This document shows, piece after piece, positions 1 through 28,708 of a stretch of DNA of 28,708 nt. Within the stretch, counting starts at the first letter, position 1; each line of letters starts with the position of its first letter. Source of the DNA: Candidatus Woesearchaeota archaeon (lineage in GTDB: Archaea > Nanobdellota > Nanobdellia > Pacearchaeales > GW2011-AR1). The notes under the pieces were generated by a model that saw nothing but the letters and a program-made list of their open reading frames with translations, made no database searches and was not told where the DNA came from. Both the position numbers and the translations under genes were made by a program. The DNA lies in contig CAZKAU010000001.1 in NCBI GenBank assembly GCA_964551065.1, positions 1-28,708 on the forward strand, in the 5' to 3' direction.

Positions 1-311
1 CTTTTGCTTTTTACCTTGTTAAGTTTCTCAACTAATCTCTCTGTGGGTAATCCATTATCATCCGTTCCAAAAGGGTAGAATACCGAAGCTCCTCTTGAAG
101 AGAGGAACATTCTTCTGAACCTTGCGAAGAAATCTTGTTGTGAATATGAGAAGGCGTGTCCTATGTGCATTCTTCCCGAAAGTGTTGGAGGAGGAGTATC
201 TATAGAATAATCTTCTTTGCTTTTATGATGGTATTTGTAAAGATTTTCTTCATTCCAGAATTTTTTCCATTTAGATTCTATCTCTTTAAAGCCAAATTTC
301 TGCTTTGCCAT
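1..311 (-). CDS. valS: Valyl-tRNA synthetase, archaeal type; N-terminal part only, runs off the left edge
   Basis: Not in the ORF track. Manual translation from ATG at 311: MAKQKFGFKEIESKWKKFW...YSIDTPPPTLSGRMHIGHAFSYSQQDFFARFRRM...FYPFGTDDNGLPTERLVEK. It has the DTPPP, HIGH and GTDDNGLPTE motifs of ValRS and no stop before the window edge. Confidence 0.95.
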   Translation of the reverse strand, partial: MAKQKFGFKEIESKWKKFWNEENLYKYHHKSKEDYSIDTPPPTLSGRMHIGHAFSYSQQDFFARFRRMFLSSRGASVFYPFGTDDNGLPTERLVEKLNKVKSK

Positions 312-332
312 AGTAATTCATACTAAAGAAAC

Positions 333-340
333 TTTTAAAA
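333..340. promoter_or_regulatory. Palindromic TATA box (TTTTAAAA), probably shared by divergent valS and secG
   Basis: 21 nt lie between it and the valS ATG and 22 nt between it and the secG ATG, the leaderless spacing seen throughout the window. An A-rich BRE-like AAAGAAA precedes it on the + strand. Confidence 0.65.
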
Positions 341-362
341 ATTATCTGTATCTAGGTTATTT

Positions 363-527
363 ATGGCACAAGACAGTTCGATCAATCTTCCGTCAGGATA
401 TGGCGGATTAGTAAGGTTCAAAGAAGAGTATGCTAGCTTGTTTAATCTGAAGCCAATGCATGTGGTTTTCTTTTTGATTATGCTTGTTGGATTGAGGGTA
501 GCTCTTGGTCTTATATTCAAGGCTTAA
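363..527 (+). CDS. secG: Preprotein translocase subunit Sec61beta/SecG, 54 aa
   Basis: Below the ORF-track cutoff. Manual translation MAQDSSINLPSGYGGLVRFKEEYASLFNLKPMHVVFFLIMLVGLRVALGLIFKA shows the Sec61beta 'GLvRf.EE.....l.P..V' signature followed by one TM helix. Confidence 0.9.
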   Translation: MAQDSSINLPSGYGGLVRFKEEYASLFNLKPMHVVFFLIMLVGLRVALGLIFKA

Positions 528-540
528 ACAATTTTAGAAA

Positions 541-879
541 ATGTTTCCAAATTTAGATCCTAAGAAAATGAATGCTTTAATGAAGCAGATGGGCATGGCT
601 CAGACAGAGATTGATGCTTCAAGAGTTATTATTGAGAAAAATGATGGTGGAAAGCTAGTTATCGATAATCCTTCTGTGGTGAAGATAAGAATGCAGGGAC
701 AAGAGTCTTTCCAGATTTCAGGACATGCGGAGGAAGTTGAAGGTTCTGGGTTTGAAAGTGGGATTTCTGAAGAAGATGTCAAGGCAGTTATGGAAAAAAC
801 AGGTGTTTCTGAAGAAAAAGCCAGAGAATCTTTGGAAAAAACAGGCGATTTGGCTGAAGCAATTTTGGAATTATCCTAA
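541..879 (+). CDS. nac: Nascent polypeptide-associated complex protein (archaeal NAC)
   Basis: DPKKMNALMKQMG..EIDASRVII..LVIDNPSV..GQESFQISG NAC domain, plus a C-terminal UBA-like domain (DVKAVMEKTGVSEEKARESLEKTGDLAEAI). Confidence 0.95.
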   Translation: MFPNLDPKKMNALMKQMGMAQTEIDASRVIIEKNDGGKLVIDNPSVVKIRMQGQESFQISGHAEEVEGSGFESGISEEDVKAVMEKTGVSEEKARESLEKTGDLAEAILELS

Positions 880-984
880 TACTTTATTTGTAATGTAATC
901 TTTGGATTTTATTATTATATAATGGTTATAATAGGAAAAATATAAAAAGACCGCTTTATTAATAACTCTTAGTTCTATTTAAAA

Positions 985-1428
985 ATGGAAGAGATAATTG
1001 AGGAAAAGATTAGGGCTGACCATCTCCTTTATGTGAGTTTGAAGTATACCAAGACGTGCGACGTAATTGTTAATCTGCTTCTTAGATGGAGAAGGATGAT
1101 TGAAGCGAGCATAGATGAGATTTTAAAACATAATCACTCGAAATCCAAAAAGAAAGGTGAAATTCCTGCGAGCCCTCTTGCAAAAGATGAAGAAGTTAGG
1201 AAACTTTTCAAAACAGACAAGAATTTTTTGGATGTTGTTGAACTTTATGAGATGCTCAGAAAAATTGAAGACCTTCGAAAAGAGAGAATCGGAGAGTTTA
1301 GAAAAAATGTTACCCTTAGGGTAATGTATAAGGGGGAAGAGATTAACATAAATCTTGATAAATTAAAAGAGTATGCTGCTATGTTGGAAAAATTTATAAG
1401 CACTACTAAACAATTTCTTTCTAAGTAA
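985..1428 (+). CDS. Hypothetical helical protein
   Basis: 147-aa ORF with a TTTATTAA TATA box 22 nt upstream. The ADHLLYVSLKYTKT segment looks conserved, but no function is recognised. Confidence 0.7.
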   Translation: MEEIIEEKIRADHLLYVSLKYTKTCDVIVNLLLRWRRMIEASIDEILKHNHSKSKKKGEIPASPLAKDEEVRKLFKTDKNFLDVVELYEMLRKIEDLRKERIGEFRKNVTLRVMYKGEEININLDKLKEYAAMLEKFISTTKQFLSK

Positions 1429-1469
1429 AATAATTTTACTGGTTAAATTTACGGCCTATAAAAGGTAAA

Positions 1470-2261
1470 ATGAAAAAGTTTATCGTTATAACCTCAGGGA
1501 AAGGGGGCGTTGGAAAAACAACAACTGCTATTAACCTTGGTGCTGCCATAAATCATTTTGGCGGAGATGTTTTGATAATTGATGCAAATCTTTCAACCCC
1601 TAATGTAGGAATTCATCTTAATTCTCCAGAAGTTCCCGTGAATCTTAATCATGTTCTTTTGAAGAAGGCTGACCCTTATGAAGCGGTTTATGAGCATGAG
1701 TCAGGAATGAAGATCATGCCGTCCTCTCTTTCAGTCAAAGAACTTAAGAAAATCAAGACTGACAAGATTCAAGCATTCAAAGAGGAGTTTAAGAAGATTG
1801 CAGATTATGTTATTGTTGACAGTTCGGCAGGGCTTGGTGATGAGGCACTTTCAGTTATTGAAATGGCTGATGAGTTGATTATTGTCACAAATCCCGAAAT
1901 TGCAGCTATCACTGATGCTCTAAAAACAATAAAACTTGCAGAGCATATGAAAATTCCTGTTCTCGGAGTTATTGTTACAAGGGTAAGAAAAGATATGATA
2001 GAAATGCAACCAGGAACAGTTAAGGAAATGTTGGAAGTTCCAATATTGGGAATGGTTCCAGAAGATTTAGTTGTAAAACAAGCACTGAACGAGAAAGATG
2101 CTGTTGTTCACACTCATCCTTGGAGTAAACCTGCAAGGGCTTACAAAGAAATCGGAGCAAGAATAATGGATGTTGATTATGATTCCAGAAGAGACAAGAG
2201 AAGCTTGCTTGATTTGCTTTTTACCAAAAGAAGAGAGTTGTATGAAAAGTACCGGAAATAA
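1470..2261 (+). CDS. minD: MinD/ParA-family ATPase (archaeal MinD-like)
   Basis: Deviant Walker A SGKGGVGKTT, plus IDANLSTPN, YVIVDSSAG and VTNPE..AITDA motifs. Confidence 0.92.
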   Translation: MKKFIVITSGKGGVGKTTTAINLGAAINHFGGDVLIIDANLSTPNVGIHLNSPEVPVNLNHVLLKKADPYEAVYEHESGMKIMPSSLSVKELKKIKTDKIQAFKEEFKKIADYVIVDSSAGLGDEALSVIEMADELIIVTNPEIAAITDALKTIKLAEHMKIPVLGVIVTRVRKDMIEMQPGTVKEMLEVPILGMVPEDLVVKQALNEKDAVVHTHPWSKPARAYKEIGARIMDVDYDSRRDKRSLLDLLFTKRRELYEKYRK

Positions 2262-2269
2262 TTTTTAAT

Positions 2270-2572
2270 ATGGATTCCGAGTTAAGTGATTTTATTGCAG
2301 ATACAAAAAAACATTATAACGAAGGAGTTAAGCCTCTCATTGAAGACGAATTTTATCAAGTTGCTGGTTTTGAACTTGCAAATATAAACTTTCTTTTAAG
2401 AGATCTTGCACCTAAACTCAGAAATTACCACTCAGGAGATCTTTTTATGGCTGCTTCAAGGATGTTGGAGAGAGATTTGAGGGAAGGAACGGATAAACCC
2501 TCTACGAGATTGTTTGAAGCTTATCTTTCTCAGGTTGGATTGGCTATAGAATCAGGAAATACTTTTAGCTAA
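2270..2572 (+). CDS. Hypothetical protein, 100 aa
   Basis: ATG 8 nt after the minD stop; its stop abuts the convergent tRNA-binding gene. No motif recognised. Confidence 0.6.
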   Translation: MDSELSDFIADTKKHYNEGVKPLIEDEFYQVAGFELANINFLLRDLAPKLRNYHSGDLFMAASRMLERDLREGTDKPSTRLFEAYLSQVGLAIESGNTFS

Positions 2573-2935
2573 TTACCCAATTCTGCTTCCTAATTCAATA
2601 TCTTCATCAGGTTGAAGCAAGGAGACTTTACTGTGGTCTTCGGTTGAAGCTGCGAGAAGCATTCCCTGACTCTCAATTCCCTTAAGCATTCTGGGTTTTA
2701 GATTTGAGAAATAAATTATTTTTCTTCCTTCTAATTTTTCTTTTGAATAGAATTCCTTAAGTCCTGCACAGATTGTTCTCTTTCCAATTTCAGGACCAAC
2801 ATCTAAATTTAATTTGTAAAGTTTGTCTGCGTTTGGAATGTCTTCGACTTTTTCAATCTTAGCTACTCTTATGTCGAGTTTCATCCATTCATCAAAATTT
2901 ACGTGTGCTATATTTTCGGGTGTTTCTTTTTCCAT
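2573..2935 (-). CDS. Stand-alone tRNA-binding OB-fold protein (MetRS C-terminal / Trbp111 / CsaA family)
   Basis: F..LDIRVAKI..VEDIPNADKLYKL.LD.G...RTICAGL...NLKPR..KGIESQGMLLAA is the classic tRNA_bind signature. It starts 5 nt after the metG stop. Confidence 0.92.
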   Translation of the reverse strand: MEKETPENIAHVNFDEWMKLDIRVAKIEKVEDIPNADKLYKLNLDVGPEIGKRTICAGLKEFYSKEKLEGRKIIYFSNLKPRMLKGIESQGMLLAASTEDHSKVSLLQPDEDIELGSRIG

Positions 2936-2940
2936 TTTGT

Positions 2941-4392
2941 TTAATTTTTTTCCTCAATCTTTTCAAATAAAATCTTACCTTTTTTAATTTTGTCTTTTCC
3001 AGCTTTTAAGGGAGTTTCAATATCCTTTAGATTTTTTATTTCAAATCCAAATTGATTTGCAATTTCTTCTGATGTTTTTGGAATGAAAGGCCAAAGTATA
3101 ATTGCACTTGCTTTTATTGAATCTGCAAGTTCATATAAAACTTCTGAATCATGTGTTTCCCAAGGTTTCTTGCTTTGCACATATTCATTACACTTATCTA
3201 TGAAAGCGAAAATTTCATTCAACGCTTTGTCAAATTCAAATTTTTTCATTTTGGATTTTACTGAAGAAACTTTCAGTTTTTTGATTAGTTTGTTTTCAGT
3301 TTTCTTTATTCCGTATTTTTCTGCAAGTCCTGCAACACGCCTTGCAAGATTTCCGAGTTTGTCCGCAAGTTCATTGTTGTGTCTTGCGATTAAATCTTTT
3401 TCAGAGAAATCTCCATCTTCTCCTTCGGCAAAAGGGAATTGCCTGCAAACAAAATATCTAATAGCATCTGCGCCGTATTTTTCAACAAGAACTTTTGGAG
3501 AGATTACATTTCCAAGAGACTTTGAAATTTTCTGTCCGTTGAAAGTTAGGAATCCGTGAACAAAAACTGTTTTCGGAAGTTTGTATCCTGCTGATTTTAG
3601 AAATGCGGGCCAGTAAACTGTGTGAAACCATGAATTGTCTTTTCCTAAAAGATGAACTGATGCAGGCCAGTATTCATGGTCTTTTCCAGAACCAGTTAGG
3701 TAATTGAAGAGAGCATCGAACCAAACATAAGTTATGTGTTTTTTGTCAAGAGGGAAAGGTATTCCCCAGTCAAAGCTTGTTCTTGAAATACTCAAATCTT
3801 TTAGACCCTCTTTTACACGATTTCTTATTTCGTTCCTTCTTGCTTCTGGGAGGATAAATTCAGGATGTTTTTCATATAATTCCAAAAGGAATTTTTCGTA
3901 TTTACTCAATCTGAAAAAATAGCTTGGCTCTTTAAGAATTTCAACAGGTCTTTTATGAATTGGACACTCGCCATTTACAAGGTCTTTTTCTGTGTAGTAA
4001 GCTTCACAGCCAGTGCAATAAAATCCTTCATATTCTCCAAGATAGATGTCTCCATTTTTATCACATTTCTTTATTGCCTCTTGAACGAGTTTTTCGTGGT
4101 CCTTGTCTGTTGTTCTTATGAATCGGTCAGGCTCTATATTCAAGGATTTCCAAGCTTCTTGAAATTTCTTTGCAAGTTCATCGACAAATTCTCTTGGATT
4201 TTTTCCGACTTTCTCTGCAGTTTCCTGTATTTTTTTTCCATGCTCGTCAACACCTGTAAGGAATCTAACATCATCTCCGATAAGCTTATGCCATCGGGAT
4301 ATGACATCTGCAACTATCTTTTGATATGCATGACCTATATGAGGCTCTGCATTTGGATAGTCTATTGCTGTTGTAACATAAAATTTTACCAT
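2941..4392 (-). CDS. metG: Methionyl-tRNA synthetase catalytic subunit; short bacterial-like single-knuckle type without the C-terminal tRNA-binding domain
   Basis: FYVTTAIDYPNAEPHIGH, LTGVDEHG.KI, CTGC...CPIH knuckle, LSISR, YVWFDAL and KISKS (KMSKS equivalent). Confidence 0.96.
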   Translation of the reverse strand: MVKFYVTTAIDYPNAEPHIGHAYQKIVADVISRWHKLIGDDVRFLTGVDEHGKKIQETAEKVGKNPREFVDELAKKFQEAWKSLNIEPDRFIRTTDKDHEKLVQEAIKKCDKNGDIYLGEYEGFYCTGCEAYYTEKDLVNGECPIHKRPVEILKEPSYFFRLSKYEKFLLELYEKHPEFILPEARRNEIRNRVKEGLKDLSISRTSFDWGIPFPLDKKHITYVWFDALFNYLTGSGKDHEYWPASVHLLGKDNSWFHTVYWPAFLKSAGYKLPKTVFVHGFLTFNGQKISKSLGNVISPKVLVEKYGADAIRYFVCRQFPFAEGEDGDFSEKDLIARHNNELADKLGNLARRVAGLAEKYGIKKTENKLIKKLKVSSVKSKMKKFEFDKALNEIFAFIDKCNEYVQSKKPWETHDSEVLYELADSIKASAIILWPFIPKTSEEIANQFGFEIKNLKDIETPLKAGKDKIKKGKILFEKIEEKN

Positions 4393-4410
4393 TCTAGTTC
4401 ATAGATTGAA

Positions 4411-4459
4411 CGTATAAAAATCTAACGAAGTAGATGGTTTTTAGAAATGTTTTTATACG
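4411..4459. promoter_or_regulatory. Divergent promoter pair forming a perfect 10-bp inverted repeat (CGTATAAAAA ... TTTTTATACG)
   Basis: Each half contains TTTTTATA about 21 nt from its downstream ATG (4392 on the - strand, 4479 on the + strand). Confidence 0.6.
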
Positions 4460-4478
4460 ATAAAAGATTTTTCTTTAT

Positions 4479-4820
4479 ATGCAGCTTAACATAACTCTTC
4501 TTAGCATTGTTCTGGTAATAATTGCTATCTGGGTTCTTTTGGAAACTAAGAGGTTTAAACACAAAATGGTGGCTATTTTCATAATAATCGTTATTCTGTT
4601 TACTTATTTTAGCTTTAGCGTTGCATTAAGCGGAAAGAAGTTGGATTTATCCACTGTTGACGGAATAAGTCAGGCAGGTGCTGTTTATTTTTCCTGGTTG
4701 GGTTCTGTATTTACTAATGTTAAGACAATTACAGCTAATGCTGTGAAAATGAACTGGGGTGTTGTAAATGAGAACACCACTTTCAATGAGACCCTTTATC
4801 CCACAAATTCTTCTGGCTAG
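4479..4820 (+). CDS. Hypothetical membrane protein with two N-terminal hydrophobic helices
   Basis: 113-aa ORF with two TM-like segments and a leaderless TATA spacing. Confidence 0.75.
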   Translation: MQLNITLLSIVLVIIAIWVLLETKRFKHKMVAIFIIIVILFTYFSFSVALSGKKLDLSTVDGISQAGAVYFSWLGSVFTNVKTITANAVKMNWGVVNENTTFNETLYPTNSSG

Positions 4821-4887
4821 GAAATAGATACTGTGAAATATGTTTTCTATTAGCAAAATTTAAAAAGTGTTTTTCCTTCAGTATTCC

Positions 4888-5274
4888 ATGGCTGAAAAGA
4901 GAGGGAGAAAGAAAACTTCTGCTAAGTCTGCTCCTAAAAGAAAATCAACTTCGAAGAAATCTTCTAAACCTACTGTTAAGCGAGCGAGCTCGAGACCTGT
5001 GAGGGCTACAGCATCCAAGGCCAGAGCTCAGAGAAAGGCTCCTGCGAAGAAGGAGCAGATTAATCCTACAAAGACAAATCTTAGAATTGTTGTGAATAAT
5101 TTTATACTCTTCTTTATTATGTTCCTTTTGTCTTTGGTGTTCACTCAGGTATTTTCAAACTTGTTTGTAGTTAACTTATTTTCAGTTTTGGCTATAATCT
5201 TTGCTTTCATAAGTGTAGCCTTTTTGGTAGCCTTGTTGGTTTTTGTTTTCCTCAAGCTTTTTAGAGAAAGATAA
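4888..5274 (+). CDS. Membrane protein with a Lys/Arg/Ser-rich basic N-terminus and two C-terminal TM helices
   Basis: ATG at 4888 is preferred over the track start at 4867. AEKRGRKKTSAKSAPKRKSTSKKSSK... is followed by two hydrophobic stretches. Confidence 0.75.
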   Translation: MAEKRGRKKTSAKSAPKRKSTSKKSSKPTVKRASSRPVRATASKARAQRKAPAKKEQINPTKTNLRIVVNNFILFFIMFLLSLVFTQVFSNLFVVNLFSVLAIIFAFISVAFLVALLVFVFLKLFRER

Positions 5275-5325
5275 GTATACTTTTGATTCCTTAAATTTAT
5301 TAACTATAAGTGATATTTTTATTTT

Positions 5326-8166
5326 ATGAAAAAAGGAGTTTTGTTTTCGGTAGTCTTTGTTCTTATTCTTGCTTCAATCTTTTCCGTGTTTCAGATTACA
5401 GGTTATGTTACTGTTTCTGTAAGTTCTCTAAATGGTTCCGTTCAGAAAATTTCTGATTCTGTTTACACTAATATTCAGGCTAACGGAAGTACAGATGTTT
5501 TGATTAAGGTTTCTCCCGGAAAGAAGAAAGTTAGAGTGGGATTTCTTACATTTAGCTCAGGATATTTCAATAAGACTGAAGCCGAAAACGAGGTTAAGGC
5601 AGATGTCAAGGGCAAGGTTTCTTATTCAAAAGATGGACTTATTTATGCTAGAATTAATTCCTCCGATCTTGCAAAAATAGAAAATAGCAATAATGTAGGA
5701 TCTGTAACTCCTGAAAGAGTTTTCCATGTAGATTCCCAGGACCCTACTTCTCAGATTAATGTTACTGCTGTTCAAAGTATAATTTATGATGGAGAAAATC
5801 TTACCGGAACGGGGCAGACTGTTTGTGTTATAGATACGGGGATTGATTACAATAATGCTAATTTCGGAAGCTGTTATGGGGACAATAATGTTTCCTCTGG
5901 ATGTAAGATTATAGGAGGATACAATTTCATAAACAATAGCCCTTACCCTCTAGATGATAATGGGCATGGAACCCATGTTGCAGGAATAATTGCCGCTTCA
6001 GGTTCTTTGACAGGAGTTGCACCTGGTGTTAAGATTGTTTCAATAAAAGTTTGTGATTCTTCCGGGTCTTGCAGTGAATCAAATATTCAAAAGGGAATTG
6101 ATTGGTGCGTTAATAATGCAAGCAAATTCAACATAACTGTTATTAGTATGAGTCTTGGAACTCCTCAGCTTTATTCGGGCTATTGCAATTCTGACCCCTT
6201 AGCCCCTTCTATTAATTCGGCTGTTGCAGAAAATATCTCTTTTGTTGTGGCTTCAGGAAATGATGGAAATACCACCGCTATGTCCTCACCAGCATGTGTT
6301 CAGAATGCGACTTCGGTTGGAGATACTTACGTTCAAGATTATTCAGGAACTTTCTCCTGGGGGAGTCCTGTTGTTTGTTCAGATACAAATCCTGTTCAAA
6401 ATCAAATAGTTTGTCACAGTAATAGAGATTCAGCATTAGACCTTCTCGCTCCCGGAGCGTTGATAAATTCAACCTGGTTAAATAGCGGATATCAACTTGA
6501 AGGCGGGACTTCAATGGCTGCGCCTCATGTTTCAGGGGCTATTGCTATACTTAAACAGTATTATGCCCTGAACAATAAAATTCTCAATTCTAGTCAAGCA
6601 GAGCAAGCATTAAATTATACGGGCACTCCGACTTATGATTCTTTGAGTGGGTTGACTTTTCCAAGGATTAATGTTTATTCTGCCTTATTTTATCTGGATA
6701 AAGATTCCCCGGTTGTTAGTTTAGATTTTCCTCTGAATAATTCGATTATTCCTGAATCAAATCAAACTTTTGAGTGTAATTCTACGGACCTTCTTTTGAA
6801 TAATGTAACTTTGAAAATTTGGAATTCAACGGGCGTTTATTATAATGCTTCTGAAAATTCCGGTGGTCAGAGTAATTCAAGTTCGTTTAATGTGAGTATG
6901 GTTTATGGAAAATATTTCTGGAATTGTTTCTATGGAGATTCTCAGAATAATACTGGATTTTCATACAGTAATTATACCTTGATGGTTTCGCCCGGAGTGA
7001 TATACTTAAGTCCAGAGAATAACACATACTCTAATCAAAACGAGACTTTCTTGTGCAATTCGACATATTTCGCTTCAGGTGTAAATCTTTCCAATGTTAC
7101 TTTTGATATTTTCAATTCAAGCGCTCTTTTGCATAATGAGACTGTAAATGTTTCAGGTTCTTCAAATTTGACTTCTTTCAATTATAATTTTACAAAAGAA
7201 GGAAATTATATTTGGAGATGCTATTTTTATTCCAATGACAGTAATATCACTTTTTCAGATAATTATACTTTTATTTACGATTTAACTTCTCCAAGAGTTA
7301 ATCTTTCTCTTCCTGTGAATAACACTGTTTTGGATGGAGGTACGCAGGCAGTTTCTTTTGCTTACAATTCAACAGACAATTATGCCTTGCAAAAATGCAG
7401 TTTAGAACTTAATGGCCAGAATGTTTCTTTGGACTCTAATTTAACTTCAGGAGAGAATAATTTTAGTTATTCTGTTTCTCCTGGAACTTACTTGTGGAAT
7501 GTTAACTGTAGTGATTTTGCGGGAAATTTTAACTCCAGCCAATCAAGGGTGCTTACCGTGAATGAGGTCCAATCTTCTCCCTCTTCATCGTCTCCTTCTT
7601 CGCCTTCTGTTCCAGTAACGAGTCCAGGAGTTTCTTCTTATGTTCAAGATAATATCTCTCAGGGTTATTCTGTAGTGCTAGTTCCCGGAGCTGAGAAGTC
7701 ATTTGTTTTATCCGGAGAAAATCATATTTTATCTGTAAATAGTATTTCGGGACCAAGCGCAAATATCACTGTGAGGAGCGATCCGATCCATTTTGTTCTT
7801 TATGTGGGTCAGGATAAATATCTTAATTTATCTTCTCCAGACTATTATGATTTATATGTGAAGCTCAACGCAATAAGCAATGGGGTTGCAAATATTACTA
7901 TAAAAGAGCTTACATCAAACAACAGGATTTTTCATACCCTTGCTTTACCGGTTTCAAATAATACTATAGATACTAAAAATAATGGATTAAATTCAGGTCA
8001 AATATATTTGTTATTTGGAATTCTTGCTGTTATCCTTGTAATTGCAATAATCATTGTTAGTTTAGGAAGTAAGGGTAAAAAGAAAAATAAGAGAAAATCC
8101 ACCAGAACCAAGAAAAGAAAGGTAAGAAAAAATTCTTCTAAGAAGAGAACTAAGAGGAGAAAATAA
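5326..8166 (+). CDS. Membrane-anchored subtilisin-family (S8) serine protease with Ig-like repeats
   Basis: Catalytic triad motifs VIDTG, HGTHVAG and GTSMAAPHV, with oxyanion-hole ASGN. It also has a signal/anchor, three repeats starting SP.V....P.NN[ST], a Ser/Pro linker, many N-x-S/T sequons, a C-terminal TM helix and a polybasic tail. Confidence 0.93.
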   Translation: MKKGVLFSVVFVLILASIFSVFQITGYVTVSVSSLNGSVQKISDSVYTNIQANGSTDVLIKVSPGKKKVRVGFLTFSSGYFNKTEAENEVKADVKGKVSYSKDGLIYARINSSDLAKIENSNNVGSVTPERVFHVDSQDPTSQINVTAVQSIIYDGENLTGTGQTVCVIDTGIDYNNANFGSCYGDNNVSSGCKIIGGYNFINNSPYPLDDNGHGTHVAGIIAASGSLTGVAPGVKIVSIKVCDSSGSCSESNIQKGIDWCVNNASKFNITVISMSLGTPQLYSGYCNSDPLAPSINSAVAENISFVVASGNDGNTTAMSSPACVQNATSVGDTYVQDYSGTFSWGSPVVCSDTNPVQNQIVCHSNRDSALDLLAPGALINSTWLNSGYQLEGGTSMAAPHVSGAIAILKQYYALNNKILNSSQAEQALNYTGTPTYDSLSGLTFPRINVYSALFYLDKDSPVVSLDFPLNNSIIPESNQTFECNSTDLLLNNVTLKIWNSTGVYYNASENSGGQSNSSSFNVSMVYGKYFWNCFYGDSQNNTGFSYSNYTLMVSPGVIYLSPENNTYSNQNETFLCNSTYFASGVNLSNVTFDIFNSSALLHNETVNVSGSSNLTSFNYNFTKEGNYIWRCYFYSNDSNITFSDNYTFIYDLTSPRVNLSLPVNNTVLDGGTQAVSFAYNSTDNYALQKCSLELNGQNVSLDSNLTSGENNFSYSVSPGTYLWNVNCSDFAGNFNSSQSRVLTVNEVQSSPSSSSPSSPSVPVTSPGVSSYVQDNISQGYSVVLVPGAEKSFVLSGENHILSVNSISGPSANITVRSDPIHFVLYVGQDKYLNLSSPDYYDLYVKLNAISNGVANITIKELTSNNRIFHTLALPVSNNTIDTKNNGLNSGQIYLLFGILAVILVIAIIIVSLGSKGKKKNKRKSTRTKKRKVRKNSSKKRTKRRK

Positions 8167-8176
8167 AATCTAGTAC

Positions 8177-8293
8177 TTATTCTCTTCCGTTTGGCTTTTC
8201 AAGATCAAAGTCTTCATTTAAGCTAATAAGCTCTAAGATTAGTTCGTCAACCTTTGGTTCTTCTTTTTTCATTTTTGTTGATTGATTTTCCAT
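8177..8293 (-). CDS. Putative 38-aa small acidic protein
   Basis: Manual translation MENQSTKMKKEEPKVDELILELISLNEDFDLEKPNGRE. A TTTATAAG TATA box lies 20 nt upstream (8314-8321). Confidence 0.45.
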   Translation of the reverse strand: MENQSTKMKKEEPKVDELILELISLNEDFDLEKPNGRE

Positions 8294-8398
8294 ATAATTA
8301 TATGTTTTTTACACTTATAAATTCTTCTATTTGTTATTACTAATGTATAATAACATTAAGTTTCTTTATACTCAGTATTTTGTTTTAGAAAGAAAATA

Positions 8399-8471
8399 AG
8401 CCTCAGCTGAGGATTGAACTCAGGACCTCTACCTTACCAAGGTAACGCTCTACCGACTGAGCTACTGAGGC
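8399..8471 (-). tRNA. trnT: tRNA-Thr (anticodon GGU); no intron, CCA not encoded
   Basis: Reverse strand GCCTCAG TA GCTC AGTCGGTA GAGC G TTACC TT GGT AA GGTAG AGGTC CTGAG TTCAATC CTCAG CTGAGGC T. All four stems pair, and the U73 discriminator is typical of archaeal tRNA-Thr. Confidence 0.97.
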
Positions 8472-8482
8472 GTTGTCTTTGT

Positions 8483-8562
8483 GCCGAGAGTAGCAAATGA
8501 ACTCACCCTTTAAAACTTAGGGGTTAGTGTAAGGGGATGTGCCCCTCATGAGCTACTGAAGC
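8483..8562 (-). other. 80-nt structured element resembling tRNA-Thr (pseudo-tRNA, leader RNA or miniature insertion)
   Basis: Its first 14 nt match tRNA-Thr at 13/14 positions, and its 3' end repeats TGAGTTCA-N12-GGC. It contains two internal hairpins and an AGTAGC/GCTACT closing stem. Confidence 0.5.
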
Positions 8563-8609
8563 ATAAATGCTGTTAAATTGAAAGAGGTTAAAAAGGTTTT
8601 GAATAAGGG

Positions 8610-9305
8610 TTATCCTTTTATTGTTGTTCCTATGAATGGTTTTCCCTGAAGAAAATTGTCAAGCTGCTCCATATCTTTTCCCAGAATGTAACTTGGAATT
8701 TTTTTATCAAGAATCATTTTTGATGCAGTTTGATCTATCACAAAATGTTGTCCGGGTTTGAATTCAATTTTGTTCGCCAAATCATAAAGTTCCTGCCAGG
8801 TTATCTCTTTTATGAGTTTTGTGTTCTTGAATTTCTTAGGATTTTTGTTGTACAATCCCGGAACGTCTGTAAGATTTATGAAGTCTGCTTTGAAATGCTC
8901 TGCTACTTCCACAGAAGTTGAATCAGAGGTTTCATGATTTCCATAACTCAGGGCTCCGCAGAAAACAACATCTTGTTTTTTGAGGTATTTTTTTATTTCA
9001 TTCATCTTATGCGGGATTCCTCTTTCAGGGTCTATTCCAAAAAGGTAATTCATAAATCTTGCATTCATTCTTGTTGCCGAGATTCCTGCAAATCCCTGAG
9101 ACTTTTCGTCAGCACCCAAACCAGATAATGCGGTAATATATTTTCTTGCAGTCGTTCCTCCCCCACAAATGATAATAAATTTGTAATGATCTGTGTTTTT
9201 TAAAAGAACATCCCTAAAGCTTTGAAGAAATTTTAAATCTATTTTTTCTGGAACTATTAAGCTTCCACCCAAACTTAGAACTTTGATTGGTTTCGCCTCT
9301 TTCAT
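8610..9305 (-). CDS. pyrH: UMP kinase, archaeal type
   Basis: VLSLGGSLI, IICGGG.TARKYI, GISATRMNA, TSDS, NLTDVPGLY.K.P and DQTAS motifs. Confidence 0.93.
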   Translation of the reverse strand: MKEAKPIKVLSLGGSLIVPEKIDLKFLQSFRDVLLKNTDHYKFIIICGGGTTARKYITALSGLGADEKSQGFAGISATRMNARFMNYLFGIDPERGIPHKMNEIKKYLKKQDVVFCGALSYGNHETSDSTSVEVAEHFKADFINLTDVPGLYNKNPKKFKNTKLIKEITWQELYDLANKIEFKPGQHFVIDQTASKMILDKKIPSYILGKDMEQLDNFLQGKPFIGTTIKG

Positions 9306-9385
9306 TTTGGAATTAAATCAAGTGAGTTTTTATAATTTTACATTAATTTAAGTAAGAATTTTTGTAAAAATATATTACATTAAAA

Positions 9386-9667
9386 TTATCTTACAGTAAA
9401 CAGCTTGTTGTCATGCACGTCAAAAATTCCGAGCCTTACTCCAGAATCAATCCATCCATGCGCGTAATTTAAGGATGCGAAAGCGTTTACAAAATCTTCT
9501 TTGCTTCTGAAGAACTCTGCATCTGAAAGATAATTTGACGCCATCTCAATTATTTCTTTTGCCTCTTTCTCTTTTCCCTTGATTATTTTCTTTTTTATTT
9601 TTCCAAGAGCAGTTGTTGTGAGCTTGAAATATTTGTCTAATTTCTCTTCGGTTATTATGTTGTCCAT
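9386..9667 (-). CDS. DUF357 family protein
   Basis: MASNYLSDAEFF...DFVNAFASLNYAHGWIDSGVRLG signature. Confidence 0.88.
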   Translation of the reverse strand: MDNIITEEKLDKYFKLTTTALGKIKKKIIKGKEKEAKEIIEMASNYLSDAEFFRSKEDFVNAFASLNYAHGWIDSGVRLGIFDVHDNKLFTVR

Positions 9668-9709
9668 TTTAAAGAAAAGTTTTAAATAGATTATAAATCT
9701 TGTTCTAAT

Positions 9710-10072
9710 ATGCCCAAAAAGGAAGTGAAAGATTTAGAAACGAGGAGGAGAAGTCTTGTTGCAAGGAAGGCTCATGCGAGAAGACGTTCTAGGATTGCAT
9801 GGATTGTTTTGATTTCATTTCTCGTCGTGCTTGCTTTGTTTGCGGTTTATGTTCTTCTTGTTGGACCTTCAATAAATTCTTATGTTACAAAAGTTAAAAA
9901 TGATGCTCTTCAACAAGGATTGAATCAGGGGATTCAGCAAGGTATGGATATGGCAAAACAGAACATTCTCCATCAATTTCAGCAGACGCAATATGCTCAG
10001 ATTACTTATGGAAATGAAACTGTGACTTTATTTCCTTGGTATGGGGACAGACAACTTAATCTTTCAAATTAA
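9710..10072 (+). CDS. Hypothetical single-pass membrane protein
   Basis: Basic N-terminus, one TM helix and a Gln/Gly-rich QQG.NQG.QQG segment. TATA box 22 nt upstream. Confidence 0.75.
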   Translation: MPKKEVKDLETRRRSLVARKAHARRRSRIAWIVLISFLVVLALFAVYVLLVGPSINSYVTKVKNDALQQGLNQGIQQGMDMAKQNILHQFQQTQYAQITYGNETVTLFPWYGDRQLNLSN

Positions 10073-10077
10073 TTTTA

Positions 10078-10860
10078 TTATTTTTTAAGGTAATTGGAAT
10101 AGTCCATTCTTACTGGGGCTGTGGGTCTTTGAGGAAGCATATTTCTTGGAATATACATCTTTCTTATAAGGAATCTTGACGGAACAACATCGGATATGAC
10201 TGCTGAAAAGACTAAATGTCCCACAACTACCTTGAAGAGTCCAATATCTGCAGGTATTCTTGACATCTTAGAAAATCTAAGGATAATGTCTTCAACTTCT
10301 GCATTATCCAATATTATTTCAGTGGGCTTCGTTCCCATTCTACCCGAAACTGTTATTGCCTTATCTGGACCAGTACATTCTATTGTTTCAACTGCACGAT
10401 CATTTATTAGAGGATTTAATTTTCCTAAATCTATTTCTCTTATATTCGGAACTGGACGTAGGTATCTAAATTCTGGAGGAAGGCGAGGTTCCGGAATGTT
10501 TAAGACTTTGTAATTTTCAGGAGCTGGAGGGTTATGAATCTCTCTTCTTTGAGGGGTTATTGGAATTGGTTTTACGGTGGCAATACCAGACTCTTTTTTT
10601 TCTGTAATCGGTGGTCTTGGTCTTTCGGAAAGAATTGATTTCATAAGTGGTTCCTCTGGTTCTTTTTTTACCGGCGTTTTTTTGAGTTCTGGAACTTTTG
10701 CCTTTTCGATAGGTTTTATTTCAAGAGGTTTTTTTCTGGTTTTAAGAAGTGCTTGCAATTTGAATATTTCTTCGTCTGAATGATAAATCAATTCTCTTGT
10801 AAATAAAAGAAGGAATGTTCTTTTTTTTCTAAGTTCTTCTTCTGTATCAGGAATTTGCAT
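10078..10860 (-). CDS. Protein with a Pro/Lys-rich N-terminus and a C-terminal region like the N-terminal (PAS-like) domain of VirB11/CpaF secretion ATPases; no ATPase domain
   Basis: LGKLNPLINDRAVETIECTGPDK...SRFLIRKM parallels LGPLEPLL.D..I.EI.VNGP....LTIRKF. No Walker A motif is present. Confidence 0.6.
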   Translation of the reverse strand: MQIPDTEEELRKKRTFLLLFTRELIYHSDEEIFKLQALLKTRKKPLEIKPIEKAKVPELKKTPVKKEPEEPLMKSILSERPRPPITEKKESGIATVKPIPITPQRREIHNPPAPENYKVLNIPEPRLPPEFRYLRPVPNIREIDLGKLNPLINDRAVETIECTGPDKAITVSGRMGTKPTEIILDNAEVEDIILRFSKMSRIPADIGLFKVVVGHLVFSAVISDVVPSRFLIRKMYIPRNMLPQRPTAPVRMDYSNYLKK

Positions 10861-10861
10861 T

Positions 10862-11458
10862 TTAATATTTTGAAGATATAGACCTTTGGTATTTGTTCAT
10901 GCTGTCTTGAGGCGTTGCTTTTGGAGGAGCGTTTTGCTGCATTATCTGTGGCTGAGCTCCAGGAGGCATTTGGTTTTGAGGTGCTTCTTCTTCCTTGGCT
11001 TCTTGTTGAGGCTCAGATTCATGAAGCAATGCAATTCCCTGTGCAAGAACCTTATTCTGATCGAGAAGTTTGTCTAATTTCTCAACTACTTCTTTGTCTT
11101 CTCCTCCATTGAGGTTAATGTCTTTTTCCATTAAGGTTTTAGCAGATTCTTCAAATAATCCCAAGAGTTTGGAAGTTTGATTTGTTAAATCATTCAATTT
11201 TCCCGAAAGGTCTGCAAGAACTCTTTGCAATGCAACGAAGTTTTCTATTAATACTTGAGGAATAGCTTCATTTGTTTTAGGAGTAGATTTTCTTGTGGAA
11301 GAAGATTTCTTTCTTGTTGTTTTCTTTTTTGGTGCTGTTTTTTTCACCTTTGTTGTGGTTGTCTTTTTTTTCTTAGGGGAACCCTTTTTCACCTTTGTTG
11401 TTGTGGTAACGACCGTTTTTTCAACCACATTTCCTTCTCCATCCCCTTTTTTAGTCAT
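10862..11458 (-). CDS. Hypothetical coiled-coil protein with a Lys/Thr-rich N-terminus and Gln/Pro-rich C-terminus
   Basis: 198-aa ORF with a central heptad region (LIENFVALQRVLADLSGKLNDLTNQTSKLLGLFE). TATA box 21 nt upstream; 1-nt gap to the next gene. Confidence 0.75.
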   Translation of the reverse strand: MTKKGDGEGNVVEKTVVTTTTKVKKGSPKKKKTTTTKVKKTAPKKKTTRKKSSSTRKSTPKTNEAIPQVLIENFVALQRVLADLSGKLNDLTNQTSKLLGLFEESAKTLMEKDINLNGGEDKEVVEKLDKLLDQNKVLAQGIALLHESEPQQEAKEEEAPQNQMPPGAQPQIMQQNAPPKATPQDSMNKYQRSISSKY

Positions 11459-11541
11459 AATTTGTAAATGGTTCTCTTATTTATAAATATTTACAAAACA
11501 TCATTCAATAAATTTATAAAGAATTTAATTGTCGTTAGAAT

Positions 11542-12099
11542 ATGGTTTTGTGGTTATGGTTTGCAATTGGTGTTGTTTTGTTGATTGCAGTTATTTTCTT
11601 TTCATATTTCAATAGATTTGCAATTTTAGGTAATAGGATTGATAATTCTCTTGGGCAAATTAATGTTCAGTTGAAGAGGAGATCTGATTTGATTCCAAAC
11701 CTTATGGAAACTGTTAAGGGTTATGCGAAGCACGAAAGAAAAATTATGAAAGAAGTTACCGATGCGCATAAAGCAATGGTTTCTGCAAAAGACCTTACAG
11801 GAAAAGTTAAGGCTAGTGATGTTCTTCAGAATTCTCTTGGGAGACTTTTTGCAATTGCGGAGAATTATCCGAAGCTTCAGGCAAATGAAAACTTTATGGA
11901 ACTTCAAAAAGAACTTTCAACAACCGAAGATAGAATTGCCTATGCAAGACAGTTTTACAATGATTCTATTCTTTCGTACAATAATCTTTGCAAGACATTT
12001 CCAGGAGTAATGTTTGCTGGAATTTATGGAAAGAAACCTAAGGAATTTTTGCAAATTGCTGAAGCGGAAAAGAAAGTTGTCAAGGTTAAGTTTGATTAA
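11542..12099 (+). CDS. lemA: LemA family protein
   Basis: N-terminal TM helix, I.VQLKRRSDLIPNL.ETVKGYA.HE, AENYPKL.ANENF.ELQ.EL.TTEDRIA.ARQFYN and FPG. Confidence 0.96.
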   Translation: MVLWLWFAIGVVLLIAVIFFSYFNRFAILGNRIDNSLGQINVQLKRRSDLIPNLMETVKGYAKHERKIMKEVTDAHKAMVSAKDLTGKVKASDVLQNSLGRLFAIAENYPKLQANENFMELQKELSTTEDRIAYARQFYNDSILSYNNLCKTFPGVMFAGIYGKKPKEFLQIAEAEKKVVKVKFD

Positions 12100-12130
12100 T
12101 ACTACTTTTCAATCCTGACATATCAAAACG

Positions 12131-12138
12131 TTTATAAA
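12131..12138 (+). promoter_or_regulatory. TATA box of the rpl7ae-rps28e-rpl24e operon (leadered transcript, predicted start near 12160)
   Basis: TTTATAAA preceded by BRE-like CAAAACG, 75 nt upstream of the L7Ae ATG. Confidence 0.65.
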
Positions 12139-12159
12139 GTAACTTTTTCAATGTAATTT

Positions 12160-12182
12160 ATCCAATGACTAAACTTGAGGAT
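12160..12182 (+). promoter_or_regulatory. K-loop/K-turn in the rpl7ae 5' UTR (putative L7Ae autoregulatory site)
   Basis: ATCC-AAT-GA-CTAAACTT-GA-GGAT: 4-bp C-stem, 3-nt bulge ending in U, and tandem sheared G.A pairs. Confidence 0.75.
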
Positions 12183-12213
12183 GCTATTCTAGTTATCCTC
12201 CCTAAAAACAAAA

Positions 12214-12507
12214 ATGGACGCATATGAACTTATTGAAAATGTAAGAAAGGAAGGAAAAATTGAAAAGGGAACTAACGAAGTTACCAAGGCTATCGAGAGA
12301 GGCACTGCTAAGCTTGTCGTTTACGCTTCAAACGTTGAACCTAAAGAAGTAATTCAGCACATTCCACTACTTTGTAAGGAGAAAGGAATTCCCTGCAAAG
12401 AAGTTGACGATAAAAAAAAGCTGGGCATTTCCGCAGGTTTGCCTGTTTCTGCTTCATCAATAGCAGTAATTGACGCAGGTAAAGTTAATCTTTCTCAACT
12501 AAAATAA
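12214..12507 (+). CDS. rpl7ae: 50S ribosomal protein L7Ae
   Basis: GKIEKGTNEVTKAIERGTAKLVVYASNVEPKEVIQHIPLLCKEKGIP...KKLG signature. Confidence 0.97.
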   Translation: MDAYELIENVRKEGKIEKGTNEVTKAIERGTAKLVVYASNVEPKEVIQHIPLLCKEKGIPCKEVDDKKKLGISAGLPVSASSIAVIDAGKVNLSQLK

Positions 12508-12555
12508 TTACAATGAGACAGATATTCCTTAGGTAATGTCTTGTTAATATTTACT

Positions 12556-12912
12556 ATGGCAAAAGCAAAAAAAGCTCAAAAACAGCAAAAAGGTCAGAAG
12601 AAAGGTAAGCAGCAGAAGTCTGCGCAACAAACTCAACAGCAACAGCAGCAGAAACAGTCTGGAACAAAAGGTAGCGAGAAGATTGTTGGAGAGGCAGTTC
12701 CTGCAATAGTTGAAGAGATTGTTGGGAGAACTGGTTTTAGAGGTGAGATTACACAGGTTAGATGCAAGGTTGAAGCAGGAAGAGATCTTGGACGTTCAAT
12801 GAGAAGAAATGTTAAAGGACCGGTAAGGCCTGGAGACAGATTGATGCTTAGAGAAACTGAAATTGAGGCTAGAAGAATCAAATCTAAAGTTACGAAGGGG
12901 GCTTATAGTTAA
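12556..12912 (+). CDS. rps28e: 30S ribosomal protein S28e with a Gln/Lys-rich N-terminal extension
   Basis: [51 protein letters not shown] at 12556 is preferred over the TTG track start. Confidence 0.95.
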
Positions 12913-12913
12913 A

Positions 12914-13111
12914 ATGACATTAGATGAAGGAATAATAAAACAGATTGACAGCGCTTTGACTGAAAATCCTTCAGGCGTTGTAGAAGTTGGAAATGGTCAA
13001 ATGGCTTTTGAAGTTAAGTTATATCTTGAGTCCAGAGGAGTTCCTTCAACATTAATGGAGGATCAAAACAGATATCATATTCTTTATGAGAGGGGGAATC
13101 AAAATGCCTAA
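12914..13111 (+). CDS. 65-aa hypothetical protein, possibly a TusA/SirA-like fold without the CPxP motif
   Basis: ATG 1 nt after the rps28e stop; its stop overlaps the rpl24e start. Sequence MTLDEGIIKQIDSALTENPSGVVEVGNGQMAFEVKLYLESRGVPSTLMEDQNRYHILYERGNQNA. Confidence 0.65.
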   Translation: MTLDEGIIKQIDSALTENPSGVVEVGNGQMAFEVKLYLESRGVPSTLMEDQNRYHILYERGNQNA

Positions 13112-13334
13112 ATGTTCATTTTGCGGAGAACAGTATGAACCTCCAAGAGGACTTTCATTTGTTAAGAATGATGGAACTGTAGTTTATCTTTGTTCTGCTA
13201 AATGCAGAAAGAATATGCAAATGAAGAAGAGAAAAGTGAGATGGATTACTGAAGCGAGCAAGGTTAAATCTTCTACAAAGACGAAAAAGACTAAGAAGAA
13301 GAAAGTTAATAAGAACAAGGCTAAGAAGAAATAA
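13104..13334 (+). CDS. rpl24e: 50S ribosomal protein L24e with a Lys-rich tail
   Basis: MPKCSFCGEQYEPPRGLSFVKNDGTVVYLCSAKCRKN....RKVRW. ATG at 13104 with a GAGGGGG SD-like sequence upstream. Confidence 0.95.
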   Translation: MPKCSFCGEQYEPPRGLSFVKNDGTVVYLCSAKCRKNMQMKKRKVRWITEASKVKSSTKTKKTKKKKVNKNKAKKK

Positions 13335-13343
13335 TTTTTCTGA

Positions 13344-15026
13344 TTAAAATTTTAAATTTAAGTTAATATTAAAATTTCTTTTTGTGGTTGGCTTGTTATC
13401 ATAAATCTTACTGGACTCATTGTAATTCATTTTTATTCCTGAATTCTTGCCTAATTTAAGAGAAGCTCCTATCCCATAGTCTAGGGTACTTGGGGCAAGT
13501 TCGTAAGTTGAAGAGGTATATCCTCCATTTAAACTGATTCTTTCAACTTCATTTCCGAATGAAGCGTTCAATTTTCCTCCAATTTCCCAAGGTTTCCAGA
13601 CAAATGAAGGATTGATTGTAAATTGATTTCCTTTGAGTTGGATTCCTGCTTCTGCAGATGAAGGAACCATTTCATAATTCCATTTTATCAAATCTTTTGG
13701 AACGAGGGTAATTTCTCCGATTGCGTAAGGGGTCATCTCAAAATTATCAATCTTTGTTGTATAACTTACTCCCAGGCTTGAGCTTAAATCAGAATACCAA
13801 ACAGCGTAGAGAGATGTTCCTGTTGAAGGATCTTCTTCAATTCCAGAACTGTTTATTGAGGCATTAACTCCAAGATTAAGACCTTCCTGATTAGTTGTGG
13901 TTATGCCCAGATTCCCTTCCCATCCTAAAAGATATCTTGCAGAGGTAGAGCTTGTTTGAGGGAGATTAAGAAGTCCCTCTTGACTTGTTCCCACTGAACC
14001 TAAATACCCATTAAGACTCTCATGAATTTTGACAATCTTCCCCAAATTCCAGGTCTTTTGGTTTCCAAATTGTCCGATAATTGCGGACTGCCCGTATTCA
14101 GGAAAACCCACAACACCCCCCTTTAACATAACTCCGAGATAGGGTTCTCTTAAAGTCATAGAAGTTTCATTTCCTAAGTTAAGGTTAACTGAAAAATCTT
14201 TTGAATCCTTGTTGGTGTTAAGAAGCTCTCCTGTCAAGGATTCGAGACTTTTTTTATAATTCAAAAAATTTATGAAGTTTTTTCCTTCTTCTGTTGTAAG
14301 GGTATACTTCCATTGGTTGTTTGCTCCATAAAATTCGCTTTGTAAAAGCACATATCCCAAGGTCTTTTGATACTGTCTTATTGCTTCCTCTGCATTCTTG
14401 GAATTTACTGTAAAATTTTGATAACTGTTTATTATTTCCAGACCATTTTCTGTTTTGCTTATTGTATCTGCATGAGGCACTCCGTTGCTGCTTAACAAAC
14501 CCATTGTTGCTGAAGGTTTTCCCAGGTTAGTCTGCAATTTGGTTATTGCCGATGCAAATTCTCTGCACACCCCATTTTTGCTTGCATTTGCTGAATCAGT
14601 TATATCAGTGTAAAGAGTTTTGAAAAAATCATCGCTTGAAAAAGGAGCACCATCTTTGCTTAAGGAGTAATTATAAAGGTAAAGATCATTTGCCATCCAA
14701 GACAGTACATTTCTTTGGTCGTTTGCAGATAAATCTTTTATGGAAGATACGAGCTGACTATAATCTGAAATTGTTCCTGTTTGAATTTTGTATCTTATAT
14801 CCCTAATTGGAGCCCACTCGCTACTTGATAATTTAGTTAAATCAGAATAAATAAATTTACTGTAATTTACCGGGTCTTGAGATTGGTTTTCATAGTTTAG
14901 CTCAATCTTTACTTTTGGATTTTTAGGGAAGTTTGCTTCCTGGGCTGCAACATTTCCGACTCCGAGCGAAGCGAGAGCTATTGCTGATGCTGCGAGAATT
15001 TTTGTCAATTTTGATGTCTTTTTCAT
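13344..15026 (-). CDS. Secreted protein with a transglutaminase-like/papain-like Cys domain and a beta-barrel-like C-terminal half
   Basis: Sec signal peptide, GVCREFA (Cys) and PHA (His) motifs. The C-terminal half has alternating polar/hydrophobic strands ending NFNINLNLKF. TATA box 21 nt upstream. Confidence 0.65.
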   Translation of the reverse strand: MKKTSKLTKILAASAIALASLGVGNVAAQEANFPKNPKVKIELNYENQSQDPVNYSKFIYSDLTKLSSSEWAPIRDIRYKIQTGTISDYSQLVSSIKDLSANDQRNVLSWMANDLYLYNYSLSKDGAPFSSDDFFKTLYTDITDSANASKNGVCREFASAITKLQTNLGKPSATMGLLSSNGVPHADTISKTENGLEIINSYQNFTVNSKNAEEAIRQYQKTLGYVLLQSEFYGANNQWKYTLTTEEGKNFINFLNYKKSLESLTGELLNTNKDSKDFSVNLNLGNETSMTLREPYLGVMLKGGVVGFPEYGQSAIIGQFGNQKTWNLGKIVKIHESLNGYLGSVGTSQEGLLNLPQTSSTSARYLLGWEGNLGITTTNQEGLNLGVNASINSSGIEEDPSTGTSLYAVWYSDLSSSLGVSYTTKIDNFEMTPYAIGEITLVPKDLIKWNYEMVPSSAEAGIQLKGNQFTINPSFVWKPWEIGGKLNASFGNEVERISLNGGYTSSTYELAPSTLDYGIGASLKLGKNSGIKMNYNESSKIYDNKPTTKRNFNINLNLKF

Positions 15027-15190
15027 TTAGATTTTTTACATGGAGACTATATAAATATTTCTTATGTTACTACCTTTAAGTTGTATATTTTTAAGTTATA
15101 AAAATTTCTTATTTGACTAGGGGTTTTAGTCTAACTAAACTTATGGACGTCGATTTGTCGTCGAGAAATTAGCTTTTTAGGGCAGAAATC

Positions 15191-15198
15191 TTTATAAA
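15191..15198 (+). promoter_or_regulatory. TATA box for the gyrB operon (leadered transcript)
   Basis: CAGAAA (BRE-like), then TC, then TTTATAAA; 69 nt from the gyrB ATG, with no closer TATA seen. Confidence 0.55.
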
Positions 15199-15264
15199 GC
15201 AACCATGTCTTTTTTCAGAAGAATAACTAAATCTGGACAGAAATTCTGTTCCGTTTTTAATTAG

Positions 15265-17160
<1,896 letters not shown>

Positions 17161-17161
17161 A

Positions 17162-17440
17162 ATGGCAAAGAAATCTAAAATTCAAACACCTGACTGGATT
17201 TTGAAAGGAGAAGAGGAAGAAGTTCCAAAGAAGTCAAAGGGAAAAACTTTCAAGTTAAGGAGATGCCCTAAATGTGGAAGTGACAATTTGCAGATAGTTC
17301 TTACAGGAGAAGAGGGAAAAAGCTCAGGAGAATGGGAATGTAAGAAATGTAGATGGACCGGGAAAGATGTTAAGGAAGATGAACTCACTGAAGATGAATT
17401 TATGAAATATTTAGATGAAAAAGGGGAGGAAGTTGCATAA
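17162..17440 (+). CDS. Small zinc-ribbon protein (CPKC...CKKC) with an acidic C-terminus, inside the gyrase operon
   Basis: ATG 1 nt after the gyrB stop; its TAA overlaps the gyrA ATG (TAATG). 92 aa. Confidence 0.85.
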
Positions 17441-19974
17441 TGGCAGAAGATGAAGAAATAGAAGAAAGTATGGATGAAGAAGAACTTGAAGAGTCTGAGG
17501 ACGAAGATGATTTTGAAGAAGATTCAGATAAGAAATCTTCGGGTAAGGATAAACAAACAAGTCTTGTAGAAGAGAAAGGAATAGTTAATACTGAAATCTC
17601 TGGAGAAGTAAAGAAAGCATATCTTGATTATGCTATGTCTGTAATTGTTTCGAGGGCTATTCCTTCGATTGAAGATGGTATGAAACCTGTTCAAAGGAGA
17701 ATTTTGTATTCTATGAATCTTCTTGGATTGCAAAGCAATAAGCAAACTAAAAAGTGTGCCAGAATTGTTGGAGATGTTCTTGGTAAATACCATCCTCATG
17801 GAGATACTGCGGTTTACGAAGCTTTGGTAAGAATGGCTCAACCTTTTTCATTAAGATATCCTCTTGTTTTTGGTCAGGGTAATTTTGGAAGTATAGATGG
17901 TGATTCTGCAGCGGCTATGCGTTATACTGAAGCTAAGATGGCTGCAATTTCAAATGAGATTCTCGAGGATATTGAAAAGGAAACTGTGAAATTTGAACCA
18001 AATTTTGATAACTCTTTGAAAGAGCCGGTTCTACTTCCCGCAAAAATTCCAAATTTAATAATTAATGGTGCAACCGGAATCGCTGTTGGTATGGCGACTA
18101 ATATCCCTCCCCATAATCTTACAGAAATTGCTGATGCAATAATTGCCTATACCAAGAATGAAAATATTTCAATTGATGAACTTTGTGAAATTGTTTCCGG
18201 TCCAGACTTTCCAACAGGAGGAGTTGTTTCGGGAGATATGAATGAGATGTATAAGAGAGGTAAGGGAAGATTAATCCTTAGAGGAAAGGTTACAACTGAA
18301 GCTGCAAAGAATAAAGAGAGACTTGTGATCACCGAGATCCCCTATGTTCTCAATAAATCTACACTTGTTGAACAGATTGCAAAATTGATTCAGGATAAAA
18401 AACTCAGAGATGTTTCAGATTTAAGAGATGAATCTTCAAAAGGAAAAATCAGAATAGTTATTGAATTGAAGAAAGGAGCTAACTCCAAGTTTGTAAGTAA
18501 TGCTCTTTACAAGTATACCAGGCTTCAAGATTCTTTCAATGCAAATTTCCTTGCGCTTGTCGGAAATCAGCCAAGGGTCCTTAATTTGAAAAATATAATT
18601 GAAGAATATGTAAAATACAGAAAACAGATTATCACAAAAAGAACAGAGTATGATCTGAGAAAAGCAAAAGAGAGATTGGAAATTGTTGAAGGCTTGATGA
18701 TTGCCTTGAAGAATATTGATGAAATTATTTCTATAATAAAGAAATCCAGAGAAGAAGCAGCTGAAAATTTGATGAAAAAATTCAAATTTACAAAGAGGCA
18801 GGCAGAAGCTATTCTTGAAACAAGATTGAGACAATTGAGTGCTCTGGAACAAGATAAGCTTAAGGAAGAGCATCAGAAATTGAAAAACAGTATTGAAGAA
18901 TTTGAGAAGATTCTTTCAGATATGAAAGAGGTTTTGAAGATAATTGTTAAAGAAGTTAAAGCCATGAAAGAGAAATATGGTGGAGAGAGAAGAACACAGG
19001 TTTTGAAGAGGATTGGAGAAATTAAAGAGAAAGACCTTGTTCAGAAGAAAAATGTTATTGTAACTGTAACTGAGAAAGGATATTGCAAGAGAATTGATAC
19101 TGCAACTTACAAAGAACAGAAGAGAGGAGGCAGGGGAGTTACAGGAAGCGGTCTTGCGACAGGAGATTTCGTAAAACAGATAATTGATTGCTCTACTCAT
19201 GATTACCTCATGTTCTTTACTTCTAAGGGGAGAGTTCTTTTCCTCAAGGCGTATGAAATTCCTGAGGCTGATAGATACAGTAAGGGAAAAGCTTTGGTAA
19301 ACCTTATAGGAATAAAGGATGAGAGAATAACAAATATTATTTCAGTTACAGACTTTAATGATTATTTATTCATGGCTACAAGAAAAGGACAGGTTAAGAA
19401 AATTTCGCTTGAACATTTCTCAAAACCAAGAGCTTCGGGAATTAGAGCAATAACCTTGCCTCCCGACAATTCAGATATGTTGGTTGATGTTCAGATAATC
19501 AAACCTAAAGAAGAGGTTCTTCTTGCAACAAAGCATGGGCAGGCAATAAGATTTAACAGTGATGATGTAAGAGCGATGGGGAGAGCGAGCTATGGTGTCT
19601 CAGGAATAAAACTTGGAAAAGATGATGAAGTTGTAAGTTTAGAGATTTTGAGAACAAAGGAAGTTATGACTATAACTGAAAAAGGTTATGGGAAGAGAAG
19701 TGCGGTTAATGACTACAGGAAAACTGCAAGAAGTGGAAAGGGCGTAATTAATATGAAAGTGTCCGAAAAGACAGGGGATATTGTAAATACAGTTTCAATA
19801 AATCCTGAAGATAATATTATCATAACTACTGCAAAAGGGATGGTTATCAGGACCAACTTGAATAACATAAGAGTTATGGGAAGAGCGACACAAGGTGTAA
19901 GAATTGTAAAGCTTCAGGATGAAGATTTTGTTACGGATATTGTTAAAGTTCATGATTTGAATGGAGACGAGTAA
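17440..19974 (+). CDS. gyrA: DNA gyrase subunit A with an acidic N-terminal extension
   Basis: [29 protein letters not shown], catalytic AAAMRYTE, GyrA-box QKRGGRG and six CTD blades. GGAGG SD-like sequence upstream. Confidence 0.98.
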
Positions 19975-19991
19975 AAATATTTCTAATAAAA

Positions 19992-20615
19992 TTATTTTTT
20001 CTTTTTGAGAAATCTTAGATTTGCAATTATCAAATAAGATAAGGTTATCATGCTCACGGCCATTGCAATCCAAAATCCGTAATAAGGAATTCCTGAAAGG
20101 GTTAAGCCTGAAGAACAGGATGTGGGTGTTGGCAGACAATTTATGCTTATTAAGTCTCCCGGATTTATTGAAATTCCTACTATGAAGAGAATTGCGATTT
20201 CTGCGAAAGCAAAGATTAATGCAGGAGTTTTTTTCCTAGGGGGTTTCATCAAGTATAATACAAATATTGCAAGAGGCACAGTGTAGAGATGTTGCATAAA
20301 TAAAATTTTTTCATAAGGAACCATAGTAAAGATATTTGAAGCAAATCCTGTGAAAGAATTTCCTGTTATAAGATGATAAACCAAGTCGATAAACCAAAGT
20401 AAATCCGGTATTGCGAGAATGATTACCTGACTTAAAACAAGATTATAATTTCTTCTTAAAAATCCAATAATCAAAATAGTCATGCCAATATAACAAACCC
20501 AAAGAAGCTGGATTGGTGTTCCTTTCATTAGATAATTTATTATTAAAAGAAAAAGATTTAAGGAAATAATTATTGTTATAAAATAAAGAAAAATTTCTTT
20601 TGTTTCCTCTTTCAT
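19992..20615 (-). CDS. Multi-pass integral membrane protein of unknown function
   Basis: About six hydrophobic segments, with W.C, IP..LW..D and QH motifs. TATA box 20 nt upstream. Confidence 0.75.
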   Translation of the reverse strand: MKEETKEIFLYFITIIISLNLFLLIINYLMKGTPIQLLWVCYIGMTILIIGFLRRNYNLVLSQVIILAIPDLLWFIDLVYHLITGNSFTGFASNIFTMVPYEKILFMQHLYTVPLAIFVLYLMKPPRKKTPALIFAFAEIAILFIVGISINPGDLISINCLPTPTSCSSGLTLSGIPYYGFWIAMAVSMITLSYLIIANLRFLKKKK

Positions 20616-20652
20616 TAAATTAGGTTATTAAAATTGTATAAAAACTTTCTCT

Positions 20653-21462
20653 TTAGAATTTTAACCTGCTTTGTTTTTCAAATTTAGGAAACCTTCCGTC
20701 TTGGCTCTGATTCCAGGCAGGACAAATTTGCTTGTAGGAACACCAATCACAAAGTCTTGAAGGGTTTGTTGGAAATTCAGTAGTTGATTCAATGGCTCTT
20801 ATTAATTCCACAGTTTCTTTCTTTAACTGTTTAAGCTGTTCTTCTGTTCTCCTTGATTCCAGTCTTTTGTTAAAATTAAGATAGTGCCAAATAAGACGGA
20901 CTTCTGTAGCATTATCAAACATTTCTCTTATTGCTATTGAATAAAGTGCAAGCTGCCTATCTTCATCAACCTTGTCCTGGGGTGGAAGGGTGTTTGAGGT
21001 TTTATAATCATGAATTTCATATTCACCTGTTTCTAAGTTATAACATAGCCTATCAATGAATCCTTTTAATTTGTAATTTCCTTCTTCATCTAAATCTATG
21101 AAAATTTCTTTTTCCAGAGCCAGGGTGTTTTCCTGAAAAGGTGCATATCTATTGTAGTAATCTATTAGAAACTGAACCCCTTTATTGTAATAGTCGTTAT
21201 CAGTCATCCCTTTTTTCGGGATTAGGAAATCTTTCCTTTCAGCCAGCCAATGCCTTGAATAGAAAAGCATAACATCATCAAGCGAAGGAAGGTTCCCCTT
21301 TTTAGCTTCCTCATAAATCCATTCAAGAGTTAAATGGACCATGGTTCCAAGATGAGCTTCAATAGTTCTTTCTTTTTCTGGTATGTGATCTATGTAACGA
21401 AATTTATATCTCTTTTTGCATTGTTCAAAAGTACTTAGTCTTGAATGAGAATATATTGTCAT
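20653..21462 (-). CDS. Stand-alone RecB/AddB/Cas4-like PD-(D/E)XK nuclease with an Fe-S staple
   Basis: YSHSRLSTFEQC, G..VH..LE, GFIDRL, HDYKT, QLALY and C-terminal CDWCSYKQIC (1+3 Cys pattern). Confidence 0.9.
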   Translation of the reverse strand: MTIYSHSRLSTFEQCKKRYKFRYIDHIPEKERTIEAHLGTMVHLTLEWIYEEAKKGNLPSLDDVMLFYSRHWLAERKDFLIPKKGMTDNDYYNKGVQFLIDYYNRYAPFQENTLALEKEIFIDLDEEGNYKLKGFIDRLCYNLETGEYEIHDYKTSNTLPPQDKVDEDRQLALYSIAIREMFDNATEVRLIWHYLNFNKRLESRRTEEQLKQLKKETVELIRAIESTTEFPTNPSRLCDWCSYKQICPAWNQSQDGRFPKFEKQSRLKF

Positions 21463-21560
21463 TTTCTCTTTTAACCTAAACTTCGAAATGAGGAAGGGTT
21501 ATAAATTTTGTTATAAATTTAATATGAAAAATTTAAAAACCTACTCTCCTTTAACATTTG

Positions 21561-22466
21561 ATGAATAAGGTGAGCGAATCTCGTGTTTTTGATAAGGTTT
21601 TTTACATCGCCTTTGCAATTGTTATTCTTGTTTTGATTTCAATTACTGTTTATGCTGCTCTTCCGGGAGCTACTGCTTCCAATCCGGGGCATTCTGCAGA
21701 TCAGATTTACATCAGTTATGGAAGTAATTATCTTACTCTTCAAAATGCTGTTAGCGGGAATTATCTTACGAGAACCAAGTCTGAAGTAGTGTCCTTGCTT
21801 ACACCTGCAAATTCCGATAATAATTTTCCAACAATGACTCCCTATCATTTGGCAAGTCAAATTTTAATTCAGGTACCTTCCTCTTCAGGGGTTAATTATA
21901 CTATGACTCTTCAGGAAGCTGTAGATAATAATGTTTTTGTGAATGGGGCTAGTACAAGCTATACCACTTCTCTGCCTGTAGGGGGACAGTATGCAAGTAA
22001 CGTTAATGTTATTGGTGGAGATGGGACTGCTCAAACATTTGAACAAGCAATAGTAACAGGGAATTTTGCAGCTCCAGTTATATGGAATAGTACTGCATGG
22101 AAATCTACCTATCCTGTAACCTGTCCTACTTCTAGTTGGACAAGAACGGTTTATTGTCAAAAAGAGGTTTTGGGTGCATATATCACAGTTGATGATTCCT
22201 ATTGCGTAGATGCGGGAGTAAAGCCAGTAAGTTCTACGACTGTTACCTGTACTTGGCATGTTTCTAGTTTCACTTGCCCTATGCAAAATCCTTCTGGGCA
22301 GATATATCCTAGCTGTCCTACAGCAGGAACAACCTGTAATACTTGGGGTGCAGGAGGATCCTGCCAGGTAGGAACCTGTAAGTATAATTGTGCATGGACG
22401 GGGATATGTTCTTCTGGATACAATGGGGGGAGTTATAGTTGTTATCCTTCCGCTCCTACAATCTAA
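21561..22466 (+). CDS. Surface protein: N-terminal anchor, three internal repeats, an ADAMTS-type TSP1-like module and a Cys-rich C-terminus
   Basis: ATG at 21561, with a TATA box 21 nt upstream. Repeats H.A.QI...TLQ.A, and W..TC..RTVYC..VDDSYC..KP..C. Confidence 0.75.
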   Translation: MNKVSESRVFDKVFYIAFAIVILVLISITVYAALPGATASNPGHSADQIYISYGSNYLTLQNAVSGNYLTRTKSEVVSLLTPANSDNNFPTMTPYHLASQILIQVPSSSGVNYTMTLQEAVDNNVFVNGASTSYTTSLPVGGQYASNVNVIGGDGTAQTFEQAIVTGNFAAPVIWNSTAWKSTYPVTCPTSSWTRTVYCQKEVLGAYITVDDSYCVDAGVKPVSSTTVTCTWHVSSFTCPMQNPSGQIYPSCPTAGTTCNTWGAGGSCQVGTCKYNCAWTGICSSGYNGGSYSCYPSAPTI

Positions 22467-22512
22467 TTTCCTTATCAGAAATCTTTTTTAATCTGAATTA
22501 CCTTGAGTTGAT

Positions 22513-24093
22513 ATGAATGCTTTTTTGGGTAAAGTTAATTCCATTATAAAGAAATTTGAAGATTATAAGATAGACCCTTTAATTCTTGGATTGTATGTTG
22601 TCTGTGTAATTCTGGTACGCGATTTGTTGGAGAACATATCAAATTTTTCATATCACTCAATTGAACCTGGAATTTTACTTCTTGTAGAGTATCCTCTTTG
22701 GTATCTGACAATAATTCTATTTTTTGTTATTATAGCTTATATTTTTACGAAAGAAAATATAACTAAAATAATGAAGGTCTTTTCATTTTTACTTCCAATT
22801 ATCTGGCTTGCTCCTTTGATTGATTTATTTCTAACAAAAGGTGCTGTTATGGGATTTGTAAATATTCGTTCGTGGAGCGAGCTTCCTTTCAAGGCTATCT
22901 TGTGGTTACAACATTCTCCGATTCACCTACCAGGAATAACTTGGGGTTTAATGATTGAATTAACATTAATCTTGATTGGACTTTCATTTTATGTTTATGC
23001 AAAAACCAAGAGTATCCTAAAAGCTATCTTTTCATTTATAGCATTTTATCTTGTAACTTTTCTGATGGGGGCACCTTCGTTAGCTACTCTTTTGCTGGCA
23101 ACTGTAAATAAGAGTTGGATTAGTCTGACAGCATTTACTTACAACTTTAACCCTGAAGTCGTAGTTTCTCTTGCTCTTTTCTTTATATTAACAATATCTC
23201 TCGTCATATTCTTTTGCATTTATGACCGGAAGAAATGTATCAATTTCTTCAAATATTTATCCATTACAAGGGTTATCCATTATGTCCTGATACTTAATCT
23301 GGGGACAGCTTTTGCAGTAATCTCTCATCTGAAGGAAATTCATATGTCTTTTCTTACTATTTTTATCCTAATTCTTGCAAATCTGGTTGTTGTCTTTTCA
23401 TGGATTTTTGCTAAGAATGTGAATGATTATTTTGATAAGAAAGAAGATTCTCTTTCTAACAAAGGCAATCCATTTATTAGTAAACAATTCACCAGAAGTG
23501 AACTTATTGTTATTTATGGGATGGTTCTTCTGATGTCTCTCGGAATTTCATATTTGATAGGCTACGCATTTTTCTTCTTTAATATTTTGACATTAAGTGT
23601 AAGCTTTTTGTACTCCTGTCCTCCTATGAGGTTGAAAAGAATACTCTTTTTCTCTCATCTGTGCATCGGATTGGCTTCAGGCATTGTGCTATTGCAGGGA
23701 TTTTCCCTTGTTGGGAATATCATGCCTCTTAATAATCTTAACCTGAAATTATTTTTATGGATAACTCTTGCTTTCTTTCTTGGATCTCATCTTAAAGATA
23801 TAAAAGATTACAAAGGGGATAAAAATGCAGGCATAAAAACTCTTCCTACTGTTTTTGGAGAGAGAAACGCAAAGATCATGATCACTCTTATTCTTTCGAT
23901 ACTGTTCCTCTTTTCTGTTATCTTGTTTGGTTTAATTTATCTTGTTCCGTTTGCGATTTTATGTGCTTTGGGTGCGTCTTATTTTTTAAACAGAAAAAAT
24001 TACAAAGAAGTTTATGTATTCCTAATTTATTTTTCTTTCTTTGTTGTTGTAGCTATATTCCTTTTGAGAAGTTTAATTTCACAAATTGTTTAA
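22513..24093 (+). CDS. UbiA-family prenyltransferase fused to an extra N-terminal multi-pass membrane domain
   Basis: NDYFDKKED...NKGNP, YSCPPMRLKR and DIKDYKGDKNAGIKTLP motifs in the C-terminal half; 526 aa in total. Confidence 0.85.
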   Translation: MNAFLGKVNSIIKKFEDYKIDPLILGLYVVCVILVRDLLENISNFSYHSIEPGILLLVEYPLWYLTIILFFVIIAYIFTKENITKIMKVFSFLLPIIWLAPLIDLFLTKGAVMGFVNIRSWSELPFKAILWLQHSPIHLPGITWGLMIELTLILIGLSFYVYAKTKSILKAIFSFIAFYLVTFLMGAPSLATLLLATVNKSWISLTAFTYNFNPEVVVSLALFFILTISLVIFFCIYDRKKCINFFKYLSITRVIHYVLILNLGTAFAVISHLKEIHMSFLTIFILILANLVVVFSWIFAKNVNDYFDKKEDSLSNKGNPFISKQFTRSELIVIYGMVLLMSLGISYLIGYAFFFFNILTLSVSFLYSCPPMRLKRILFFSHLCIGLASGIVLLQGFSLVGNIMPLNNLNLKLFLWITLAFFLGSHLKDIKDYKGDKNAGIKTLPTVFGERNAKIMITLILSILFLFSVILFGLIYLVPFAILCALGASYFLNRKNYKEVYVFLIYFSFFVVVAIFLLRSLISQIV

Positions 24094-25112
24094 ATTGAGG
24101 AGAGATACTTATTCAATGCCTCGATGCTTATTGCTGTACTTAAATCTTCAGAACCATAGTAGTACGATGCCCAACTTGGAAGATATTCAAAATAAATTTC
24201 TTTAGACCAATGGCCGTCACGGTTTTGAGTGCTAATAAGATAAGTTACAGCTCTGTCTACTTCTTTTCCATGGTAGTCATAATTGATTAGAGTGTTTATT
24301 GCTAGGGCCGTATTCAGGGGGCTCCCGAAAGAACCGTTTGGTTGCTGATTTGCTAATATTTTCTTTATTATCTCATTCCGGTTTTCTCCAAGGCAGGAGA
24401 TATTATTACTGAATGCTTTTGAAACAGTATAGTAAAGAACAAAACGGTTAGGATAGTATAAGGAACAATTTTGATTGGAGGATATTACTTTTTTAAGGTA
24501 GGCGCACACGGAATTTTCATTGCTTTTTGTGTACATCACAACATTTGCATTTATTACACAATCGATATTGTTTCCACTTTCACTATTATTTAACCAAGTG
24601 TAATAGAGACTTTCATTATTCTTATTTTGTTCCAAAACTTGTAAATTATCCTGGAAGGATTTATTATACATTCTCAGAATAAATGAAGCAACGGAAGTAT
24701 CTTCAGAATCCGGAGGAACAAAGTTATGATTTGAATTGTTTTCAGACCAATAGTTCCAAAGTCCGGGATATTCCTGATCACTTAACAAGAAGTTCAAGCC
24801 TTTGAGGGTTATATTTTGAACTTCTTTATTTTTTATGTCTTTTATAGAATATAAAGTTAGAGATGTTACAAAATTAGAGCTGTCATAAGAACATTCATTT
24901 AAGGAATCATCACCGCAGACGTATGCTTTAAATTCTCCATTGTTTAACTGATCGCTGTAAAGGAATAGAATTCCTTTGTTTATGGAATTGTTAATTTCGC
25001 TTAAGTTATTCTGGTTTTTTGGTTCGGAAAAACTGAGAATTGCCAGAACCATAATTGTTAAGGCTATTAATGAGAAAATAATTTTTCTGAAGTTTTCCTC
25101 TTTTATCTTCAT
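24090..25112 (-). CDS. Prenyltransferase/squalene-cyclase-repeat protein (single-domain class II terpene-cyclase-like) with an N-terminal anchor
   Basis: QW-type repeats (L.SDQ..NGEF, LLSDQ..PGLW, ILANQQPNGSF, YLISTQNRDGHW), PDSEDTS in place of the DxDDT motif, and C-terminal YYGSEDLSTA. Confidence 0.75.
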   Translation of the reverse strand: MKIKEENFRKIIFSLIALTIMVLAILSFSEPKNQNNLSEINNSINKGILFLYSDQLNNGEFKAYVCGDDSLNECSYDSSNFVTSLTLYSIKDIKNKEVQNITLKGLNFLLSDQEYPGLWNYWSENNSNHNFVPPDSEDTSVASFILRMYNKSFQDNLQVLEQNKNNESLYYTWLNNSESGNNIDCVINANVVMYTKSNENSVCAYLKKVISSNQNCSLYYPNRFVLYYTVSKAFSNNISCLGENRNEIIKKILANQQPNGSFGSPLNTALAINTLINYDYHGKEVDRAVTYLISTQNRDGHWSKEIYFEYLPSWASYYYGSEDLSTAISIEALNKYLSSI

Positions 25113-25195
25113 TATTTCTTTAAGTGAGGTTTATTTAAAAAATATTGTTACAAAACTTCTGCTTATCTAGAGAATTCGGAGATTAATTTCATAAC

Positions 25196-26395
25196 TTATT
25201 CTGTAACTTGGCCCCAACCAATCAATCTCCAGTGACCATTAAAGTTTCTTGCAATTCCTACTTTGCTTCCTTTTAATCCTATAACAGGGATGTTTAGAGA
25301 TAATTCTATTTGTCCAGTTTTGCCGTCGACTTTTTCAACTATTCCGACAGTTATAGTTGTGTCAACATTTAGCATGAGCATTTCTTTTGTTTTTATTGGT
25401 TCTATCTTATTTTTTTCAGCTTCTGCATCTCCAAGAACTTCCTTGAAAAGAGTGTGAGTTATCTTAAGACTGTGTGTTATATCTGGCAAAACACCTTTTT
25501 TGGATACAAGACATCCTGTGAGAGAGTCTGCTTTTGTAAGGGCTGGATCTAATGACGTTTCTATTGCAATACTTGCTCCAGGTTGCGCAGTTTTTACGGA
25601 TTCTGTTCCCTTGTGAAGTGCAAGAATCTTCGCAGTTAGTGTTTGGTATATTCTCTGGTTTGCTTTTTTCAGGCTAAGACCTGGTTTTATTTCAATTTCA
25701 TCTCCTTCATTTAATTCTCCTTGTTTCAAGATTCCTCCAAGATCCCCTCCTTTTATTTTATCTATGGAAATTCCAGGTCGGTTTATATCAAAACTTCTTG
25801 CAACTATAAATACAGGGTCTGATTTTATGTCTCTTTCAGGAATTTGGATTTTGCATATTTCTTCAAGAAGCTTGTCAACATTTATTCCCTGTTGTGCAGA
25901 GATTGGGATTATTGGAGCATCCTCTGCAAAAGTTCCCTTGACGAATTCTTTTATTTTTTTGTAATTTTCAACAGCTCTCTCGCGAGTTACAAGATCAATT
26001 TTGTTTTGAACTATTATAAGATTTTTAATTTTCTTTGCCTGTAAAACCATAAAATGCTCTCTTGTCTGAGGCTTTATTCCTTCGTTTGCGGCAATGACCA
26101 GAATTGCAGCATCAATTGTTGCAGCTCCAGAAAGCATTGTTGCCATCAGCATTTCGTGTCCAGGAGCATCAATAAAAGAGACATATCTTTCGGGATTTCC
26201 TTTTTTCTCAAGATTATATCCTTCTTTATCCTTGTAAATTATCAGATCTGCGTACCCTAATTTTATTGTAATACCTCTCTTTAACTCTTCTGAATGTTCA
26301 TCCGTATTCTTTCCAGTGAGCCTCTTAAGTAGGGTTGTCTTTCCATGGTCTATGTGTCCGACAATTCCAATGTTCAAAGAAGGTATTTTTTCCAT
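25196..26395 (-). CDS. eif2g: Translation initiation factor 2 gamma subunit (aIF2-gamma)
   Basis: NIGIVGHIDHGKTTL, EELKRGITIKLGY, FIDAPGHE, QNKID, PISA, RSFDINRPG and WRLIGWG. Confidence 0.96.
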   Translation of the reverse strand: MEKIPSLNIGIVGHIDHGKTTLLKRLTGKNTDEHSEELKRGITIKLGYADLIIYKDKEGYNLEKKGNPERYVSFIDAPGHEMLMATMLSGAATIDAAILVIAANEGIKPQTREHFMVLQAKKIKNLIIVQNKIDLVTRERAVENYKKIKEFVKGTFAEDAPIIPISAQQGINVDKLLEEICKIQIPERDIKSDPVFIVARSFDINRPGISIDKIKGGDLGGILKQGELNEGDEIEIKPGLSLKKANQRIYQTLTAKILALHKGTESVKTAQPGASIAIETSLDPALTKADSLTGCLVSKKGVLPDITHSLKITHTLFKEVLGDAEAEKNKIEPIKTKEMLMLNVDTTITVGIVEKVDGKTGQIELSLNIPVIGLKGSKVGIARNFNGHWRLIGWGQVTE

Positions 26396-26430
26396 AGAAT
26401 TAGTTAATAGAGAGAGTTTTTAAGAGTTTC

Positions 26431-26775
26431 TTATCTCCAAGTAAGTCTTTCTCCGTAGAGTTTTTGATACTCTGTGTAAACCTTTTTTCTTGAGATTCCA
26501 AGGCTTTCACAGAAGTCTACTGCTCCTCGAGGGCCCGCTTTTTGATTATGGTCAAGTAAGTGTCCAACAATATCATTGTGTCTATAAAATAATTCAAGAT
26601 GCCTTTCAGGATACTGCGGTCTGTAGGTAAATCTTTTCTGTTCTCCGTTTAAGAATTTAATTTCAAGTACTCCAGATTCCAGACTTCCTGATACAATCTT
26701 TCCAGGATGCCCGTGATTGCTGTCACTTTTTTTGTTCAATACAACAACATAATCGTCTATTGTGCTTAAGGCCAT
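26431..26775 (-). CDS. Hypothetical protein, 114 aa
   Basis: ORF with a TTTATAAA TATA box 21 nt upstream; no motif recognised. Confidence 0.65.
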   Translation of the reverse strand: MALSTIDDYVVVLNKKSDSNHGHPGKIVSGSLESGVLEIKFLNGEQKRFTYRPQYPERHLELFYRHNDIVGHLLDHNQKAGPRGAVDFCESLGISRKKVYTEYQKLYGERLTWR

Positions 26776-26813
26776 ATAATTTCATATTGAAAATTTTTTA
26801 TAAAATTAATGGA

Positions 26814-27817
26814 TTAATAGTTTGAAACAAGCTTTTCATGTTCTCTTCTTGAATGAATAATTATTAAAGATATCACCAACATTATTGAGGAAAGGATAAG
26901 GCCAAGAAGGGCATAGTAAAGTATTTCTCCGATTATAACTGCTTTAGTAACCTGGAAATTTGAACTTGCTGACGCAACTCCTCCAGGATATATCAATTGG
27001 ACACCTATTGTGTAATTTCCTTCTTTTAAGGAACCTAAGCCGAAGCTTCTGTCTATAGTCGTATTTGAATCAACAAGCACCTCTTCTGTTTTATTCATGT
27101 AAATATTATTATTATAATCTTTTATGACATAATTCAGTTTTACATCCATCCTTGCAGAATCTCCTCGCGGAATCATTGTTATTTTAGTGTTTAGTTTTCC
27201 CCATCTGCTTACAGAACTGTCCAAATTAAGAACATCAACTCCTACATCAAAGAGAAGTTTTTTCGTCATAATATTAATTGTTACGGGAACTTCGATGCTT
27301 CCCACAAGAATCTTTCCCGTAAAAATTCCTGTTTTATTATTATCAACAAAGGCGAGGCTTAAGGTTTTAGTTTCTCCAGGATTTAGAGTAATTGAATCAT
27401 TCCTTACCAGAACAAGCTGAGAAATGTTTTCTTGAGTTATGTTAAGTGTTACAGATAGACTTCCTGTATTTGTTATGGAAATTGTTTTTTCAACTTTTTC
27501 TCCCAAAGCGACATCCACATTTAAAGATCCCGGATTTACTGTTATTGTTGGCGTGACTATGGGATAGCTTGTTCCTCCTGAAGAACCTCCGATAGTTGTT
27601 CCAGAGGTTGTTGTTCCTGAAGTTGAAGGAACTGCAAAATAATTTTCAGGAAGACCCCCAAAAGAGAATTGTGAATCTCCAACACTTCCCCCTATAGTAA
27701 GCTGAGAGTCTGCTTCTGAGGGTATAAAAAGTTGAGAATCTGCATTTACAAATAAAATAAGAACTAGACTAAGAAAAATAGTTATTCCAAAGACTGCGAA
27801 AGTTTTTTTTTAATCAT
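26814..27817 (-). pseudogene. Surface protein gene (signal peptide, Gly/Ser/Thr linker, Ig-like domains, C-terminal TM) interrupted by a frameshift in an A9 tract after its ATG
   Basis: The track ORF frame stays open upstream to 27809 and encodes KKTFAVFGITIFLSLVLILFVNA-DSQ..., a signal peptide. The only ATG (27817, ATGA overlap with the upstream stop) is in another frame, separated by A9 at 27803-27811. Confidence 0.75.
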
Positions 27818-28708
27818 TTCCATCTTCCTATTGCCTGAACGCTTATAGTTATTGTTCTGGTTGTGCTTACTGGACTAACAACATAGAAACTTACAGTATT
27901 CCAAGGAGAAGAATAAGAGCTTGAAACACTAAAAAAGGTCATTCCTCCACCACCGTTCTGGGTCATAGCCGAAAGACTTGGCTCACTAACAAAGGACTTT
28001 GGAAGAGTTATTGTTCCAGATCCTCCGTAGAACATATTTCCATAAGCGGTAGTTGTAGCAATTGATGCAGTATAGAGAGTTGTTGTAATCATAGTTCCAT
28101 CTGCATACATTATCCAATTTCCATATGAGTTATTTCCTGAATCAATAATCCCTTGCCCTATTGTAGTATTTCCCTGAACGGTTAAATTTCCAGTAATGTC
28201 TACGCTTTTGCTTGAATTTACCGTTGTTATATCTCCATTTGTAGAATTCAAGCCCCATGTTGAATAATCAGGTGTATTTACAGAGGTAGAACTTGTCCAG
28301 CGGCCGACCGCAGACCACCTTATCTCATAAGAGCTAACTGAGTTTTGAGCCGAATAAAAATTTACTCCCCAGTTAAAGTTGTTTGTATTCCAGAGGACAT
28401 ATTGTCCGGATGTTCCCCCTTGACTCAATCCAGAACTATAAGTCAAAACAGACATAGACCCTGAAGGAGCTGATGTAAAAGTTATTGGAAGGCCTTGTGT
28501 CCCGCTAACAAAATTTCCTGCAGGATTTGAACCTGTTATTTGGCCATAACAACTAGCAATTCCATTTGCATATTCCGTACAAGTTCCATTCCCATTTGTA
28601 ATAGTATTGACAATCCCTCCACTTCCTCCAGAACCTGTTCCAAGGTTAAGGTCTGTCCAGCGACCTATTGCTATATAATCAGCCACCATTGTAGTGCTTG
28701 GCCCGTAA
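27814..28708 (-). CDS. Protein with tandem phage tail-fibre C-terminal-like (gp53-like) domains; 5' end outside the window
   Basis: The frame is open to the window edge. Three A[IV]GRW domain ends occur, with GNWIMYADGTMI...ITLPKSF and GTCTEYANG...LPITF cores. Confidence 0.7.
   Translation of the reverse strand, partial: YGPSTTMVADYIAIGRWTDLNLGTGSGGSGGIVNTITNGNGTCTEYANGIASCYGQITGSNPAGNFVSGTQGLPITFTSAPSGSMSVLTYSSGLSQGGTSGQYVLWNTNNFNWGVNFYSAQNSVSSYEIRWSAVGRWTSSTSVNTPDYSTWGLNSTNGDITTVNSSKSVDITGNLTVQGNTTIGQGIIDSGNNSYGNWIMYADGTMITTTLYTASIATTTAYGNMFYGGSGTITLPKSFVSEPSLSAMTQNGGGGMTFFSVSSSYSSPWNTVSFYVVSPVSTTRTITISVQAIGRWK

Follow-up and report, generated by a model that had tools for sequence, protein, structure and literature searches.

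A putative L7Ae-binding kink-turn and a competing hairpin share a strand in the predicted l7ae leader of a Candidatus Woesearchaeota genome

In a Candidatus Woesearchaeota genome, the predicted mRNA of the ribosomal protein gene L7Ae opens with a kink-turn hairpin, one strand of which is also an arm of a second, stronger hairpin. Judging from the comparison of related leaders, both folds look selected, and they cannot coexist. We consider it fairly probable that the kink-turn is an L7Ae feedback site and that the stronger competing hairpin sets the threshold of the response. The region was analysed within a stretch of 28,708 nucleotides (assembly GCA_964551065.1, contig CAZKAU010000001.1, positions 1 to 28,708 of the forward strand), hereafter called the window; all features described below lie on this strand. 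To our knowledge, few archaeal cis-regulatory RNAs are known, and none has been characterised in the unculturable DPANN lineages.

The gene itself (12214..12507; 97 aa) is L7Ae, as the initial annotation had it: its product matches Pfam PF01248 (1.4e-25) and solved L7Ae structures (best 1.5e-27, PDB 2fc3), and it retains the KGTNExTKAxERG RNA-binding helix. There is a single copy in the whole genome (616 kb, 84% complete). Upstream of the leader, a LemA gene ends at 12099; on the 3' side, L7Ae is followed by S28e, a 65-codon open reading frame and then L24e. The L7Ae-S28e-L24e operon proposed initially is thus right in its gene order and incomplete in its composition, as the 65-codon frame sits between S28e and L24e. 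This frame (12914-13111) overlaps the start of L24e and has no Pfam match. As for S28e, its Pfam domain covers residues 46-108 of 118 and is preceded by some 45 residues, many of them Lys and Gln, that extend the N terminus (12556-12690).

A TATA box, TTTATAAA, was recognised for this operon at 12131..12138 from its sequence and from a spacing rule drawn from the genome itself. Indeed, 62 leaderless genes have a TATA 8-mer whose first base lies 29 nt upstream of the A of their ATG; the distance is 30 nt in 10 genes and 28 nt in two. Applied to TTTATAAA, the −29 rule places the predicted transcription start at 12131 + 29 = 12160, an A that follows a T and opens the C helix of the kink-turn; this is the start that had been proposed. 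The distance is kept across relatives: of 61 leaders, 57 have a 21-nt spacer from the TATA 8-mer to the C stem, and the other four have one of 22 nt. Moreover, C-helix pairing in 71 leaders exceeds that of shuffled sequences for the third pair, does so weakly for the fourth and falls to chance at the next two positions outward of 12160, so that the C helix seems to end at the predicted transcript start. The sharpness of this promoter geometry (62 genes at −29) suggests that most genes of the genome are leaderless; genome-wide, motifs resembling the Shine-Dalgarno (SD) sequence show only an approximately 3-4-fold enrichment at −16..−6 (GGAGG approx. 4-fold).

The bases of the kink-turn all lie where they had been placed initially, and the orientation of the sheared pairs is also correct. 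The 5' strand of the C helix, AUCC (12160..12163), pairs with GGAU (12179-82) and is followed by the three-nucleotide bulge AAU (L1-L3; 12164..12166). G1b and A2b (12167..12168) then face A12178 and G12177, respectively, in the tandem sheared pairs G12167.A12178 and A12168.G12177. On the NC side, an 8-nt terminal loop, CUAAACUU (12169..12176), closes the structure, with C:U at 3b:3n and not a single Watson-Crick pair. Together, G2n, A1n and the 3' strand of the C helix read GAGGAU (12177..12182), an SD-like sequence that is common to both folds. The strict motif ATCC-N3-GA-N(3-12)-GAGGAT is found once in the window, against 0.04 occurrences expected from shuffles, and no other TATA-preceded copy exists in the 616-kb genome.

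The label of ‘K-loop’ given to this element in the initial annotation had to be abandoned. A K-loop is a kink-turn in which a terminal loop replaces the C helix and the NC helix is kept (PMC3884654), whereas here the C helix AUCC/GGAU is present and covarying, and it is the NC side that the 8-nt loop caps. By its sequence, the element is a kink-turn hairpin with a 4-bp C helix and a minimal NC helix. Published folding rules state that C:G at −1b:−1n and C at 3b promote kink-turn folding (PMC6298567); the kink-turn of the window has both and should therefore fold readily once its stem has formed. A box C/D sRNA was also considered and rejected, as the element spans 23 nt without a guide, Rfam is empty and the genome lacks fibrillarin. 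Indeed, no Rfam family matched, whether the whole window was searched at the gathering threshold or positions 12120-12260 at E-values up to 10.

Leaders were collected from 59 order-level relatives, from 60 more genomes across the class and from 80 named MAG contigs; the relatives with names are Candidatus Pacearchaeota, Woesearchaeota or Nanoarchaeota MAGs. Three contigs with an archaeal L7Ae leader (L129, L153 and L161) are publicly labelled ‘bacterium’ or ‘Bacillota bacterium’, probably in error. Kink-turn leaders were chosen with the regular expression CC-N3-GA...GA-GG. It matched 38 of the 59 leaders from order-level relatives and 71 over all sources, with a fixed spacing from the TATA box; G1b and A2b are identical among aligned relatives and are also required by this selection. 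Over the 71 leaders, the bulge is AAU in 29, GAU in 21, UAU in eight and CAU in four, that is NAU in 62. The third C-helix pair from the bulge covaries (U-A in 28 leaders, A-U in 17, G-C in two) and is formed in 48 of the 71, where shuffles gave 31 on average and 45 at most. Likewise, RNAalifold applied to 16 leaders gives the C stem as consensus. These data indicate that a kink-turn is conserved, at the level of sequence, at the predicted start of the L7Ae-leader transcript throughout the class. Three short L7Ae leaders (L034, L042 and L063) have no recognisable kink-turn, and the element thus appears to have been lost more than once.

The NC side seems free to vary: from none in the window, the number of Watson-Crick pairs goes up to five, with unrelated sequences in distant relatives, and close relatives display C-G and U-A pairs at this place (CUAAAUCAG). 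L7Ae is a protein that inserts a helix into the major groove of the NC helix. With an NC helix devoid of Watson-Crick pairs, the predicted strength of L7Ae binding in the window is consequently uncertain.

The strand GAGGAU (12177-82) is, as had been noticed at the outset, the exact reverse complement of AUCCUC (12195..12200), which we refer to as the competitor or ‘anti-kink-turn’ strand. The hairpin formed by the two is the MFE structure predicted by RNAfold, with pair probabilities of 0.94-1.0. Its six pairs amount to −5.7 kcal/mol and an inner CUA/UAG stem within the competitor loop (12184..12192), also part of the MFE structure, brings a further 3.6 kcal/mol approximately, for a total of −9.3; the C-stem hairpin is given −1.6 kcal/mol by nearest-neighbour energies that grant its G.A pairs no credit. 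Just 3' of the kink-turn, UUCU (12187..12190), an element conserved across the class, can pair with AGGA (12178-81). A secondary pairing between UGACUA (12166-71) and UAGUUA (12190-95), in the ancestral register of the long hairpins, is minor (−1.4 kcal/mol). The leader then ends in an A-rich spacer without an SD sequence (12203..12213). Taken on its own, the window leader has a z-score of −2.2, with 6 of 200 shuffles folding equally well.

Two types of leaders were distinguished among the relatives. In type I (SD-fused) leaders, the 3' strand of the kink-turn, GGAGG, is itself the SD sequence and lies 4-11 nt upstream of the ATG; in type II (spaced) leaders, to which that of the window belongs, the ATG follows the kink-turn at a distance of 17-102 nt (median 33). 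Type II comprises 96 distinct leaders, of which 91 have a parsable core and were used for complement counts. RNAalifold run on MAFFT alignments recovers the C stem only, or a 5-bp core within the genus, as the competitor arm cannot be aligned by position. Shuffle, swap and complement-count tests were hence used, all of which treat the leaders without correction for phylogeny. In the window's family, the MFE structures of all 27 type II leaders pair 5-22 kink-turn nucleotides with downstream sequence, and dinucleotide shuffling of the 3' part gives z-scores that are all negative (mean −2.95), compared with a mean of −0.68 for 11 SD-fused control leaders. When 3' arms were swapped among 48 leaders, cognate combinations averaged −12.96 kcal/mol versus −9.98 for non-cognate ones, and none of 20,000 permutations reached the cognate mean.

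The complement counts tell which nucleotides are targeted. An ungapped 6-nt complement (G.U allowed) to the 5'-strand GA plus the four variable nucleotides x3-x6 is found in 44 of the 91 leaders, for instance GAACGA/UCGUUC, GAACAC/GUGUUC or GAACUCU/AGAGUUC, against 9.4% of the non-cognate pairs differing at two or more variable positions and 5.9 of 91 in shuffles. A full complement to GAGGNN exists in 45 of 91 (shuffle mean 20.7), and 70 of 91 fully complement one kink-turn core strand or the other. UUCU is found 1-14 nt 3' of the kink-turn in 41 of 48 spaced leaders (shuffle mean 9.2, maximum 20) and in 51 of 58 leaders of a second set. The seven exceptions all come from the window's genus and have UCCUC or CUCCU instead; in the genus as a whole, relatives carry UCCUC, AUCCUC or CUCCU, in shifted registers.

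According to these results, the competitor pairing is under selection, as far as comparative sequence tests can tell, and it covaries with the kink-turn strands (swap and complement tests), the pattern that had been called for in related leaders. The support comes from other genera: within the genus subclade of the window, a short hairpin core is conserved with zero compensatory change and cognate arms perform no better than non-cognate ones, so that genus-internal tests do not discriminate. The claim that the two folds exclude each other is also sustained, since GAGGAU takes part in both and each fold is conserved and covarying in relatives, as expected of a two-state RNA with mutually exclusive helices. 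The AUCCUC hairpin reported initially is present, though it is not the whole element: it appears to be the genus-level, entirely Watson-Crick version of a wider arrangement that combines UUCU with complements to either strand of the kink-turn.

Translational autoregulation by L7Ae through a kink-turn in the l7ae 5' UTR was described in Sulfolobus acidocaldarius by Daume et al. 2017 (PMC5539422), and an l7ae 5' UTR kink-turn in Archaeoglobus fulgidus by Huang, Ashraf and Lilley 2019 (PMC6298567). According to the published model, the leader is unstructured without L7Ae, and its folding hides the SD sequence (PMC5539422, PMC6298567). The leader studied here shares with these systems the gene, the location in the 5' leader, the short C helix, the NAU bulge (GAU in all six published leaders; PMC6298567), the tandem G.A/A.G pairs and a terminal loop on the NC side, which three of the six also have. 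It has a standard kink-turn sequence (C helix, three-nucleotide bulge, tandem pairs), and its motif (12160-82) belongs to the transcribed l7ae leader if transcription begins at 12160 as predicted. We therefore class it, on its sequence, as a variant of the known L7Ae autoregulatory leader that fails the published mechanism on two counts, SD occlusion and, by prediction, the lack of structure in the free RNA.

The first failure concerns the ribosome-binding site. Transcription is predicted to begin at the kink-turn, whose end is separated from the ATG (12214) by 31 nt without any SD sequence, and the same is common elsewhere: an SD-like 4-mer at −17..−5 is missing from 74 of the 96 spaced leaders. 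As the kink-turn no longer overlaps the ribosome-binding site, SD occlusion cannot be the mechanism here. In contrast, the SD-fused relatives of the window's order, in which the 3' strand of the kink-turn is the SD sequence, have exactly the published arrangement. The second failure concerns the free state, for which a conserved competing hairpin (−5.7 to −9.3 kcal/mol) is predicted instead of an unstructured leader. A further difference lies in the C:G at −1b:−1n and the C at 3b, classed as fold-promoting, which set this kink-turn apart from those of the six published leaders. A kink-turn that is predicted to fold well, unlike the published ones, could explain why a mesophile would have an active competitor. 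The searchable literature contains no description of a hairpin that competes with the kink-turn in l7ae leaders, and the r-leader survey of Eckert and Weinberg lists no L7Ae motif.

The initial annotation had gone further and suggested a switch controlling the operon. The competing folds on which this suggestion was built are well supported, but the link to expression is not: the leader has no SD sequence, a 31-nt gap precedes the start codon and the fit of the freed arm to its surroundings is not significant. The freed arm shows no excess complementarity over shuffled arms either to the start region (z = 0.03) or to the early coding region (z = −0.24), and the predicted accessibility of positions −15..+6 goes from 0.66 in the free RNA to 0.60 with the kink-turn held bound. 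No terminator-like site was found in a search of the leader for an intrinsic terminator or attenuator, and T-runs in the 3' arms of relatives are inconsistent by eye. Most long-hairpin relatives have their 5' end paired in both states, which makes a change in 5'-end accessibility unlikely as a signal. In some MFE folds the 5' AUCC pairs with AUGGAY at the start codon; we judged this pairing to be incidental, since Met-Asp represents the ancestral protein start for type I and type II alike, and leaders of proteins that begin with Met-Ala lack the pairing.

Our preferred reading of the leader would run as follows. The L7Ae-S28e-ORF65-L24e mRNA would start at A12160 and open with the kink-turn hairpin, the putative L7Ae-binding site, whose GAGGAU strand would double as an arm of the stronger hairpin with AUCCUC; UUCU (12187-90) would offer this strand a second, weaker partner. 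As long as L7Ae is absent, the RNA would reside in the competitor hairpin, and the kink-turn would be disrupted. L7Ae would thus have to pay about 4-8 kcal/mol to capture the kink-turn, and its apparent affinity would drop accordingly, by three to five orders of magnitude. Another possibility is that L7Ae binds the kink-turn as it emerges, during the roughly 15 nt of transcription that precede the competitor strand. Whether the hairpin exacts this cost or leaves this short interval, a response would be expected only above a threshold of free L7Ae. We infer that L7Ae binds the kink-turn and that binding represses expression as a negative feedback. In some relatives the hairpins reach −15 to −20 kcal/mol, and the whole fold of the longest leader −31.7; hairpins that stable might never open for L7Ae at equilibrium, so kinetic control has to be assumed.

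How repression would be exerted may differ among lineages. In the SD-less lineage of the window, it could come from the L7Ae-RNA complex at the 5' end itself or from the freed pyrimidine arm; more generally, a block by the 5' ribonucleoprotein or exposure of the pyrimidine arm to decay or termination factors are possible routes for the SD-less majority. In lineages that retain a real SD sequence downstream of the competitor, this SD may become paired to UUCU/CCUC once the arm is freed. Indeed, capture of the kink-turn is predicted to reduce SD accessibility sharply in five of 13 SD-bearing type II leaders from other families (0.81 to 0.06, 0.85 to 0.23, 0.51 to 0.21, 0.64 to 0.25 and 0.73 to 0.49), and a crude shuffle test of SD hiding over the SD-bearing leaders is not significant (mean z −0.4). 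We put forward, as a tentative extension that is less probable than the feedback site itself, that these leaders form an undescribed class-wide family of protein-sensing RNAs in DPANN archaea of the Pacearchaeota/Woesearchaeota type. Its members would combine a 5'-terminal kink-turn with an anti-kink-turn arm built on a UUCU core and would impose a co-transcriptional threshold on L7Ae, the SD-less majority being controlled otherwise than by SD occlusion.

Other explanations of the two folds were weighed against the threshold reading. The L7Ae site might work while the downstream complement only hides the SD-like GAGGA from ribosomes or, when L7Ae is lacking, protects the 5' end of a long and unusual leader, exclusion of the kink-turn being a side effect. 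GAGGA is after all the sole G-rich stretch in an AT-rich leader, which any stable hairpin would tend to use; stray SD sequences could be harmful in a genome that does use SD-like motifs (GGAGG approx. 4-fold at −16..−6); and the absence of an output platform, together with a 5' end that is base-paired in either state in most long-hairpin relatives, would be in keeping with hiding or protection. We nevertheless regard this explanation as unlikely, since the complement in 44 of 91 leaders targets and covaries with the 5' strand (GA and NC nucleotides), which is not SD-like, and since a protective hairpin could form anywhere, yet 70 of 91 leaders fully complement a kink-turn core strand. That the whole resemblance is due to chance, with neither fold being functional, is contradicted by the comparative data and hardly credible. 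Short motifs do arise in AT-rich DNA, and the z-score of the window leader is modest, but conservation at a fixed distance from the promoter in well over 100 genomes, covariation of both folds and the 0.04 motif occurrences expected per window are difficult to reconcile with coincidence.

The two remaining explanations bear on the output. In one, a relay, L7Ae capture would free the UUCU/AUCCUCC arm, which is anti-SD-like, to block a purine-rich site at or after the start codon, and translation would proceed when the arm is tied up without L7Ae. The drop in SD accessibility in five of 13 SD-bearing leaders of other families is what this model would predict, UUCU is able to pair with any RGRR, such as GGAG of the SD, and the constrained fold of the window pairs CCUC.CCU with AGG.AAGG in codons 11-14. 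Such a relay seems nonetheless slightly less likely than hiding or protection: an SD is absent from the window and from 74 of 96 spaced leaders, complementarity of the arm to the start and coding regions is no better than in shuffles, the SD-bearing leaders fall short in the crude shuffle test, and the purine tract (+28..+42) is dictated by the encoded protein and falls outside an initiation footprint. In the other, the AUG formed by the last two bases of the bulge and G1b (12165-67), 5 nt from the 5' end, would open an upstream ORF of 20 codons (12165..12227) that overlaps the L7Ae start out of frame and ends 11 nt past its ATG; L7Ae would hide this AUG and so stop coupled re-initiation at L7Ae. 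Besides the overlap in the window, the dominance of leaderless mRNAs in the genome and the occurrence of the AUG in nearly all leaders speak for it. The kink-turn consensus (NAU bulge + G) fully explains this AUG, however, which is also buried in the competitor stem of long-hairpin relatives. Over 38 relatives, the upstream ORF has 2-40 codons, with a stop at −43 to +62 and no conserved frame; in one genus member it ends after 3 codons, and in L008 and L041 it reads on into L7Ae in frame, without meeting a stop codon. We accordingly judged the upstream ORF to be incidental and control through it improbable.

The reading of the hairpin as a threshold for L7Ae recalls the two-state platforms of riboswitches and attenuators, in which a strand is likewise common to a ligand-stabilised fold and to a stronger helix transcribed later; the energetics suggest a kinetic control in this case. 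The ligand would differ in being a protein, and no terminator and no SD- or start-sequestering helix was identified in the lineage. A closer relative by its protein is yeast L30e, which is described, in the summary given in PMC6298567, as autoregulated through a kink-turn in its own transcript: here too, a ribosomal protein of the L7Ae family binds a kink-turn close to the 5' end of the mRNA that encodes it, but the output in yeast is splicing and translation control, and a competing hairpin is not part of the model as summarised there. In the synthetic OFF switches of Saito et al. (PMC3105309), an L7Ae-kink-turn complex near the 5' end of mammalian mRNAs acts from the 5' UTR independently of any SD, as the SD-less leaders would need to; these switches are engineered and rely on cap-based scanning, and a 5' roadblock in these archaea is hypothetical.

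On the predicted folds, the leader departs from both points that support the published feedback model; about a hundred genomes have nevertheless kept the kink-turn and its competitor. Should the binding threshold be set by the competitor, the leader would amount to a naturally occurring RNA that responds to a protein through riboswitch-like two-state logic. The SD-less cases also raise the question of how a 5' RNA-protein complex might control translation among mostly leaderless mRNAs, and a class-wide family, if real, would provide a handle on the initiation and regulation of leadered archaeal mRNAs that lack an SD. With a length of just about 45 nt and a well-behaved protein partner, the element should lend itself easily to bench testing. 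L7Ae/kink-turn pairs are already in use in synthetic biology, and a built-in threshold element could be useful for such devices.

This lineage also differs from the published l7ae systems in being mostly devoid of fibrillarin (PF01269). The gene is absent from the genome studied here and from a 98%-complete member of the genus, and only one of 41 family genomes has a clear copy. The L7Ae feedback leader would therefore persist without the box C/D methylation machinery, and its retention in a family mostly lacking fibrillarin argues against tying the origin of the feedback loop to box C/D ribonucleoproteins.

Finally, seven leaders from other families (L076, L080, L082, L085, L092, L096 and L104) apparently stack two kink-turns in one hairpin. 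In L082, which reads UACC-AAU-GA-UU-AAU-GA-GGCC...GGCU-GA-AU-GA-GGUA, the same two pairs make up both the NC helix of the outer kink-turn and the C helix of the inner kink-turn. This arrangement suggests two neighbouring L7Ae sites in these leaders.

Follow-up and report, generated by a model that had tools for sequence, protein, structure and literature searches.

DNA gyrase is among the best-studied of enzymes and is viewed as an A2B2 machine built from two genes. To our knowledge the few proteins that partner it are bacterial, act as inhibitors or protectors and have their genes at other places in the genome, and we know of only one established precedent, YacG, for a zinc-finger protein that partners gyrase. 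The locus described here, in which a small zinc-ribbon protein is encoded between gyrB and gyrA of an archaeon, raises the question of what this protein does there and whether it works with the enzyme. Archaea obtained their gyrase horizontally from bacteria (PMC9348778). How such a bacterial-derived enzyme was fitted into archaeal cells is a question that now has a concrete, cloneable test object, namely a small protein kept inside the gyrase operon over roughly a thousand DPANN lineages. No description of the gene was found in the literature searched, topoisomerase papers included.

The gyrB–ribbon–gyrA unit

The window, by which we mean the whole stretch of 28,708 nucleotides of a Candidatus Woesearchaeota archaeon that was analysed, carries the following features around the small gene.

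15268..17160, + strand: gyrB, 630 aa, the first cistron; Pfam HATPase_c, DNA_gyraseB, Toprim and DNA_gyraseB_C (E 1.8e-64 to 1.6e-16)
17158..17164, + strand: junction of the gyrB stop and the small-ORF start, TAG-a-ATG, read off the sequence
17162..17440, + strand: 92-aa zinc-ribbon gene including its stop; an ORF with 707 homologs, lying in the gyrB–gyrA interval in essentially all loci examined
17425..17429, + strand: GGAGG Shine–Dalgarno (SD) motif of gyrA, inside the G-E-E codons of KGEEV; read from the sequence, 10 nt before the gyrA ATG
17438..17442, + strand: TAATG overlap of the ribbon stop and the gyrA start, read off the sequence
17440..19974, + strand: gyrA, 844 aa, with an N-terminal extension that is acidic and about 45 aa long; Pfam DNA_topoisoIV (1.2e-159) and DNA_gyraseA_C (six times)

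The gyrB stop codon is TAG (17158-17160), and the ribbon ORF opens with an ATG at 17162, 1 nt past it, and closes with a TAA (17438-17440) that shares a nucleotide with the gyrA ATG (17440-17442). Much of this had been claimed in a sequence-only reading of the same DNA, and its 92-aa protein 1 nt after the gyrB stop, its TAATG overlap with gyrA, its GGAGG supplied to gyrA by the ribbon gene and its translational coupling on both sides all hold. The start that it gave, 17162, is also correct, but the gene was drawn to 17442; the ORF ends at 17440 and the last two nucleotides, 17441-17442, belong to gyrA.

Tight spacing at both junctions recurs across genomes. The stop of the preceding ORF lies within -1 to +2 nt of the ribbon ATG at 47 of 75 loci, the ATG of the next cistron lies within -4 to +4 nt of the ribbon stop at 58 of 77, and an SD-like motif is found within the last 22 nt of the ribbon gene at 74 of 79. 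Codon usage in the last six codons of ribbon genes is skewed in the same place, with 66% of glutamate codons being GAG (20% elsewhere) and 41% of glycine codons being GGG (11% elsewhere). On the evidence of gene layout, these data show gyrB, the ribbon gene and gyrA to form a unit in which the ribbon gene is a cistron, translation is coupled at either junction and the end of the ribbon gene provides the ribosome-binding site for the cistron after it. The C-terminal KGEEV is conserved in part at the RNA level, because the same codons act as the SD. The ribbon ORF has an SD-like AAGGAGG of its own (17137-17143), which stands 18 nt before the ATG; termination–reinitiation after gyrB therefore appears the more likely route of its translation. 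A 102-aa version starting from the in-frame upstream ATG at 17132 was rejected, since homologs start with MAKKSK or MGK at the equivalent of 17162. A scan with bacterial-type promoter and terminator models, which are of little relevance to an archaeon, gave none above shuffled expectation inside the unit. No RNA runs containing the locus were found, and it was present only in salt-marsh and marine-sediment DNA metagenomes.

The GyrA of the window, with its six matched GyrA_C blades, includes AAMRYTE and a GyrA-box-like QKRGGRG. Matches to it from other genomes in tblastn mostly start at about residue 37-51, and the N-terminal extension is thus largely not conserved. Homology of this extension to a small acidic protein encoded in the same gyrB–gyrA interval was considered and rejected, as the HMM gave no match in the window.

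Architecture and range of the ribbon protein

Four segments of the protein are referred to below.

17186..17203, + strand: N-terminal arm motif TPDWIL, residues 9-14; a low-confidence and probably flexible arm
17204..17263, + strand: Lys/Arg-rich linker, residues 15-34; K-rich and of variable length in the alignment
17264..17362, + strand: zinc-ribbon core, CPKC-x19 and the ten residues that follow, with C35, C38, C60 and C63; from alignment, AF2 and hhalign
17390..17422, + strand: acidic amphipathic C-terminal helix of eleven residues, 77-87; an AF2 helix

The cysteines are arranged as C35-x2-C38-x21-C60-x2-C63. C35, P36, C38, W58, C60, C63 and G67 are invariant, the four cysteines across 147 sequences, and W65 is at least 90% conserved. 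AF2 places strands at residues 29-34, 43-46, 57-60 and 71-76, around the cysteine pairs, with pLDDT 76-88, and the protein is accordingly modelled with the invariant CxxC pairs on β-hairpins that characterise a four-Cys, two-knuckle zinc ribbon. The zinc ribbon of the sequence-only reading is upheld by these observations, and the acidic end and the protein sequence are as quoted there. Its motif, CPKC-x21-WEC, requires a correction, in that CPKC and WEC are both present but are separated by 19 residues, x21 being the spacing from C38 to C60.

Conservation extends beyond the core in both directions. In the arm, alignment A1 shows T9, P10 and W12 invariant, and in alignment A3, with its 147 sequences, each is conserved to 90% or more; in the helix, F80 is invariant and M81, K82, Y83, L84 and D85 are at least 90% conserved. 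By charge count the two ends are of opposite sign, with a net +6 over residues 1-34 and -7 over residues 68-92. Two monomer models of moderate confidence were available (pLDDT 61.7 and 72.5), with AF2 pLDDT of about 57-62 over residues 1-28, and Foldseek searches of the PDB with both returned generic ribbons only, at a best E of 0.2 among the 50 matches listed. The predicted fold is a generic four-Cys ribbon to which a flexible basic N-terminal arm (TPDWIL) and an acidic C-terminal helix are added.

A total of 707 homologs were found at E<=0.01, the best 120 of which are 87-123 aa long and 52-93% identical to the window protein; the named proteins among these 120 come from DPANN metagenome-assembled genomes (Woese-, Pace- and Nanoarchaeota). 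With just 70 clusters (50% identity) at E<=0.001 among 1.84 billion representatives the family is compact, and on the matches obtained its range is a single DPANN radiation and not archaea at large, which narrows the archaeal character that had been claimed for it. Where dS is unsaturated, dN/dS of the ribbon gene is about 0.16-0.20, and this together with the 707 homologs places the reality of the small ORF, on comparative grounds, far beyond chance. The median identity to the window proteins is 58% for the ribbon, 74% for GyrB and 71% for GyrA. Three divergent members of 67-83 aa also lie between gyrB and gyrA, and those of 67 and 71 aa are without the N-terminal arm. Among 70 representative matches there was none in which the ribbon is naturally fused to GyrA or GyrB (a Rosetta stone). 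Of the long matches, one is a eukaryotic repeat protein in which only 'TPDWVL' matched (P0166) and three are multi-ribbon proteins (P0147, P0183 and P0188).

The family is without a Pfam or NCBIfam model, and all scores against existing families fall under their cut-offs. The best sequence and fold matches, each sub-threshold, are eL43/L37ae, Elf1, RPB9/TFS, the IS1595 ribbon and VdcD/ShdD. For eL43/L37ae there was no PF01780 match at E<=1, and NCBIfam PRK03976 scored 11.7 bits, its cut-off being 87; Elf1 gave 16.3 bits against a Pfam gathering threshold of 29.8; the IS1595 ribbon reached 21.9 of the 25.4 bits required, in a protein of 92 aa that is without a transposase domain; and TFS/RPB9, Lar, HVO_2753 and FmdB were far under their family cut-offs. 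YacG was likewise rejected, with no PF03884 match among the 16 families at E<=1, no appearance among PDB profile matches at E<=10 and, for the moderate-confidence models, no YacG entry among the 50 Foldseek matches listed.

Linkage to gyrase and its possible meaning

Gene neighbourhoods were compared at 85 loci, made up of 80 GTDB species-level genomes found through the ribbon protein alone and five earlier look-ups. gyrB lies upstream on the same strand at 82 of the 85 and gyrA downstream at 80, the misses being contig ends with the sole exception of L055. The gap is -4 to 1926 nt on the gyrB side and -62 to 2777 nt on the gyrA side. Varying genes fill these gaps, and what stays constant in the interval is the ribbon gene, despite insertions on either side. 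A sister zinc-ribbon family of 312 proteins from more distant DPANN lineages is homologous over the ribbon core (hhalign probability 88%, E 3e-6), has a strongly basic C-terminal tail in place of the acidic end, and was found directly after gyrB and before gyrA in four of four look-ups. The sequence-only reading had named occurrence of homologs away from gyrase as grounds for abandoning a gyrase role; such homologs were sought, and the 80 genome loci, the three divergent members and the four sister members all lie in the interval, except L055. From this comparison of genomes it is clear that the arrangement has been retained over what amount to hundreds of DPANN species despite repeated unrelated insertions.

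The survey of gyrB–gyrA intervals that had been proposed gives a more mixed answer when loci are picked by GyrB, regardless of the ribbon gene. A ribbon ORF is present in 16 of 22 DPANN-type intervals and absent from the interval in the other six, and the protein is thus not an obligatory subunit everywhere. At one of the six (L104) gyrB and gyrA abut, and the N-terminus of GyrA is nearly identical to that of the window. Loci with GyrB identity of 58% or less had no ribbon ORF in the interval.

Taken together, these observations make the ribbon protein a good candidate for a new gyrase partner, a role that the genomics motivates well. We put at about 0.5 the probability that it is a small zinc-ribbon protein peculiar to this lineage, produced along with DNA gyrase and acting with it. 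The four-Cys ribbon and the amphipathic acidic helix would dock on the gyrase holoenzyme, and the flexible lysine-rich arm with TPDWIL would contact DNA or a second archaeal partner. On this view the protein would serve as a roughly stoichiometric accessory or adaptor, rather than an occasional inhibitor, that adjusts how a gyrase of bacterial type binds DNA or is targeted inside an archaeal cell, and it would be accessory and not indispensable because some related gyrase operons lack the gene. That it tames a horizontally acquired enzyme, as was first suggested, is speculation. A bolder version, in which gyrase of Woese-, Pace- and Nanoarchaeota is a three-component enzyme whose third subunit or dedicated adaptor, a ribbon of type 1 or 2 binding at or near the GyrB–GyrA junction, is needed for normal supercoiling or for coupling to archaeal DNA transactions, and in which the small acidic protein of the interval may be a further partner, seems to us doubtful.

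Location alone is no proof of a gyrase function, because unrelated housekeeping genes (HD, NUDIX, cupin, cytidylyltransferase and NDT) also accumulate in the interval. Inherited gene order explains part of the linkage, since synteny in the clade is about 70% across the surrounding region (L7Ae-S28e-L24e ... gyrase ... PDDEXK, eIF2-gamma), with the S28e cluster upstream at 34 of 47 evaluable loci (72%) and PDDEXK_1 downstream at 30 of 44 (68%). Were it to explain all of it, a general nucleic-acid-binding ribbon, related to chromatin, RNA or translation, would have landed between gyrB and gyrA in a DPANN ancestor and been kept by slow rearrangement and head-to-tail packing, which would suit the many plainly unrelated genes in the interval, the gyrase operons that lack a ribbon gene, the weak matches to ribosomal, RNA polymerase and Elf1-type ribbons, and the existence of multi-ribbon relatives (P0147 and P0183). 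However, the ribbon gene and gyrase go together at about 79 of 80 loci, a linkage clearly closer than the flanking syntenic genes show and one that outlasts insertions on both sides, a second, diverged ribbon family holds the same place in more distant lineages, and no ribbon member was seen outside a gyrase operon among the loci examined. We consider it unlikely, if credible, that gene order is the whole explanation.

Two further explanations keep a link to gyrase and give the protein another task. As an operon autoregulator, the ribbon and its basic flank would bind DNA or mRNA of the gyrase operon and set its expression, providing supercoiling homeostasis. A basic arm adjoining a zinc ribbon, the strongly basic tail of the sister family and the constant co-location with the presumed target are consistent with this, as is the precedent of Brz, a small archaeal zinc-finger protein that is reported to control an adjacent gene (PMC2253796). 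A tightly coupled position in mid-operon would, however, yield amounts like those of enzyme subunits, and transcription factors are not usually made at such levels; the protein is without a helix-turn-helix or other sequence-specific DNA-reading module, and the conserved TPDWIL arm and acidic helix resemble protein-binding elements, which leaves regulation rather unlikely. A safeguard or inhibitor by analogy with YacG would place the ribbon on the TOPRIM region of GyrB and the C-terminal segment towards GyrA, reversibly blocking DNA binding. YacG is a 65-aa chromosomal zinc-finger protein dedicated to gyrase, whose zinc finger touches GyrB through an inserted tryptophan and whose C-terminal region spans GyrB and GyrA (PMC10886550), and the invariant W58, the conserved W65 at the ribbon and the conserved C-terminal segment would fit a similar mode of binding. 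Yet there is no sequence or fold relation between the two, and a constitutive inhibitor at about 1:1 would cripple an enzyme under strong selection, whereas YacG is expressed separately and is stress-induced (PMC10886550), so that an inhibitor of this kind appears quite improbable. If the accessory role is true, the ribbon protein would represent a new class of gyrase accessory factor, and a function would be gained for two unannotated families, without Pfam or NCBIfam model, in organisms that are not yet culturable.

Comparison with known systems

Type II topoisomerases that work with an additional small polypeptide include those of phage T4, with gp60, and plant Topo VI, with RHL1 and BIN4. 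gp60 is a split-off piece of a GyrB-like subunit, and neither of the eukaryotic proteins RHL1 and BIN4 is a zinc ribbon; all three are precedents for an added small polypeptide, and no homology to the ribbon protein is claimed. YacG resembles the ribbon protein in being a small zinc-binding protein (65 against 92 aa) with a conserved tryptophan and a C-terminal segment that in YacG is functional. Its cysteines are spaced C-x2-C-x15-C-x3-C, as opposed to C-x2-C-x21-C-x2-C here, and it is proteobacterial and encoded outside the gyrase operon, whereas the ribbon gene is archaeal (DPANN) and the middle cistron of gyrB–gyrA. The denial of a YacG identity in the sequence-only reading therefore stands on profile, cysteine spacing and fold alike. 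Brz of haloarchaea is reported to be a small zinc-finger transcriptional regulator encoded beside its target gene in the same orientation (PMC2253796); it sits upstream of its target, in contrast to the ribbon gene as a translationally coupled middle cistron, and again no homology is claimed. Generic four-Cys ribbons, such as those of eL43/L37ae, Elf1, RPB9/TFS, the IS1595 transposase and VdcD/ShdD, likewise have two CxxC knuckles on β-hairpins, but the present family alone has a TPDWIL arm, an acidic helix and a gyrase context.

The gyrB–ribbon–gyrA operon

The gyrase genes of the window and their neighbours are laid out as follows.

Genes of the window in and around the gyrase operon
12214-12507, L7Ae, upstream of gyrase
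12541-12912, S28e, upstream of gyrase
13344-15026, minus strand, 560-aa gene between S28e and gyrB
15268-17160, plus strand, gyrB (630 aa), unambiguous by Pfam
17162-17440, plus strand, zinc-ribbon ORF (92 aa) between gyrB and gyrA
17440-19974, plus strand, gyrA (844 aa), unambiguous by Pfam
20653-21462, minus strand, PD-(D/E)XK/Cas4-like nuclease, downstream of gyrase
25196-26395, minus strand, eIF2-gamma, downstream of gyrase

The gyrB/gyrA pair is assigned as a gyrase because GyrA carries AAMRYTE and a GyrA-box-like QKRGGRG. The junctions are as the sequence-only reading described them, with the ribbon ATG one base past the gyrB TAG, a single A common to the ribbon TAA and the gyrA ATG (TAATG), and a GGAGG (17425-17429) lying 10 nt 5' of the gyrA start within G-E-E codons of the ribbon ORF. 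Some details needed amendment: the ORF, placed at 17162-17442, starts there but stops at 17440, and the four-cysteine ribbon is real but its pattern is correctly C-x2-C-x21-C-x2-C. The gyrA Shine–Dalgarno (SD) sequence does lie inside the ribbon ORF, but the SD-like AAGGAGG of the ORF itself is 18 nt from its ATG, which makes reinitiation after gyrB the likelier way for it to be translated.

The ribbon cistron lies within the gyrase operon and is coupled to its genes in translation. Of 79 ribbon loci, 74 have an SD-like GGAG or GAGG in the final 22 nt of the ribbon gene; the preceding stop lies -1 to +2 nt from the ribbon ATG in 47/75, and the ATG of the next cistron, whatever product it encodes, lies -4 to +4 nt from the ribbon stop in 58/77. 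In the last six codons Glu is GAG in 66% (20% elsewhere) and Gly is GGG in 41% (11% elsewhere). Together with the SD motif, this bias indicates that the terminal KGEEV is conserved in part because it has to serve as a ribosome-binding site; in the FMKYLD helix that precedes it, conservation is of the protein sequence.

Linkage to gyrase

The ribbon gene is very persistently linked to gyrase. The first three look-ups each gave gyrB, ribbon and gyrA in that order with differing inserted genes, and when each GTDB species was scanned through a single genome, 196 species proved to have a relative. The best 80 of these loci were combined with five earlier look-up loci and searched by tblastn with the window GyrB and GyrA. 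gyrB lay upstream on the same strand in 82/85 and gyrA downstream in 80/85, bearing out the neighbourhood predicted from the window; the loci without a match are all contig ends except L055. The gap between gyrB and the ribbon gene measures -4 to 1926 nt, and that between the ribbon gene and gyrA -62 to 2777 nt. The inserted genes belong to recurrent yet mutually unrelated families, and the ribbon gene is what stays constant in the interval. Even the divergent short homologues P0149 (71 aa) and P0160 (67 aa), which do not have the N-arm, remain inside the interval, as does P0196.

L055 is the sole genome locus without gyrA after the ribbon gene. It reads (2762-10072) gyrB, nucleoside deoxyribosyltransferase-like (NDT), an unannotated 212-aa ORF, HD and ribbon, followed by a membrane protein, a 214-aa ORF, a P-type ATPase-like ORF and a pair of nucleotidyltransferase-like ORFs (names judged by eye from translations). 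Membrane, NYN and P-type ATPase genes thus stand in place of gyrA across 7 kb, which suggests that rearrangement or insertion split the operon.

Approached from gyrase, the expected co-occurrence held in part. A search of metagenomes with the C-terminal part of GyrB gave 80 loci, from 93% down to 57% identity, of which those with GyrB at least 63% identical and a complete gyrB-gyrA interval formed an unbiased set (n=22). A ribbon ORF is present in 16 (ten of the window's type, six of divergent types) and absent from six (L104, where gyrB and gyrA abut, L107, L109, L110, L119 and L146). The ribbon thus often, though not always, accompanies the gyrase of this clade. In the more distant gyrase loci, at GyrB identities of 58% or less, there is no ribbon, and the two genes are about 20-70 nt apart or unlinked.

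The divergent ORFs define a sister family (type 2; 312 proteins) with the pattern YFCPKCxS...FGxxPKMxCxxC...FP, a strongly basic C-tail and, in some, an N-terminal CxCxCGC cluster. Profile–profile comparison supports its homology to the window's type 1 in the ribbon core (probability 88%, E 3e-6); arms and tails added to this core differ between the two. In 4/4 look-ups the type-2 gene lies 0-2 nt past gyrB and ahead of gyrA. Since both families occupy the gyrB-gyrA junction, a ribbon gene was there before these DPANN lineages diverged. Type-2 ribbons, always directly behind gyrB, occur in more distant DPANN lineages, one on a Tara Oceans marine contig; examples of the family are L112 10693-10965, L115 6124-6456, L117 1768-2034, L121 10693-10917 and L170-L177.

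The ribbon family and its operon companions

The zinc-ribbon cistron is under selection and lineage-specific, and its family is unannotated. A word-indexed search returned 707 homologues (E<=0.01), the best 120 of which are 87-123 aa long and 52-93% identical to the window protein, their named sources being Pacearchaeota, Nanoarchaeota, Diapherotrites or 'archaeon' MAGs. Among 1.84 billion cluster representatives, scanned in full with HMMER, just 70 clusters reached E<=0.001, and the family is therefore compact and lineage-restricted. None of the Pfam or NCBIfam models reached its cut-off, and the best matches in PDB profile and Foldseek searches were generic ribbons, with fold-search E no better than 0.2. 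YacG, the proteobacterial gyrase inhibitor, was absent from the matches listed in both, in agreement with the sequence-only reading that the protein is not YacG.

In the N-arm motif TPDWIL (residues 9-14), T9, P10 and W12 do not vary across an alignment of 33 sequences and keep at least 90% conservation across one of 147. The alignments also show a Lys-rich linker of varying length, invariant F30, C35, P36, C38, W58, C60, C63 and G67, and a conserved E-x-E-F-M-K-Y-L-D-x-x-G. AF2 (147 sequences) models the ribbon and a helix at 77-87 confidently (pLDDT 76-88) and the N-arm with low confidence. The protein is electrostatically bipolar (+6 over residues 1-34, -7 over 68-92), and dN/dS is about 0.16-0.20 where computable.

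More distant relatives (P0147, P0183, P0188, P0174) carry two to four tandem ribbon-plus-helix modules, P0147 having four and an unrelated C-terminal domain and P0183 two and a membrane region; the module may have uses beyond gyrase operons as well. The archaeal operon also appears under bacterial labels ('bacterium', 'Candidatus Omnitrophota bacterium', 'Patescibacteria group bacterium'; L030, L062, P0094), probably on mis-binned or mislabelled contigs.

The intervals of L006-L085 collect small housekeeping genes, of which many have to do with nucleotide metabolism.

Other genes in gyrB-gyrA intervals, L006-L085
HD hydrolase, 13 loci
Cupin, 10 loci
Cytidylyltransferase-like, 9 loci
NDT-like, 7 loci
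NUDIX, 5 loci
HAD and tRNA_bind; MazG and His_Phos_1 at single loci
TM/Cys-rich protein (~113 aa), just upstream of ribbon, 15 loci

Outside the window, a second small-protein family of the interval is very acidic (about 60-108 aa; EIDELIxKLxELK...FEIDDE..LxINY), matches nothing in Pfam or NCBIfam, and occurs in 19 distinct loci, mostly directly before gyrA (for example L012 10254-10466, L114 10690-10881 and L146 4221-4532, the last having no ribbon). P0134 (178 aa) is a fusion that has the acidic protein at the C-terminus of the ribbon protein. The family could be another factor linked to gyrase, such as a mimic of DNA. In the window GyrA itself the first ~45 aa (17440-17580) form a strongly acidic extension of low complexity, past which, at about residue 37-51, GyrA matches from most other genomes begin; no homology was found between it and the small acidic protein.

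Among these archaea, gyrB and gyrA often extend over about 3.2-4.9 kb rather than 1.9-2.5 kb (L013, L014, L017, L022, L023, L026, L030, L061, L087 and others). Given also the precomputed Pfam matches to Intein_splicing within GyrA, inteins are frequent in DPANN gyrase genes; the window gyrB and gyrA have none.

Candidate functions of the ribbon protein

We give a gyrase-linked accessory role a probability of about one half. The protein would act together with gyrase, the ribbon and helix perhaps forming a docking module while the basic flexible arm touches DNA or another partner. That its position merely reflects inherited synteny, with an unrelated nucleic-acid-binding function, seems to us rather unlikely. 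Gene order throughout the region changes rather little in this clade, and inheritance may well account for part of the linkage: the S28e cluster is found upstream of gyrB in 34/47 evaluable loci and the PD-(D/E)XK nuclease downstream of gyrA in 30/44. Linkage of the ribbon is nevertheless tighter, at about 99% against about 70% for these neighbours. The window follows the regional order of the clade, from which it differs by the 560-aa gene inserted between S28e and gyrB; this gene has no Pfam match and, by eye, a hydrophobic, signal-peptide-like N-terminus.

Autoregulation of the operon by the ribbon protein is a doubtful proposition, and YacG-like inhibition an improbable one. YacG is separately expressed and stress-induced (PMC10886550), whereas the ribbon protein would be co-translated at roughly 1:1, and an accessory or adaptor role therefore fits better than an inhibitor of that type. 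No such gene figures in the archaeal gyrase survey (PMC9348778), the 2024 reviews of archaeal DNA topology (PMC11894792) and of protein inhibitors of gyrase (PMC10886550), or further full-text literature searches. YacG is the nearest known thing in function, although every testable feature of membership failed for the ribbon protein, which may be classed, as a candidate, with the small zinc-binding gyrase-associated proteins.

Follow-up and report, generated by a model that had tools for sequence, protein, structure and literature searches.

The logic of attaching a prenyl group to an acceptor and then cyclising it has already been published. MstE, from Scytonema, acts on 5-geranylgeranyl-3,4-dihydroxybenzoate, a substrate whose prenyl group already sits on a head group other than a diphosphate. 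The mst prenyltransferase is a UbiA-type enzyme. NctPC and ChrPC are RiPP prenyltransferase-cyclase fusions (Hubrich et al. 2024, Chem 10:3224; cited through the review PMC13290415). For the cyclases AstC and AsDMS, the roles of individual residues in the catalytic network have been described (PMC12365925; PMC13244436), and three AsDMS arginines (R368, R370, and R415) bind the diphosphate (PMC12232559). DPANN archaea, for their part, are usually described as unable to make their own membrane lipids.

The window (the whole 28.7-kb stretch of DNA analysed here) contains two convergent genes that are inferred to constitute an undescribed variant route to ring-containing isoprenoid lipids. Both open reading frames were confirmed at the coordinates given here, together with the features discussed below:

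21558..22466, plus strand: secreted Cys-rich protein, directly upstream of the UbiA gene; a possible, unproven associate
22513..24093, plus strand: long UbiA-family prenyltransferase of 526 aa, with a novel N-terminal membrane domain followed by the UbiA domain (open reading frame, Pfam, relatives)
22513..23298, plus strand: N-terminal polytopic membrane domain, aa 1-262, with about six transmembrane helices by crude topology (conservation, AlphaFold)
23422..23448, plus strand: first UbiA Asp-rich motif, NDYFDKKED (N304-D-x-x-D308-x-x-x-D312); N304, D308, and D312 are invariant in alignment A3
23797..23820, plus strand: second UbiA Asp-rich motif, DIKDYKGD (D429-x-K-D432-x-x-G-D436); invariant in alignment A3
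24090..24093, no strand: overlapping stop codons (TTAA) at the end of both convergent genes
24090..25112, minus strand: monodomain class II terpene cyclase of 340 aa, predicted to be membrane-anchored, with an AstC-like or drimenol-synthase-like beta domain (profile, fold)
24696..24710, minus strand: catalytic motif DSEDT, aa 135-139 (alignment to AsDMS and AstC)
25029..25082, minus strand: hydrophobic signal-anchor helix near the N-terminus (aa 11-28, IIFSLIALTIMVLAILSF); the residues before it carry a net positive charge

The setting is archaeal: the window encodes eIF2-gamma, NAC, S28e, and archaeal PyrH, and the nearest relatives of both the UbiA and the cyclase gene come from records labelled Nanoarchaeia or Nanoarchaeota. 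Within these 28.7 kb (the rest of the genome was not covered) there is no acceptor-forming gene, no polyprenyl diphosphate synthase gene, and no gene for supply of an aromatic (dihydroxybenzoate) acceptor. An amino-acid-kinase gene at 8610..9305 was considered as an isopentenyl phosphate kinase and rejected; it encodes an archaeal UMP kinase, scoring 165.8 bits against the UMP kinase model (cut-off 158) and 38 against the isopentenyl phosphate kinase model (cut-off 120).

By fold and sequence, the minus-strand protein belongs to the class II terpene cyclases and has a single domain; its activity is inferred, without an assay. On Pfam alone it reaches 23.5 bits for squalene-hopene cyclase, short of the 26.1 cut-off; the precomputed Pfam label is PF28380, AstC-like_C. 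A profile built from the cyclase family, compared with PDB sequences, matches AsDMS over the full cyclase domain (E 1.6e-15; query positions 31-314), followed by AstC (E 1e-6) and squalene-hopene cyclase (E 5e-6). The AlphaFold model (pLDDT 91.7) has the alpha6-alpha6 barrel fold, and its 35 best Foldseek matches in the PDB are all class II terpene cyclases, led by AsDMS, the monodomain cyclases 8paj and 8pak, and MstE (TM-scores 0.70-0.74). The original prediction of a single-domain class II cyclase thus held by family profile, AlphaFold, and Foldseek. Its MstA/MstE-like logic is supported with a refinement: the cyclase resembles MstE in fold but is not a close relative of it in sequence (profile E 0.06, versus 1.6e-15 for AsDMS), being nearer the AstC or drimenol-synthase beta domain. 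A reading of a weak Pfam match as the TED domain of alpha-2-macroglobulin or complement was rejected, such fold matches being far weaker (E > 6e-5, rmsd > 13 Å).

The anchor helix spans residues 2-28 in the AlphaFold model. Signal anchors or lipoboxes occur in 25 of 148 short representatives of the cyclase family; the anchored cyclases form one clade, and the archaeal cyclases, with their signal anchors or lipoprotein signals, fall within it. Cysteines at positions 74, 185, 203, 216, and 240 are present in 88-100% of anchored members versus 3-38% of the others. In the fusion protein P0114 the cyclase directly follows the last UbiA helix, and the UbiA carboxyl terminus is predicted to lie outside. 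The export signals and the clade-specific cysteines together indicate that the archaeal cyclases probably act outside the cytoplasm. For the window's cyclase, both membrane anchoring with a probable extracytoplasmic location and the presence of disulfides are likely, although these are inferences from sequence alone, and no geometry data bear on the disulfides. To our knowledge, there is no precedent for an extracytoplasmic terpene cyclase.

The catalytic residues can be placed by alignment: the acid, base, and partner positions of the cyclase correspond to AstC D271/D273/N324/Y361 and AsDMS D331/D333/Y427. D135 aligns with the AstC base D271, and E137 occupies the general-acid position (AsDMS D333, AstC D273); the AstC counterparts of N190 and Y220 are N324 and Y361, and Y220 also aligns with AsDMS Y427. 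The family motif is DxDD(T). D135 is kept in all 141 family members and N190 is invariant (alignment A2), while 123 of the 141 have Tyr at position 220. Aromatic positions W119, Y121, and W122 are also conserved. Where AsDMS has the diphosphate-binding R368, R370, and R415, the window's protein has G180, N182 (a position that is mostly Asp in the family), and L218.

The window's own motif departs from the family at one position. Asp is found at position 137 in 137 of 141 members; the four exceptions are Glu in the window's protein, P0095, and P0134, and Gly in P0133. All four belong to the exported clade, about 90% of which retains DxDD, and all four keep N190 and Y220. In SsDMS, the D303E variant was used for trapping the intact FPP complex (PDB titles), a use that suggests strong impairment of the Glu form in that enzyme. 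Glu137 retains a carboxylate and might still donate a proton; tolerance of the substitution and relaxed catalysis are both possible, and no enzyme assay addresses the activity of the Glu form.

The plus-strand protein matches the Pfam UbiA family (PF01040) at 112.3 bits (cut-off 34.2; E 3e-32) over aa 282-504. The residues of both Asp-rich motifs are unchanged across 21 relatives. Both motifs lie in K/R-rich loops by crude hydropathy, and the expectation from the superfamily is that these loops are cytoplasmic. Relatives of about 500-535 aa share the same architecture, an N-terminal domain followed by UbiA, and full-length relatives are found in bacteria (Kaiserbacteria, Aminicenantes, and WOR-3). 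Assignment as an ordinary archaeal digeranylgeranylglyceryl phosphate (DGGGP) synthase was rejected on three grounds: the NCBIfam equivalog scores fall far under their cut-offs (53.5 versus 353, 48.4 versus 296, and 26 versus 278 bits); the single-domain architecture of about 280 aa is not matched by a 526-aa protein with a conserved 262-aa amino-terminal domain; and there are bacterial relatives. Long UbiA genes in Kaiserbacteria, Aminicenantes, and loci L035/L036 have no cyclase neighbour, and the genes beside them belong to no informative family. The long UbiA protein therefore has a role for which the cyclase is not needed.

The amino-terminal domain is conserved in archaea and bacteria alike, with conserved residues R36, E40, S43, P101, D104, Y115, G145, E149, Y160, Y179, R253, and H256. 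No relative of known structure was found: its AlphaFold model (pLDDT 81.4, pTM 0.82) has no fold match in the PDB by Foldseek (best E 0.45, TM-scores at most 0.26), a profile search of PDB sequences gave none (best E 0.5), and Pfam yielded nothing meaningful (best match 16 bits, under the cut-off). This combination of broad conservation and no structural relative in the PDB may point to a new membrane function.

The pairing of the two genes is not a matter of chance. Side by side or fused, they recur in many uncultivated microbes, and at least seven deeply diverged lineages have them as neighbours, with three arrangements among these. A co-directional long UbiA gene nearly abuts a downstream cyclase gene in L003/L017/L018, L006/L007/L021, L042/L043, and L045; convergent pairs are present in the window, L002/L019, and L046. 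In addition, 7 of 24 multidomain cyclase family representatives carry a UbiA domain. One of these fusions, P0114, joins the amino-terminal domain, UbiA, and the cyclase in a single chain. Identities among these lineages are only 28-66% for UbiA and 42-53% for the cyclase. A comparison for co-evolution of the two proteins gave a Pearson coefficient of 0.63 (p 0.05) and a Spearman coefficient of 0.13 across five lineages that give only 10 pairs, and decides neither way. The window's convergent arrangement is, by inference from synteny, a local rearrangement of an otherwise co-directional pair. The nearest UbiA relative, in L004/L005, has lost the cyclase; no cyclase remnant was detected at E <= 1 between the UbiA and MCM genes of L004. 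Polyprenyl synthase genes adjoin exported-type cyclases in L039/L040 and L046.

The original prediction can be judged against these data. It correctly described the genes as convergent with a 4-bp TTAA overlap at 24090-24093 and both UbiA Asp-rich motifs as intact (NDYFDKKED and DIKDYKGD). Of its conditions for refutation, two rest on sequence: that the genes do not co-occur elsewhere, and that the UbiA protein groups with ordinary DGGGP synthases. Neither proved to be the case: no fewer than seven diverged lineages have the genes side by side, fusions join them as well, and the UbiA protein, with its extra domain, scores only 48-54 bits against NCBIfam cut-offs of 296-353. Its caution that adjacency might be coincidental, given convergence, is contradicted by the synteny and fusion data. 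Three features were missed: the UbiA amino-terminal membrane domain, the cyclase membrane anchor, and the Asp-to-Glu change at the general-acid position. Its interpretation as a meroterpenoid or cyclised-lipid system is supported overall at the level of sequence and fold, with the acceptor, the product, and the origin of the prenyl donor only inferred.

A third gene was sought among the secreted Cys-rich proteins that adjoin the UbiA/cyclase pair in several archaeal lineages. The protein encoded at 21558..22466 matches no family. In L004/L005 a homologue (BLASTP E 1e-7; cluster c13) precedes the UbiA gene, and L045 has a similar protein; the window's protein matches only the one in L004 and L045, not those in L003 or L001. 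Cys-rich secreted proteins are common in the genomes of these archaea.

On balance, the evidence leans toward the view that the two genes form one module for a membrane-bound cyclised isoprenoid, either meroterpenoid-like or a cyclised prenyl lipid. In this model, the UbiA enzyme, with its Asp-rich motifs on the cytoplasmic face, would move a polyprenyl group from a polyprenyl diphosphate to an unidentified acceptor, probably not itself a diphosphate. The prenylated lipid would stay in the membrane and get to the outer face, perhaps with help from the amino-terminal membrane domain. There the cyclase, held by its amino-terminal helix and probably stabilised by disulfides, would protonate the terminal C=C of the prenyl tail, with residue 137 as the acid (aided by N190 and Y220) and D135 as the base, and the tail would fold into rings without a cofactor or energy source. 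Family membership, fold, catalytic residues, conserved adjacency, fusions, export signals, and clade-specific cysteines are established. The reaction order, outward location, donor, acceptor, product, and full activity of the Glu137 enzyme are only inferred; for the order, prenylation before cyclisation, the inference is supported by the lack of conservation of the AsDMS diphosphate-binding arginines.

A bolder reading, less likely than not, is also possible. Here, polycyclic isoprenoid lipids would be made outside the cell by ultra-small archaea and by certain other prokaryotes not yet cultivated: a UbiA enzyme with a hitherto unseen membrane domain builds the lipid and perhaps hands it outward, and an anchored, disulfide-stabilised, cofactor-free cyclase forms the rings. 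Extracytoplasmic cyclisation is plausible on chemical grounds, since a proton is all that a class II cyclase requires. If the reading is true, no earlier terpene cyclase would be known to work outside the cytoplasm, and the pathway would be the first for cyclic-terpenoid lipids in DPANN archaea. Terpene cyclisation would shift outside the cytoplasm, DPANN archaea and the host interface would gain a self-made specialised lipid, and the compound formed might modify membranes much as sterols or hopanoids do, in organisms regarded as incapable of lipid synthesis. Ready-made test constructs exist in the fusion P0114, with its three parts, and in the many diverged pairs.

Among alternative explanations, one reverses the order: the cyclase makes a bicyclic prenyl diphosphate first, which the UbiA protein either converts as a membrane class I terpene synthase or uses as donor of the cyclised group, in a scheme similar to that of PtmT2 and the UbiA-type ent-atiserene synthase. 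In its favour, the closest characterised cyclase relatives, AsDMS and AstC, use FPP directly; UbiA-type diterpene synthases acting on ent-CPP from a class II enzyme are documented (PMC10301674); and in L039 and L046 the cyclase gene has a polyprenyl synthase gene as its neighbour. Against it, the AsDMS diphosphate-binding arginines are replaced (Gly, Asn or in most of the family Asp, and Leu); the export signals and clade-specific cysteines point to a cyclase outside the cytoplasm, where it would not meet cytoplasmic prenyl diphosphates; and the bacterial cyclase relatives seem to act after prenyl transfer. The reverse order is therefore unlikely.

Peptide or protein lipidation is likewise doubtful. 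Here the UbiA enzyme would prenylate a secreted peptide or protein, perhaps the adjacent Cys-rich one, and the cyclase would cyclise the prenyl group, much as in NctPC and ChrPC, the published fusions that act on peptide tryptophan. Cytoplasmic bacterial cyclases do occur in RiPP-like clusters with radical SAM/SPASM proteins, PqqD-like chaperones, and ABC exporters; a LynF/TruF/PatF-like peptide prenyltransferase gene lies directly upstream of a bacterial cyclase gene; L031 encodes two NHLP-like precursor peptides; and secreted Cys-rich proteins adjoin the archaeal pair as described above. However, the surroundings of the window's pair and of the other archaeal pairs with a long UbiA lack a precursor peptide, any PqqD-like or radical SAM protein, and any RiPP recognition element or peptide prenyltransferase of the kind present in the bacterial relatives. 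The Cys-rich neighbours of different lineages show no detectable homology to each other and are of a common type there, and no UbiA-family enzyme is known to prenylate peptides. Separately, the short-UbiA locus L002 has a radical SAM-domain protein.

The exported cyclase-like protein might instead be a non-enzymatic, isoprenoid-binding surface protein, capturing host lipids, for example, for reuse by the UbiA enzyme. The export and surface-anchor signals fit this view, as does the confinement of every non-Asp residue at the general-acid position to the exported clade; such organisms are generally considered dependent on host lipids (on DPANN gene content, see PMC8204110). But the retention of DxDD across most of that clade, of D135 throughout, and of N190 and Y220 in the four variants argues against it, as does the possibility that Glu still donates a proton, and the prenyltransferase fusion P0114 better suits a sequential enzyme pair. 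A binding role is thus improbable. Least likely is coincidental adjacency of an ordinary archaeal DGGGP synthase and an unrelated cyclase-like gene: UbiA-family enzymes are common in archaea and the window's genes, being convergent, are not co-transcribed, but recurrent adjacency, natural fusions, DGGGP synthase scores far under cut-offs, the extra domain, and full-length bacterial relatives all weigh against it.

The preferred reading, a UbiA enzyme that prenylates and an anchored cyclase that follows, shares parts with several known systems. With DGGGP synthase (PDB 6M31) the window's UbiA protein has in common the UbiA fold and Asp-rich motifs, with weak sequence similarity (E 7e-8); it is twice as long, because of the novel amino-terminal domain, and has full-length relatives in bacteria. 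In platencin biosynthesis, PtmT2 and a UbiA-type ent-atiserene synthase offer a second parallel: genes for one terpenoid pathway that specify a class II cyclase together with a membrane protein of the UbiA superfamily. PtmT2, however, is a soluble beta-gamma didomain enzyme that acts on GGPP, and its UbiA-type partner is a class I cyclase; the window's cyclase is monodomain, lacks the diphosphate-binding residues, and has export signals.

NctPC and ChrPC couple a prenyltransferase with a monodomain, MstE-like cyclase that acts on the newly attached prenyl group, as proposed here. Their prenyltransferases are soluble ABBA or trans-IDS-like enzymes that work on peptide tryptophan, whereas the window's partner is an integral-membrane UbiA protein with an extra domain, without nearby RiPP genes, and its cyclase has export signals. 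At about 350 aa, MstE (PDB 6SBB-6SBG) likewise consists of a lone beta domain; its fold resembles that of the window's cyclase (TM-score 0.72), with only marginal sequence similarity (profile E 0.06). MstE is soluble and cytoplasmic; the window's cyclase is predicted to be anchored, and no aromatic-acceptor genes are seen in the window.

The best relatives of the cyclase in both sequence and fold are the bacterial drimenol synthase AsDMS (PDB 9MHS, 9M7D-F) and fungal AstC (PDB 22TY/22TZ), with a Foldseek E value of 4.5e-13 and a TM-score of 0.74. All have a cyclase domain that is a single alpha6-alpha6 barrel without a gamma domain, and all share the Asp-x-Asp acid/base pair with acid-activating Asn/Tyr partners. 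AsDMS and AstC are HAD-fused drimane synthases with the motif DxDTT. The window's cyclase has no HAD domain and does not conserve the diphosphate-binding arginines; its family motif is DxDD(T), read as DSEDT in the window itself. To the shared barrel it adds a predicted amino-terminal membrane anchor and clade-specific cysteines, and its partner is a UbiA protein rather than a phosphatase.

Two genes of the window had been proposed originally as a candidate meroterpenoid or cyclised-lipid system. Their coordinates, strands and products are:

22513..24093, + strand: UbiA-family prenyltransferase ORF, 526 aa
24090..25112, - strand: cyclase ORF, 340 aa

The observation itself held: both open reading frames were confirmed, as was the tetranucleotide TTAA at 24090-24093, in which the two stop codons overlap. 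The surrounding housekeeping genes are archaeal (NAC, split methionyl-tRNA synthetase, S28e, archaeal UMP kinase, eIF2-gamma, and gyrase A/B); a subtilase and a PD-(D/E)XK nuclease also are encoded, and window GC is ~34%. The nearest relatives of both proteins are in records labelled Nanoarchaeia or Nanoarchaeota, consistent with the DPANN origin originally assumed. No further isoprenoid genes were found within the 28.7-kb window. An amino-acid-kinase-family gene was considered as an isopentenyl phosphate kinase and rejected; it encodes UMP kinase.

The UbiA-cyclase pairing is real, as established by conserved adjacency, loss in a syntenic locus, and gene fusions.

Arrangements of UbiA and cyclase (L, loci with relatives; P, individual cyclase relatives; long UbiA, N-terminal domain plus UbiA domain)
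L003, L017, L018: long UbiA then cyclase, co-directional, almost abutting; Nanoarchaeia MAG and relatives
L006, L007, L021: long UbiA then cyclase, co-directional, almost abutting; second group
L042, L043: long UbiA then cyclase, co-directional, almost abutting; marine TARA contigs with an archaeal RLI gene
L045: long UbiA then cyclase, co-directional, almost abutting; 651-kb contig
Window, L002/L019 (short UbiA), L046: convergent pairs
P0065, P0068, P0072, P0144: fusions, UbiA first
P0120, P0188: fusions, cyclase first
P0114: fusion, N-domain, UbiA and cyclase in a single 831-aa chain

Identity between paired lineages is 28-66% for UbiA and 42-53% for the cyclase; the genes have therefore stayed adjacent through long divergence and a minimum of two rearrangements. 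Convergence, a caveat of the original prediction, is a local departure from the co-directional order that the pair otherwise has. Loci L045 and L004 share a gene order (ligase, TBP, Cys-rich protein, UbiA, cyclase, MCM) from which the cyclase is absent only in L004, and this absence therefore is a loss. Seven of the 24 multidomain representatives among the top 150 cyclase-family members contain a UbiA domain. The long UbiA has no cyclase neighbour in Kaiserbacteria, Aminicenantes, or the L035/L036 loci, so the prenyltransferase can function without the cyclase.

Several of these loci have features of their own. L004 (5874-7197; also L005) encodes the closest UbiA relative (55-59% identity), with no cyclase gene; the relative's N-terminal domain matches in two overlapping frames and lacks roughly residues 41-128. 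Together with the missing cyclase, this looks like decay or remodelling of the module. In L046 (720-4921), an exported-type cyclase converges with a distant 290-aa UbiA-like protein missed by the precomputed Pfam table, followed by a polyprenyl synthase and an AttH/CrtC-like (carotenoid hydratase family) gene. On the 67.8-kb JGI contig of cyclase relative P0002, a 1,797-aa protein with glycosyltransferase 2, polysaccharide deacetylase, B12-binding, radical SAM, and SPASM domains adjoins the short UbiA that converges with the cyclase (see also L002 2659-3357).

By Pfam alone, the window's cyclase gives only sub-threshold matches, to SQHop_cyclase_C and TED. A profile built from 18 family members aligns with the cyclase domain of the bacterial drimenol synthase AsDMS along its entire length (E 1.6e-15), and also matches the fungal relative AstC (E 1e-6), squalene-hopene cyclase (E 5e-6), and, marginally, the meroterpenoid cyclase MstE (E 0.06). 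The AlphaFold model is confident (pLDDT 91.7). Its top 35 PDB fold matches are class II terpene cyclases without exception, with TM-scores of 0.74 (AsDMS), 0.72 (MstE), and 0.70 (monodomain cyclases 8paj and 8pak). The MstE-type comparison drawn originally is thereby refined: the cyclase is of the AstC/drimenol-synthase type. A macroglobulin/complement TED identity was rejected, its fold matches being far weaker.

Catalytic residue roles were taken from AsDMS (PMC12365925) and AstC (PMC13244436). D135 aligns with the base (AstC D271, AsDMS D331) and position 137 with the general acid (AstC D273, AsDMS D333); N190 corresponds to AstC N324, and Y220 to AstC Y361 and AsDMS Y427. D135 is invariant (141/141 family members), and position 137 is Asp in 137/141. 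The window's motif, DSEDT, places Glu there. The four exceptions (three Glu, one Gly) all fall in the window cyclase's subclade, and all four retain N190 and Y220. In the drimenol synthase SsDMS, Glu at the general-acid position served to trap an uncyclised FPP complex (PMC12232559); by analogy, the window's enzyme may be slow or altered. The substitution has recurred in proteins that keep the other network residues, which argues for its being tolerated. The diphosphate-holding residues of AsDMS, R368, R370, and R415 (PMC12232559), correspond to G180, N182 (Asp in most of the family), and L218. From this alignment, a prenyl diphosphate is an unlikely substrate.

Where does the cyclase act? Its net-positive N-terminus precedes an 18-residue hydrophobic helix, and its relatives carry the same anchor or lipoprotein-type signals. 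Cysteines at 74, 185, 203, 216, and 240 occur in 88-100% of anchored members versus 3-38% of non-anchored ones. In a neighbour-joining tree, anchored, Cys-bearing cyclases form one clade of about 40, which takes in 33 of the 35 Cys-type sequences, the window's cyclase among them. In fusion P0114, the cyclase part has the same cysteines and directly follows the last UbiA helix, whose C-terminus a crude hydropathy reading predicts to lie outside. Taken together, these features point most probably to a cyclase that is extracytoplasmic and disulfide-bonded; this is inferred rather than proven, without Cys-Cys distances from the model. Members of this exported clade that lack a UbiA neighbour still adjoin isoprenoid genes, for example in L039/L040.

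There (L039 1987-6873; also L040), a polyprenyl synthase is followed by a B12-binding radical SAM enzyme and a lipoprotein-type cyclase, without UbiA; Lgt and ICMT/PEMT-like methyltransferase genes are convergent with these three.

Residues 282-504 of the prenyltransferase match Pfam UbiA (112 bits; cut-off, 34.2), and both Asp-rich motifs, NDYFDKKED and DIKDYKGD, are intact and invariant across 21 relatives. No NCBIfam equivalog is nearly reached: the top model is chlorophyll synthase (72 bits versus 313), and DGGGP synthase models score 26-54 bits against cut-offs of 278-353. Among solved structures, chlorophyll synthase is closest (E 2e-11), ahead of AfUbiA and MjDGGGPS at about E 1e-7. Residues 1-262 form an extra polytopic membrane domain, whose conserved residues include R36, E40, S43, P101, D104, G145, E149, Y179, R253, and H256; conservation spans a family of 490-545-aa proteins, including members named Kaiserbacteria, Aminicenantes, and WOR-3 bacteria. 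Neither Pfam (best 16 bits, below cut-off) nor the PDB sequences yielded a meaningful match to this domain. Its model is reasonably confident (pLDDT 81, pTM 0.82) but resembles no PDB structure (best E 0.45). Crude hydropathy and the positive-inside pattern predict an inside N-terminus, six helices in the extra domain, and an outside C-terminus; K/R-rich cytoplasmic loops would carry the Asp-rich motifs, and conserved polar positions in the N-domain would cluster near the outer face.

In L035 (7497-7790; also L036), a second N-domain-like ORF, truncated by the contig end, begins right after the long UbiA gene, possibly as a tandem copy or stand-alone form.

In the proposed mechanism, UbiA would work at the cytoplasmic face, joining a polyprenyl chain to an unidentified non-diphosphate acceptor; the product, embedded in the membrane, would become reachable from the outer face; and the anchored cyclase would protonate the terminal double bond, cyclising the tail. 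Class II cyclases need no cofactor, metal, or energy, making cyclisation outside the cell chemically feasible.

Three rivals have evidence both ways. The cyclase-like protein could be a non-catalytic lipid binder, as the Glu and Gly variants would favour; the remaining catalytic network, however, is conserved. Alternatively, the pair could prenylate and cyclise a peptide or protein. Bacterial relatives favour this reading, but no RiPP genes lie near the long-UbiA archaeal pairs. The third is the reverse order, in which a class II cyclase acts first and UbiA is a class I synthase: PtmT2, a class II enzyme paired with a UbiA-type diterpene synthase, is a precedent, but the cyclase lacks the diphosphate site and carries export signals. 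Coincidental adjacency is contradicted by synteny and gene fusions.

A functional pair of UbiA and monodomain class II cyclase, as a candidate system for a meroterpenoid or cyclised lipid, is supported as far as sequence analysis reaches; acceptor, donor, product, and activity are unestablished. Three further refinements to the original prediction apply: the cyclase probably is exported, its acid position in this genome is Glu, and the UbiA carries a novel conserved domain.

Other features of the window were noted in passing. Methionyl-tRNA synthetase is split over two genes (2573-4392, -), the first for a 483-aa catalytic and anticodon-binding protein and the second for a 120-aa tRNA-binding domain. 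Amid otherwise archaeal genes, DNA gyrase B and A (15268-19974, +) are of bacterial type; a 102-aa ORF between them weakly matches an IS1595-type zinc ribbon. Among the ORFs scanned, none near the stand-alone PD-(D/E)XK / Cas4-like nuclease (20653-21462, -; E 1.6e-35) is CRISPR-associated. Directly upstream of UbiA is a secreted Cys-rich protein (21558-22466, +) without a family match; a homologue (E 1e-7) is found at the equivalent position in L004/L005, and L045 has a similar protein. Secreted Cys-rich neighbours occur at other archaeal UbiA-cyclase loci, with no detectable homology among them.

An exhaustive profile search recovered 2,861 cyclase-family cluster representatives at E <= 1e-3, 770 of them at E <= 1e-30; the majority are monodomain proteins of 300-360 aa, with numerous fusions as well. 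Fusion partners include sulfotransferase domains (L015 1163-3019 and P0058), cytochrome P450 (P0090), and a weak Trp-DMAT-like ABBA prenyltransferase region (P0046); stand-alone sulfotransferases adjoin family genes in L011 and L032. The literature searched contained no description of a DPANN-archaeal cyclase of this type, or of a UbiA-cyclase pair in these archaea.

Cytoplasmic bacterial members (Desulfobacteraceae, Pyrinomonadaceae, and others) are located in natural-product clusters. Some contain radical SAM/SPASM enzymes, PqqD-like chaperones, an HprK-like protein, a nucleotidyltransferase, and an ABC exporter, with a LynF/TruF/PatF-like peptide prenyltransferase gene directly upstream of the cyclase; others contain ABC-2/Wzt transporters, an acyltransferase-P450 fusion, PhyH, a sulfotransferase, and UbiA. 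One locus, L031, encodes two NHLP-type precursor peptides (7066-7347, -, and 7413-7688, -). Their leaders end in GG and precede Cys-rich cores, and their genes are flanked by radical SAM/SPASM genes on one side and by a cytoplasmic cyclase-family member on the other. In the RiPP prenyltransferase-cyclase fusions NctPC/ChrPC, an MstE-like cyclase domain cyclises geranylgeranyl newly attached to tryptophan (reviewed in PMC13290415). The bacterial clusters resemble these systems, following the same published peptide prenyltransferase-cyclase logic, and the cytoplasmic bacterial part of the family is of an already known kind.
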